Shown: in pieces, positions 1 through 49,105 of the stretch
Numbering within the stretch: position 1 is the stretch's first letter
Layout of the letters: every line of letters begins with the position of its first letter
Assembly: GCA_025924835.1 (NCBI GenBank)
Contig: JAICHO010000003.1
Coordinates: forward strand, 1-49,105
Reading direction: 5' to 3'
DNA length: 49,105 nucleotides
Origin: Candidatus Saccharimonadota bacterium
GTDB taxonomy: Bacteria > Patescibacteriota > Saccharimonadia > Saccharimonadales > JAICHO01
Translations under genes and position numbers: made by a program
Notes under the pieces: generated by a model
Database searches by the model: none
Seen by the model: the letters and a program-made list of their open reading frames with translations, nothing else
What the model was told of the DNA's origin: nothing

Positions 1-512
1 ACATACAGGCGTTTAAAAATAGCATAACTTATGGCACTGACGATGTAGGTCCCTAACACCGCGCCCAGCGCTACCGGCTCCAGCGCGTTCCGAGCCGACT
101 GGCCCGTAGCCACGATGACGCAATAAAAAGTAAACAGAAAATCAAAGCCTACCACCGGATACAATCCGAATATACCGCTAAAGGCTACCTGGACACCCCA
201 GCCAATAAGCATCCATGAATGCAACTGCCCGGAATTTTGGACTAAACCGATGGTGCCCAAGGCCAGGATCATGGAACTGAGCGACCCGGCGACCCATATG
301 TTGGTTTGCGCTTGGCGTTTGAAGAAGGCTACCCCGTAAATTACTTGCGCTACCCCAATGATCCCTATCAGTTGTATGAATCCAAAACGGTCGTGCAAAA
401 ATGCCAAGCCGGGTATAGCCCACGCCGCCACTGTTAACAGAATTAAAATCCCTCCCAGGACGGTGGCTACCCGGTTGTACCAAATATAAAAACGGTCTTT
501 TACTAATTGCAT
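1..512 (-). CDS. HdeD/DUF308-like multi-pass membrane protein, C-terminus beyond the window edge
   Basis: Absent from the ORF track because it runs off the edge. A reverse-strand ATG at 512..510 opens a frame that stays open to nt 1 (MQLVKDRFYIWYNRVATVLGGILILLTVAAWAIPGLAFLHDRFGFIQLIGIIGVAQVIYGVAFFKRQ...). It has repeated Gly-rich hydrophobic helices as in DUF308 proteins. The listed ORF 178..483 is an out-of-frame shadow. Confidence 0.55.
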   Translation of the reverse strand, partial: MQLVKDRFYIWYNRVATVLGGILILLTVAAWAIPGLAFLHDRFGFIQLIGIIGVAQVIYGVAFFKRQAQTNIWVAGSLSSMILALGTIGLVQNSGQLHSWMLIGWGVQVAFSGIFGLYPVVGFDFLFTFYCVIVATGQSARNALEPVALGAVLGTYIVSAISYAIFKRLY

Positions 513-670
513 GTCATTTTTTGATAAGGCGCTTGTGCTTAGCAACAGTATACAGGCTGGTTACGGCCATTACGAGAAGATATGTGGTGTATGCGCTTTG
601 GTGAAAAAGTGTTCACTGTTTTTTGCAACCCCCTAAATCAGACTAGGGATAGTAATGATAAGGAGACAAG

Positions 671-1402
671 ATGAGCAAACAACCATTTAGGGATTACGAT
701 TCACCAAATAGGCCGCAGTTTGGCGGGGAGCACTATATAGTACCGCCAACCCGTGACCCGATTGAGTGGCTCCGGCGTACTGATAGGCCACGCGGCGTGT
801 TGCGATTTGAATTTCAACAGCGCGGGTTGATGATTGGTGCGGCCGTGTTGCGAGCTGTGCGTGAGCCAGAAGATATTGCCTTTGTGCGACCAATACTGGC
901 AGCTAGCCTGCAACAAGCCGGCAATTACACCAGCAATATGGGTAGGATTGACGTACAGCGCAGCCGTTGGAAATTGCCGGATCTCACGGAGGCCAGCCCA
1001 CTTGCCGGCTTGCCTCTTGAATCGATGCTGCAAGAAACTGCTGACCAGCTTGACGAAGCAGCCTTGGCTTCTAGCGGGCTGATATATGATATTGCCCGAC
1101 ATGGTACGCACATTAAGCGGACCGGTCTGCAGCTGGGCGGACGGATTGGCCATGCCTCACTGACGCTGGCCAGTGCGCATTTAGCCAGAATTGCCCCACA
1201 CCTGAGCGATTTTGACATACAATGGCAGGCACGCTTAGAAGGCCTCAAGACGGCCGAACAAGTAGGTGGCCTGGCTGAAACTATCGGTACTATACCTTCC
1301 ATCGCGCAACTGGCCGATCAGGACAGCCCGTTATCGGTTTACTGGCGCCGTGAAGCCCCAAATGGCGCCTATAATGCGCTGGAAATGGCTCTCGCAGTTT
1401 AA
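671..1402 (+). CDS. hypothetical protein (orphan, 243 aa)
   Basis: Long ORF with AAGGAG about 6 nt upstream of the ATG. No recognisable domain, signal peptide or TM segment. Confidence 0.6.
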   Translation: MSKQPFRDYDSPNRPQFGGEHYIVPPTRDPIEWLRRTDRPRGVLRFEFQQRGLMIGAAVLRAVREPEDIAFVRPILAASLQQAGNYTSNMGRIDVQRSRWKLPDLTEASPLAGLPLESMLQETADQLDEAALASSGLIYDIARHGTHIKRTGLQLGGRIGHASLTLASAHLARIAPHLSDFDIQWQARLEGLKTAEQVGGLAETIGTIPSIAQLADQDSPLSVYWRREAPNGAYNALEMALAV

Positions 1403-1426
1403 AACAATGTAAATTGAGCGGCTTGA

Positions 1427-2095
1427 TTACGCTTCAAGCCGCTTTTCTACAAAGAACGGCTTATTGGACAGGTATAGGCGGCTCAGAATCTGCATATTAG
1501 GTAGCATATCCTCGGCGCTAAAATCAGGTTTCCGGTACCAGTCATACTCTGCAAGCTCATCAGCGGGGCGCAGTTCGCCGCTAGCGTCGTCACACACAAG
1601 CAGTTCAAAGTGTGTAAAGCTTTCTAGCTCACCATGGTTAAATACTCTAAAAAATCCGCCACCCAGTTGGCGAAATGAGGCAACAAGACCAGTTTTTTGC
1701 TGGCAAATCTTATGAGCGGTTTCAGTAGTGGTTTCATTAGCATTAGGTATGGCGTGCATAAAACCTACCTTGCCCAGCAATGGATGCGTAGCCCGTTTAT
1801 ACAACAGCCAAGCGCCATCGTGTTTGCGTCTTACAGCCAAAAAAAGTACCGATTCGGCCTTGTCGGCCAGGGTAAATCGTGTATCGACTGCACGCAAGCC
1901 TACACGCCGCCCCTCCGGTGTCAGCTCGTAACTGCCATCTGTTTTTTTGCTTACATAACCACTACTAACAACCTTTTTAAGGTGATACGTAAATAATTTA
2001 TTTTCAATCAGGTCTGGCTTTAAATCGCTAAAACGCATACTGGGAGCAAAGGCCAGTTTGTATACGATATTGCGCTGTAAATGATGATCTAGCAT
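1427..2095 (-). CDS. winged-helix + degenerate Nudix-fold protein (putative ligand-sensing regulator)
   Basis: N-terminal wHTH (FTYHLKKVVSSGYVSKKTDGSYELTPEGRR). The Nudix-box position reads E-x7-KICQQKTGL instead of E-x7-REUxEExGU. Clear paralog of 41698..42405. Start moved to ATG 2095 because the track start (GTG 2116) overlaps tRNA-Glu. Confidence 0.6.
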   Translation of the reverse strand: MLDHHLQRNIVYKLAFAPSMRFSDLKPDLIENKLFTYHLKKVVSSGYVSKKTDGSYELTPEGRRVGLRAVDTRFTLADKAESVLFLAVRRKHDGAWLLYKRATHPLLGKVGFMHAIPNANETTTETAHKICQQKTGLVASFRQLGGGFFRVFNHGELESFTHFELLVCDDASGELRPADELAEYDWYRKPDFSAEDMLPNMQILSRLYLSNKPFFVEKRLEA

Positions 2096-2104
2096 AAGTG
2101 ATAC

Positions 2105-2179
2105 TGGTGACCTCACCGGGAATCGAACCCGGATTGCCAGGATGAGAACCTGGTGTCCTAACCGTTAGACGATGAGGCC
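2105..2179 (-). tRNA. tRNA-Glu: tRNA-Glu (anticodon CUC), CCA encoded
   Basis: Reverse complement GGCCTCATCGTCTAACGGTTAGGACACCAGGTTCTCATCCTGGCAATCCGGGTTCGATTCCCGGTGAGGTCACCA. It has a 7-bp acceptor stem, a CCAGG/CCTGG anticodon stem with loop TTCTCAT, and a GGTTCGATTCC T-arm. Confidence 0.9.
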
Positions 2180-2262
2180 GGAAGCTTTTCAAAGCCGCCG
2201 AATTGTAACATAACAGAGATAAAATGGCTAGATAGCGGTCATCTATTGGCCAGTTACGAAAG

Positions 2263-3042
2263 CTACAGCCCCAGGTCTTGTAATAGTGTTGATATAAGGT
2301 TGCCTCGGGCAGGAGGAGCAAAGTCGTGATTGGCACCAGGAATGGTTTTGCTTTTTATTCCTTCAGGCGTTTCTTGTTCACCAAGAATACTGTCTGCACC
2401 AGCAAAATATATTGTGGCGAATGATTCGTCTGCCAGTCGTTGCAGCAAGGGGTTGACATTACCCAGCGCCCTAAAATCATCCCAGAATTCTTTTGGTACC
2501 AATATCCTAGAACCGTCTGAGCGTATTAGGATAGATTCGCCTTGCAGGTCGAGCCTGGAGCCGCGTTTTGTCCACCCTGAGGTCGCGATAAAGTTTTCGT
2601 ACGCATTGCCCAAAGGCGGAGCCAGTAGAACCGCATCATTAGGTTGGTGGGCTAACGCGACTACAAGTGAACCCTGGGAATGCCCTATCTGCACTGATCG
2701 CTCAACATCAAGCTCATGGCGAGAAAAATCCATAACAGTCTTGAGGCGTTCGGCCTGCTGCGAAAGCGGTACGGCTCGTGTTAATCCCGGCTCTACATTA
2801 GAAAAATCGCCACAAATTGTAGTTGCCTTGTCACTAACCGCAGCCGTTAAATCTGTAAATAAACCACGGGAGTCGCGCTGAACGCCAAAGCCATGAACCA
2901 ATATCAAGGCAGCGGTTGCAAAAGGGGCTGGTGATATCGCAATGTCAAACACATCACCTTCGCGCGTATGCAAAGTATGGATTAATTCACCGCTACCGCC
3001 GCCTAAGCTGCTCATTAATCCAATTATAAAATAATTACGCAT
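2263..3042 (-). CDS. alpha/beta-fold hydrolase
   Basis: GHSQG nucleophile elbow (IGHSQGSLV), an upstream HGFG oxyanion-type motif, and C-terminal GAD and GANHDF as acid/His candidates. Confidence 0.7.
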   Translation of the reverse strand: MRNYFIIGLMSSLGGGSGELIHTLHTREGDVFDIAISPAPFATAALILVHGFGVQRDSRGLFTDLTAAVSDKATTICGDFSNVEPGLTRAVPLSQQAERLKTVMDFSRHELDVERSVQIGHSQGSLVVALAHQPNDAVLLAPPLGNAYENFIATSGWTKRGSRLDLQGESILIRSDGSRILVPKEFWDDFRALGNVNPLLQRLADESFATIYFAGADSILGEQETPEGIKSKTIPGANHDFAPPARGNLISTLLQDLGL

Positions 3043-3125
3043 AAAAACAAAGTCTATCTGTTGGTAATATAATCATTACCCCGACAGATTATTTTCTACA
3101 GCAAAGGAGGGGGTGGTAGAAATAG

Positions 3126-3153
3126 TTGAAAATTGTAAAAAACAGTTTATAAT
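3126..3153 (+). promoter_or_regulatory. sigma70-like promoter TTGAAA-16-TATAAT
   Basis: TTGAAA at 3126..3131 and TATAAT at 3148..3153. The -10 box abuts the track ATG (3154), so the second ATG (3166) is the likelier start. Confidence 0.5.
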
Positions 3154-3165
3154 ATGAGCCGGATT

Positions 3166-4266
3166 ATGAGCGAGACATTATTACCTGTGAAGGTTTATGA
3201 AGCTACAGGTGTATCCGATGAAGTTGCTCTTTGGCTAGAAGTCGAAGCTTTGGCAACTGTTACACAGCAGCTTGCTACGGAGCGTGAGCTTGCCGATCAA
3301 GTGCATCGTGCCCGAAGCGTGGCAATACACACAAGCGCCGCTATGAGGCTTGTATATGAAGTTGACGAACCGGAAACACGCCTGCAAAAACCTAAAACAG
3401 CTATGGATGACTTGCTATCGTCGGCCTTTTTTAGAACTGTAAGCAGTCTAGGTTTACCTCCGGGTTTTGCAACTGCCATTAACCGCGACTTGCGGGTAAG
3501 CGTGCATCCTGATGTGGGAGGTGACATAGAGATTGCCACGCAAGTTGCTAAGAACCTTGAGGAAGCAAGGGCTGACCCAGCATTTTCTATAGCAACGGCC
3601 CTTCTTGCGGCCAGAACTGAGCGCAAGACAAACGCCCAGTCACTTAGAGACGAACGGTATAAGCTGGCTGTAGCCAGGGGCGGACTGAGCCCGATATTTG
3701 GATCAGTCGAAGAAGCCAAGGCTCATGCAGACAAAGAAGTCGAGGGCGCCGAATGGCGCGTACGAGCCACTGCTGCCTTTATGACTTTTGATCTTTTAAT
3801 CGGCAGCCCTGAAACCTGGCAATCATTTTTACAAGGTATCGTTCGCGCTGAAAAGTGGACCTTAATTACAATAGTGAACCGTGTTCAGCCAGAAATATTA
3901 GCATTGCGGGAGCGCATTGCTAAGGGCGACCCAATTAAGGCTGAAGATCTAGATGCCACGGCTGTAGACAGTGTCTTGGAACGCATTTGGTCAACAATAA
4001 ATAAAAAAGACCCTCTGTATCAATATCAGCCACCTTACCAAAACTGGCTAGAAGTACTGCTCCCGGCGATGCGGTTACTTGACCCGGGTCAAAAGCCTGG
4101 CGAAAAATATACAAATTTTCGGCCGCCCATACAAATACAGCGCGCACCTCAAGAGTATCCAAATTATGGCGATTCAAAATATAATACCCAAGAAAGCCCA
4201 TACAGCAGCAACAACAAACTCATACGTCAGGAATATTATAATAAGCACACAAATAACAAATACTAA
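3166..4266 (+). CDS. hypothetical protein with Q/N/Y/P-rich C-terminal tail
   Basis: ORF-track frame 3154..4266, with the start shifted to ATG 3166 because of promoter geometry. No recognisable domain. The last ~85 aa are low complexity (YQYQPPYQNW...NYGDSKYNTQESPYSSNNK...YYNKHTNNKY). Confidence 0.6.
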   Translation: MSETLLPVKVYEATGVSDEVALWLEVEALATVTQQLATERELADQVHRARSVAIHTSAAMRLVYEVDEPETRLQKPKTAMDDLLSSAFFRTVSSLGLPPGFATAINRDLRVSVHPDVGGDIEIATQVAKNLEEARADPAFSIATALLAARTERKTNAQSLRDERYKLAVARGGLSPIFGSVEEAKAHADKEVEGAEWRVRATAAFMTFDLLIGSPETWQSFLQGIVRAEKWTLITIVNRVQPEILALRERIAKGDPIKAEDLDATAVDSVLERIWSTINKKDPLYQYQPPYQNWLEVLLPAMRLLDPGQKPGEKYTNFRPPIQIQRAPQEYPNYGDSKYNTQESPYSSNNKLIRQEYYNKHTNNKY

Positions 4267-4298
4267 GGCGTCTCAAGCCTAATGCTAAAAGTCTTAGA

Positions 4299-4736
4299 TT
4301 AAACTAGCTGGGGTGCAGCTACGTCTTGGCTAAAAATATTATCAGGAAGGCGGTGAATATGCGCGGAGGGTTGACCTTTGGGCCTGAGGGCAAAATCCGT
4401 TAGTGCGAATTGCAGCTGACATTCTGACTCAGGAGCTATTTGTTCGCCTCCGGTTACTTCATAAGCCGCAGATACACCCGCAGCAATTACACCGGCTAGC
4501 ATCCAGGCTCGTAACTCGTCGCCTGGTCCGCGGTCGCGCTTTGAGCGGCCCTGTACTAATTGCATTAGTGCTCTGCCAACATTCGCGGCACCAGCTTCGC
4601 CTTCTACTAAAGGTACTTCTACGCGCCGCTGAACCTGAAATAATGATTGTGAAAGAAAATAAGAACTTCGTTCTGCTTCGTTTCTTGGCTGGTGTGCCAT
4701 TTCTACTGCATCACTGAATAGCGTACGCATATGCAA
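4299..4736 (-). CDS. hypothetical protein (145 aa)
   Basis: ORF only, divergent from 4837..7221. No recognisable motif. Confidence 0.45.
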   Translation of the reverse strand: MHMRTLFSDAVEMAHQPRNEAERSSYFLSQSLFQVQRRVEVPLVEGEAGAANVGRALMQLVQGRSKRDRGPGDELRAWMLAGVIAAGVSAAYEVTGGEQIAPESECQLQFALTDFALRPKGQPSAHIHRLPDNIFSQDVAAPQLV

Positions 4737-4800
4737 TTTATATCATTTAATGTGAGATTTCGAAATACTAATATTGTCGAGAGCATATTATTCTGAGTCA

Positions 4801-4828
4801 TTGTAAAATAACAGTAAAATTGTATAAT
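4801..4828 (+). promoter_or_regulatory. sigma70-like promoter TTGTAA-16-TATAAT
   Basis: TTGTAA at 4801..4806 and TATAAT at 4823..4828. The ATG at 4837 lies 8 nt after the -10 with no Shine-Dalgarno. Confidence 0.5.
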
Positions 4829-4836
4829 AGTAGCCT

Positions 4837-7221
4837 ATGAGCATGTCCGTGACACCAAGCGCCGAAAGGTTTGCGTCAAATTTGCCTATTCCAGACGCTG
4901 AAATTGACGATCTAACGGAATCATGCGAAGAATATTCAGCACAAGAACTAAAGGCTCAAATGTATGGAGTTATGGCTGAGCATCCTGAATCAGCTGACTT
5001 GCTGAGCGCATTAATGCGCTGCCTAGGTGATATTCCTGAAGCTGATGGAGTAGACACGGCCTTCCCTAATACCGATGATCCTGTACTTGAGTTGTTGTTT
5101 TGTGAGGGTTCATTAGGCACCGATGCGGAATCTATAAATATTATTCTGGAATACATGTATACCAGAAGAAGACAGCAGCTGGAGGATGCCTACAATACGA
5201 TCACACAACACCGGCCACTTCCTGATTTGTTCAAGGTTCTAGCAATTCTGGACTCTCCCGTTAATCCCAGCCCACGACTACAAACTGACCGTTTTGCACT
5301 ACTCGGTCTTCAGGCAAGTATATTGCAACGTACATTAACTAGATATGGATTGGTCACGGCATCGCAAGTACATCCGGCTCTAAATAATGACGCGTGGCGG
5401 GAATATACTATGGCCGCCAGGGCGCTTGAAGAGGATCCACCGGTTGCATTAGTGCAGGAGCTAGAACAACCTAATGACGAAGATTTTTTTATTAAAAAAC
5501 TAAGTGCTATTTATGAAATACGCGAAGAAATTGCAGAGTTATTGGGCTTAGCTAAGACGTTATCCGGGATAGACAACGACACTGGCCAGCCTCATGAAAT
5601 GGGTAGCCCCTTCACCGTTACCTCAACGGCCGTAATAAGCACTAAAGAAATAAACCCAGATCAAGGGTATGATCCAGATGACGTGGACCTGGAGCCCGCG
5701 GTTATTATAGAATCCATAGACGGCACAACCGGTATCATGCAGTTGGGTGATATTGCTAAATCATTTGCACGCGATAGGCTGTTTTTGAGTGACGAAATGT
5801 TATTTAGGATCGCGTTACTTGCAGCTCTAGCAGAAGGCGAAGATGTTGATGGCGTTAAACTTGGGTTTGCGGCAGCCTGTATAAGTTTGGCTAGTAATCG
5901 CACGATAGAGTTGTATGGGGCTCCTGGGGACACAAGCCTTGACAGCTTATTTAAGGACACTTTGGCTTTATCAAGCGTCGGCAATGCGATTGAAGAACGG
6001 GCTGCATCCGAGACTTGGCCAATCCGAGGCTCGCAGGAAGATTTGTCTGGCTCGCTGGGCGCATCAAATGTAGATGATCGTACCTTTAAGTATAGAGGGA
6101 CGGTAGAGCAAATTACAGATACATCAATCTATAATAGAATGCTTGTGTTTGATCCTGCAAACAATATAGCTGAGGGGACGGAATTACGCGGTGATAATTA
6201 TGATTTGGAAATCCGAACCGAGCTGCCGTTAGTCGATCATGGTGGATCTCGCCATTATATATTGCCGTATTTGGGAGGATTCGATGTAGTTGGGTATCAC
6301 CCCGTAGACGCTAGCTCTAACGAGCACATCGTAAGATATGTAGTCGCTCAGGAGGATCCATATTCTTTAGATAAGATTGAGGTAGATAGAATGCGGCTAT
6401 TCCAGCTGGCTGATAGGCTAGATGCAATAGGTCTAAGCGATGCGGCTGACAGTATTAGGCAACCGGAATGTCAAGTCCTGGCCGACGTATTTCGCAACTT
6501 GGAAAATAGTTTAGTCTACGGTAATGGCAGACGGCGGATAACCATTAAGGCAACAGAGCTTGAAGATTTGCGATATTTTGTTGAAGATGGGCAAATGATT
6601 GGCGTATGTAGCTTATTCGCGGCAATCGCTGCATTTAGCTTAGAGAAACTGGTGCCGGAGTCTAATCCTCGCATTATTGGTGGCCACAGAATTAACCCTT
6701 GGGGTATTAGCGAGGATGGTCACGCACAGGTAACGTATGGTTTACCTGGCCAGCGGGCCCAGATCATGGATCTCAACGCCCGAGGTGTTCGTACAAAGCG
6801 CCGAGTCACTGAAGCAGATACAAAAGATAATTCTTTGGAGTGGGCTGTTACCCGCGAAGAAGTTATTTCCACTACCGCCGGCAATATGCTAATTCACCTA
6901 AGTGGTGCGCTAGAAGCGAAGTATCGCGTACGAGGGACTCCAAGTCTAGCAAGGTATCTCGCAAATCTGCCTTTGGGTAACTTTGGGCGCCAGCTTTATA
7001 GTCTGCTGCTAAAAACAAGGAGTTTGCAGCCATCTGATACAAAAACTGGTATAGCAGAAGTTAAGATGGGCACCACACAACTACGCGAACAGCTTTCTGC
7101 GTGGCGATCTAATCATGATGAGACGAGAAATAATCTTACGCGTCATTTTGGTGATTGGAATCCGGAAGAAACTGACTTCTTGCTAGGTATTATTAGTAAT
7201 TTAGAAAAAGCTTTACTGTAG
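4837..7221 (+). CDS. large orphan protein (794 aa) with C-terminal transglutaminase-like Cys-His-Asp core
   Basis: Uninterrupted 2.4-kb ORF. Near the C-terminus it reads LVYGNG...GQMIGVCSLFAAIAAFSL...RIIGGH...EDGHAQVTYG...AQIMDLN. That matches the G-x-C-x2-FA ... H-A-x-V ... D layout of transglutaminase-like cysteine peptidases. Confidence 0.55.
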   Translation: MSMSVTPSAERFASNLPIPDAEIDDLTESCEEYSAQELKAQMYGVMAEHPESADLLSALMRCLGDIPEADGVDTAFPNTDDPVLELLFCEGSLGTDAESINIILEYMYTRRRQQLEDAYNTITQHRPLPDLFKVLAILDSPVNPSPRLQTDRFALLGLQASILQRTLTRYGLVTASQVHPALNNDAWREYTMAARALEEDPPVALVQELEQPNDEDFFIKKLSAIYEIREEIAELLGLAKTLSGIDNDTGQPHEMGSPFTVTSTAVISTKEINPDQGYDPDDVDLEPAVIIESIDGTTGIMQLGDIAKSFARDRLFLSDEMLFRIALLAALAEGEDVDGVKLGFAAACISLASNRTIELYGAPGDTSLDSLFKDTLALSSVGNAIEERAASETWPIRGSQEDLSGSLGASNVDDRTFKYRGTVEQITDTSIYNRMLVFDPANNIAEGTELRGDNYDLEIRTELPLVDHGGSRHYILPYLGGFDVVGYHPVDASSNEHIVRYVVAQEDPYSLDKIEVDRMRLFQLADRLDAIGLSDAADSIRQPECQVLADVFRNLENSLVYGNGRRRITIKATELEDLRYFVEDGQMIGVCSLFAAIAAFSLEKLVPESNPRIIGGHRINPWGISEDGHAQVTYGLPGQRAQIMDLNARGVRTKRRVTEADTKDNSLEWAVTREEVISTTAGNMLIHLSGALEAKYRVRGTPSLARYLANLPLGNFGRQLYSLLLKTRSLQPSDTKTGIAEVKMGTTQLREQLSAWRSNHDETRNNLTRHFGDWNPEETDFLLGIISNLEKALL

Positions 7222-7284
7222 TAAACAGAGATATATAACGCGCTTCCTTGCTGCTAAGGGATGGTCACAGTGCAGAGAGTCCAT

Positions 7285-7313
7285 TTGACCTAATAGACCG
7301 ATTATATGATAAT
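7285..7313 (+). promoter_or_regulatory. sigma70-like promoter TTGACC-17-GATAAT
   Basis: TTGACC at 7285..7290, a 17-nt spacer, then GATAAT at 7308..7313. The ATG at 7323 is 9 nt downstream with no Shine-Dalgarno. Confidence 0.55.
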
Positions 7314-7322
7314 AATTATTAA

Positions 7323-8186
7323 ATGATTTATAGCTATTTTTCGCCAGACTTATTCCCGGGGACATATCAAGCAATAACTACGCGTTTTGATACTGTTAAG
7401 GCGTTAAATGATAGTATTGCTGTTTATGGGGGTGGTGCTAGAAGTGGCCTTCTAGAGGTTACCTTAGGTGTTCGTAGACCAATTCGGGATGTAGATCTTG
7501 TAGCTATAGGTGATGCAGTCACCGATGAGCAATATACACAGATGCACAAACTACTGAATCCGAGTGACTATACCGAACCACATGTTGAGCGCCACCCAGA
7601 CTTAGAAACACTCTTCAAAGACCGACTAGACTTTACAATGAATCAAGTAGCTATACTTTTGGGAGCTAGAAGAGTTCTTGTAGCATCAACACTGGCAGTT
7701 GAAGCCTGTAGGGACCGCCTAATTGTGCCTACTGAGGGTCGTATTAGGGAGACAAAAAAATTTGAAGCTGGCGGAGACGAAACAGCAAAACAATATTTGC
7801 GTAACCGCACTAATGTGCCGGCCCGGGCTGCGTACTTCGCGGCCGTTTTTAGGGCGGCAGGGCTAGACTTTGATATTGATTTGCTGGACCATCCTCGCCC
7901 TACTAATCCAGAAGAATCTCATTCTTTTTTCTTGGGGCTCATGGTCCGTAAATCATTAATGGTTGATGAAGCTGAGCGTGGACCTGGTGATATAACGGCG
8001 ACTAATATATTAATCGAGCTTTATCGCGAGTTGCATATGACCGCTTCGCCTAAGACTCAAACTTTAGAGGATGTTGTAAAGTTTTGTCAGGATATACATG
8101 AGCAACATCCACATCTCAAGTTTTATGGCAGTGTCGTTGCGGCCCTAATACAGCATATTGAAGCCGATACTCAAACCAGCCGATAA
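7323..8186 (+). CDS. class II nucleotidyltransferase (CCA-adding / poly(A) polymerase head domain)-like protein, short form
   Basis: VYGGGARSGLL-x12-RDVDLVAIGD resembles GGxVRDxLLG...DxD, and RLDFTMNQVA resembles the R-DFTxNA motif of the PolyA_pol head domain. At 287 aa it is much shorter than canonical CCA enzymes. Confidence 0.5.
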   Translation: MIYSYFSPDLFPGTYQAITTRFDTVKALNDSIAVYGGGARSGLLEVTLGVRRPIRDVDLVAIGDAVTDEQYTQMHKLLNPSDYTEPHVERHPDLETLFKDRLDFTMNQVAILLGARRVLVASTLAVEACRDRLIVPTEGRIRETKKFEAGGDETAKQYLRNRTNVPARAAYFAAVFRAAGLDFDIDLLDHPRPTNPEESHSFFLGLMVRKSLMVDEAERGPGDITATNILIELYRELHMTASPKTQTLEDVVKFCQDIHEQHPHLKFYGSVVAALIQHIEADTQTSR

Positions 8187-8192
8187 CCGACC

Positions 8193-9485
8193 TTAATCGC
8201 TCAATATATGTAATAGGGGCAGTTCGTCCAGATTGGTAGTATAGCGGGGGCTGCGGAGATTATATTTGGGCTTCCAGACGGTACCTAAGCTTTCGGCGGC
8301 GAAACGAAGCGTGTGTTTGCCGAACTTTTCGTTGAGGTTATCTATGGCGGACATGCGGCTCGTGGACCGGATATGGGCCCCTACATTTACCAGGCCTAGT
8401 AAATCGGTTTGCAGCATGTTGGCCGGTGCAAAATCCCACAGCATGACCCCTGCCCTGTGGTAGCGGTAGCTTGGGTTATAAATTTTTCCTAATTCTGCTA
8501 TAAGCGCAGTAATAAGTTGGCCCGTGTCAGCCGTAGGCACGCTGAACGCTACTTCCCGGGTCCAGCGTTGGTAGCCGGGCTTGTGCTTACTGGTAGTCAA
8601 AAAGATGGCCGCCCGGCGAGTTAACTGATTGCTTGTGCGGAGCCGGAAGGCTGCCTGGGTCGCAAAGCTGGCAATGGCCGCCTCCAGTGCATACAAATTA
8701 TTGGTATCCTGTCCGAACGTGCGGGTGCGGGCAATACTGTGGCGCAGCTTGCCTATATTGTCCAGCGGATAACAGCTGATGCCATTAAGCTCGGCGATTA
8801 GCTGGCGGCCGTGTATGCCCATTAGCTGTTGTGCATGGAGGGGACGCAGGCGCGATAGTTCGTGGGCGTTCATAATGCCCTCGGCGCGGAGCTTTGGCGC
8901 CAGGCGCCAGCCAACACCCCACACGTCCTGTAGGGGCAAGACTTGCAAGTGATAAGTTTTTTCTCTGTCCGTAACACCTACCAGGTTTAACACGCCTTCC
9001 AGTTCGGCGTCCTTTTTGCCTCGGTCACTGGCCAGTTTAGCGAGGGTTTTGGAAGGCGCGATGCCAATAGACACGGGTACGCCGACCCAATTCCAGATTA
9101 TCTCGCGTATTTTTTGCCCCCAGTCACGGTAATCAGCAATCTGAAGCTCTGAAAGGTCCAGAAACGATTCGTCCACCGAATAAATCTCTATTCGTGGTGT
9201 TATGGTCGCCAAAATCTCTGTAATGCGCCGCGAAATGTCTCCGTACAGGTCAAAATTAGCACTAAACTGCACTACTTTATGGTTATGAAAAATCTGCCGG
9301 TATTTAAAGGCTGGTGCCGCCATGGGGATGCCCAAGGCTTTGGCTTCGTTACTGCGGGCCACCACGCAACCGTCGTTACTGCTTAATACTACAACCGGCT
9401 TGCCTTCCAGGTCCGGCCGGAAGATACGTTCGCAGCTGACAAAGAAATTGTTACAGTCAATCAGGGCAAAGACTGGTGTCTTCAT
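8193..9485 (-). CDS. umuC: Y-family translesion DNA polymerase, UmuC-like
   Basis: N-terminus FALIDCNNFFVSCERIFRPDLEGKPVVVLSSNDGCVVARSNEAKALGI. Catalytic SVDESFLDL is present. The C-terminus LRSPRYTTNLDELP is the UmuC-type tail. Its start overlaps the upstream umuD-like gene by 4 nt. Confidence 0.9.
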   Translation of the reverse strand: MKTPVFALIDCNNFFVSCERIFRPDLEGKPVVVLSSNDGCVVARSNEAKALGIPMAAPAFKYRQIFHNHKVVQFSANFDLYGDISRRITEILATITPRIEIYSVDESFLDLSELQIADYRDWGQKIREIIWNWVGVPVSIGIAPSKTLAKLASDRGKKDAELEGVLNLVGVTDREKTYHLQVLPLQDVWGVGWRLAPKLRAEGIMNAHELSRLRPLHAQQLMGIHGRQLIAELNGISCYPLDNIGKLRHSIARTRTFGQDTNNLYALEAAIASFATQAAFRLRTSNQLTRRAAIFLTTSKHKPGYQRWTREVAFSVPTADTGQLITALIAELGKIYNPSYRYHRAGVMLWDFAPANMLQTDLLGLVNVGAHIRSTSRMSAIDNLNEKFGKHTLRFAAESLGTVWKPKYNLRSPRYTTNLDELPLLHILSD

Positions 9486-9826
9486 GTGCGGTTACGATAT
9501 TGATGAATAACGGCCGTCACCACTCCCCACACGACCACGTTTTTGGGCAAGGTATGCCGTGGGGAGATACTGAACTGATCGTCCTTAATCCATACGACCG
9601 GATCATTGGGGCGGGCCCTGAGCGCCCGATCGGTAAGTGCCAGGTCACCAGCAAATATCCCCTGTTGGGCCCACTCATTGCCGGCAATACGCATAAAGTA
9701 GGTGCTGGCACTATGCTTGACTAGCAAAGCGTTTAGGTCAATTGACTGTAGCGCGGTATCGGTGGCAGGGTTTGGAAAACCGTCATGCACCGACACCCCG
9801 TCAGGATTAGAGTAGTACACACTCAT
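9482..9826 (-). CDS. umuD: UmuD-prime-like S24-fold protein lacking the Ser/Lys dyad
   Basis: Aligns by eye with E. coli UmuD from GFPSPA onward (GFPNPATD...IDLNALLVKHSASTYFMRIAGNEW...GDLALTD...FSISPR...VWGVV). GDSM is replaced by GNEW and FTVKK by FSISP. Confidence 0.7.
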   Translation of the reverse strand: MSVYYSNPDGVSVHDGFPNPATDTALQSIDLNALLVKHSASTYFMRIAGNEWAQQGIFAGDLALTDRALRARPNDPVVWIKDDQFSISPRHTLPKNVVVWGVVTAVIHQYRNRT

Positions 9827-10004
9827 GAGACAAACCTGCGGTTTTTCTCATCACGCCGGGCTTGGGCAAAGCCCAAGTCTCGGGCTGCTCTTTTCCCTTT
9901 TCGCTGCAAAAACAACCATCGTCTAAGAAAGGAGGAGGGATTTTGAGGGGTATATCTCAAAGAGTCACCTAGAGGTGTTTCTATGTAGTCGCTCCACTCC
10001 ATGG

Positions 10005-10247
10005 CTAGTGTCTTCCATAGACTAGAACTTTTAACTCGGGTAGAAGCGTGCGGGCGTCTTCGTAGCGCATGCCGGCTTGTATGCCAAGGTTTTTGGCTTC
10101 TTTGGAGCAAGCCGTAATGACGCTGTGATTCAAGTGGCGCCAGGCGTTGCCCATGCGGGCACGTTTGCCAACGTGGTCTTTATCTACGGCGAAGGCCCAG
10201 GCGTTTTTGATTTGATCTGCGGTAGCTGTGTTCAATCGTAATTGCAT
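10005..10247 (-). CDS. small ORF with Y-family-polymerase N-terminal-like segment, possibly a gene relic
   Basis: 80-aa ORF in the mutasome operon. SVITACSKEAKNLGIQAGMRYEDARTLLPELKVL resembles the (V)(L/I)xASYEAKxxGIxxGM...A..LCPxL segment of DinB/UmuC-type enzymes. See findings. Confidence 0.35.
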   Translation of the reverse strand: MQLRLNTATADQIKNAWAFAVDKDHVGKRARMGNAWRHLNHSVITACSKEAKNLGIQAGMRYEDARTLLPELKVLVYGRH

Positions 10248-10258
10248 ATAATTTCCTC

Positions 10259-10513
10259 CTATAATGCTCTGCTGCTTAGTAATTTCCAGGTGCGGCTGCC
10301 GGGCTCGAAACTGAGCCGGTACAGGCTTTGGCCATCGGTCATGTTAAAGATTTGGACAAGCTCCTGGCCTTTCTGGACCAGGCAGCGCAAACCGTTTTCT
10401 ATAAAACTGAGCTGGCGGTCACCAACCTCTATTTGCCGCGGGAACAAGCGGTCCTGGGCGCCGTGATTAAAATAGTATGAAGTAACGTTCACCTCTTGTA
10501 ATGTCTGGTTCAT
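10259..10513 (-). CDS. hypothetical small protein, first gene of the mutasome operon
   Basis: ORF-track frame 10259..10519 (TTG start). GAAGGAG lies 6 nt upstream of ATG 10513, so the ATG is preferred. Confidence 0.5.
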   Translation of the reverse strand: MNQTLQEVNVTSYYFNHGAQDRLFPRQIEVGDRQLSFIENGLRCLVQKGQELVQIFNMTDGQSLYRLSFEPGSRTWKLLSSRAL

Positions 10514-10851
10514 ATACAACTCCTTCAGGATTTAGGGATAAATAAAGAGACGGCTAAAGAGTATTTAGTCGGAACGGGTTAGGAAATAAGCTGCCTGATA
10601 AACCGCACAAACCGTTCAGTTGCAGGGTCATGACAGGAAACCGTGAGTTGTATATAAGGCTCGCAGGGACCGGAGTATGCTGCCCAAAATAGTGTATAAA
10701 GCCTGGAAACGATGACCTGCCAAATGACCGGTTCATGCTCCCATGACTACATATACTATACTCCCGCCGTCAACCTTGCAGCAAGCAAAACCCAGGTGGT
10801 TTTTTTAATGACTAGTGTCCTAGGGACTATTATGCATCTTAAACATTATAA

Positions 10852-10880
10852 TTGACAGTATGACACCTATTTGTTATACT
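10852..10880 (+). promoter_or_regulatory. sigma70-like promoter TTGACA-17-TATACT
   Basis: TTGACA at 10852..10857, a 17-nt spacer, then TATACT at 10875..10880. It is followed by GGAGG (10902..10906) and ATG 10912. Confidence 0.6.
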
Positions 10881-10911
10881 TTCACAAGTTATACAATGAA
10901 TGGAGGTAAAG

Positions 10912-11439
10912 ATGCTGAAACGAAAACAAGGAAGAGAACACGGTAGATTTGTAAGTGTAGTTGCGGGAACACTTTTGGGAATTGCGGTTCTAACGAGTTG
11001 CAGCGAAAGTGCTCCACAACCTCCTGTGGTAGATGCCGCTGCAAGTCCTGCTGACACATCTAAATTTAATGTGGCAACTAAAGAATGTGATAATTATGGA
11101 AAAGCCGTTGAAGCGGCTGCTAAATTCCTAGTACAGCACGCTGCGGACCAACAGCAGGTACCCCCCTATTGGCAGCGAGCTGTTGTGGTTAAGACGCTAT
11201 ATTCCCCTGGCAACACCGTTAGTGATTCTAGCTGGCAGGGTACGTTGGTCTTCCCTGACGGATCAATAAACCGACTCAGTTCTCCATACGAAGAAAATGT
11301 CAAAATGGCAGCGCTTGTAACTGTTGGTGACTATATTGCTTATAACAATAAGGATGGTGACGACAGAATTAATGCACCCGTAGGAAACCCTAAAGATGAG
11401 TTACGTTTTCTCGGGCACGGTGTTATATCTTGCGCATAG
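10912..11439 (+). CDS. putative lipoprotein
   Basis: Start at the ATG preceded by GGAGG. Signal peptide with lipobox LTSC (GTLLGIAVLTSCSES). Confidence 0.65.
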   Translation: MLKRKQGREHGRFVSVVAGTLLGIAVLTSCSESAPQPPVVDAAASPADTSKFNVATKECDNYGKAVEAAAKFLVQHAADQQQVPPYWQRAVVVKTLYSPGNTVSDSSWQGTLVFPDGSINRLSSPYEENVKMAALVTVGDYIAYNNKDGDDRINAPVGNPKDELRFLGHGVISCA

Positions 11440-11465
11440 ATATTTGCACAAAGCAAAAATAAAAC

Positions 11466-11867
11466 TCAGGAATTAAATTGTAGTTGGTCTAGGAATGCTA
11501 CCAGTTCTTTGGGAGTTACCTCTGCTTTGACGATATAGCCGTCGGCGTGGCTTTCCATGTCGGCGCGGCCTTGCTCGTCCAGTTCCAGATTTGTCGTGAT
11601 GATCACCTTGGCTTTTAACTGAGGCGTTTGTTTGAGATCCCGCAAACGGCGCAAAATCTCTGTACCGGTAAGATTGGGTAGCATGATGTCCAATAGTATA
11701 ATGTCATACTGGTTGGTCTGGGCGGCTTCTAGTGCCTGTTGTCCGTCAATGACCAGCTTGACGTCATATCCCGCCCGGGTCAAAGCCCGCACATACAAGT
11801 CGCTAATAAACTGCTCGTCTTCTATGATGAGTACTTTTTTACCGTTTGGGGCTGCGGGTTGGTCCAT
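11466..11867 (-). CDS. single-domain response regulator (receiver only)
   Basis: VLIIEDE, phospho-acceptor context ILLDIMLP, and ITTN/YIVKA motifs. No output domain. Confidence 0.85.
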   Translation of the reverse strand: MDQPAAPNGKKVLIIEDEQFISDLYVRALTRAGYDVKLVIDGQQALEAAQTNQYDIILLDIMLPNLTGTEILRRLRDLKQTPQLKAKVIITTNLELDEQGRADMESHADGYIVKAEVTPKELVAFLDQLQFNS

Positions 11868-11874
11868 TTGATAG

Positions 11875-13416
11875 TTACCTTCTATATAATGAGTGATTTT
11901 TAATCCAGCCGTGGGCGGTCCGTACTAGTTCATCACTATTATTGCCGCTTTTAAGCTCATCAGCAAGCGTGGCGTATGGTTTAAGTGTAAAACCGACTAC
12001 TGTTCCCTCGCCTTCCTTGGACTTAACCCATATGTCACCGCCGTGCGCGTTAATAATAGTTTTGCTTAGATATAGCCCCAATCCGGTGCCACTGACTTGG
12101 GATCGGTTGCGGTGATTGCGGTGGAATTTTTCAAACAGACTTGGTAATACGCTGCCCGGAATACCTACACCCTGGTCTTGCACTGTTGTTTCGACCAGTC
12201 CGTCCTTTGTCTTGGCGGCTTTGATGGTAATTTGTTTGCTGTTAGCACTGTATTTGATGGCATTGTCCAGCAGATTACAGATGACTTCATAGACGGTAAC
12301 CCGATCAGCCGCTACTGTCGGCAGGTCAGCGGCGATATCATATATAATTTCTTTCCCGAGCGGGCGGGCCCGTATCTCCATATCACTGCCAGCGCTTCTG
12401 ATTACTTCGTCCCATTTTTCTTCGCTTAGTTTTATCTCTAGCTGGTTTTGCTCAATACGCGCCACATTCAGGATGTTGTTAACAAAGGCGGAAAACTGTT
12501 GCGAAGATGCTTTCATGCGGTGCATAAACTCGGTCAGTTCGGGATCGGCTTTGCCGGCCAGCTCATCTTCTAACGCTTCTATATAGCCGCGTAGTACCGT
12601 GAGCGGCGTGCGCAGTTCGTGTACGGCCAGGGCCACAAAGTTCAAGGATTCATCGTCTTGGTTGTATTCCTGCGTACGATCAAAGAGCGTGATTATAAAC
12701 TCCACGCCTTTCGGGTTATCGCGGTTATAAAAAGCCGCCATATCGCATTGCCTAATGGCCTTGTCCTCTCCTGGAAGTTTTATTCGTACCCGTCGCCAAT
12801 AGGCCGAATCCGTTACCTTATCTTTCTGGCACTCTGTAATCCAGGATTCAAGGGTTCGGCTGCTGGGAAATTCCATGTCGGCTACGTCGTACAAAGCTTT
12901 GCCGAATAATGCCGTACTATCGGTGCCACAATACGCTAGTGCTGTCTCACTGGCGTATGTCACAAGCTGCTGTTTGTTAAAGACGAACACGGGCAAGGGT
13001 AAATGGTTTAATATCGTACTGGCTTGTGTGGCTTCGCGGCGATGTTCGGAAAGTATTTTGTTATCCTGCAGACTGGCGATTTGATACAGCTGATACGCCA
13101 GACTGGTCACGTATTGTCGCCCAATCCGCAAGTCTTCAAAAGTCGGCGCCTTAATACCGGCCTCATTGGGTGCTATGTGCAAAATCGCCTGTCCCATCGC
13201 CGCCAAGGGTAACTTGGCTAATGAGCCCGCGACGATACCAATTAAAGCTGAGCTTAAAACCATAGCCATACCCGAGATAGAAAGGATCTGCCACAATGGC
13301 AGTGCCGGATGGTGATACAGCCAGTAGCCTGCTCCAACTAAACCGACTTGTATCAGGAGGCTTACAAGCCATACCCGGGCACGTATTTGGGTTATTGCCT
13401 GGGTGAGGTGGTCCAT
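11875..13416 (-). CDS. membrane sensor histidine kinase
   Basis: Two N-terminal TM helices, H-box HELRTPLTVLRGY, N-box LLDNAIKYS, G1 DQGVGI and G2 GTGLGL. Confidence 0.9.
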   Translation of the reverse strand: MDHLTQAITQIRARVWLVSLLIQVGLVGAGYWLYHHPALPLWQILSISGMAMVLSSALIGIVAGSLAKLPLAAMGQAILHIAPNEAGIKAPTFEDLRIGRQYVTSLAYQLYQIASLQDNKILSEHRREATQASTILNHLPLPVFVFNKQQLVTYASETALAYCGTDSTALFGKALYDVADMEFPSSRTLESWITECQKDKVTDSAYWRRVRIKLPGEDKAIRQCDMAAFYNRDNPKGVEFIITLFDRTQEYNQDDESLNFVALAVHELRTPLTVLRGYIEALEDELAGKADPELTEFMHRMKASSQQFSAFVNNILNVARIEQNQLEIKLSEEKWDEVIRSAGSDMEIRARPLGKEIIYDIAADLPTVAADRVTVYEVICNLLDNAIKYSANSKQITIKAAKTKDGLVETTVQDQGVGIPGSVLPSLFEKFHRNHRNRSQVSGTGLGLYLSKTIINAHGGDIWVKSKEGEGTVVGFTLKPYATLADELKSGNNSDELVRTAHGWIKNHSLYRR

Positions 13417-13419
13417 ACG

Positions 13420-14688
13420 CTAAGGTTTGTAGCTTACGTTAGACGCGCTGCCTACGACACTTATCCAGGTTTGACCGGGGTCTAAGCCGATAACCGCGCC
13501 TGTTGAATCAGTAAAACGAAACTGTTCCTTATTGCTGCCTTTAGACCAATTACCTTCAGTAACAGTGCCGTCCTGGAACACATAGGCCTTGCCGGTGCCG
13601 ATAGTGTTGTAGGTAGTGTGAATGCCGTCTGGTTCTATACCCTGCGGCATGACCAATGCGATAACAACCTTTGGTGATAGCTGTTGGCCGCTTCGCTCAT
13701 CGGTATGAGGCTTGCCGCCCTCGCTGCGCTTATAGTTAACATTATTTGGGTCATAGTCATAATGAACATTGTATAGCGGTCCGGAAATGGCAAAGTCTAT
13801 GGATTTGGCAGTCGGCGGAACCACCGGTTTTTCCGTCTTGCGCGTAAAGCCGGTAAAGTTGCTGCTGGTATAACCTTTGGTTTTTTCCAGTGCTAATAAA
13901 CCGCCTAGGCTGGTATAAACATTATGCGGCGCATAACGGGCAGTAATGCGCTGGTACGGACTGCCATTATAGAATTGATCCAGATCTTTTATGCCTTCCG
14001 TCTTAATATTATTCAAAGCTTCACCGCTACCACCGACGTGCGCTATAGCAGCGTCGAATCCCTGTAACCATTGCAAGTAATATGGACGAGCACTACGAAC
14101 AGGGCCAACATAATCCGGTTGTGCCTCCTGGAATAACGTCAAAAAGCGGGTAATACCGCCCTCGGCGACTGCTTCAAATACCACGCCGGCGTCTTTTAGG
14201 CCGGATTGTGGACGCGCGTCGGGGCTGTTTTCTATCATAATACCGGTAACAGGCAGCTGATTAAATTCGGGCGGCACCTGGACGCCGGTTAGGTGCGAGG
14301 CCTCGGTAGTAGGTTTGGGCGGTTCTTGCTTTTCCTCTTTTTTGACGGCTACTGGTGCGGCGGCTTTCTGCACGGGCTTTTTGTGAAATACTAATAACCC
14401 GCCAATGACCAATAAGATAACGATAGCTCCTGCCACAGCTCCTATGATCCGCTGTTTTTTGGTGCGATTTTGCCACCACCCCTTAAGATTAGCAATAAAA
14501 TTACTTGGATTTTTGTTGGCGTGTTTTGCATCATCATCCGTTAACGCAGAATCATTAGTCATATCAATTATATCTTCTTGCTCTGCGACCGCTTCCGGCG
14601 GAGCAAAAGATTGTTCTGATATTTCTATTTCTTTATCACTGTCCACGCCCGAACTAGTCGCCTTAGGCGGAAGGAAGTTATCAACCAT
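13420..14688 (-). CDS. DUF3048 (YerB-like) membrane-anchored protein
   Basis: Single TM helix (IIGAVAGAIVILLVIGGLLVF), then GIMIENSPDARPQSGLKDAGVVFEAVAEGGITRFLTLFQ, which is typical of DUF3048. It lies upstream in the same operon as the kinase and regulator. Confidence 0.7.
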   Translation of the reverse strand: MVDNFLPPKATSSGVDSDKEIEISEQSFAPPEAVAEQEDIIDMTNDSALTDDDAKHANKNPSNFIANLKGWWQNRTKKQRIIGAVAGAIVILLVIGGLLVFHKKPVQKAAAPVAVKKEEKQEPPKPTTEASHLTGVQVPPEFNQLPVTGIMIENSPDARPQSGLKDAGVVFEAVAEGGITRFLTLFQEAQPDYVGPVRSARPYYLQWLQGFDAAIAHVGGSGEALNNIKTEGIKDLDQFYNGSPYQRITARYAPHNVYTSLGGLLALEKTKGYTSSNFTGFTRKTEKPVVPPTAKSIDFAISGPLYNVHYDYDPNNVNYKRSEGGKPHTDERSGQQLSPKVVIALVMPQGIEPDGIHTTYNTIGTGKAYVFQDGTVTEGNWSKGSNKEQFRFTDSTGAVIGLDPGQTWISVVGSASNVSYKP

Positions 14689-14762
14689 AAGCTCTATTGT
14701 ACCAGTGCTTATGTATAAATGGCATACTTTTATCGCTCTAGACTCTTGCGTATAAGGAATGA

Positions 14763-14791
14763 TTGCGGACTATACTAAAAACTATTATAAT
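14763..14791 (+). promoter_or_regulatory. sigma70-like promoter TTGCGG-17-TATAAT
   Basis: TATAAT at 14786..14791, 11 nt before ATG 14803. No Shine-Dalgarno. Confidence 0.45.
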
Positions 14792-14802
14792 AAATCTTAA
14801 TT

Positions 14803-15879
14803 ATGGCGGAGACCGGACGAACGGTTATATTTGATGAAGTGTTGCAAGCTGGCAGTGATGCTGCTGCGGCACTGGGAGCGTTGATGTTGCACTATCAACG
14901 ACTGGGTGAGACGCCTTTAACAGACCGCGAGCAACTAGCACTGGATGCTTTGCGGGCGGTCATTATAGAGCGAACTGGCTTACTGCCTATGTTATCGGCT
15001 GACACCAAATCGGACGCTGTACTTAGAGAAACAACTAATACACAAAACCCTGCTGACCTGGACGAAGGAACGGTATCGAATACCGCCGCAACCGCGCGCA
15101 GTAACGGTATGATCCGCACTACGCCATTTATTCCCATGCTGCCACTGACTACCGGATTTGAAACAGGTGCCACGGCACAATTGCCCCGGCACGCATTGAA
15201 TGGCAATGGTGCTCCAGATGCCGCAGAAGCGGTAACCGAACCAGGCGAGCCAGTCGAAGGTGTTACACCTCCAGAGGCTGTCGGATCGCCTGGACCTGAT
15301 GAAAAAGCTAATACAGGTGATGCGGGCACTGGGGCCGGTCCAACCGCTGAAGGTGATGATGCGGCTGCGCCAGGTGCTCCAACCAACCCTTCGCCAGCAG
15401 AAGCACGAGCCGCCAAGAAGCTCAATGGCCGCACTATTGAACGTATAGACGATGATTTGCTTGCAAAACTTAGTCAGTCCCGTCGTCCGCAATATGCCCA
15501 TGAAAAAGCAACGGAAATTATAATAATTGACGATAAAACAATAGAGGTTAATAACAAACCGGATAAATTGCGAACACCTGTCAAAGGTGATCCTAGCGTT
15601 GTAATGTTGGTATTAAATACTGTCCTAAAGGGCGAGGTCGAGGGTAAGAGGGATTTCACTAAATCAGAATTACATGAACTCATTGGTGACCCGTCAATTA
15701 ATTTAAGTGCCATATGGCAATCGGTGGACAGATTTCTGAAGTCAGGATTATTTGAGCGCCGTCCTAAAACTGGCGGCGAAACTGTCTTTGGCCTGCCTAA
15801 ACTCTTGGAAATTGGCGACATGCGTGAGCCCGCACCGATAGCCGCGGAGGAACCCAAGGGTTTTTTAGCCCGCACCTAG
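14803..15879 (+). CDS. hypothetical protein with Ala/Pro/Gly-rich central region
   Basis: 358-aa ORF with a low-complexity centre (GAPDAAEAVTEPGEPVEGVTPPEAVGSPGPDE...). The reverse-strand ORFs across it are shadows. Confidence 0.6.
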   Translation: MAETGRTVIFDEVLQAGSDAAAALGALMLHYQRLGETPLTDREQLALDALRAVIIERTGLLPMLSADTKSDAVLRETTNTQNPADLDEGTVSNTAATARSNGMIRTTPFIPMLPLTTGFETGATAQLPRHALNGNGAPDAAEAVTEPGEPVEGVTPPEAVGSPGPDEKANTGDAGTGAGPTAEGDDAAAPGAPTNPSPAEARAAKKLNGRTIERIDDDLLAKLSQSRRPQYAHEKATEIIIIDDKTIEVNNKPDKLRTPVKGDPSVVMLVLNTVLKGEVEGKRDFTKSELHELIGDPSINLSAIWQSVDRFLKSGLFERRPKTGGETVFGLPKLLEIGDMREPAPIAAEEPKGFLART

Positions 15880-15989
15880 GAGGGTCGGATAAAGCTGCTG
15901 TACCAGCGGCCGGCCGAACGGGTAACAAAAAATCTAGAGAACCTACCGAGGCGTCTATATATGATGACCCGACATATGATGTACTCCCA

Positions 15990-16928
15990 ATGCCTAGACT
16001 AGGAGCCGCACGTGATATCGCGGTAGCAGTACGGGATTTTATACTAGGCCATACTGATACGTGGGATGTCCCTTTTGAGAATTTAGGAGACTTTAGCCCG
16101 GTGTATGCCGGTGCAAAACTGGCTATGTACTCTAAGGAATACCTTTCAAACACACCTGCCCGTATACGGCTACAAGAAATAATGAATGCTATTGTGGCGG
16201 CTCAACCTAGGGGTAGGGCCAAGCCAACATCCAATAACCGTGCAGCCGGCGACCGCACCCCTACACCCGCCTATTTGGATCACCTGCATGGGCCCGTACT
16301 AGGCTACATTTTAAATGGCGACATTCTACCAATCGGGGTTTATGACCCTCGCCGTGTACAAAAAGTATTGCAAGCACTAGCTGGCACCGAACCATTAAAA
16401 GACGAAGCTGTATTGACCAGGTTTATCAGGGTCCAGCAATCCCTGGCAGTAGCGCCCGGAGTGCACGATTTTAATGCTAAGGAAGCTGGCAGAAATAGGC
16501 ATACACCATTTAGGCAAAGGCCGGAGTGGTCGCAGGAGGCAGCCTGCGCACCCGAGGACCCAAATTCGTTCTATCCAGAAAGAGGAGCTGCACAAAAACT
16601 ATTACTGGAGACATGCATGAAATGTGTGCGTCGTGACGACTGTCTGGAGATCGCGCTTGTGAATAAAGAGGGTTTTGGTTTTTGGGGCGGCTTAAGCGAG
16701 CGCGGGAGACGCAAAGTAAAAAAACTGGTTAAAGAAGGCAAACCAATAGCAATCATTAATGCTACAATTGCAAAAGCAAGAGGCGCTACGGAAGGAATGC
16801 CCGAAGACCAGTTAAAAAGACTCATTGCCAAGCTAGTGATGCAGCCTGATGAACCCCAAGATGAGGATGAGGAAGACGATTCAGATGATGGTGACGAGGC
16901 GGATGGTCGGCAAGAGCTGGCCTCTTAA
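15990..16928 (+). CDS. WhiB-like (Wbl) Fe-S cluster domain protein with long N-terminal extension and acidic tail
   Basis: AACAPEDPNSFYPE-x14-CMKCVRRDDCLEIALVNKEGFGFWGGLSERGRRKVKK gives Cys spacing C-x22-C-x2-C-x5-C plus the G[VF]WGG turn and a basic tail. The C-terminus is poly-acidic (DEPQDEDEEDDSDDGDEADG). Confidence 0.75.
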   Translation: MPRLGAARDIAVAVRDFILGHTDTWDVPFENLGDFSPVYAGAKLAMYSKEYLSNTPARIRLQEIMNAIVAAQPRGRAKPTSNNRAAGDRTPTPAYLDHLHGPVLGYILNGDILPIGVYDPRRVQKVLQALAGTEPLKDEAVLTRFIRVQQSLAVAPGVHDFNAKEAGRNRHTPFRQRPEWSQEAACAPEDPNSFYPERGAAQKLLLETCMKCVRRDDCLEIALVNKEGFGFWGGLSERGRRKVKKLVKEGKPIAIINATIAKARGATEGMPEDQLKRLIAKLVMQPDEPQDEDEEDDSDDGDEADGRQELAS

Positions 16929-16939
16929 TATCACGGCTG

Positions 16940-18367
16940 CTACAAGCTATTGAGCATCTGGTCTAGCCTTTTCAAGATTCTTGTCTTTCCCAGCACAGCC
17001 ATGGTTTCGGCCAAACCTGGGCTGGCGGCTGCTTGAGTGGTGGCAATACGGATGAGGCTGAATAGCACAGCTGGTTTTTGGCTGGTTGCCTCCAGTAGCT
17101 TATTAAGGCGATCAGTTAGATCCTCCAGGCTGAAATCGCTTTCTTCTAAGACGGCTTTAGCTTGCTCTAGTAGTGCCTTTAAATCTTCGCTATTCATTTT
17201 TTTAAGCTGTTTGTGCTCGCTTATAAGCTTTGGGTCCGGTGGCAAATCTTTAAAGAAAAACAATGTTAGTTCCGGCAGTTCGGAAAAATACTTTAATCTT
17301 TCCTGGACTAAGCCCAGGACCCTCTTTTTATATTCGTCATCGTAATCCTGGGCTTCCGTAGGCCAGTAATTCCTGACCTTCTCGAATAAGTCACTCAGGT
17401 CTAGTTGGCGGATATAGTAGCCATTCATCCAGGCCAGGCGTCGTTCGTCAAAATGGGCGCCACTGCGCTGCACGCGGTCCAGGCTGAATTTGGCTATTAG
17501 TTCGTCAATAGTGAATATTTCTTGTTCTGATCCGTCATTCCAACCTAAAGAAGCGATAAAATTAACTAGTGCCTCAGGCAGATAGCCGTCACGGATATAA
17601 TCCAGAACATCCTTGGCACCATCGCGTTTGCTTAATTTCTTTTTGCCGTCCGGGCCTAGGACGTGCGGAGCGGTGGCCATGACGGGTGGCGTGAGCTCAA
17701 GGGCCTCATACAAGTTTAAATAATTGGGGACACTGGCGATAAACTCCTGGCCACGGATGATATGGCTAATTTTCATCTCTTCATCGTCAATGATATGTGC
17801 AAAATTATAGGTCGGATAGCCGTCTGATTTCATCAAAATAAAATCGTCTATTGTTTCGGGCCCAACCGACAAATCGCCCATGATGGCGTCATGCCACTTA
17901 TAGGCTTTAGGTTCGGATTTAAAACGTAAAGCTTGGCTGCCGTTCCAGGCCGGCGGATTTTGTGGTCGGTGGTTGCGGTATAAAAAAGGCTGCTTATTTT
18001 TTTGGGCCTGTTCGCGGAAAGCCTGGACTTCTTCGGCTGTGTACGGATCGGCATAAGCCCGACCGCTGTCCAAAAGCTTCTGAACCCAGGGTTTATAGGT
18101 CGCCAGCCGTTCACTCTGGCGGTAAGGAGCGTACGGTCCACCAATATCAGGACCTTCATCGTAATCTAGCCCCAATGCTCTAAGACTTTTCATGAGATGC
18201 GCGTCAGAGCCTACGACTTCCCGCTTTTTATCGGTATCTTCCAGGCGGAGCACAAACTGTCCCCTGCCTTGCCGTGCGACCAGCCATGCAAAAACGGCGG
18301 TCCGAATACCACCGACATGCAAATAGCCTGTGGGGCTGGGAGCAAACCGCGTACGCACATCTGTCAT
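16940..18367 (-). CDS. gltX: glutamyl-tRNA synthetase
   Basis: RTRFAPSPTGYLHVGGIRTA (HIGH motif) and KLSKR (KMSKS motif). Start set to ATG 18367 (MTDVRTRFAPSPTG). The track start GTG 18388 would include a TATACT -10 box (18380..18375) lying 7 nt upstream of that ATG. Confidence 0.95.
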   Translation of the reverse strand: MTDVRTRFAPSPTGYLHVGGIRTAVFAWLVARQGRGQFVLRLEDTDKKREVVGSDAHLMKSLRALGLDYDEGPDIGGPYAPYRQSERLATYKPWVQKLLDSGRAYADPYTAEEVQAFREQAQKNKQPFLYRNHRPQNPPAWNGSQALRFKSEPKAYKWHDAIMGDLSVGPETIDDFILMKSDGYPTYNFAHIIDDEEMKISHIIRGQEFIASVPNYLNLYEALELTPPVMATAPHVLGPDGKKKLSKRDGAKDVLDYIRDGYLPEALVNFIASLGWNDGSEQEIFTIDELIAKFSLDRVQRSGAHFDERRLAWMNGYYIRQLDLSDLFEKVRNYWPTEAQDYDDEYKKRVLGLVQERLKYFSELPELTLFFFKDLPPDPKLISEHKQLKKMNSEDLKALLEQAKAVLEESDFSLEDLTDRLNKLLEATSQKPAVLFSLIRIATTQAAASPGLAETMAVLGKTRILKRLDQMLNSL

Positions 18368-18414
18368 CCGCCTTAGTATACAAGACACAGAGTATTAGAG
18401 TTAATTATGTGTAC

Positions 18415-18441
18415 AAAAAGGTGAAGCTTCTTCGCCTTTTT
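18415..18441. terminator. bidirectional rho-independent terminator
   Basis: AAAAA-GGTGAAG-CTT-CTTCGCC-TTTTT is a 7-bp stem flanked by A and T tracts. It lies downstream of the minus-strand gene 18526..19563 and upstream of the gltX promoter. Confidence 0.6.
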
Positions 18442-18525
18442 GTTTCCAAATGGGAGGAGAGCAGCCAGAGAAAATGCTTCATTTTCCCTGAGCGATGAGA
18501 GGAGGAGTCACCTCATCGCATAGAG

Positions 18526-19563
18526 TTATATGCTGTTGGCTAAGCGGAGCAATTGGTCACTATTTAGCTTGGAGTCACCTTCAATCTTATACAAGATACC
18601 GCCGTCTACCCAGGTAACATTGCTGTCGTTGTATATAAATAGCGTCTTGCCATTATCAGGCACCTCCATTGGATTGGTGGTCTTGGCATCATTTTTGAGC
18701 TTATCCCTTAAGGTGTCGCTGTTCCAGGCAGAAGCCACTTGGCTTAGCCGAAAATTACGTCCGTCACTGTTAGACACAAAGCTGACGTTTATTTCACCAG
18801 GCTTGTAAGAGATATTGTTCAGGTGAAAACCCGGTGGTTGATATGCCGGTAGCGTGCCATGTACCCCTGCCCGGCTGGCTGCCAAATGCATTTTTAAATT
18901 AGGAATGTTTTGGTAGCTGAAAAAGCCAATCAAAAGTAAGGCTGCCACCAATAACGAACCGCCACTAAGAACACGCGGACTAATATGCAACCTGTTAGCT
19001 ACACGTTTATGAACTCCTGGACGCTTGAGCTTGGGTTGTTGATGGCTGGTGGCATTCGCGATAGCTTGGTGCAATGGGTTAACTGACACTGACACGGTCG
19101 CTGCGCTTGCAGCAGCCTTAGACAAGGTTGGTGCAGGACTTGGCATCTGCTTTCTTGAGTCAGGAGCCACCTTGTGTTCGTTATCGTCTGGGTTCAGGCT
19201 GAATTTACGGATAAGCGGACTGTGAGGTGTAAGTTTACTGCGCAATACGGAGCTGGACATATGTACTGGCTGCTCAGCGGGTTTTTGATCTACTACCGTG
19301 GCCACGGCATGCAGTTTATGGCTAATCGGTTTATGGACCGTTGTACGCATTAGGGTATGCGATTTCTGGACTGACCTGGCTTGTGGGTGTGCGGTATGAC
19401 CACTGCGTTCGGGTTTTTTTGCAAAACCGTCCAGGTTGTGACTGGTGACTGGCTGTAAGGGGGCCTTATGAGCTGATTTCATGGCTGCCTGCTCGCCTAC
19501 CATCTTGCCGGTCAATGCATCATAGCGCTTGCCGTTCAACTCAATAATGTGTTGTTTTGCCAC
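18526..19563 (-). CDS. membrane-anchored protein, basic N-terminal half, C-terminal DUF4367-like domain
   Basis: Single TM helix (GGSLLVAALLLIGFFSY). The C-terminus (TLFIYNDSNVTWVDGGILYKIEGDSKLNSDQLLRLANSI) resembles extracytoplasmic domains of anti-sigma-type proteins. This is a weak call. Confidence 0.5.
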   Translation of the reverse strand: MAKQHIIELNGKRYDALTGKMVGEQAAMKSAHKAPLQPVTSHNLDGFAKKPERSGHTAHPQARSVQKSHTLMRTTVHKPISHKLHAVATVVDQKPAEQPVHMSSSVLRSKLTPHSPLIRKFSLNPDDNEHKVAPDSRKQMPSPAPTLSKAAASAATVSVSVNPLHQAIANATSHQQPKLKRPGVHKRVANRLHISPRVLSGGSLLVAALLLIGFFSYQNIPNLKMHLAASRAGVHGTLPAYQPPGFHLNNISYKPGEINVSFVSNSDGRNFRLSQVASAWNSDTLRDKLKNDAKTTNPMEVPDNGKTLFIYNDSNVTWVDGGILYKIEGDSKLNSDQLLRLANSI

Positions 19564-19729
19564 GTAGCCCTCGTTTTAGAGTATTTGAACTGGTAATACG
19601 TATCTTACCGCTAGTTTGCACTTGCTGCAACATGAATATGGTTATAATACCGATATCGATCACGTCCAGGTGGCAATTAGATATTAAGTGCTTGCAGCTC
19701 TGAAAACCGGTATACTATATAAAACACCT

Positions 19730-21223
19730 ATGGATTTCCTAGACCCCAAGAAAAAACGCGCGCGCCTAACAAGACTGTACATAGGGTATGTGCTGATAGC
19801 TATCGCGCTGGCAATAGGCACGTTTATTCTGGTGTTGGCAGCATATGGCTATGACATTGATCGGAAAACCGGCGGCGTTATCCAAAATGGGCTTATTATT
19901 GTTGACGCCCATCCCGTATCGGCAGATATTTTAGTTAATAACGCGATGCGCGGCACAACCGCTGATCGTCTGATTTTGCCGGCGGCAAGCTATAACATTC
20001 AATTGCAGCGCGACGGTTATCGGAGCTGGACGCATCAAGTAAATCTGGAGGGCAGCACCATCGAGCAGTTGGTATACCCTTTTTTATTTCCCAAGGATTT
20101 AGTTACTAAGTCCATTCAGCAATATACCGCCGTACCGCCTATGGCAAGCACAAGCCCCGATCGGCATTGGCTTGTAGTGCAGTCACCCTCTGGAGCGGGT
20201 ACATTTAATGTCATTGATCTGAATAACAACAAAAATCCAGTTGTCACAGTGAACATTCCAACTTCCATCATCACGGAAGCAGACGGCCCGCATACCTATG
20301 AAGCCGTGGAATGGTCAACCGATAATGTCCATTTGCTCATGAAGCATAGTTACAGCGGCGGCCAGGAATTTATTGAGCTGGACCGCAACAACGCTGCGAA
20401 CAGCCTTAATCTGAGCAAATTATTCCCTGGTCAACCATATACAACCATCAGTTTGCGTGATAAGAAACCTGATCAACTATATCTGTTTGATGCCGCCAGC
20501 GGCAATTTGACGACCGCCGACACGCAAACCAAGACAGTGGCGCCGCTGTTGACCCACGTTTTAAGCTACAAATCATACCAAGCCGATACCATCGCCTATG
20601 TCAGTGGTGCGGCCGCGAGCACGGAAAGCGTAGAGTTTCATTTGTGGCAAAATGCGCAGGACCATCTCGTGCGGACATTGCCTGCTGGCCCGATCTATCT
20701 TATGGATATGGCCCAGTTTAACGGGCACTTTTATGTAGCTAGTGGCAGCTCAAAGGATGGTCGTATTTATATCTACAAAGATCCATTTAGTGATCTGGGA
20801 AGTCATCCGGCGCGGACACCCGAACCTGTCCGGGTGCTAGTTGTGCCGGCGGCCGAATACGTTTCTTTTTCTGGTATTGCCCGGTTTATAGCCGTTCAAG
20901 GAGACAGTCATTTTGGTGTCTACGACATAGAAACCGATCGGCAGTTTCGCTATAACACCAAACTGGAGCTAACGGCCCACCAAAAAGCGATCTGGATGGA
21001 CGGACATCGTCTATCTTTAATAAGTAAGGGCAAAATCACTATCTTTGATTTTGATGGCCTAAACATGCAGACCCTTAGTCCCAGCCTGACCACGGCCGGG
21101 CCGTTTTTTGATCGAGACTACACCGCAATGTTCGCTTTGGCCCCAGACCTCAAATCACCCGACAAAACGGTGTTGACACGTACCGAACTAAAGGTTCTGC
21201 CAGCCGGCCAATCCAGCCCATAA
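19730..21223 (+). CDS. PEGA domain-containing membrane-anchored protein
   Basis: Start at ATG 19730 (MDFLDPKKKR), a TM helix, then a PEGA-type segment (VDAHPVSADILVNNAMRGTTADRLILPAASYNIQLQRDGYRSW). Confidence 0.65.
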   Translation: MDFLDPKKKRARLTRLYIGYVLIAIALAIGTFILVLAAYGYDIDRKTGGVIQNGLIIVDAHPVSADILVNNAMRGTTADRLILPAASYNIQLQRDGYRSWTHQVNLEGSTIEQLVYPFLFPKDLVTKSIQQYTAVPPMASTSPDRHWLVVQSPSGAGTFNVIDLNNNKNPVVTVNIPTSIITEADGPHTYEAVEWSTDNVHLLMKHSYSGGQEFIELDRNNAANSLNLSKLFPGQPYTTISLRDKKPDQLYLFDAASGNLTTADTQTKTVAPLLTHVLSYKSYQADTIAYVSGAAASTESVEFHLWQNAQDHLVRTLPAGPIYLMDMAQFNGHFYVASGSSKDGRIYIYKDPFSDLGSHPARTPEPVRVLVVPAAEYVSFSGIARFIAVQGDSHFGVYDIETDRQFRYNTKLELTAHQKAIWMDGHRLSLISKGKITIFDFDGLNMQTLSPSLTTAGPFFDRDYTAMFALAPDLKSPDKTVLTRTELKVLPAGQSSP

Positions 21224-21231
21224 ATATACCC

Positions 21232-22407
21232 CTAAGAACTGAGCCAGTTGGTGAGCCGTTGCCAGAGCGTAGGCGAATCACTTGGCAGTATGGCAGGCTT
21301 GGTTTGCTTAGTAACCGAACTAGCGACATTTGATGAAGGATCGGGAGTAATTTGTTCGCCGGTTACAACTAAGCGGTTCAAACTAGTGCCGGGCGGATCG
21401 CAGGTAATGAGGCTGAAAGTTGCGGGCTTGCCCTGGCTGTCGTCTAGAATGTCGACGTCTTCCGGTTTCACGATTTTTTTAGTGAATACCTTATATACGT
21501 ACCGTTTGCTGTCCTTTTGCAAAATGAAGGTGTCGCCGACTTCAAGCCGGTGAAGCAGTACAAACGCGAACTTGTACTTGCCTTTGTTCAATATATTATT
21601 GGACGAATGCCCAAAGATAGCCCCATTGCCCAGTTCCCCGGGGTTGGGCGTGGTAGCGTAGTGCAGGACACCGTCCTGCAATGCCTGCTGAACGGCATGC
21701 TCGTCTATGGACGGTTCCGTATAAATCACAGGAAGCTCGGCGTTGATTTTGGGAATAATGATTTCCGGTTCGGGTCCGGCGGTAGTAGAGCCGGGATCAA
21801 TGATAATCTGGCTATCGCTGACGGTTCTGCTGGGGCTAATAAATGGGGCGATAAAGCGTTCATTAAAGAAACTGAATAATAGAATAACCACCACAATCAG
21901 ACCACAGCTAAGGCCAAACACGAGTGACTTCAAATGACCGCCTTTTTGCTTACTGCGCCCCGCAACTCGTTTTAAAAGCTGTTCTTTGATGTCACTGACG
22001 CTACGTTTATCGGCTGCGGTTGGTTTGGGCTGTGTGACATGTGGTGGTTTATGTTCCTGGATGACGGGCCGTGGTGATGCAGGCGCCGGTGCGGCAGCAG
22101 CGTTTTTTCGCCGGTCATGCTCAGCGTAAAATTCTTGCCATACTTGGTGCTTTTCAGCGTCGGGCAGTGCTACATAATAGTTATGCCAAGCCGTCTGAAT
22201 TTCAGCCAGCGACTTGCCTGACTGACTGAGCTCATGCATATAGCGTTGATGTACCGAGCGGTGAGATGCTTTGGCGTCGGCTTCTTGTCGCTCTTCTCTG
22301 GCGTTAGGCTCGGTGGCATAAAGGTTGCCTAATTTTTGCCGAATTAAATCAGCTGCCGGATTACCGGGATCAGACGGGTTGTCATTAAGAGGATGTATGG
22401 TTTTCAT
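21232..22407 (-). CDS. sortase-family transpeptidase with long N-terminal extension
   Basis: TM helix, catalytic His context AIFGHSSNN, Cys context FSLITCDPPGT, and Arg context NRLVVTG. Confidence 0.8.
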   Translation of the reverse strand: MKTIHPLNDNPSDPGNPAADLIRQKLGNLYATEPNAREERQEADAKASHRSVHQRYMHELSQSGKSLAEIQTAWHNYYVALPDAEKHQVWQEFYAEHDRRKNAAAAPAPASPRPVIQEHKPPHVTQPKPTAADKRSVSDIKEQLLKRVAGRSKQKGGHLKSLVFGLSCGLIVVVILLFSFFNERFIAPFISPSRTVSDSQIIIDPGSTTAGPEPEIIIPKINAELPVIYTEPSIDEHAVQQALQDGVLHYATTPNPGELGNGAIFGHSSNNILNKGKYKFAFVLLHRLEVGDTFILQKDSKRYVYKVFTKKIVKPEDVDILDDSQGKPATFSLITCDPPGTSLNRLVVTGEQITPDPSSNVASSVTKQTKPAILPSDSPTLWQRLTNWLSS

Positions 22408-22531
22408 GGCCTAATGAGTAATATCGATAACAGATTAATTATACCTTAAGCCGCCAAATTGATATATAGTGCCTTCTCTGTTAAGAGTCGGCCATATATA
22501 GTACAATGGCCGTGATCCTTCTTTTGGGTAT

Positions 22532-22618
22532 GCCGGGGTGGCGGAATTGGTAGACGCGCCGGACTCAAAATCCGGTGATAGCAATATCATGTGGGTTCAA
22601 GTCCCTCCCCCGGCACCA
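22532..22618 (+). tRNA. tRNA-Leu: tRNA-Leu (anticodon CAA), CCA encoded
   Basis: GCCGGGGTGGCGGAATTGGTAGACGCGCCGGACTCAAAATCCGGTGATAGCAATATCATGTGGGTTCAAGTCCCTCCCCCGGCACCA. It has a long variable arm, anticodon loop CTCAAAA and a GGTTCAAGTCC T-arm. Confidence 0.9.
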
Positions 22619-22658
22619 TCTAATACTTGCGCTGTAGCTTCCATCAGTCCCCCGCGCT

Positions 22659-23453
22659 TTAATCGAGTTCAAAAATCGCAGTTGTTATAGATTCAAATGA
22701 TTTTAACGGATTTTGCAGCCACCAAACGGCGGAGTGGGCCGCGGTCTGAACGCGCCAGATTTCTTTATCTTGATTCAGCTGTGTCGTACTAATTTGGCCA
22801 TTTACTCCGACGACCAGTTGATCGTGATGCTTGACTACGATGTTTACGGGTACGCGTAGCGTGAATTCATGCAAGTTATCAACAAGGTGCATTAAGTCCA
22901 TGCCCAGCGTAAAAGCTTTTTCGTAGTTAGCTCCCGACGATATTTTTTGTAACTGGGCGAGCGTAATAACAAGCATGGTGTTCGGACGATTTAAGACGGG
23001 CTTTGGATGCGACAAAATATAATCAGCGGCGTCTTGGGTAATAGTTACTTGTCCTGTATGTTTAGACAAATAGCTTTCCAAAAGCGTCGCTGTCTCACTG
23101 TTACGACCGAAGTCACCGGCGAGCAGCACACCGTCTGCCCATGCGGATTGATCGTACCACTCATCAAGTGCCGCTTTGCTAAAACTACCACTCGCAGTAC
23201 TGGGCGCCAGCGAGCCCGCTTCAAACACCGGTCCAACAAATTGCTTAAGTGAGTTCGGCAGTATCATCCGCACAGTTCCCGCGCCGGCTGCCTCAGCCGC
23301 TTTGAATGCTTCTGAGGGCGCGACGAAACCGTACTGATTGCCGCCCATAATCAGCAACTTTCCAGCTGTTGTCTGATTTTCCGGCCGGCTCCATAATAAA
23401 TCGGGATAGAGCGGTTTGTCGGCCGATTGCTTATGCCAATATTCGCGGTTCAT
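22659..23453 (-). CDS. YjeF C-terminal / ribokinase-fold-like protein (divergent NAD(P)HX-dehydratase-like)
   Basis: GKLLIMGGNQYGFVAPSEAFKAAEAAGAGTVRMILP resembles the start of YjeF_C domains. The usual C-terminal GxGD motif is not visible. Confidence 0.35.
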   Translation of the reverse strand: MNREYWHKQSADKPLYPDLLWSRPENQTTAGKLLIMGGNQYGFVAPSEAFKAAEAAGAGTVRMILPNSLKQFVGPVFEAGSLAPSTASGSFSKAALDEWYDQSAWADGVLLAGDFGRNSETATLLESYLSKHTGQVTITQDAADYILSHPKPVLNRPNTMLVITLAQLQKISSGANYEKAFTLGMDLMHLVDNLHEFTLRVPVNIVVKHHDQLVVGVNGQISTTQLNQDKEIWRVQTAAHSAVWWLQNPLKSFESITTAIFELD

Positions 23454-23470
23454 AATGCGGGCCTATCATG

Positions 23471-24184
23471 TTATAGCAATACGTACGTTTCATTCCTTGA
23501 CTCCAACTCGTAGATAATGTTTTTGCGCTCCAATACGATTGTCCAGCCGGAAGCTTTGGCAGCCTGGAAAAGCTTTAGCTCAGGGTTAAAGGCTACGGGA
23601 CGATCGACCATTTGCAGCATGGGGATATCACTGCCACTGTCGCCAACGGCGATGCTGTTAGCGACTATGGTATCGTGTTTGGCAATGAGCTTTTGCAGCG
23701 CGAGTTTCTTATCCAGAGCATAGACTTTTTTCTGGCCTGTAAACTGCCCTTTTTGTTTTAAATAATCCGTAGCCATAAAATCATCAAAACCATAATAAGC
23801 TGCTATGCGTGACACGAGCTCGGTTTGGGAACCGGAAATCGCGAATAATACGTAATCTTTAGCCTTGAGTTTTTTAATCAGTGCCCGGCTGTAGGCGTAC
23901 ACCTGGTCTTTATACTCATGTATAACCGAATCTACTGCGTTTTCAAATTGTTGTACCGTAAGTTTTTGAATGATTTGCTCAAAACCTTTAATCATAACCT
24001 GCTCATAATCTGCAAAGGCTTGTGGGTGGCTGCGCATCTTCCAGGCGCGCCGAGCTTCGCGGATCTGGTTATATATAGAGACGTCCAGATGTCCCATTTT
24101 GGCTAAAGCGTCAGTAACCGCGTGATATAACTGCCAGCGTATGAGCGTTCCATCAATGTCAAAGGCGGCAAATGGCCGGCTCAT
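23471..24184 (-). CDS. HAD-superfamily hydrolase (subfamily IB, SerB-like)
   Basis: Motif I AAFDIDGTLI, motif II ISGS, and motif IV GDSGSDIPML. Confidence 0.8.
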   Translation of the reverse strand: MSRPFAAFDIDGTLIRWQLYHAVTDALAKMGHLDVSIYNQIREARRAWKMRSHPQAFADYEQVMIKGFEQIIQKLTVQQFENAVDSVIHEYKDQVYAYSRALIKKLKAKDYVLFAISGSQTELVSRIAAYYGFDDFMATDYLKQKGQFTGQKKVYALDKKLALQKLIAKHDTIVANSIAVGDSGSDIPMLQMVDRPVAFNPELKLFQAAKASGWTIVLERKNIIYELESRNETYVLL

Positions 24185-24186
24185 GT

Positions 24187-24570
24187 TTAGGGCGTCCCCT
24201 TACGATAGGCTTTTTTAATACGATCGTAATCTTTTAGGCTGTCATTGTCCTTGTTGAAAATAGTTACAGGGTACTTTTTAAGTAATCGTTTATACTTGCT
24301 CTTAAAAGAAGACGCAATATCTATGTCCTGGCCGACGGCGAACATCAGACAATTGAAGATAATGTCAGAAAGCTCGTCGGCAACTTCCTGCTGGTTTGGT
24401 TGGCCGTCACGTTCCCACTGGTAATGCTCCATCAGCTCCGCTGCTTCTACGACAATGCTCATGCTCAGATTTTTGGGGTTGTGATGTCTTTGCCAGTTGC
24501 GGTCTTTGCTAAATGTGTCAACCAACTCTTTCAGCTCTTGAATAGTCGTGTCATTGTCTGTTCTTCCCAT
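24187..24570 (-). CDS. MazG-like nucleotide pyrophosphohydrolase
   Basis: FSKDRNWQRHHNPKNLSMSIVVEAAELMEHYQW and ELSDIIFNCLMFA are typical of small all-alpha NTP pyrophosphatases. Confidence 0.75.
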   Translation of the reverse strand: MGRTDNDTTIQELKELVDTFSKDRNWQRHHNPKNLSMSIVVEAAELMEHYQWERDGQPNQQEVADELSDIIFNCLMFAVGQDIDIASSFKSKYKRLLKKYPVTIFNKDNDSLKDYDRIKKAYRKGTP

Positions 24571-24659
24571 GAGCTTATTGTAGCATCACCTGGATATTTT
24601 AGTTGTGATATATTGACTAATATAGTATAATACTTATAAATAGACAGGCACGTACCCGG

Positions 24660-25457
24660 TTAGACATTTATTTCTATGCTTATTGGGCAGTGATCCGAAC
24701 CTAAAATGTCCGCGTGGATTCCGGCGTTTTTGACCTTTGGTTTTAGGACGTCAGATACTAAAAAGTAATCAATGCGCCAGCCGACATTACGGGCGCGCGC
24801 GTTGGCAAAATGGCTCCACCAGGTGTAATAACCATTTCCCTGCTTGAATAGACGCAGTGTATCTATAAATCCGGCATCCACAAAATTCTGGAATCCTTGC
24901 CGTTCTTCGTCGGTAAAGCCTTTTTTGCCCCGGTTCGGCTTGGGATTGGCCAGATCATCTTCTGTGTGGGCGACATTTAAGTCACCGCAAAAAATCACCG
25001 GCTTTTTTTGTTCCAAACTTCTGCAATAGGCCAAAAAAGCCGGGTCCCATTGCTTATACCGCAAGGGAATGCGTGACAGGTCGTCCTTGGCATTCGGGGT
25101 ATAGACGGTAACGATATAAAAATTGTCATACTCGGCGGCAATTACCCGGCCCTCGCTGTTTGGGTCACCGTAGCTATCGGCAATCAGGCCGTACTTTTTA
25201 CGGATGTCATCCGGCAGCCCATTTATAATGGCTAACGGTTTAATCTTGGTAAAGATAGCGGTGCCGCTGTAGCCCTTTTTTTCGGCGCTGTTCCAATACT
25301 CTTCATAACCTGGCATGTCAATTATGGCCTGTCCCTGCATGGCTTTTGTCTCCTGCAGACACAAAATGTCAGGCTGGTGTTTGGTTAAAAAATCTTGCAA
25401 CGCGCCTTTTTTAACGACAGCACGGATACCATTGACATTCCAGGAGTATATTTTCAT
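24660..25457 (-). CDS. xth: exodeoxyribonuclease III (AP endonuclease)
   Basis: MKIYSWNVNGIRA, LCLQETK, GDLNVAH and GSDHCPISIE motifs. Confidence 0.9.
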   Translation of the reverse strand: MKIYSWNVNGIRAVVKKGALQDFLTKHQPDILCLQETKAMQGQAIIDMPGYEEYWNSAEKKGYSGTAIFTKIKPLAIINGLPDDIRKKYGLIADSYGDPNSEGRVIAAEYDNFYIVTVYTPNAKDDLSRIPLRYKQWDPAFLAYCRSLEQKKPVIFCGDLNVAHTEDDLANPKPNRGKKGFTDEERQGFQNFVDAGFIDTLRLFKQGNGYYTWWSHFANARARNVGWRIDYFLVSDVLKPKVKNAGIHADILGSDHCPISIEINV

Positions 25458-25506
25458 ACCAACAAGTATAGCCTGATCGGGCAGTAATCTGCTAGACTAT
25501 TCATCA

Positions 25507-26211
25507 ATGCACAAACGAGTTTTAATAAAATTTTCCGGAGAACAACTAAGCGGAAAATTTGAGGTGGGCATTGATCCAGAACTAGTAGGTTATTTGGCCG
25601 AAGAAGTTAAGCAAGCCGTAAATGCCGGTTGTCAGATTGTCATGATCGCTGGTGGCGGCAATATGGTCCGCGGTGCCGAAATTGCCAAGCATGGTATCAA
25701 ACGGGTCACGGGTGACCAAATGGGCATGCTCAGTGGACTTATTAATTCCATGGCTATCACTGATATTTTTGAAGCGCACGATATCCCGACCCGCTGTCTC
25801 AGCAATGTCTTCGCGCAGCAAGTAGCGGAGTCATACTCTTATCGCTTAGCCGAAAAACACCTGGAAAAAGGCCGGGTAGTAATTATTGCCGGGGGCATTG
25901 GGCGACCTTACTTTACCCACGATACGGCCGCGGTCAATTTGGCGTTGGAGCTGGACTGCCAGGCGGTATTAAAGGCTACAAAAGTAGATGGTGTTTACGA
26001 CAAAGACCCCAACCAATATCCGGATGCTCAAAAGCTGGACCATGTGAGCTATCAGCAAGCGGTAGAAGATGGCGCTATTAAGGTTATGGATAAAGCAGCA
26101 ATGGGTTTGGCAATGGAACAACATATGCCAGTTGTCGTATTTGACGCAATGCAACCGGGACATATTTTGGCAGCGGCCAATGGTGATCCTGTTGGCACCA
26201 AAATCCAATAA
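25507..26211 (+). CDS. pyrH: UMP kinase
   Basis: RVLIKFSGEQL, GGGNMVRG, and VDGVYDKDP followed by KVMD, as in the amino-acid-kinase-fold UMP kinases. Confidence 0.9.
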   Translation: MHKRVLIKFSGEQLSGKFEVGIDPELVGYLAEEVKQAVNAGCQIVMIAGGGNMVRGAEIAKHGIKRVTGDQMGMLSGLINSMAITDIFEAHDIPTRCLSNVFAQQVAESYSYRLAEKHLEKGRVVIIAGGIGRPYFTHDTAAVNLALELDCQAVLKATKVDGVYDKDPNQYPDAQKLDHVSYQQAVEDGAIKVMDKAAMGLAMEQHMPVVVFDAMQPGHILAAANGDPVGTKIQ

Positions 26212-26223
26212 TAATTGAAGGTT

Positions 26224-26252
26224 AAAAAAGAACGGCCGAGGCCGTTCTTTTT
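26224..26252. terminator. bidirectional rho-independent terminator between pyrH and the pilin gene
   Basis: AAAAAA-GAACGGC-CGAG-GCCGTTC-TTTTT is a 7-bp GC-rich stem with a 4-nt loop and A/T tracts on both sides. Confidence 0.8.
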
Positions 26253-26270
26253 GTTGCCTGAGTTAGAAAA

Positions 26271-26723
26271 CTAGTTCAGGTTTGACTTACTAAACGTAGC
26301 AGGTGTGCCTTCGTTGGTTGAAGTCAGTGTGTACTTAGTACATGTGGTGTCGTCAGCTTCACATGAGGTGTCACTGTCGTTCGTTACGTGGTACACGTAG
26401 TGTCCGGCAGTCGTAGTGTCGGTAAGATCATACGTGGTGCCTTTGGGGTCTTTCAATGCTTCTTGATCAAGACCTTTCATGTTGGTGCTGCGCCATGACG
26501 AGCTGTTCATGTCCGTAAGTGAGGGGTAGTGTTGCTTGGAAGCGTAGTAAGCCTCAATTTGACCATGCAAAGCCTTAATGTCGGTTGTACGCTCTGTGTC
26601 CCGAGCCTTTTGCTGAATACCAGTGAAGGTGGTGATAACGAGAGCGGCCAAAATACCGATCACGACAATCACGATCAAGAGTTCAACAATAGTAAAACCC
26701 TGCTGTTTAGTTTTATATGCCAT
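26271..26723 (-). CDS. type IV pilin-like protein (prepilin N-terminal methylation motif)
   Basis: MAYKTKQQGFTIVELLIVIVVIGILAALV has the class III signal peptide G|FTxxE followed by a hydrophobic helix. A purine-rich Shine-Dalgarno-like stretch lies upstream. Confidence 0.85.
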   Translation of the reverse strand: MAYKTKQQGFTIVELLIVIVVIGILAALVITTFTGIQQKARDTERTTDIKALHGQIEAYYASKQHYPSLTDMNSSSWRSTNMKGLDQEALKDPKGTTYDLTDTTTAGHYVYHVTNDSDTSCEADDTTCTKYTLTSTNEGTPATFSKSNLN

Positions 26724-26816
26724 TAGAGTGTGCCCACCCTTTCCTAAATGTTAAGTTTTTATAGTAACTGTCGCATTGTACACTAAACAGCTGGATAAGC
26801 TCAAGCGTTATTTACG

Positions 26817-27458
26817 CTACTCAGCCAGCGTTTGCCCTGGCGCCAGCACAATATACTCCGCTCCGATGTTCTGGGAACCACCCTTCAGAATGCGGTTGTT
26901 AATATCGGCCCCAATATCCGATAAAATGGCGTTATGCGTAGGGAACGCCCGCTTGGGTTTGACGGCAGTTATAAAGTCTATCGCCTCGCCTATTTTCATC
27001 CAGGGGCCGCTACTGGGCACAGCCAGGATATCAATGGGCTGATGCGGGATGGTGAATGAATCACCCGGGTAATATATAGTTTTATTTATCATCACCGCAA
27101 CGTTTTGATTTACAGGGTAAGAATCGTGAATAATGGCATGCTGGCTGCCATAAAAGTCCAAGCTGTATGGTCCACTAGCCTCCGCACTAGCGTGGGTTAC
27201 CGCTTTAGCTGGCAGCTTCTTGGTGGCCAAATCGTCAACAACCTCCTGAACAGTAAAAATTACGGCCTTGGGATTCTGTTTAATAATCTCCGCTAATTTC
27301 TCGGGATCATAATGGTCAGGATGGATATGGGTGACGACTACTGCGGTCACCTCGCTGAAATCTTTATATGACTTTGAATAAACCCCCGGGTCAACTACCA
27401 ACTTTTGACCTTGTTCTTCAATAACCAAACATGCATGCTCGTACTTTGTGATTTTCAT
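26817..27458 (-). CDS. MBL-fold metallo-hydrolase
   Basis: HxHxDH motif (VVTHIHPDHYD), plus a downstream GDS and further His residues. Confidence 0.75.
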   Translation of the reverse strand: MKITKYEHACLVIEEQGQKLVVDPGVYSKSYKDFSEVTAVVVTHIHPDHYDPEKLAEIIKQNPKAVIFTVQEVVDDLATKKLPAKAVTHASAEASGPYSLDFYGSQHAIIHDSYPVNQNVAVMINKTIYYPGDSFTIPHQPIDILAVPSSGPWMKIGEAIDFITAVKPKRAFPTHNAILSDIGADINNRILKGGSQNIGAEYIVLAPGQTLAE

Positions 27459-27490
27459 TGATCCTCCTTAGTGTAAGCGTATTTGGTAAA

Positions 27491-27580
27491 TGGCGGAGGG
27501 AGAGAGATTCGAACTCTCGATGGGACTAAACCCAAACCGCCTTTCCAAGGCGGCGCCATAGGCCACTAGGCGACCCCTCC
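27491..27580 (-). tRNA. tRNA-Ser: tRNA-Ser (anticodon GGA), CCA encoded
   Basis: Reverse complement GGAGGGGTCGCCTAGTGGCCTATGGCGCCGCCTTGGAAAGGCGGTTTGGGTTTAGTCCCATCGAGAGTTCGAATCTCTCTCCCTCCGCCA. It has a long variable arm and anticodon loop TTGGAAA. Confidence 0.9.
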
Positions 27581-27689
27581 TGAACTAGCTACTAGCATCA
27601 GCCAAAAAGCTAAAAACAGTATATCTGAAAAAAGATGAGTTTACAGCTTGAAACTTTTGTTATTAAAGAGTTACTATACATATAACGAT

Positions 27690-28568
27690 ATGCCTGTGAT
27701 CGAACTACAAGACGTCAGTAAACTGTACGGCTTCGGAGACGCTACTACCATTGCGCTCGATGAAGTCAGTTTAAAAATTGAATCCGGTGAGTTTGTGGCC
27801 GTCATGGGTCCCAGCGGTTCCGGGAAATCCACGCTCATGAATCTGCTCGGGCTGCTTGACCATCCGACCCATGGGAGTTACAAGCTGGGAGACCGATTTG
27901 TATCCCGTTTACGTCCTAACCTGCGCGCTAAAGCTCGCCGCGATACTATCGGCTTTGTGTTCCAGTCGTTTAATCTCTTGCCAAATATGACAGTGCTTGA
28001 AAATGTCGCCTTGCCGCTAGCTTACAAAGGCATGACTAAAACCCGCCGATTAAAGCAGGCTGGCCACGTATTGGAGCGCGTGGGTCTGTCTGATCGGGAA
28101 TATTTCTATCCATATCAGCTCAGCGGAGGCCAGGCGCAGCGGGCAGCCATTGCCCGGGCGCTTGTTAATAACCCCAGTATTATTATTGCTGATGAACCTA
28201 CCGGCAATCTTGACAGTGCCGCCTCGCGCGTAGTCATGGAGGTATTAAGCGACATTCACGCTTCGGGTAGCACTATTCTAATGGTGACACATAATCCCGA
28301 ACTAACTCGTTATGCCAGCCGCGTGGTCTTCATGCGTGACGGATCGATTGTGACCGATGAGCAGTCAGCCATAGGCGAATTATCAGAAACCGTCCGGCGG
28401 CGTTCATACTTTGTCCGTCACAAAACCGTGGAAGATGATTTAGCCGGTGTGTCGGCTCTGATGGGAGCGGTCCAGGATAAGGACACTCAGCCGAAAGCCG
28501 TTAAAAAGAAACGTTCATCGAAGGCTAAATCGTATAAAGCAAGAGAAAAGCGGACCAAAGCCAAATGA
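27690..28568 (+). CDS. ABC transporter ATP-binding protein (MacB/LolD type) with Lys-rich C-terminal tail
   Basis: Walker A GPSGSGKST, signature LSGGQAQR, Walker B IIIADEPTGNLD and H-loop VTHN. Start set to ATG 27690 (MPVIELQDV). The last ~70 aa are an atypical basic extension (KAVKKKRSSKAKSYKAREKRTKAK). Confidence 0.85.
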   Translation: MPVIELQDVSKLYGFGDATTIALDEVSLKIESGEFVAVMGPSGSGKSTLMNLLGLLDHPTHGSYKLGDRFVSRLRPNLRAKARRDTIGFVFQSFNLLPNMTVLENVALPLAYKGMTKTRRLKQAGHVLERVGLSDREYFYPYQLSGGQAQRAAIARALVNNPSIIIADEPTGNLDSAASRVVMEVLSDIHASGSTILMVTHNPELTRYASRVVFMRDGSIVTDEQSAIGELSETVRRRSYFVRHKTVEDDLAGVSALMGAVQDKDTQPKAVKKKRSSKAKSYKAREKRTKAK

Positions 28569-29794
28569 TAAACGTGAATACTCGAATGGCGCTCGCGTCG
28601 ATTGGCTCCGCCCGCTGGCGCAGCTTTTTAACGATGTTAGGTGTCATTATCGGCGTCCTGAGCGTGGTTACCATTGTTTCGTTAGGAGAAGGCGTCAAGC
28701 AGCAGCTGGGGGCTCAGGTTAAACGTAGCGGCCAAGATCTGCTCACTGTAAGAGGCGGCCATTTGGCGACTCGCAGTAATCAGGGCAAAATTACCAGTGT
28801 TAATTTATTAAACTTATTTGGCGGCAATGCGCTTAGTGACAGCGATTTGCAGACTATTCAAAAAGTGCCGGGGCTTAAACTGGTCGCCCCTTTCGCGGTC
28901 GTAGCCGGCGTGCCGCAGGCTGATGACGGCACGCAAGTAGAGGACGTTACCATCGTGGCTACCAATGACAAAGGTGCCGACGCGCTCAGCCAAGACGTCG
29001 TGTACGGTGGTTTTTTTGGCGCGGATGATAATAACAAACCGGTCGCTGTTATTGGTAAGCGTGTTGCCGAACGGTTGTTCCGTGCCAATGTGCCGATCGG
29101 TCGATCTTTTGAGTTGCGCGGCCAAAAATTCATAGTTCAAGGTGTATTCCAGGAATTTGATGCGAACCCCCTCACTCCTGGTATTGATTACAACCAAGCC
29201 GTCTTTGTGCCGTACGAATTCATCAAAAGATCAACCACGACGCCTCTCACGCCGTATCAAATCCTGGTACGTCCTGATAACAAACAAACGCCTCAGGCAG
29301 CCGGCCAGGCCATTACCGATACATTAAAGCAGGCGCATGGCGGTCAGGCCGACTTCACCGTTTTACAGGCAGCCGATAATATTGCCATCGCCAATAACGT
29401 GTTAAATATACTGACAAGTCTGGTGACGTCTATCGCCGGGATCTCGCTGCTGGTTGGCGGTATCGGTATTATGAATATCATGCTTGTGGCGGTATCGGAA
29501 CGCACCCATGAAATAGGCATACGCAAAAGTATTGGAGCCACGAATCGTCAGATTCTAAGCCAATTTTTGACCGAAGCCGTCGTTCTCAGTACCGTGGGGG
29601 GATTCCTTGGTGTCTTGGCGTCATTGGCGGCCAATTACTTCCTTAGGCTATTCACGAATCTACAGCCGGTTATTACCTGGCCTATCATGGGTATTGCCGT
29701 CGCCGTGGCCATTGCGGTGGGCACTTTCTTTGGGATGACGCCGGCCCTTAAAGCTGCTCGCAAGGATCCGATCGAGGCCTTGCGCAGAATTTAG
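28565..29794 (+). CDS. ABC transporter permease (MacB periplasmic domain + FtsX)
   Basis: An N-terminal TM helix, a large extracytoplasmic domain, then a C-terminal FtsX-type 3-TM module (GIGIMNIMLVAVSERTHEIGIRKSIGA). ATGA overlap with the ATPase gene. Confidence 0.85.
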   Translation: MINVNTRMALASIGSARWRSFLTMLGVIIGVLSVVTIVSLGEGVKQQLGAQVKRSGQDLLTVRGGHLATRSNQGKITSVNLLNLFGGNALSDSDLQTIQKVPGLKLVAPFAVVAGVPQADDGTQVEDVTIVATNDKGADALSQDVVYGGFFGADDNNKPVAVIGKRVAERLFRANVPIGRSFELRGQKFIVQGVFQEFDANPLTPGIDYNQAVFVPYEFIKRSTTTPLTPYQILVRPDNKQTPQAAGQAITDTLKQAHGGQADFTVLQAADNIAIANNVLNILTSLVTSIAGISLLVGGIGIMNIMLVAVSERTHEIGIRKSIGATNRQILSQFLTEAVVLSTVGGFLGVLASLAANYFLRLFTNLQPVITWPIMGIAVAVAIAVGTFFGMTPALKAARKDPIEALRRI

Positions 29795-30238
29795 ATGAAT
29801 ATAACGATTCTGGCGGTCGGCAAGCCTAAGACTGCGTATTTGGAACCGGCAATTAAGGAGTACGAGCAAAGGCTAGCCGCTAGGGTTAAGATCGCCTGGC
29901 AGTTTGTGCCTACCAGCAATAACGAAGAAGAAAGTGCGCGAATAATACGGGCCGTACCGACAGGATGCCACGTTATTCTTCTGGACGAACGCGGAGTGCC
30001 CTCTTCGACGCCGCAGCTGGCCGAGACCATTGAAATGCTGCAAAACCGCGGCACGAAGTCAGTTACATTTATAATTGGCGGCGCTCATGGGGTAAATGGG
30101 GCTGTGCGAAAAAGGGCTGATCTCGTTTGGAAACTGTCTGACCTGATATTTCCTCACGAACTTGTTCGACTGATACTCATAGAGCAGCTTTACCGTGCCT
30201 ACGACTTAAACCATGGCGGCAACTACCACCATGTGTAA
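29795..30238 (+). CDS. rlmH: 23S rRNA (pseudouridine1915-N3)-methyltransferase RlmH
   Basis: The ~150-aa SPOUT protein has ILAVGKPK, ILLDERG, FIIGGAHG and LIEQLYRAY motifs. It starts immediately after the permease stop codon. Confidence 0.8.
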   Translation: MNITILAVGKPKTAYLEPAIKEYEQRLAARVKIAWQFVPTSNNEEESARIIRAVPTGCHVILLDERGVPSSTPQLAETIEMLQNRGTKSVTFIIGGAHGVNGAVRKRADLVWKLSDLIFPHELVRLILIEQLYRAYDLNHGGNYHHV

Positions 30239-30279
30239 AAGTCAAAACAAATTCGGCGCCTACCTGACAGCTGGTTGAT

Positions 30280-30308
30280 TTGACATATAAACCATCTTGG
30301 TTTATAAT
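30280..30308 (+). promoter_or_regulatory. consensus sigma70 promoter TTGACA-17-TATAAT (leaderless start)
   Basis: TTGACA at 30280..30285, a 17-nt spacer, then TATAAT at 30303..30308. ATG 30315 is 6 nt downstream with no Shine-Dalgarno. The track TTG start (30297) lies inside the promoter. Confidence 0.7.
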
Positions 30309-30314
30309 ATTAAT

Positions 30315-31094
30315 ATGACGAATGCTGAATCTGGGACCTTACCAGTTAAGTCACTTGACCAGTGGGTAAACGCTTTGTACGCAATGTATGAACAACCTAC
30401 GAATGTTCAACGTATTTTATGGGCTGATATGTACCAAGAGTCTGATTGCCTTGATATTACCGAGGCAGTTTCGGCTGACTTTCCAGAGGCGCAGTATCTC
30501 ACTGGTGAGAGTGTATTGCCAGTTATGAAGCTAGGCGAAGCGGCACTAGCAAAGTGGATAGTATTGCCACCAGTGATATGTGACATGGCGCGTATAAGCA
30601 GTGATTTTGTTGATAAATTAGACGGACGTACTGCACGGGGGCATAGGTTTGTCGGCTTACCCGCACGTTTAGGAAGTGTAAATTTTGGTTGGCATATTGA
30701 TGGCGTACTCGGGCCTTCACATGTAAATCATTTGACGGCTTATGGAAAGAGAGAGGGTAGTTTTATCAAGATTACTGACGAGGCGAGGATTCGGGCTATA
30801 GCTGCAAAAGAGGTGGTCCCGAACCAGGACGAAATAGAGGCTGCAGTACATCTGACACTCGATGCGCCCACGCTTGTAACCTTTTCTCCAAACTACAGAT
30901 CAGATCGTGGTATATTCCCTGACATGCACGAATTCCATAATCTCCAAGCCGGAAGCGTGTCCTATGTTTTAAATCAACGGGAACTCAATGATAAGGCGTT
31001 GGTAGTTTTTGAACGAATAGTAGAGCGCGTCCCTGCCCTGGCTGCATATCATCCAGAAGAAGTTGCTAAGCGTACTGTCGCATTCGCGAAATAG
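30315..31094 (+). CDS. hypothetical protein (possible HxD...H metal site)
   Basis: ORF-track frame, with the start moved to ATG 30315. Contains FGWHIDG and PDMHEFH. Otherwise unrecognised. Confidence 0.55.
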   Translation: MTNAESGTLPVKSLDQWVNALYAMYEQPTNVQRILWADMYQESDCLDITEAVSADFPEAQYLTGESVLPVMKLGEAALAKWIVLPPVICDMARISSDFVDKLDGRTARGHRFVGLPARLGSVNFGWHIDGVLGPSHVNHLTAYGKREGSFIKITDEARIRAIAAKEVVPNQDEIEAAVHLTLDAPTLVTFSPNYRSDRGIFPDMHEFHNLQAGSVSYVLNQRELNDKALVVFERIVERVPALAAYHPEEVAKRTVAFAK

Positions 31095-31140
31095 CTTACT
31101 CTCTTTAAATTTTCAACCCAACATGAATGAATGTTTGTGC

Positions 31141-31869
31141 TTACCTGTGTTCGGGGTTTTCGTAATCAAAGTGGTCGCCGGCGTCCCATTTGCTTCTTTG
31201 GTTGCCATGGGCTGGAATTCCGCCACTTGTTTTTAGCATTTTTGCCAGGTGCATCAGGTTCCAGGTCATAAATGTCGTATTGCGGTTAGTAAAATCATTG
31301 CTTAGACCTACTACTGTACCGTCATCGAGTTTGTCGCCATAACTTGGACCCGGTCCGGCCTCGCCTATCCAGCCAGCGTCAGCTTGCGGCGGTATGGTGT
31401 AGCCAATGTGCTGCAGGCTGTATAGGACATCCATGGCACAGTGCTTAATGCCATCTTCGTTACCGGTGATTAAGCAACCCCCAGCCTTGCCGTAGTATGC
31501 GTACTGACCGGCACTGTTCAGCTCGGAAGAGTTGGCATACAACCGTTCAATGATCTTTTTAGTCTGTGAGCTGTTGTCGCCCAGCCAAATCGGGCCTGCC
31601 AAGATCAAAATGTCAGCGGCTTGAACTTTTTTGTACATTTCCGGCCATGCGTCCGTTTCCCAACCATATTCACGCATATCGGGATACACTCCGGTAGCAA
31701 TATCATGATCAATCGGTCGGATAAGTTCGGTGCTGACGCCGTGCTTCTCCATGATGTCTTTACTTATATTAATAAGCAGGTCGGTATGGCTCGGCTCCGG
31801 TGATTTTTTAAGCGTACAATTGAAATACAGAGCCCGCAACCCACTAAAATCCCAAGTATCGTCAGACAT
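31141..31869 (-). CDS. flavodoxin-fold NAD(P)H-dependent FMN oxidoreductase-like protein
   Basis: LYFNCTLKKSPEPSHT and AADILILAGPIWLGDNSS resemble the FMN-reductase/NQO-type fold. AAGGGGGA lies upstream of the ATG. Confidence 0.6.
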   Translation of the reverse strand: MSDDTWDFSGLRALYFNCTLKKSPEPSHTDLLINISKDIMEKHGVSTELIRPIDHDIATGVYPDMREYGWETDAWPEMYKKVQAADILILAGPIWLGDNSSQTKKIIERLYANSSELNSAGQYAYYGKAGGCLITGNEDGIKHCAMDVLYSLQHIGYTIPPQADAGWIGEAGPGPSYGDKLDDGTVVGLSNDFTNRNTTFMTWNLMHLAKMLKTSGGIPAHGNQRSKWDAGDHFDYENPEHR

Positions 31870-32016
31870 AATATCCCCCTTTACCTGACTCTAGTATGAG
31901 AACTTTAGCTATGACTTGCAAGTATGCGGATGATTGGAGTGATCAAAGGGCCTAACGATCTAATATCGCAACCATAGCCTCGGTGCGGTATTGCAGAGAG
32001 TGATTGCCAGTAAAAG

Positions 32017-32163
32017 CTAGACTGATCTGCGCCCGGTGATCATATTGTAGATAAATACTATCAATGCAATGACCAGCAGTATATGGATCAGTCCGCCGCC
32101 AATATGCGCGATAAAACCCAGTAGCCACAAAACAACTAGAACCGCAATTATTGTCCACAACAT
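32017..32163 (-). CDS. small two-helix membrane protein (lmo0937/DUF5670-like), 48 aa
   Basis: Below the ORF-track size cut-off. GGAGAAACGT precedes the ATG. Translation is MLWTIIAVLVVLWLLGFIAHIGGGLIHILLVIALIVFIYNMITGRRSV. The listed 31952..32158 ORF is an out-of-frame shadow. Confidence 0.6.
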   Translation of the reverse strand: MLWTIIAVLVVLWLLGFIAHIGGGLIHILLVIALIVFIYNMITGRRSV

Positions 32164-32257
32164 ACGTTTCTCCTTATCCGATATTAGTTGATAATAAAAC
32201 TATAAGGTTAGCGTAGCGTAATAGCTGTAATATAGTTCACTACGGTTAACAATATTG

Positions 32258-32539
32258 TTAATGGCGTCCCTGATAGTCGGTTTGGGCTTGTTTGGCAAGC
32301 GCGATGCATTCTTCCGGCTTATAGCCCAAATCATCACACCACCTTATGGCCGAAAAGATAATATTCCCTAACTCTTTTTGGAGCTCGGCTTCATCTACGA
32401 TTTTGCCTTCGGATTTATCGCGGACGTAACGATGTATATCACCCACCGCTACGCCATTGGCAATAACGATTTCTTCTAGCGACATACGTTTTGTTCCCCA
32501 GATTTTGCGGGCCTCGTGCAGTAGTTCTTGTATAGTCAT
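32258..32539 (-). CDS. MazG-like family protein (small NTP-pyrophosphohydrolase fold)
   Basis: 93-aa all-helical ORF. VGDIHRYVRD...LQKELGNIIFSAIRWCDDLGYKPEECI resembles MazG-like single-domain proteins. Confidence 0.45.
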   Translation of the reverse strand: MTIQELLHEARKIWGTKRMSLEEIVIANGVAVGDIHRYVRDKSEGKIVDEAELQKELGNIIFSAIRWCDDLGYKPEECIALAKQAQTDYQGRH

Positions 32540-32566
32540 GTGCTTTTTCGTATGAAGTATCCGGGT

Positions 32567-33175
32567 CTAATAACTTTGGGCTTGTTGCAAATAACTGACC
32601 AGCTGTTGGGAATTTTCGGTGCAATTTTTGTCTACATAGATGTAAAGTGTTTTGCCATTGGCGAGTTGTTTAGTACCGGCTTTAGATAAGTAGTCACTTT
32701 CTTGGTCGTATATGTCCTTAAAGGTTAAGACGGTCTGTCGCCCGCACGCCTGAGCCTTTGGAACCTGCTTGAATATATCTTCCAGCGTATTCGCGGTTCG
32801 TATCCCAGCTATACCGGTGCCAAGGCTCAAGTCGGTCGTGATTTGCAAGCGTTCGTCTTGCTGATCGTAATTGTAGCGGATGCCTTGGACATTAGTTGGA
32901 TAAGGGGGTAATACTAGGTGCGGTTCGGGCAAGTACACTTTGCTGCTGGCTCCATCTACCACGGCTGGCTTCTCCAGGTTTTTAATACTGTCAATAATCA
33001 TGCTGGATAGGTCCCGATTTTCCAGATAGTTTACCCGTCGCCACATTTCTTTATCGTAGATAATTTGTGCCGATATTAGCCCCACGAGCAACAAGCCGAC
33101 CACAACCAATCCCGCCACACACCAATTAAACTTAAGTTTTGACGCACGTGTCTTTGATTTTTTTAGATTTTTCAT
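32567..33175 (-). CDS. membrane-anchored hypothetical protein
   Basis: N-terminal basic stretch plus a TM helix (WCVAGLVVVGLLLVGLISAQII). The extracytoplasmic remainder is unrecognised. Confidence 0.6.
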   Translation of the reverse strand: MKNLKKSKTRASKLKFNWCVAGLVVVGLLLVGLISAQIIYDKEMWRRVNYLENRDLSSMIIDSIKNLEKPAVVDGASSKVYLPEPHLVLPPYPTNVQGIRYNYDQQDERLQITTDLSLGTGIAGIRTANTLEDIFKQVPKAQACGRQTVLTFKDIYDQESDYLSKAGTKQLANGKTLYIYVDKNCTENSQQLVSYLQQAQSY

Positions 33176-33339
33176 AATTTTTCTATGTTAGTTAACTATT
33201 GGCTCCATAATATCCCGGCCGACAGGCTTTGACAATAGTAGTTGCTTGTTGGTTTGTTGAAGCAGTGTGGTGTCTCGCCAACTGGACAATAAAAGCAAAT
33301 AGATTCATACTGGAGATAATTCCTTATTTGATATAAAAA

Positions 33340-34080
33340 ATGATAACAAAACTCATCATCCCATCTTCTGCCAGGCAGTTTGTGAAAAACTACCGACTAC
33401 CGTTGGTTGCAACGGCGGTGTTTATCGTGGTTGCTCTTTTTCTATTTTTTAGCCGGCTGCATGATAGGTCAGCTTTGGGCCAGATATTGGCAGTCAATAA
33501 TTCCGCTGGTCAAGATTACGCCGGTCTTCTCAGTAATGATAAGGCCGATGATTTTCAGAAGCATGACGTTGGTTCCGATATAAACGCTACGCCGAACAAC
33601 AGCACTAAATCAACTACAGCAACACCTTCAACTTCGCCCTCGGTGTCACCGTCGGCAACTTCCGAAACTGTAGCCATTACGCCCGTGGATCCCTCGCCCG
33701 GAACCGGCGGCACCCCTACCCCGGTCGGTCCTTTTACGGCGTCAATTACCACCTTCAAACAAGACCAGGCAGCCACACTTCAATGTCCCAATGGCTCACT
33801 CGCCAACCTGTCTAAGTGCACCAAGACGTATAGTTTTGCCGCGACTATCCAAACCGCCAATGGACCCGGCACCGTAAAATATAATTGGCAGTATAGTGTA
33901 AGCGGATCGTCCAATGGTGAGTTTGCGGCCGGCACTGGCACGAATTCCACCACGCTGCATAACACAGTAACTCTATCGTGCAAAAGTTCTAGTACCTTCA
34001 CTGCCCAGTTTTTAATTACCAGTCCAGCTGCTACGCAGTCACCAACCCTACAGATAAACCATAACTGTCTATTCGGCTAG
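33340..34080 (+). CDS. membrane-anchored/secreted protein with Ser/Thr/Pro-rich linker
   Basis: TM helix (LPLVATAVFIVVALFLFF), an STP-rich region (TPNNSTKSTTATPSTSPSVSPSATSETVAITPVDPSPGTGGTPTP), then a Cys-containing C-terminal domain. Confidence 0.6.
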   Translation: MITKLIIPSSARQFVKNYRLPLVATAVFIVVALFLFFSRLHDRSALGQILAVNNSAGQDYAGLLSNDKADDFQKHDVGSDINATPNNSTKSTTATPSTSPSVSPSATSETVAITPVDPSPGTGGTPTPVGPFTASITTFKQDQAATLQCPNGSLANLSKCTKTYSFAATIQTANGPGTVKYNWQYSVSGSSNGEFAAGTGTNSTTLHNTVTLSCKSSSTFTAQFLITSPAATQSPTLQINHNCLFG

Positions 34081-34147
34081 TCACAGAGCTGTGCCACGAA
34101 CCATCAATCTCTGGTATTAGTTGCTCTCGTTCATTACAATAACGGTA

Positions 34148-36172
34148 ATGTTTAAGTTTCCGCTGAAACGCCTCTTCCGTATACGCCAGGCTGCTTCGTG
34201 GCAGCAAGGGGGCAATCTGGAGCGCCGGTTTATTATCAGAGTGCTTGCTCCGCCCTTTTTCATACTGCTGGTGTTTGGGCTGATCGGGCTATGGCAAATC
34301 AACAATTTTATTACTAATCAAGCTGTCGGTGAGCTGAACCGCTCGGCGATTTCCACCGCCGCCAAGACGGAGCGTGAATTTGCTATTCGCCAAACGGTGT
34401 TAAAACGCACCGGCGAAGACTTATTGAAAATAAAAGACGACTATCAAAAAGATCGCCAAACGCTTGACCAAAATCGCCAGGATTGCAGTACCTACGTTAA
34501 GCAAAAAAAGACGTACGTAGGAGCTCCCAACGGTATGTGTGATCCTTTTTTACCCGCGTTTTCAAGCAAGGGCGTCAGCCTGCAGGCTATAGAAGACAGT
34601 TACGTTCAAACAGGTAAACAGCTGACGCTAAATCAAGAGCAAAAGATAAAAGACAGGCTTTCGGCATATAACCAGTTTTTTCCGGAGACTAGAGTTTTGC
34701 TTGTTGGTGATGCCAAACAGCAAATTGTAAGCTCGGCAACGTCCGGCAATATTAACGCGCCGAACCAAACTTTTTTGCCCTATCTTAGCCGCGTTAGTTC
34801 ACGGGCTATAGAGGGACAAATATTCAACACGCAGGATATACGCTTAGCGGTATTCGCCTACCCTATTACTGGCGGCAGTGTTCTGGCCGCATATGATCTA
34901 GACAGCCCAAGTTTTATAAAACAGACATGGGACAGTACGCCCATAGATCATTCCAAGGCTTTGGCCGTTATTTTGGATAGCTCCGGACAGGCAGCTTTTC
35001 CTAATGCTAAACCGGCAGATAGTTTTAAGGCCGCTAACACGGCACTGCGAACAGGTCACTACACCCAGATAAATTTAAAAGGCATTCCACATATTGCCGT
35101 CGGTGCAGCGGCCGGGCCTTCTGGCTGGCTCGTCGCCGTCGCGTCACCTCGTGCGGTGGTATTTGGGCCGCTCCGCGACGCGCAATTGGCAGCCACGCTT
35201 ATTATCGGTCTGCTGCTGGTTGGCTTTTTATGGGTGGGGGCTATATTTATCCAGCGTACTGTGCGCAGTATTATGCAATTGGTCAGCGGTGCCCTGTTGT
35301 TCGCGGGCGGCAAGCTGGATTACTCTATTCATCTGCCGCATGCCGATAAGGAGTTTGATCAACTTGCTGAAACTATGAACATTATGGCCTGGCGGATAGC
35401 GGACGCCGAAAAGGAAATTGACAAAAAGAACAAAGAATTTATATCCATTGCAACACATGAACTTCGTACGCCATTGACGGCCATACTGGGCAACTTGTCT
35501 ATAGCGATGGAGGATTTTGGCGACAAACTACATGGTCCAGTTAAGCCGATTATAGAACAAGCGCATACCGGTACTCTCCGTTTGCGTGATCTGGTAAACG
35601 ACATGCTTGACATGGCACGTTTGGATGGTGGCCGGGTGGAGTTTGTCATAGAAAAACAGGACACCCGCAAAGTCATTCAAGACGTCGTGGACACCTTGCA
35701 TGTTACTGCCGTAGAACAGCACGTTAAGCTGAAATACGTGCATAGCGGAGTCGAGCCGGTGCTGGCTGACAGTGGCAAACTGCGAATTGTGCTGAATAAT
35801 TTTATATCTAACGCCATTAAATATAACCGGGCCGGTGGCAGCGTAAAGGTATTTCACATGCATAAGGACGGGAGGCTAGTAACAGGGGTAGCGGATACTG
35901 GCTTAGGTATCCCGGACGAACAAAAAGCCCACATTTTTGAAAAGTTTTTCCGTGTTAGCAATGCCGATCGCAAAAATGTGACTGGTACTGGTTTGGGTAT
36001 GTACATAACCAGACGATATGTGCTTGCCATGGGGGGCCAGGTCTGGTTTGAATCGGTTCATGGTAAGGGCACCACCTTTTACTTCAGCTTGCCTATGGCT
36101 GAAAAAACTCCTGATAAACATGTACCATTATTACTGACAGAGGGCTCAAAACACGCAACCACGCAACCCTAA
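34148..36172 (+). CDS. orphan membrane sensor histidine kinase (large extracytoplasmic domain + HAMP)
   Basis: Two TM helices flank a ~290-aa sensor domain. H-box HELRTPLTAILGN, N-box NFISNAIKYN, DTGLGI and GTGLGM are present. Start set to ATG 34148, which is 7 nt after TACAAT (34135..34140). The track start is TTG 34121. Confidence 0.85.
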   Translation: MFKFPLKRLFRIRQAASWQQGGNLERRFIIRVLAPPFFILLVFGLIGLWQINNFITNQAVGELNRSAISTAAKTEREFAIRQTVLKRTGEDLLKIKDDYQKDRQTLDQNRQDCSTYVKQKKTYVGAPNGMCDPFLPAFSSKGVSLQAIEDSYVQTGKQLTLNQEQKIKDRLSAYNQFFPETRVLLVGDAKQQIVSSATSGNINAPNQTFLPYLSRVSSRAIEGQIFNTQDIRLAVFAYPITGGSVLAAYDLDSPSFIKQTWDSTPIDHSKALAVILDSSGQAAFPNAKPADSFKAANTALRTGHYTQINLKGIPHIAVGAAAGPSGWLVAVASPRAVVFGPLRDAQLAATLIIGLLLVGFLWVGAIFIQRTVRSIMQLVSGALLFAGGKLDYSIHLPHADKEFDQLAETMNIMAWRIADAEKEIDKKNKEFISIATHELRTPLTAILGNLSIAMEDFGDKLHGPVKPIIEQAHTGTLRLRDLVNDMLDMARLDGGRVEFVIEKQDTRKVIQDVVDTLHVTAVEQHVKLKYVHSGVEPVLADSGKLRIVLNNFISNAIKYNRAGGSVKVFHMHKDGRLVTGVADTGLGIPDEQKAHIFEKFFRVSNADRKNVTGTGLGMYITRRYVLAMGGQVWFESVHGKGTTFYFSLPMAEKTPDKHVPLLLTEGSKHATTQP

Positions 36173-36197
36173 CCCGGTACAACGACGCTTTAAGCTA

Positions 36198-36226
36198 TTG
36201 ACTACTGATTAATATTAGTTTATAAT
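36198..36226 (+). promoter_or_regulatory. near-consensus sigma70 promoter TTGACT-17-TATAAT (leaderless start)
   Basis: TTGACT at 36198..36203, a 17-nt spacer, then TATAAT at 36221..36226. The track ATG (36225) lies inside the -10 box, and ATG 36234 is 7 nt downstream. Confidence 0.7.
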
Positions 36227-36233
36227 GCACCAA

Positions 36234-36851
36234 ATGAAGTTAAAGCGTCCAAGAGACATGCTGATTGGTGTTGGTCTGCTGACATCCCTAACACTAGGTA
36301 CTTATGCGGGCGACGCTGCCCCGCACTATGCTGAAGGCGCGTACGCACCGGTCACCGTTGACTACAGTGCAAGATTGAAACTATTGGCGGGCAGTATCAT
36401 TAGTTTAGCCCCAAGAGTACCAGATCATTATGAGGGCAAACCGCCCCACTCAGTTGGCTTTACGGTACCAACCGAGAACTCCGGCACTGTATATGTACAA
36501 ACTCAAACCTCAGGCAAAAATATGGATGCCGCCCATGTTGTCATGGTTGACGTACAACAAGACGTATCTAGCGGCCGGTCATTTGATATTTCGTTCTACA
36601 AGCGAACAGATGATACATGGAATGCCATTTGCACTAACAACGTGAGCGTTACCGGAGCTGGCATAGCAGAAGTTGGTCAGCAAACCGCATATGCTGGCAA
36701 CAAGGAGGTGCTTATGGATCCTGCGATGGCCGATGCAATTTTAAGCACTGAAATCACGGCCGCAGACACGGTAGTTAATGCCATAGCTGCTCATGCGCTA
36801 AACAAGCCCATGCCACCCTTCCCTGACATGTGCGCATTCAACCTCGGCTAA
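36234..36851 (+). CDS. secreted hypothetical protein
   Basis: Start moved to ATG 36234. Signal-peptide-like N-terminus (MKLKRPRDMLIGVGLLTSLTLGTYAGDA). Confidence 0.6.
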   Translation: MKLKRPRDMLIGVGLLTSLTLGTYAGDAAPHYAEGAYAPVTVDYSARLKLLAGSIISLAPRVPDHYEGKPPHSVGFTVPTENSGTVYVQTQTSGKNMDAAHVVMVDVQQDVSSGRSFDISFYKRTDDTWNAICTNNVSVTGAGIAEVGQQTAYAGNKEVLMDPAMADAILSTEITAADTVVNAIAAHALNKPMPPFPDMCAFNLG

Positions 36852-36937
36852 TTGAAACTTATTTCAAATAGGCCCAATAATATCCCCAAACTCTTAACAA
36901 TAATTCTTTTGCATATGAACAATATTTGTGTAATAAT

Positions 36938-37573
36938 ATGCGCATTATGTCCTTCACAGAGCTGCAAATCAGAACTGCGGTAGCTGATGCTTTAGATTTT
37001 GTTGTAACTGGTGCCGGCCAGTCTTTAGGGGTCGAGCCCCAAGATGGACAATACCGCAACGTATTAGCAGATTACCCGGATACCGCCCGGATTGTCGGCT
37101 ATCCTACCGAGCCCAGCCCTGCCGAGCCTAATGAAGTGTTGGTGGATAGTCTCAGCGAACTTGCCCTTGCGTTAAGAGTCTTAAGCACTATGATTGAGCC
37201 GCCCCTAACAACCCCGCAAATACGCAGCCACTTAGAACACGAAAGGGCCCATAGCGGAGCTGCAAAGGCTGCCGGATTCATGGGGTTAATTTACGGTTTA
37301 GCACTTATAATGCCCCCAGGGCGAGCTCCTACATGGAATGTATTTCATGCGTATCATAATCCAGTAGAGCCTCCAACCAAACTTGCGTTGGCCGCTGTCA
37401 GGGCCGCTCCGCTCGTTCCTTCGCCACGCGATATCATGAGAGTGCAGGAACTTGGTTATGAGGATGTTTATGATGTAGCCAGGCGGATTGACGCCTACAA
37501 CGCCTTAGGGAATGTGCGTTCCCTCCCTCTTCCGCTCAGTTATGTCAGAGGCATAGATCAATTGGCAGGTTAG
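36938..37573 (+). CDS. hypothetical protein with HExxH motif
   Basis: ORF-track frame starting at TTG 36926. ATG 36938 and ATG 36947 are the alternatives, and the latter fits a TAATAAT -10 element at 36931..36937. Contains SHLEHERAHSG (HERAH). Confidence 0.5.
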   Translation: MRIMSFTELQIRTAVADALDFVVTGAGQSLGVEPQDGQYRNVLADYPDTARIVGYPTEPSPAEPNEVLVDSLSELALALRVLSTMIEPPLTTPQIRSHLEHERAHSGAAKAAGFMGLIYGLALIMPPGRAPTWNVFHAYHNPVEPPTKLALAAVRAAPLVPSPRDIMRVQELGYEDVYDVARRIDAYNALGNVRSLPLPLSYVRGIDQLAG

Positions 37574-37782
37574 CTTAGTTTTCGGCACCAAGAGTCCGGA
37601 GGCTATTTATTACAATTTGTTGGGCGAACTCAGTTGTTGCCTTTTGGTCGTAGTGCAAACCATCCTCTTTTTGACTGTTTATTACCTTTACGACTAGGTT
37701 GGAAACCGCAGGAATCAATCATAAATAATGCTTAAGAAACTTCAATACACAACTGTTATTGTAACTTTATTGGGGATTCGGG

Positions 37783-38595
37783 TTATCCAATTATTGGGAC
37801 TAAACCGGATGCCATTAACTCGAGTACCCTTTGATGTACGTCTTGGGGCTTGAATGTAGTAGCTGCCTGGATGTTTGCCTTCAACTTTGGTTGTCTTTCG
37901 CTAGCAGCGTTGGCCATTGCAAGTCGTACGGTCGGCGGATAGCACCTGGCGCTCAGCCGTGAAATGCCAAACACCTCAACCGTATCAACATGCGCCCGCA
38001 ACGCTATTAGACCGGCTGTGGAATCGTGCCATTGACCCTTTATTGCTTCGTTATACCTTAGGTAGGCAAAGCTGTCTGCTGGTACTGTTTGCTTTCCCTT
38101 ACTCGTTTGCAGGGTTGCTTGATCCCATACATACGTGCTCTTTACGCCGCTTGACTTTTGGTAGCCAACAGGCCTGTCGTCTTCCCCAAGAATTACCAGG
38201 CTCGCTTTGCCAGCCCAGCCCGTACTTCGGATATTATCAGGGGTGTGGAATTTTAGCGACCTCATGAGTCGGGGCTCCATTTCTAGGCATAAGCCATCGT
38301 AATGATAGGACGATACGCCTTCCACATGGCTGGCAGCTAACAAAGCTTTGCCGTACTTTGTTTTGGGCTGGGCGCCTTGTACGGGGGAATCTTCTACGAT
38401 GCCCGTAGACCGTTCGCCTAACCAATCCATGGTGTTGTGAAAATCCTCGTCGTCAGCGCCATCTAACTCTTCCCGCAATTCAGCCGGACTTTTGACGTAC
38501 ATATCCTTTAGCAAAGCCATGTCGGCCTCCATGCGGGCTAGAGACCCGACAAGCCTCTCCTGGTTCACGCCAAATAACTCTTGCGACATAAACAA
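37783..38595 (-). CDS. hypothetical protein (270 aa)
   Basis: ORF only. No recognisable motif. Confidence 0.55.
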   Translation of the reverse strand: MFMSQELFGVNQERLVGSLARMEADMALLKDMYVKSPAELREELDGADDEDFHNTMDWLGERSTGIVEDSPVQGAQPKTKYGKALLAASHVEGVSSYHYDGLCLEMEPRLMRSLKFHTPDNIRSTGWAGKASLVILGEDDRPVGYQKSSGVKSTYVWDQATLQTSKGKQTVPADSFAYLRYNEAIKGQWHDSTAGLIALRAHVDTVEVFGISRLSARCYPPTVRLAMANAASERQPKLKANIQAATTFKPQDVHQRVLELMASGLVPIIG

Positions 38596-38652
38596 TACAG
38601 TACAATAAAAGTAACAATAAGTAAATAGTAAGTTTTATCTATGTATTCATAC

Positions 38653-38925
38653 TTAAGCTATAGAAAATCGTGGGACCATTTTATCTTGCCACTCAACTTG
38701 CTCCAACCAAACACTAAGGGGCCTTATAAATGTCAGGCGTTCTCCATACGCAGCTTGATAAATAACGCACAGTTCGTTGCTTGCCTCCAGGAATCCTAGG
38801 CTAATAACTTTATAAACCTTATCAGCACCTTTATAGTGCATGTACGTAGCGCCAATGGTTACCTTTAGCTTAGCAGCGGCTATTTCTTTTGCTAAATCCA
38901 GCTGTTCTTTGTGTGTCTTCCCCAT
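38653..38925 (-). CDS. DUF1653-like protein
   Basis: YMHYKGADKVYKVISLGFLEASNELCVIYQAAYGERLTFIRPLSVWLEQVEW matches the Y-x-HYKG...V-x-Y...RP...F pattern of DUF1653. Confidence 0.6.
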   Translation of the reverse strand: MGKTHKEQLDLAKEIAAAKLKVTIGATYMHYKGADKVYKVISLGFLEASNELCVIYQAAYGERLTFIRPLSVWLEQVEWQDKMVPRFSIA

Positions 38926-39046
38926 TCCAACAATTATATAGACATCCGTATATATTAAATAGCAAGCTCCGCAACTCGCATGCCGAAGCTTTGTAGATAT
39001 TTCATATTTTTACGCTTTGAGTGAAACAAAAAAATAGGCAGGTATA

Positions 39047-39418
39047 TTACTTGGCTGCTTCTAATTCGTGGCTAATCGCTGCGATTAATTGCTTAGGTGA
39101 AAAGTCGGACTTAACTATGTTCCGATGCACTCCAAGTTCTCGCGCCCTTTCTAGTTCTTTGCCAGATGATAGATTACTAATGATAATAATCTTGGACTTC
39201 ATTTTATCAAGATGCTTATAATTTTCTAGGAAATCAATGCCACCCATAACGGGCATCATAAGATCTAGTAGTATCAGGTCATACGTCTGTTCATCGCATT
39301 TAGCCAAGGCGGCCTTGCCGTCACTGGCTACTTCACATATGTAAGGCTGGGTAGACAATATTATTTTGTACGTCTCCCTCAATATAGGCTCGTCCTCAAC
39401 TATCAATATCCTGTGCAT
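39047..39418 (-). CDS. single-domain response regulator (receiver only)
   Basis: ILIVEDE, LILLDLMMP, IIIISN and NIVKS motifs. It lies directly downstream of the PAS kinase. Confidence 0.85.
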   Translation of the reverse strand: MHRILIVEDEPILRETYKIILSTQPYICEVASDGKAALAKCDEQTYDLILLDLMMPVMGGIDFLENYKHLDKMKSKIIIISNLSSGKELERARELGVHRNIVKSDFSPKQLIAAISHELEAAK

Positions 39419-39420
39419 TC

Positions 39421-40518
39421 CTAGCCCCCAATTGGTATGTAAATATGAAAGGTAGACCCAACTCCTGGTTGCGATTCAACATCGATTTTACCATTATGCA
39501 GATCAATAATTTTGTCTACCCAATACAAGCCAAGTCCGCTTCCGGAAACCCGGTGGGACATATCATTAGAAATGCGCTGAAACTTTTCAAATAATTTTGG
39601 TATATCTTCTGGGCTAATACCCACGCCACTGTCTTTGATTGCGATATGGACGTATTGATTCCCAGCTTCTGCAATGATTTCAATTTCGTCACCTTCATCC
39701 GAGTACTTAGAAGCGTTGTCAAGAATATTTTCTATGGCCATACGGAAGTATTGCTCATCAATATAACCCAAAAGCGCCCCCGATTGACGTGATAGCTTTA
39801 AAGATTGACCTTTGTCAGCCAGCACGCCCGAATATTGTTTTTGCAAACTAAGGAGTAGCGCGTTAAGATCATGTGCCTTTTTTCTAAGCACGACTTTACC
39901 CGCGTCCATCTGGGCCACCTGCAGAAGGTTATTTACGATTTCAATTTGTCGCTCGTTGCTTTCATACGTTTTTTCGATAATATTTAAAATATTCTCGGGC
40001 ATTGGGCCACCAAAACCTTCAATAAGTAGGCCCAGTAACTGTTTGATTGCGGTTGCTGGCGTTCGTAATTGGTGCGATGCCAAAGAAATAAAATCATCCT
40101 TAGCTTCGTTAAGCCGCTGTAATTCTTTTTGCTGCTCAAGCAACAACCTATTTGCTGCCTGCAGGCTGTCCTCGTGCTCTTTCCGTTCCGTTAGGTTACG
40201 GGTTACCTTAGCAAAACCCTGCAGCTCACCCTCATCGTCGTATAGGGCAGTAATTACTACATTGGCCCAAAACTTACTCCCGTCTTTTCGCACACGCCAG
40301 CCCTCGTCCTCTACGCGCCCTACCTCTTTTGCGATTTTCAGTTCACGCTCTGGCTTTTTATCCTCAATATCCTTTTGCATGTAAAAGTTCGAAAAATGCT
40401 TACCGATTATTTCACTGGGACGATAGCCTTTGGTCTTCTGCGCGCCCCTGTTCCAGGTCTGTATGTAACCGTCCGCATCCATAAAAAAGATAGCGTAGTC
40501 TTGTACGCTTTCAACCAA
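39421..40518 (-). CDS. cytoplasmic PAS-domain sensor histidine kinase, start codon uncertain
   Basis: PAS segment (VESVQDYAIFFMDADGYIQTWNRGAQKTKGY), H-box SHQLRTPATAIKQL, N-box ILDNASKYS, DSGVGI and GSGLGL. The track start is TTG 40518, but the frame is open upstream to 40650 with no ATG or GTG. Confidence 0.8.
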   Translation of the reverse strand: MVESVQDYAIFFMDADGYIQTWNRGAQKTKGYRPSEIIGKHFSNFYMQKDIEDKKPERELKIAKEVGRVEDEGWRVRKDGSKFWANVVITALYDDEGELQGFAKVTRNLTERKEHEDSLQAANRLLLEQQKELQRLNEAKDDFISLASHQLRTPATAIKQLLGLLIEGFGGPMPENILNIIEKTYESNERQIEIVNNLLQVAQMDAGKVVLRKKAHDLNALLLSLQKQYSGVLADKGQSLKLSRQSGALLGYIDEQYFRMAIENILDNASKYSDEGDEIEIIAEAGNQYVHIAIKDSGVGISPEDIPKLFEKFQRISNDMSHRVSGSGLGLYWVDKIIDLHNGKIDVESQPGVGSTFHIYIPIGG

Positions 40519-40747
40519 AAGCTTGTAGCGCTCTAGTTCTGTTATGGTTCTCTTATGCTCTTGCCGCAGTGTCTGGGCTTTTGTGTCAGCTGTTTTTTTA
40601 GCACTCTGTGTAATAACAAAACTCCATTTGTTACGGCTTACATTAAATCTTCATCATCATTATACGCCCCTTAGTATGACGCTGTGAGAATATTCACTAA
40701 AACAAAAGCACTATGCCTTAGTTAGGCCTAGGCTTTTTGTTGGGCAT

Positions 40748-41698
40748 CTACGAGAGCTGATGAAAATAGTTTCTTTCTAAACTCTCAGGTCTAACAAAAG
40801 CATCTTCTACGATTCCGGATACAAAGAAGTCTATGGAAATTCCGGATACAGGATTTGTATAAATGCAGCCTTCAATCTTGCGGTTGGTCCCAGCTACTTG
40901 TACCACTTTTGGTGTTTTCTCAAGCACCCCGTAATAAGCTTCCGCTAGACCCTCAAACTGTGCTTCAACCGTGGCTCTATCCATCTCGCTCACAGCAATA
41001 ATATCCAGGTCCCCGTACATACCAGGTCGTAATGTAACACTTGGCCCGCTATCACCGTTGGCACTACCGGTTAAAAAGTAATGTATACCGTACTGCAGCC
41101 CAGCCAAACGAAGCTGAGCGACAAACATACAGTCTTCCATTGACAAAGAGGTGTTACGGATAGCCTCACCGTAAATCTCCATGACAGTTGTACCTTCAAA
41201 AACGGAGGCTGGCTTTGGCCTATATGCGGTCTGGTGCCTTGACTCAGGTATAATACGACACATATCAGTTTGGTTTGGCGGCATAACTACAATTGGTGAC
41301 CCAGGCAGCAATCGTGGCGCGATGGCGTCGTATGCTTTGCCAGAAGGTAGCACGTGCTTTTCTTTCATTGGCCCTTTGCCTGCAATCATGATTCCATACA
41401 ATTTGGCGTCCTCTGGAACTTTACCTAGTGCCATCATAAAAGGATCGTCAGTATCCGTAAGGCTGCGTTCTATGACGTGACCGCCGTAGCCTTCGTCTTC
41501 ACCTGCCAGGATACACGCGATCAGCCGTCCGCTGAAAGGTGCCTGGGCAAGAGCAAGCTCACCGAGCACGTCAGCCTTTGCCAGTTCAAGCCGGCCAGGT
41601 ACTTTGATTAATGGGAAGGTGTCAATCACATCCACATCCTGCGGCATTACCCTCGGGAATCGGACCATATCTATATCATGAATAACCGAATTGCTCAC
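40748..41698 (-). CDS. orphan protein with C-terminal pol-beta-superfamily nucleotidyltransferase-like signature
   Basis: A GTG start overlaps the upstream stop by 1 nt (TAGTG). The C-terminal third reads HYFLTGSANGDSGPSVTLRPGMYGDLDIIAVSE ... GISIDFFVSG, which follows the G[SG]...DxD...D pattern. The N-terminal ~170 aa are unrecognised. Confidence 0.45.
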   Translation of the reverse strand: MSNSVIHDIDMVRFPRVMPQDVDVIDTFPLIKVPGRLELAKADVLGELALAQAPFSGRLIACILAGEDEGYGGHVIERSLTDTDDPFMMALGKVPEDAKLYGIMIAGKGPMKEKHVLPSGKAYDAIAPRLLPGSPIVVMPPNQTDMCRIIPESRHQTAYRPKPASVFEGTTVMEIYGEAIRNTSLSMEDCMFVAQLRLAGLQYGIHYFLTGSANGDSGPSVTLRPGMYGDLDIIAVSEMDRATVEAQFEGLAEAYYGVLEKTPKVVQVAGTNRKIEGCIYTNPVSGISIDFFVSGIVEDAFVRPESLERNYFHQLS

Positions 41699-42405
41699 TA
41701 GTAATGCCCTAAGTCGTATGTATTGTCCTGGGACGTATAGAATTCATGGCTGCCCAAATTCTGGATATTCTCAATCGTGGACTTAAACACTTTGTCTTGC
41801 TTGCATAGCTCATCAAAGGTGAGCCAAGCGTTATTGCCACCATCGTAGTCATTAGTTAGCTCACCTGATACGTTTTTGGCTACGAGAATAACGAACAGCT
41901 TGTCTTCCAATAATATTTCGTTGGTGGCAAAATCACGAACACGCCGGAAACCACGGATACTAAAATCAGCATCCAGGCCGGCTTGCCTTTTAAGCTGTCG
42001 TTTGGCGGTAGCTTCAAAAGATTCACCCCATTCGGCACGTCCATGAACTTCGCTCCAATATCCATAAAAAGGATTTCGGGATCTTTTTTGTACCAAATAA
42101 AGCCGCTCCCCGACTTCATTTACTTTAGCTATAACCATGAGGATCGAAACTTTTGGCTGTTTTTCAACCGACCTACGCTGCTCGTTTAAGCTATTGGCGT
42201 ATTCTTTGCCTACCGGCGTGAGCTGATATTGGCCATTTTCTAGTTTTGTCACGTATCCCGATTTAACCAGCTTACGAAGATGGAACTTAAAGGTGTCGCT
42301 GGTGTGTTTGGTCGGGTGCATGAGCGCGTTGAAACGCTCCGATTCCGTATATCGAAGCGAGTGCAGGATAGATACCTGAGTTCTATGTAGTTGCGTTTCG
42401 CCCAT
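41698..42405 (-). CDS. winged-helix + pseudo-Nudix protein (putative nucleotide-ligand-sensing regulator)
   Basis: wHTH segment (FKFHLRKLVKSGYVTKLENGQYQLTPVGK). The Nudix scaffold is retained as GRAEWGE-SFEATAK-RQLKRQAGL, that is G-x5-E-x7-R-Q-L-K-R-Q-x-G-L with the REUxEE glutamates replaced. Confidence 0.6.
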   Translation of the reverse strand: MGETQLHRTQVSILHSLRYTESERFNALMHPTKHTSDTFKFHLRKLVKSGYVTKLENGQYQLTPVGKEYANSLNEQRRSVEKQPKVSILMVIAKVNEVGERLYLVQKRSRNPFYGYWSEVHGRAEWGESFEATAKRQLKRQAGLDADFSIRGFRRVRDFATNEILLEDKLFVILVAKNVSGELTNDYDGGNNAWLTFDELCKQDKVFKSTIENIQNLGSHEFYTSQDNTYDLGHY

Positions 42406-42459
42406 TTTGCCAACCTTACTAAAGTTAATTATATAACAAAACGGCCTAAAACACCAGCT

Positions 42460-42479
42460 TAGGGTACTAATTTACCCTA
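42460..42479. promoter_or_regulatory. 20-bp inverted repeat TAGGGTA-N6-TACCCTA (candidate operator)
   Basis: Perfect 7-bp arms at 42460..42466 and 42473..42479, in the 145-nt divergent intergenic region between 42405 and 42551. Confidence 0.4.
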
Positions 42480-42550
42480 GAATGCTATCCCTGTATTTGT
42501 AAAAGTAGGCGCCAGGCGAGCACCTATTAAGCAATACATAAGGAGTAGTC

Positions 42551-43177
42551 ATGAGCAATAAAGACACAGCTAATGCTTTTGAAGTAGTTGAGGTAACACC
42601 CTGGAACGAGCTTGAAGGAATGCTACGTGAAATCCCGTTATATGGCCAGCCGGATACACGCCCATATGCCGACGCAGACATCAGCATTGAGCGGTTCAGA
42701 CTTTCTGAGCTTGTCCCAACCACCAGATATGTTGTGCGGCAGTTAGTAGAAGTCCAAGCGAATCTTCGGACGGCTTTATTGCCACAAGGTTATGACCAAC
42801 TGGACCTGCGAGCCGGGAGACTAATTTTAGCCAGTCAAAACAGTACCGTTCGTATCATGCCCCCCATTGTTGAGCGCTTTAAGCCCGAGGGCCTGGCCAA
42901 GTATATACTTGACGGATCGCACCGGGCGCAGTTGACATGGCAACTTGCGGCAGAAACAGGTATTGAAGAGCCTGAACTCACTGTCATATATGTCAGGAAT
43001 GGTATCACCTACCCACCGTACGCCCTGCCTAACGCCTGGGAAGAAGTCCAGGTTGTACCCGAGCGTCCCGCGGACAAATCAGTATGGAAAAATTACAGGA
43101 ACTTTCCAAATAGGTATGACCTGTACCGTGACTATGACGGCATTATAGACAGTAAGCCGCGTGGCCTTGATGAGTAA
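42551..43177 (+). CDS. ParB/sulfiredoxin-fold domain protein
   Basis: AAGGAG Shine-Dalgarno. ISIERFRLSELVPTTRYV ... RIMPPIVERF...KYILDGSHRAQL matches the ParB N-terminal-domain layout with a DGxHR core. Confidence 0.55.
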   Translation: MSNKDTANAFEVVEVTPWNELEGMLREIPLYGQPDTRPYADADISIERFRLSELVPTTRYVVRQLVEVQANLRTALLPQGYDQLDLRAGRLILASQNSTVRIMPPIVERFKPEGLAKYILDGSHRAQLTWQLAAETGIEEPELTVIYVRNGITYPPYALPNAWEEVQVVPERPADKSVWKNYRNFPNRYDLYRDYDGIIDSKPRGLDE

Positions 43178-43589
43178 ACAGCTTAAAATTTATATTGGTT
43201 GTTCGTTGACGCACGCGCCGGCAGAGTTTCGTAGTGCGGTGGAGGGCTTAAAACAAAGCCTGCGGCCAAGGTACCATATATATGACTTCCTTGGTTTGAA
43301 AAAGGGTACCATTGAGCAAGTCTACCAGTGGGATATTAAAAAGTGTGTCGCCGGGTGCGATTTGTTTGTTGCCATATGCGATTATGCTAGCCTGGGGCTG
43401 GGTTATGAACTGGGCGCTGCCGTAGAGGCATATGGCAAATTAGTGTTGGCCGTGGCGCATAAAAATGCGAACATCAGCCGCCTTATTCAAGGTATTGATT
43501 CCCCGCATTTTAACTTTGAGCGATATACTCATTTATCCGAAGTCAGTAAATATATTGAGTCAAAGCTCAAAATTGCTGACTTAGCTTAA
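43170..43589 (+). CDS. nucleoside 2-deoxyribosyltransferase / Rcl-like Rossmannoid protein
   Basis: KIYIGCSL first strand, and CDLFVAICDYASLGLGYELGAAVEAYGKLVLAV with Glu at the catalytic position of the family. ATG 43170 overlaps the upstream stop (ATGAGTAA). The track start is GTG 43161. Confidence 0.5.
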   Translation: MSKQLKIYIGCSLTHAPAEFRSAVEGLKQSLRPRYHIYDFLGLKKGTIEQVYQWDIKKCVAGCDLFVAICDYASLGLGYELGAAVEAYGKLVLAVAHKNANISRLIQGIDSPHFNFERYTHLSEVSKYIESKLKIADLA

Positions 43590-43640
43590 GAACATTTACA
43601 GCTCGAGGGGGCCTAACGCTTCTGATAGAACAACTAGACT

Positions 43641-44033
43641 CTAGGTACCAGTCTGACTCGCATCAAAATTGTCGTTAAATGCTTTTACGGTATCAGCAAG
43701 TTCGGTTGTAATTTCAGGCGCAGCTGGCGGTCCAAAGCCCGCCATCAGAAAATGGCCCCCGGAATCATAAATAAAGTGTACATGAGCAATTCTGTCTGGA
43801 ACATCTGGGCCAGACGCTGTGATATTTTGCTGTCCCGTGGCTGGGTGCTGGGCATGGTCTATACTAATGCCGCCAAGCGTAACAACAGTCCTAACAAAAT
43901 TGTCCGGACCGTCAAACGGAGTCACCTCAGCCAGTGGGCTCACTGCTGCACCAAAACTAAACCGTTCCAGCTCGGCTTCAAGCCGAGCTTCAGGCTCTCC
44001 TGGCCTAAAAATCAAATCATCCATTCCTGCCAT
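43641..44033 (-). CDS. hypothetical protein (130 aa)
   Basis: ORF only. Confidence 0.5.
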   Translation of the reverse strand: MAGMDDLIFRPGEPEARLEAELERFSFGAAVSPLAEVTPFDGPDNFVRTVVTLGGISIDHAQHPATGQQNITASGPDVPDRIAHVHFIYDSGGHFLMAGFGPPAAPEITTELADTVKAFNDNFDASQTGT

Positions 44034-44102
44034 AAACTAAGAATATAATGTAAATGTTAGTACGTCAATAACGGCAATTGCCTAGCATATTTGCAGATAA
44101 AA

Positions 44103-44423
44103 TTATTGGCTGTAAAGCCATCGCAAGGAGGCCGAAGGCTCCAGGTGAGGTGGTGATGTCATCTGGATAAGGAACCGCCCGTCTTGATCGGGGTCTTCCG
44201 GATCTATTTCTGTGTAAATCTCAAATAACCCCGCCCGTTCATCCGGATCTTTACCCATATAATACGCAACAGCTTGTGCCAAAAATCTCAATTCATCATC
44301 ATTAAATCCCCACCCTTCCGCGCCATCTGCCGCTTCTTGGACTTCAAGAGCGAACAGTATGCCTGCTTCATCCCAGCTAAAAGGCGGAAATAAATCTATG
44401 GTAATTCTATCTTGACTAGTCAT
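44103..44423 (-). CDS. small acidic hypothetical protein (106 aa)
   Basis: ORF only. Strongly acidic (DPEDPDQDG, EVQEAADGAEGWGFNDDE). Confidence 0.5.
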   Translation of the reverse strand: MTSQDRITIDLFPPFSWDEAGILFALEVQEAADGAEGWGFNDDELRFLAQAVAYYMGKDPDERAGLFEIYTEIDPEDPDQDGRFLIQMTSPPHLEPSASLRWLYSQ

Positions 44424-44486
44424 AAAGATATCATATCAAAAACAGATTATGCATTGATTGCTGGTTGGCTTTAAGACCCTCAGTTG

Positions 44487-44846
44487 CTAACGGTCCAAGG
44501 CTATTTTTACCAACGCCCGCATAAAAAGACTATTAACTAAAACCTCGGCTAAGGCCAGTGGGCTCATCGGGTCAATATCGTGCTGAATATGTGCTCCGCC
44601 ATATTCCATGAATACGGTAGATAAATGGAAATTTCCCCATCGGTCCTTAGCAAGTGTTTGGTACGCACGGCGATTATCTATTTCTCCTTCAGCGCGTATT
44701 CTTTCTGTTTTATTTTCGCTGGGGCACCCACCATCTAGCTTCACACCACTGCCTTTAAGCTCAGGAATGCTTAGCAACTCATTTTTGCCCAGTAAGCTGT
44801 CATGCACATGCTGGGTTAAGCGGTATGCCTCGTAAACTTCAGTCAT
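44487..44846 (-). CDS. hypothetical protein (119 aa)
   Basis: ORF only. Confidence 0.5.
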   Translation of the reverse strand: MTEVYEAYRLTQHVHDSLLGKNELLSIPELKGSGVKLDGGCPSENKTERIRAEGEIDNRRAYQTLAKDRWGNFHLSTVFMEYGGAHIQHDIDPMSPLALAEVLVNSLFMRALVKIALDR

Positions 44847-44943
44847 AAATTAATAATAAAATAAATACAAGAGAACGTCAATACAGACATGGTCTTGTTT
44901 TTAATAATTGATGGAGAGAGATGAACTAAGGTAGTATAAGCTT

Positions 44944-45252
44944 ATGAACATCAAAGAAATCCCTAGCGGGACGGTGCATAAAATGCCGCCGGATTTACAA
45001 AAGGCTTTGGCGTCTAATGCTAAGGCGCTGGCAGCGTGGGATAACATTACGCCGCTGGCGCGGAATGAGTGGATTTGCTGGGCTATAACGGTCAAGCAAG
45101 CGGCGACCAGGAAAAACCACATAGAACGGACTATTACAGAATTGCAGCAAGGCAAACGCCGCCCGTGCTGCTGGATAGGTTGCATCCACCGCCAGGACAA
45201 AGCCATAAGCCCATCGGTACGTTGGGTGCTGAATAAACGACCTAAATCATAA
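44944..45252 (+). CDS. YdeI/OmpD-associated (OmdA-like) family protein
   Basis: PPDLQKALASNAKALAAWDNITPLARNEWICWAITVKQAATRKNHIERTITELQQGKRRPCCW matches the family pattern. Confidence 0.55.
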   Translation: MNIKEIPSGTVHKMPPDLQKALASNAKALAAWDNITPLARNEWICWAITVKQAATRKNHIERTITELQQGKRRPCCWIGCIHRQDKAISPSVRWVLNKRPKS

Positions 45253-45253
45253 T

Positions 45254-45652
45254 CTAAAAATTAATCGTTACGTCGGTATCAATCATTGTTGAACCACTCG
45301 CATCAAGGTTAAATGAAGTCAATCGCGGATACATTACCACGACCCTAACATTGCAAAGTAACGAACCTGCTGCTTTCCAGGTAAAGGCAGTGTTGAAACC
45401 TTCAATCCTTGGGGGTCCATCCAAGATACTATATCTGCTGTTTTCTGCAACGGTTTGTTTGTCATCTTCAGAGAGGTCCGAAGGATAGACATTGCCTGCT
45501 TCATCTTGAACCCAGTCGCCTGTTTCTAGCAAAGTTACTAGGTTTTGTAAGCGGTACTTTGCCTCTGTGCCTAATGCTTCCGGACTTTGGATATCTTCAG
45601 CTAGAGTCTCTATAAAATTTTGAAAAGCTTGTTCGGCACCGTATTCGTTCAT
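45254..45652 (-). CDS. hypothetical protein (132 aa)
   Basis: ORF only. Convergent with 44944..45252, with a 1-nt gap between the stop codons. Confidence 0.5.
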   Translation of the reverse strand: MNEYGAEQAFQNFIETLAEDIQSPEALGTEAKYRLQNLVTLLETGDWVQDEAGNVYPSDLSEDDKQTVAENSRYSILDGPPRIEGFNTAFTWKAAGSLLCNVRVVVMYPRLTSFNLDASGSTMIDTDVTINF

Positions 45653-45812
45653 AAGCTAAAAGTACCATAAATTAAGTATGTACAATATTGCTAATGCTCG
45701 GCTCCCCCTAGTGGACGTACTTCGTAACTTTAAAGTTAAAGACATGTTCTATTCTGTAAATTTGCCGCTAGGCATAGCAGCATAATTTTTTAAGTTATCT
45801 ACCATAGGCGGC

Positions 45813-45818
45813 TATAAT
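45813..45818 (+). promoter_or_regulatory. -10 box TATAAT, 6 nt upstream of ATG 45825
   Basis: GGCTATAATGTTCGCATG. No Shine-Dalgarno, and the -35 element is weak. Confidence 0.45.
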
Positions 45819-45824
45819 GTTCGC

Positions 45825-47591
45825 ATGGACTTTGACATCACGTTAAATAGACCGTTTAACAGTTTTAAAACCTCTGTAAGTGCTCAGGGGCTTAATAAAT
45901 TCGTAATTTTGACGGGGCGTAATGGTGCTGGCAAATCGCAATTACTTCAGCTACTAAGCAGTGCAAACTACTCATCGCCCACTCCCGAAGGTGTAACAAC
46001 GATCACGATAGATGGAGAGAACGTACAACGTAATCAAGTACTGCACCTGGCTTCTTGGCAGATGCCGTCAGCTAATCCTACAAGTGCTGCTGAACTAAAT
46101 ACGGTATCATCGCAGGTTAGTGGCGCAATAAATCAGCTAATGCAAGGCAATACTGACGCGGTTATACAGAACTTCCCTACATTAAGTCCAAAGCAACTTG
46201 CGGAACTCACACAGCTTGTCCCTATTTTGCGATCTGAAGGATTTGATATTTACACAAATCCCCACGATTTTGATCGCGACATTTTTCCCAGGCTATCTTC
46301 AGATTTTGATAATCATACTGCCGAGATGGTAAATGAGAGAATAAGCCGAATAATTTATAAGGCTCATTTTACGGCTCTCGATGAGCGCCGGGATCTAACT
46401 CGAGAAGAAGACCCTATAAAAGTTTTTAATGATTTATGTGTTGAGTTTGATATGAAATTTCATCTTCAGCCTTTTGAAACCGCCTTACGACCTTATATCC
46501 CTACACTTTTGGATGAAGATGAAAATCGAATAGATTGGGCGCAACTGAGTGCAGGTGAAATGGTAATCTTCAGAATAATAACTTGGCTATTTTATCATCG
46601 CCAAAATCATACTTTATATCCAAAACTGTTATTACTAGATGAACCGGATGCACATTTAACTCCTAAAATGATTAGGAAATTCATCGATTCTATTCAGAAT
46701 GTTTTGGTAAACCAAATGGGTATTGCGGTAATTATGACCACTCATAGTCCTAATACAGTGGCACTTGTAGATGAAGATGCACTATATGAACTTACACGCA
46801 ATCATGGCGACCATAGCATAGAGAAAATAACTAAACATGATGCACTTATCACTTTTTCTGAAGGATTGTTGTTTGTGCAAGAAAAGACCAAACTAGTATT
46901 TTTGGAAGGAAAAGCAGACACACCTTTTTATAATAAGCTGTATGAGATAGCGGTTACTAAACATGGTTTTAGCAACAACCCTTCCTTAAAATTTATGGCC
47001 GTAAGTGAAGATGACCCCGATGAAGGAGGATGTACAAAGGTATTGGCGATGGTGCGCAAGTTTGAGGGCACTACCTTGCTAGACATCATCAATGGCATTA
47101 TTGATCGTGATAAGAATAACCAGCCCACTACTAATGTTAAGGTTTTGAATCGATACTCAATAGAAAATTACTTATATGACCCTATAGCAATACTGGTGTC
47201 GCTAATTAGATCTGGGGAGCATAAGAACTTCATAGATTCTATAGCACATATCGATACCAACGATATTGAGGTGGTGCTAACCAATAGCGCATTATTGCAA
47301 AGTTCTATCGATTCTATTATTACGCATTTAAAGTCGTCACAATCGAAAAAACTTGAGGAATCTCTTGTCGATTGTTCTATCAAAACTAAATTCGAACCAG
47401 GTATTTTAAACTATAAGCTGCCAAAGTGGTTTATTGATATGAAAAAGTCAGATTTAATGAGTGATACGATTTGGAAAAACGGTCAGCCGTTGAAGCCCCA
47501 TATCACTGAGCGGCAACAATATTTAGCTATGGACTCAGCAGGTTTTATCCACGAAGATTTATACGACCTGCTGTCTAACCTGATTGGGTAG
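45825..47591 (+). CDS. OLD-family / fused PARIS (AriA-AriB)-like ABC ATPase + TOPRIM(DUF4435-like) protein
   Basis: Walker A GRNGAGKS, signature-like LSAGE, Walker B LLLLDEPDAHL, H-loop TTHSP. The C-terminal half then has LVFLEGKADTPFYNKL (TOPRIM Glu), GIIDRDKN (DxD) and RYSIENYLYDP. Confidence 0.7.
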   Translation: MDFDITLNRPFNSFKTSVSAQGLNKFVILTGRNGAGKSQLLQLLSSANYSSPTPEGVTTITIDGENVQRNQVLHLASWQMPSANPTSAAELNTVSSQVSGAINQLMQGNTDAVIQNFPTLSPKQLAELTQLVPILRSEGFDIYTNPHDFDRDIFPRLSSDFDNHTAEMVNERISRIIYKAHFTALDERRDLTREEDPIKVFNDLCVEFDMKFHLQPFETALRPYIPTLLDEDENRIDWAQLSAGEMVIFRIITWLFYHRQNHTLYPKLLLLDEPDAHLTPKMIRKFIDSIQNVLVNQMGIAVIMTTHSPNTVALVDEDALYELTRNHGDHSIEKITKHDALITFSEGLLFVQEKTKLVFLEGKADTPFYNKLYEIAVTKHGFSNNPSLKFMAVSEDDPDEGGCTKVLAMVRKFEGTTLLDIINGIIDRDKNNQPTTNVKVLNRYSIENYLYDPIAILVSLIRSGEHKNFIDSIAHIDTNDIEVVLTNSALLQSSIDSIITHLKSSQSKKLEESLVDCSIKTKFEPGILNYKLPKWFIDMKKSDLMSDTIWKNGQPLKPHITERQQYLAMDSAGFIHEDLYDLLSNLIG

Positions 47592-47799
47592 TGTAATTTA
47601 AGCCTATATATCTCTGACGCTTCCAAAGGGTACGCGTTTGATAATGATGTGCTTCATATTAGCCATTTTGGCTGGCACAAGTGTAAATTCGCCATAACGG
47701 TCATTTATTTTATCTGATGCATCAGCTATTGACCTGGTTTCTAGCCGCGTCAAATAGGGTCATTCGGCCCCTGGTGAACTTACTTTGCGCGGGCTTTGC

Positions 47800-48489
47800 T
47801 CAGGCGAAAGCTTGCCAGCGTAAAAAATGTCGCCTAGTAACTTCGTGAGGAGCTGGTTGTGCACAATGAACTGTAGATGGCGCAAGTATAACAATTGTGT
47901 TTAGCGGTAATTCTTCTATTCCAAAATTCTTATTTAGCTCAGCTTCGCGCTTTAAGTGGGTTAGTGTCTCACCTTCAAAATCACTTGCTTCGGTAGCTCC
48001 TTGTAAAACCTGCGTAGGTACGTCATTCATCACGGTGCCAACAAGCTTAAGTTCTAGATCATAAAATCCCGTAGAGGCAAACTGATCACTATTGACGCCG
48101 CCAGGCATAGTGCCATCCATATGCGGTTGCGCAAATGTATGCACCTGCCCCGGATAGAGGTGGGCACTGAAGTGATCAAAAAATATTCTTGAACCAGGGT
48201 ATGCAGACCCTAAGATTAACTTAGCGGCGCCAACAAAAATTAAATGCGCTTCTGTATATTCGGAAGGTTGTTCTGCAGGATCAAACTCTTCGCCTGCTTG
48301 TTTTATGGGCCGTAAAGGAAAAGGTGTTGGCTGGGGTATAGGCAAATCACTTACATCAAATGGCGCAAGTTCAAGCCAATCTTTTCTGGGTTCAGCCAGT
48401 GCCTGGGGTGAATATGGTGAAGCAACATGCCTCGCTACAACACTTTCCTGCCAACCACTAGGCAGCGCAACCTCAACACAGGAAATCAT
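47800..48489 (-). CDS. hypothetical protein (possible HxD...H...R 2OG-Fe(II)-oxygenase-like site)
   Basis: AQPHMDG ... STVHCAQP ... RRHF. Assigning these to a 2OG-Fe(II) fold is speculative. Confidence 0.5.
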   Translation of the reverse strand: MISCVEVALPSGWQESVVARHVASPYSPQALAEPRKDWLELAPFDVSDLPIPQPTPFPLRPIKQAGEEFDPAEQPSEYTEAHLIFVGAAKLILGSAYPGSRIFFDHFSAHLYPGQVHTFAQPHMDGTMPGGVNSDQFASTGFYDLELKLVGTVMNDVPTQVLQGATEASDFEGETLTHLKREAELNKNFGIEELPLNTIVILAPSTVHCAQPAPHEVTRRHFLRWQAFA

Positions 48490-48557
48490 AAAGATACAGT
48501 ATCATATAACAACTAGTTAGTCAAAGTGTGGATCACTAGATCTGTGGGACCTTTCAG

Positions 48558-49019
48558 CTATAGCAGGACCACTTGCACGTCTGCACCCAGTACACTTTTG
48601 GCAATGCCAGCCGATCTTATTCTTACTGCCTCATCCTCAATGGCATAAAATGTGCCGCTGCTGCCACCCATTGCAAATCGTTTTTGATTATCGTTATCGC
48701 CAAAGAACACAACTCCCGCATCAGATACTCCTAACAATCTCATCAGCTGCGGGTTGTCATGTATTACGCTATTAATTTGTTCAGTAGGAATATCCCGGCC
48801 CTCTTTAAGTAGTACGGCCTCCGCGATATCTTCGTGGTAAAGACTGCCCAGTCTGTGTCTGTAAAGCAAGAAACCTGCACCAACGTAGAACACCTCATTC
48901 ATAACTACAAAGATGCCTTGCACGGTGTGGAATCTGGCCGGAAACTCCTCAAACATAGCCACATGCAGCTCCCCGGCTTTTCCGTCACACAAATCAAATA
49001 TTTCCCCGGGATTGCTCAT
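48558..49019 (-). CDS. hypothetical protein (153 aa)
   Basis: ORF only. Its ATG overlaps the stop of an upstream frame (ATGA). Confidence 0.5.
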   Translation of the reverse strand: MSNPGEIFDLCDGKAGELHVAMFEEFPARFHTVQGIFVVMNEVFYVGAGFLLYRHRLGSLYHEDIAEAVLLKEGRDIPTEQINSVIHDNPQLMRLLGVSDAGVVFFGDNDNQKRFAMGGSSGTFYAIEDEAVRIRSAGIAKSVLGADVQVVLL

Positions 49020-49105
49020 AAGCCTAAAGTATCATAATTCATTATTAATGCAACTTTAGATACAGAGATAGGACAAGCCCTAACAATGTCTATAAACTCA
49101 GGCAT
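49016..49105 (-). CDS. short or partial ORF reaching the window edge
   Basis: The reverse-strand frame is open from the last codon of the window (ATG at 49105..49103) to TGA at 49018..49016 (MPEFIDIVRACPISVSKVALIMNYDTLGL). The 4-nt ATGA overlap with the next gene suggests coupling. It may be the end of a longer gene. Confidence 0.3.
   Translation of the reverse strand: MPEFIDIVRACPISVSKVALIMNYDTLGL

Follow-up and report, generated by a model that had tools for sequence, protein, structure and literature searches.

The closest validated analogue of the cassette described here is, judging by the analogy of its parts, PUA-Calcineurin-CE-HAD of E. coli ECOR28, an anti-phage system for which dNTP depletion was shown, with HAD converting dNTP to dNDP and Calcineurin-CE converting dNDP to dNMP in a cascade triggered by a modified dNMP (bioRxiv 2026, PMC12871103). 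It combines a nucleotide-binding sensor, a CE phosphoesterase and an HAD-family phosphatase into a two-enzyme dNTP drain, and the cassette, which is located on a Saccharibacteria (TM7) chromosome, appears to be built analogously: its sister loci likewise pair a ParB-CE protein with the HAD-family NT5C, and ParB-CE/HAD fusions exist. Unlike that system, the cassette possesses neither a PUA nor a calcineurin domain, its phosphoesterase candidate having the ParB/Srx fold, and it encodes an extra protein consisting of a pseudo-cytidine-deaminase (pseudo-CDA) and a nucleotidyltransferase (NTase). The second enzyme in the window (the whole 49,105-nt stretch of DNA that was analysed) is predicted to be an N-glycosidase and not an HAD protein, and gating is apparently transcriptional, by a winged helix (wHTH) protein and an operator, instead of filament assembly.

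Parts of the cassette resemble other described systems. In abiEi-abiEii, an NTase gene overlaps the gene before it, that of a wHTH autoregulator, and the pair has an inverted-repeat operator; genes B and A are arranged alike and B gives weak AbiEi matches, but the two lack the AbiEii signature, contain extra Nudix-like and CDA-like domains and are accompanied by an obligatory divergent hydrolase operon. The NrtR/AraR regulators join a degenerate Nudix ligand sensor to a winged helix acting on a palindrome upstream of nucleotide-metabolism genes, and B is predicted to be similar (AraR 5bs6 is among its weak PDB matches), although its domain order is reversed, with the wHTH N-terminal, it shows no sequence-level membership, and an NTase partner is always translated together with it.

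We read the locus tentatively, at a little under an even chance, as a self-regulated, two-operon, (probably pyrimidine) deoxynucleotide-degrading module, most likely used for infection-responsive dNTP depletion or for the removal of modified pyrimidine nucleotides. Among nucleotide-depletion systems, the cassette seems to be a variant that has yet to be characterised.

Organisation and recurrence of the cassette

Genes A and B are encoded on the minus strand and genes C and D, divergently, on the plus strand (Table 1). All four open reading frames described in the sequence-only reading were re-found, as were the 1-nt overlap of the B stop with the A start (TAGTG), the 8-nt overlap of the C stop with the D start (ATGAGTAA), the shared control region and the palindrome.

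Table 1 Features of the cassette and its neighbourhood (positions in the window).
Feature	Position	Strand	Basis
Gene A, putative pseudo-cytidine-deaminase + pol-beta nucleotidyltransferase fusion, 316 aa	40748..41698	-	ORF, AF2 model, Foldseek
A residues ~35-160, predicted cytidine-deaminase (tetrameric CDA) fold	41219..41596	-	Foldseek, profile vs PDB
A, HAE replaced by PFM	41426..41449		
A, PCxxC replaced by PSGKA	41327..41350		
A residues ~185-316, predicted NTase domain	40751..41146	-	motif conservation, Foldseek
A hGS motif	41051..41074	-	alignment
A DLD motif	40991..41014	-	alignment
A third carboxylate (SIDFF)	40820..40837	-	alignment
Gene B, predicted winged helix + degenerate Nudix, 235 aa	41698..42405	-	Pfam, alignment
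B winged helix	about 42166..42393	-	Pfam, alignment
B Nudix domain	about 41791..42153	-	Pfam, alignment
B Nudix box	41974..42042	-	Pfam, alignment
Shared intergenic control region, 145 nt	42406..42550		
A/T box GTTAATTATATAACAAAAC (conserved; TATAAT on the reverse complement), B-A promoter -10 candidate	42424..42442	-	conserved alignment columns
Operator-like palindrome TAGGGTA-N6-TACCCTA, core GGGTA-N6-TACCC	42460..42479	.	pattern search, alignment
Gene C, predicted ParB-CE (ParB/sulfiredoxin fold), 208 aa	42551..43177	+	PF24392, AF2, Foldseek
C PPIVE motif	42860..42874	+	alignment
C DGSHR motif	42911..42925	+	alignment
Gene D, predicted DNPH1/Rcl-like 2'-deoxynucleoside 5'-phosphate N-glycosidase, 139 aa (counted from ATG)	43170..43589	+	profile vs PDB
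D Y8	43188..43214	+	alignment
D D55	43323..43334	+	alignment
D GLGYELG	43395..43415	+	alignment
D Ser103 of ISRLIQG	43473..43493	+	alignment
OLD-like gene (ABC ATPase + DUF4435)	45825..47591		

Conserved linkage, on which the sequence-only reading had made its own interpretation depend, was found: the layout recurs in eight independent Saccharibacteria loci with cassette proteins 40-78% identical, a recurrence that goes beyond chance. All eight intact loci keep a core of B, A, the operator and one or more dNMP hydrolases, in favour of the degrading module, with A always directly adjoining B on its downstream side. The ParB-CE gene C is present in six of the eight and missing from L024 and L026, so it is not obligatory.

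The position occupied by D is variable in content. It holds an Rcl-like gene in the window and in L014 and a 5'(3')-deoxyribonucleotidase (NT5C) gene in L001, L004, L005 and L006, while the effectors of L024 are Rcl, NT5C, an active CDA-NTase and a further Rcl. The exchange of Rcl-like and NT5C proteins at one position suggests a common output, the destruction of dNMPs, as well as the mix-and-match habit of conflict systems.

The predicted proteins and their operator

Protein A was matched by nothing in Pfam, NCBIfam, PADLOC or PHROG, and has only 24 relatives among 5.8e9 proteins, being carried by one of 185,579 species genomes. Its N-terminal domain of about 170 aa, previously called unrecognisable, can be recognised as an inactivated cytidine deaminase. 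In the AF2 model (pLDDT 92), Foldseek matched it to the CDAs of B. subtilis, yeast and mouse and to EfCDA with E values of 1e-5 to 1e-4 and TM scores, normalised to target length, of 0.65-0.69, and the profile of A matched 1ux1 (E 3.4e-5) in the same motif register. A thus has the fold and register of CDA (Cdd, PF00383) in common but differs from it in the fused NTase and in lacking the catalytic Glu and every zinc ligand, which leaves A unable to deaminate; by sequence and model, the domain is predicted to be a dead cytidine deaminase. HAE and PCxxC are retained in the A paralogues of L024, L027, L028, L036 and P0024, of which those of L024 and L027 pass PF00383. The inactive-CDA proteins are found only adjoining B, and active-CDA paralogues are found without it, which speaks for the degrading module. 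In our searches the CDA-NTase fusion architecture was found in Patescibacteria only.

The pol-beta NTase signature noticed earlier in the C-terminal part of A was borne out. G211, S212, D230 and D232 do not vary, position D290 holds either Asp or Glu throughout, and Foldseek returned the terminal NTases GLD-2, URT1, TUT7 and CutA (E ~1e-3, prob 0.92-1.0); the catalytic triad is predicted to be intact.

Protein B matches Pfam NUDIX (E 2.4e-11), with the wHTH families HVO_A0261_N, DUF7347 and HTH_45 below the cut-off. Its Nudix box reads G-x5-E-x7-RQLKRQ-x-GL, with RQLKRQ in place of REUxEE, and this is kept among eight B orthologues except that of L004, which has HQFTRQ. Such conservation of the substitutions themselves suggests ligand binding by the pseudo-Nudix domain rather than decay. 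B is predicted, as had been proposed, to be a winged helix fused to a catalytically dead Nudix domain.

The operator core is invariant in the six loci aligned. The window contains the exact operator a single time, as does each B-bearing locus record (nine records, seven distinct loci); its intergenic position never changes, and it is absent from 25 other fetched loci. It tracks B and not ParB-CE, being present in L024 and L026. Its centre lies ~37 bp upstream of the A/T box, which we infer to be the -10 of the B-A promoter; a consensus promoter scan did not flag this candidate because it has no -35 match.

Protein C passes the family model PF24392 ParB-CE with 50.8 bits (cut-off 23) and keeps the PPIVE and DGxHR nucleotide-binding motifs, with P104, P105, E108, D121, G122, H124 and R125 (near-)invariant among 60 diverse members of a family of 563 clusters at 50% identity. 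Foldseek with its AF2 model (pLDDT 92.6) gave Noc as the top match (E 9e-3) and also matched Atu1540, sulfiredoxin, SerK and SbnI. The ParB/sulfiredoxin-type core recognised earlier is thus supported by both family and fold, and C can be predicted to hold an NTP-binding ParB/Srx core of the ParB-CE clade. This clade of the superfamily was reportedly described by Nicastro, Burroughs, Iyer and Aravind in NAR in 2023, and the source of PF24392 is presumably the survey of nucleotide-degrading immune effectors by the Aravind lab. Nucleotide degradation has been predicted in the literature for ParB versions of this kind. We know of no ParB-CE protein with a known biochemical activity, and the same holds for A and B. 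Relatives of C are fused to NUDIX domains with intact REUxEE, to HAD and to HD or HD-CE; these Rosetta-stone fusions favour the degrading module.

Protein D was suggested to be nucleoside 2-deoxyribosyltransferase/Rcl-like, of which the Rcl/DNPH1 part stands and the transferase part does not. The single sequence matched Rcl/DNPH1 in the PDB with E 0.02 and the family profile with 7e-7, as against 0.011 for MilB and 0.04 for NDT; Pfam PF05014 was not reached. Y8, D55 and E80 are invariant in the family, which is bacterial, CPR-specific and comprises about 67 clusters. D shares with the 5-hmdUMP N-hydrolase DNPH1/Rcl the catalytic Tyr and Asp, the Glu of GYELG and the phosphate-binding Ser, while being about 20-25% identical to it. 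D thus carries the catalytic Tyr-Asp-Glu set, is closest to DNPH1/Rcl, and is predicted to be a dNMP hydrolase of that type rather than a transferase.

Defence, salvage and other explanations

The sequence-only reading placed the cassette among nucleotide-signalling or nucleotide-depletion conflict systems, and this holds in part. ParB-CE membership and the validated analogue support it, as does the sporadic occurrence of the cassette at varying chromosomal positions; mobile or defence-type neighbours at two loci also count in its favour, namely the OLD-like ATPase of the window and, at the other locus, L024, a large serine recombinase, identified by its sequence, together with an SLFN/AlbA_2 protein matching PDC-S50. 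On the other side, PADLOC matched neither the four cassette proteins, as had been expected for a combination that is not any named system, nor ten relatives, and nothing was found in phage, plasmid and IMG/VR collections. The neighbour described earlier as OLD/PARIS-like is a real OLD-like gene (PADLOC ATPase-Toprim_I-B, 3e-22), but it is separate from the cassette, 2.2 kb away in a stretch of lower GC content (0.426 vs 0.468 for the cassette).

A possible, on balance rather doubtful, alternative is that the cassette serves, as a housekeeping-type function, to control or salvage the pyrimidine deoxynucleotides of Saccharibacteria, which scavenge nucleotides from their hosts; B would be a substrate-sensing repressor (CytR/DeoR/NrtR-like) of a catabolic or sanitising route that can be induced. 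ParB-CE (with HAD where present) would be a dUTP/dNTP-to-dNMP phosphohydrolase, possibly a non-orthologous dUTPase, and D or NT5C would convert surplus or damaged dNMPs, e.g. dUMP or 5-hmdUMP, to base and deoxyribose-5-P or to nucleosides. The earlier proviso that dNMP salvage or another housekeeping role would undo the conflict interpretation partly stands, since ParB-CE is repeatedly found beside thymidylate-branch enzymes (Dcd, ThyX/ThyA-like, Tmk) in ordinary chromosomal settings. In L035 the operon DCD, ThyX-like, ParB-CE, ParB-CE/HAD, Tmk looks metabolic and lacks dut exactly at the required dUTP-to-dUMP step; in L004 a single block inserted between rplA and rplJ contains the cassette next to DCD and a Tmk-ThyX fusion; and the gene immediately after that of ParB-CE protein P0186 encodes a Tmk/dNK-like kinase. 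Six of the eight loci have housekeeping surroundings (ribosomal genes, RF1/PrmC, Obg), the cassette has the same GC content as the genome, and ParB-CE in Saccharimonadales is often stand-alone at conserved chromosomal positions, stably near ftsH-tilS in several lineages; all of this fits the alternative, and the surroundings and the stand-alone copies also weigh against the degrading module as a conflict system. A repressor-operator design is, moreover, typical for catabolic regulons. However, the cassette is much too rare for core metabolism, effector swapping and two pseudo-enzyme sensors are features seen more typically in conflict systems, and dNMPs would be destroyed by Rcl and NT5C and not fed to ThyX. 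In addition, an HD-CE+ParB-CE relative adjoins a TIR gene and transposases, and the Pfam ParB-CE family was, as we take it, defined from conflict effectors.

An AbiE-like (type IV) role of B-A in toxin-antitoxin action or abortive infection, with C-D as mere neighbours, is improbable; here B would be the antitoxin, autorepressing through its wHTH, and A the toxin, its NTase acting on RNA/tRNA 3' ends and its cytidine-binding domain recognising CCA. The AbiEi matches of the B wHTH region in PADLOC (E 8.5e-4 to 0.02), the gene order with 1-nt overlap and inverted-repeat operator, and RNA 3'-terminal transferases as the best structural matches of the A NTase agree with this, but A gives no AbiEii/DUF1814, MenT or other toxin-family signal and the C-terminal domain of B is Nudix-like, unlike that of AbiEi. 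Active-CDA homologues of A stand alone in L027, L028 and L036, lacking an antitoxin, and in L024 one belongs to an operon of enzymes; toxicity is thus not inherent in the fold, and a divergent dNMP-hydrolase operon linked in 8/8 loci is not incidental.

Very improbable is the detoxification of host-made cytosine-nucleoside antibiotics or analogues, with A binding the cytosine nucleoside in its CDA-like pocket and inactivating it by nucleotidylation (ANT-type) and C and D clearing phosphorylated analogues. Saccharibacteria live on Actinobacteria, the CDA fold is that of blasticidin-S deaminase, and D is distantly similar to MilB, a CMP N-glycosidase of nucleoside-antibiotic pathways, but DNPH1 matches D far better, ParB-CE is linked to dTMP-branch enzymes, and no transporter or resistance-type neighbours were found. 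Hardly credible is that C acts in partition or in the nucleoid like any chromosomal ParB/Noc-type protein, or that a hypermodified DNA base is made by the cassette, despite Noc as the top Foldseek match and an HD+ParB-CE relative among thymidylate-synthase-like, 5-hmdU-DNA-kinase and Tmk-like genes: partition is contradicted by the missing HTH or dimerisation domain in C (its alignment with the ParB N-domain covers only ~110 residues), the missing parA and parS and the absence of the family from plasmids and phages, and no base-modifying enzyme is encoded in the window cassette, be it TS-like, a kinase, a glycosyltransferase or an aminotransferase.

Proposed action of the degrading module

As a deoxynucleotide-degrading module, the locus would be controlled by a B dimer that represses both divergent promoters from the palindrome until the pseudo-Nudix pocket binds an NDP-X-type ligand. 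The pseudo-deaminase pocket of A, translationally coupled to B, would capture a cytosine nucleoside or nucleotide, possibly modified, and the NTase would turn it into the ligand of B or nucleotidylate a partner; that A makes this ligand is something we purely infer, which counts against the reading. Once induced, C would cleave (d)NTP or (d)NDP at phosphoanhydride bonds and so produce dNMP, which D, or NT5C in the sister loci, would destroy to base and deoxyribose-5-phosphate (or nucleoside and Pi), draining the nucleotide pool irreversibly. Such an action would be that of PUA-Calcineurin-CE-HAD, gated by transcription rather than by a filament.

Arrangement of the cassette and its surroundings

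The window is a chromosome segment of a member of the Saccharibacteria (TM7, Patescibacteria), and the close relatives of its genes all come from Candidatus Saccharimonadales MAGs. According to the ORF listing, genes A to D lie exactly where the sequence-only reading had put them, with a 145-nt spacer between the diverging pairs B-A and C-D. Both overlaps claimed for the pairs were also borne out: B and A meet in TAGTG, with the G common to the TAG of B and the GTG of A, and the ATG of D falls within the final codons of C (ATGAGTAA). The GC content of the cassette (0.468) matches that of the window (0.471) and drops to 0.426 in the region of orphan and OLD-like genes on its right.

Features of the window and of loci fetched for comparison (designated L; P0024 is a relative protein)
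Locus	Coordinates	Strand	Feature	Details
Window	1427..2116	-	Paralogue of B	229 aa
Window	38653..38925	-	DUF1653 protein	Left of cassette
Window	39047..39418	-	Receiver-only response regulator	Left of cassette
Window	39421..40518	-	PAS histidine kinase	Left of cassette
Window	40748..41698	-	Gene A	316 aa
Window	41698..42405	-	Gene B	235 aa
Window	42460..42479		Palindrome	TAGGGTA-N6-TACCCTA
Window	42496..42510		Second spacer element	TTTG(T/C)(A/G)AAAGTA
Window	42551..43177	+	Gene C	208 aa
Window	43170..43589	+	Gene D	139 aa
Window	43641..45652		Five small orphan ORFs	Between cassette and OLD-type gene
Window	44944..45252	+	Small ORF with OmdA/YdeI (bacteriocin-protection) domain	E 4.5e-18; among orphan genes
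Window	45825..47591	+	OLD-type ABC ATPase with C-terminal DUF4435 (Toprim-like)	588 aa; PADLOC ATPase-Toprim_I-B 3e-22; AriA/AriAB of PARIS
L004	3958..11280		ParB-CE-containing genes in ribosomal protein cluster
L007	5412..6690		Decayed copy of A
L018	3264..5934		Triad, one copy
L018	11096..13375		Triad, other copy
L020	2168..4493		ParB-CE-containing genes in ribosomal protein cluster
L024	2120..3109	-	Active-CDA/NTase fusion	HAE, PCxxC intact
L026	1588..2537		Decayed A
L027	4803..5741		Active-CDA/NTase fusion	HAE, PCxxC intact
L028	2257..3207		Active-CDA/NTase fusion	HAE, PCxxC intact
L035	791..6357		DCD to Tmk operon
L036	4758..5852		Active-CDA/NTase fusion	HAE, PCxxC intact
P0024			Active-CDA/NTase fusion	HAE, PCxxC intact

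The palindrome noticed inside the spacer was confirmed as perfect over 7+7 nt; in the aligned spacers its core GGGTA-N6-TACCC is invariant and its flanks diverge. The 49-kb window contains the exact core a single time, as does every B-bearing locus, even where ParB-CE is missing, and the 25 other fetched loci do not contain it; because it tracks B in this manner it is the obvious candidate operator. It would sit about where a -35 element is expected, since a conserved TATAAT-containing box lies approximately 37 bp away toward the B side; a consensus scan found neither sigma-70 promoters nor intrinsic terminators at the expected places in the cassette, so conservation is the sole basis of the promoter assignment. 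The B-C intergenic region gave no Rfam match to a regulatory RNA. The second spacer element, located on the C side of the palindrome, is partly conserved, occupies the same position in two related loci (L005 and L006) and could be part of the C-D promoter or a second binding site.

The OLD/PARIS-like gene reported from the orphan island bordering the cassette was recovered in a stretch with a GC content of 0.38-0.44 and probably represents a defence element of its own, made up of one gene. On the opposite side, the two-component genes were rejected as part of the cassette because they are set off by 229 nt that contain another promoter-like site and because they lack synteny in the other loci. 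A DUF1653 and response-regulator pair is also found near a stand-alone ParB-CE gene in another locus (L030), a hint of local synteny within the order.

Domain composition of the four proteins

Protein A has no match in Pfam, NCBIfam, PADLOC or PHROGs, and a search of 5.8 billion clustered proteins yielded only 24 relatives. Its N-terminal domain had been considered unrecognisable, which did not hold: in the AF2 model (pLDDT 92.2) residues ~35-160 form a homotetramer-type cytidine deaminase (CDA) fold, with Foldseek matches to EfCDA and to the B. subtilis, yeast and mouse enzymes (E values of 1e-5 to 1e-4, TM scores of 0.65-0.69 normalised to target length), and the relationship is confirmed because the sequence profile also matches B. 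subtilis CDA (1ux1, E 3.4e-5). In the window protein, as in every B-linked member, the zinc-binding and catalytic motifs H/C-A-E and P-C-x-x-C of the CDA family (PF00383) are changed to P-F-M and P-S-G-K-A. The pol-beta nucleotidyltransferase (NTase) proposed for the C-terminal third was corroborated, with the hG[GS]...[DE]h[DE]h motif and the third carboxylate all present, G211-S212 and D230-L-D232 being invariant and D290 being Asp or Glu throughout. Foldseek relates this third to the terminal nucleotidyltransferases GLD-2, URT1, TUT7 and CutA (E ~1e-3), and Pfam and profile searches returned no sequence-level family match for the NTase domain. Since the CDA motifs are lost and the NTase triad is kept, A combines a dead deaminase with an NTase that is probably live. 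Divergent paralogues of A with both deaminase motifs intact, two of which (L024 and L027) pass PF00383, occur in Saccharibacteria and in a MAG of Candidatus Moraniibacteriota, and most of their genes stand alone. Decayed copies were also seen, one as an inverted partial duplication lacking B, C and D (L007) and one split at about residue 160 by an apparent frameshift, which may be a sequencing error (L026).

Protein B matches Pfam NUDIX over residues 95-205 (E 2.4e-11), and several winged-helix (wHTH) families match residues ~5-80, all below threshold. As had been read from the sequence, the Nudix box G-x5-E-x7-R-Q-L-K-R-Q-x-G-L carries RQLKRQ in place of the expected REUxEE, so that all three metal-binding glutamates are replaced. 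The replacements recur across orthologues, that of L004 being the exception with HQFTRQ, and therefore point to a conserved non-catalytic role of the domain, most likely ligand binding. A degenerate Nudix catalytic box is shared with the NrtR-type regulators, but these have an N-terminal Nudix domain followed by a C-terminal winged helix, whereas B has the opposite order (wHTH at ~5-80, Nudix at ~85-205 according to Pfam), the reversal that had been proposed. NrtR binds its operator in an ADP-ribose-responsive way, and the conserved palindrome of the cassette is a candidate operator. BLASTP detected no specific kinship of the Nudix domain of B to those that occur as ParB-CE fusion partners. 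The window encodes one more wHTH and degenerate-Nudix protein (phmmer 5e-17 to B), which has a DUF7347-type wHTH and adjoins tRNA-Glu, with no GGGTA-N6-TACCC site near it; this suggests that the genome holds a small family of Nudix-sensor regulators.

The ParB/sulfiredoxin-type core ascribed to protein C was substantiated by a match to PF24392, "ParB CE domain" (50.8 bits against a cut-off of 23, model positions 4-146 of 147), by its fold and by its motifs. A precomputed PF24392 match is present in 49 of 50 close homologues, and the AF2 model (pLDDT 92.6) retrieves with Foldseek only proteins of the ParB/Srx fold, namely Noc, Atu1540, sulfiredoxin and two serine kinases, SerK and SbnI. Among 60 divergent ParB-CE members there is almost no variation in the Srx-like motifs PPIVE and DGSHR, and P104, P105, E108, D121, G122, H124 and R125 of the nucleotide-binding core are invariant or near-invariant.

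Protein D had been described as nucleoside 2-deoxyribosyltransferase/Rcl-like, of which the second part stands and the transferase proper is disfavoured. As a single sequence it resembles Rcl/DNPH1 weakly (E 0.02), and the profile of its family (30 sequences) matches Rcl/DNPH1 at 7e-7 compared to 0.011 for the CMP glycosidase MilB and 0.04 for true deoxyribosyltransferases, the first match being 4-5 orders of magnitude better than the last. The catalytic Tyr, Asp and Glu (GYELG) of DNPH1 correspond to Y8, D55 and E80 and are invariant in the 30 sequences. The window protein has no match to PF05014, the NDT superfamily, at E <= 1, and a precomputed match exists for 6 of 67 homologues.

Related loci and the ParB-CE family

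The gene layout recurs in eight independent intact loci (the window, L001, L004, L005, L006, L014, L024/25 and L026), as expected for a conserved linkage, genome counts being lower bounds that come from narrow peptide patterns, with the broad ParB-CE and A alignments too divergent. In all eight, B is immediately followed by an inactive-CDA A, and the divergent operon begins with or contains a dNMP hydrolase. This operon comprises ParB-CE and an Rcl-like gene in the window and L014, and ParB-CE and a 5'(3')-deoxyribonucleotidase (NT5C, PF06941) in L001, L004, L005 and L006. In L024/25 it consists of an Rcl-like gene, NT5C, an active-CDA/NTase paralogue and a second Rcl-like gene without ParB-CE, and in L026 an Rcl-like gene is located at the contig edge and no ParB-CE is seen. 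Because a phosphatase replaces a non-orthologous N-glycosidase at one operon position, the comparison implies that dNMP destruction is a required step of the divergent operon. In L004 the whole cassette forms one block with DCD and a Tmk-ThyX fusion between rplA and rplJ.

An exhaustive HMM search collected 563 ParB-CE clusters at 50% identity, most of them stand-alone proteins of ~200 aa, and many Saccharimonadales have ParB-CE alone. Fusion partners include NUDIX with an intact REUxEE box, HAD, HD and HD-CE (PF24391). In L018 the neighbours of an HD+ParB-CE fusion are thymidylate-synthase-like, 5-hmdU-DNA-kinase, Tmk-like and HD-dNK-Tmk genes, in L023 an HD-CE+ParB-CE fusion precedes HD-Tmk, with a TIR gene and transposases nearby, and in L020-22 a ParB-CE+Nudix fusion interrupts the secE-nusG-rplKA cluster. 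A Tmk/dNK-like kinase gene comes after one further ParB-CE gene. The L035 locus, an ordinary chromosomal setting, contains a tight operon of DCD (381 aa), ThyX-like (590 aa), ParB-CE, ParB-CE/HAD and thymidylate kinase (Tmk) genes with no dut gene inside it, which suggests that ParB-CE/HAD may supply the dUTP-to-dUMP step. Since the partners are consistently phosphohydrolases and enzymes of the dCTP -> dUMP -> dTMP -> dTDP branch, they point to pyrimidine deoxynucleotides as ParB-CE substrates.

On the 73-kb L018 contig the fusion gene is flanked by two copies of a triad, a Tmk-like kinase, a 5-hmdU-DNA-kinase helical-domain protein and a thymidylate-synthase-like enzyme, and the contig also carries an Xre/ImmA (M78) pair and an NTPase_I-T gene. 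The group resembles a cluster for thymidine hypermodification or for the sensing of modified nucleotides. Two CPR-type genomes unrelated to each other (L004 and L020) have ParB-CE-containing genes that interrupt the otherwise conserved secE-nusG-rplK-rplA-rplJ-rplL cluster, which may be an integration hotspot.

A phage origin was rejected: tblastn with the ParB-CE relative P0142 had no match in 50,697 phage or 72,556 plasmid records, the A and C alignments retrieved none from IMG/VR, PHROGs gave generic Nudix and NT5C matches only, and BFVD gave generic ParB folds only.

Possible functions of the cassette

As the sequence-only reading had supposed, the cassette belongs to none of the named systems with which it was compared. 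In PADLOC-DB 2.0, A, C and D match no system model, B gives weak wHTH and Nudix matches only, and the ten relatives and partners likewise lack a match, the one exception being an unrelated neighbour in L024; no ParB-CE family member was found in PADLOC. The other half of that interpretation, a nucleotide-based conflict, is supported in part. The "-CE" names in Pfam reportedly go back to Nicastro, Burroughs, Iyer and Aravind (NAR 2023), who are said to have proposed that Calcineurin-CE, HD-CE, PRTase-CE and certain forms of ParB and MazG act in immunity as effectors that degrade nucleotides; for such an activity of C the context evidence is mixed. A full-text literature search, with that 2023 paper outside its reach, returned nothing relevant on ParB-CE, PF24392 or HD-CE. 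Attack on the nucleotide pool is an emerging immune principle, represented by dCTP deaminase, dGTPase and PUA-Cal-HAD. ParB-fold proteins bind CTP, ATP or GTP and have enzymatic and switch roles (2025 survey, PMC12704722).

By analogy, the cassette appears most like the CE-effector/HAD nucleotide-depletion systems and the NrtR-type Nudix regulators. PUA-Calcineurin-CE-HAD senses m6-dAMP, and the resulting dNTP collapse aborts infection, which validates the paradigm for a sister family (2026 preprint, PMC12871103). Its PUA-like sensor is fused to Calcineurin-CE, whereas A, B, C and D have no PUA or calcineurin/metallophosphatase match, and its partner is a HAD phosphatase, whereas the window has the Rcl-like D, the slot of which is filled by the HAD-family NT5C in L001 and L004-L006.

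From the observed folds and motifs, the linkage of the genes and the conserved palindrome, we infer the following regulatory and enzymatic steps. A dimer of B on the palindrome would repress both divergent promoters until its pseudo-Nudix pocket binds a ligand of the nucleoside-diphosphate-X type. A, made stoichiometrically with B, would bind a cytosine nucleoside or nucleotide in the dead deaminase pocket, upon which its NTase would generate the ligand of B or modify a partner. The induced ParB-CE might then cleave (d)NTP or (d)NDP to dNMP, which the Rcl-like D, or NT5C, would irreversibly destroy.

We tentatively prefer, at a little short of even confidence, a depletion or clean-up of pyrimidine dNTPs set off by infection. 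The cassette occurs very rarely and at varying places in the chromosome, its effectors are mixed and matched, two pseudo-enzymes would serve as sensors, the ParB-CE family was defined on conflict effectors, and mobile or defence-type neighbours occur at two loci, the OLD-like gene in the window and a serine recombinase with an SLFN/AlbA_2 gene in L024. A possible competitor, to which we give a chance well below even, is that an epibiont living on scavenged nucleotides uses the cassette for inducible salvage and control of its pool, in accordance with the mostly housekeeping flanks, the native GC content, the stable placement of stand-alone ParB-CE in several lineages and the Dcd-ThyX-Tmk operons lacking dut exactly where ParB-CE/HAD could act. 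The specific form of the preferred depletion reading in which the dead CDA of A catches a phage-derived (modified) cytosine nucleotide, the NTase makes an NDP-X messenger and the dead Nudix domain of B reads it and derepresses the dNTP-destroying ParB-CE/Rcl operon, that is, a relay of two pseudo-enzymes, seems to us unlikely. An AbiE-like toxin-antitoxin function of B-A is a minor rival; A has no PADLOC or Pfam match, including to the AbiEii/DUF1814 NTase toxin, and B matches AbiEi only weakly, in the wHTH region. Nucleoside-antibiotic detoxification and partition or base modification are also minor; C was rejected as a chromosomal ParB/Noc or plasmid partition protein, having no ParBc or HTH Pfam match and no dimerisation domain, with only ~110 residues aligning by Foldseek to the ParB N-domain, no parA among the neighbourhood genes examined and no plasmid matches.

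Saccharibacteria and other CPR bacteria must scavenge all nucleotides, and to our knowledge almost nothing has been reported on their defence or nucleotide homeostasis; nor do we know of any measured activity for the ParB-CE clade. Two architectures, the pseudo-CDA/NTase fusion and the wHTH/pseudo-Nudix regulator, appear to be found only in Patescibacteria. With four small proteins having high-confidence models, a 20-bp operator and natural single-component swaps, the cassette is a compact test set which could assign the ParB-CE activity, show the role of the CDA/NTase fusion and establish a second class of Nudix-sensor transcription factors with reversed domain order. If the metabolic explanation is true, it would represent a non-orthologous dUTP/dNTP-processing route tied to thymidylate synthesis. 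If the pseudo-enzyme relay is true, it would give the first case of a nucleotide-depletion immune system wired through transcription, the first activity for the ParB-CE clade and, for the ultra-small, host-dependent Saccharibacteria, the first defined mechanism of defence.
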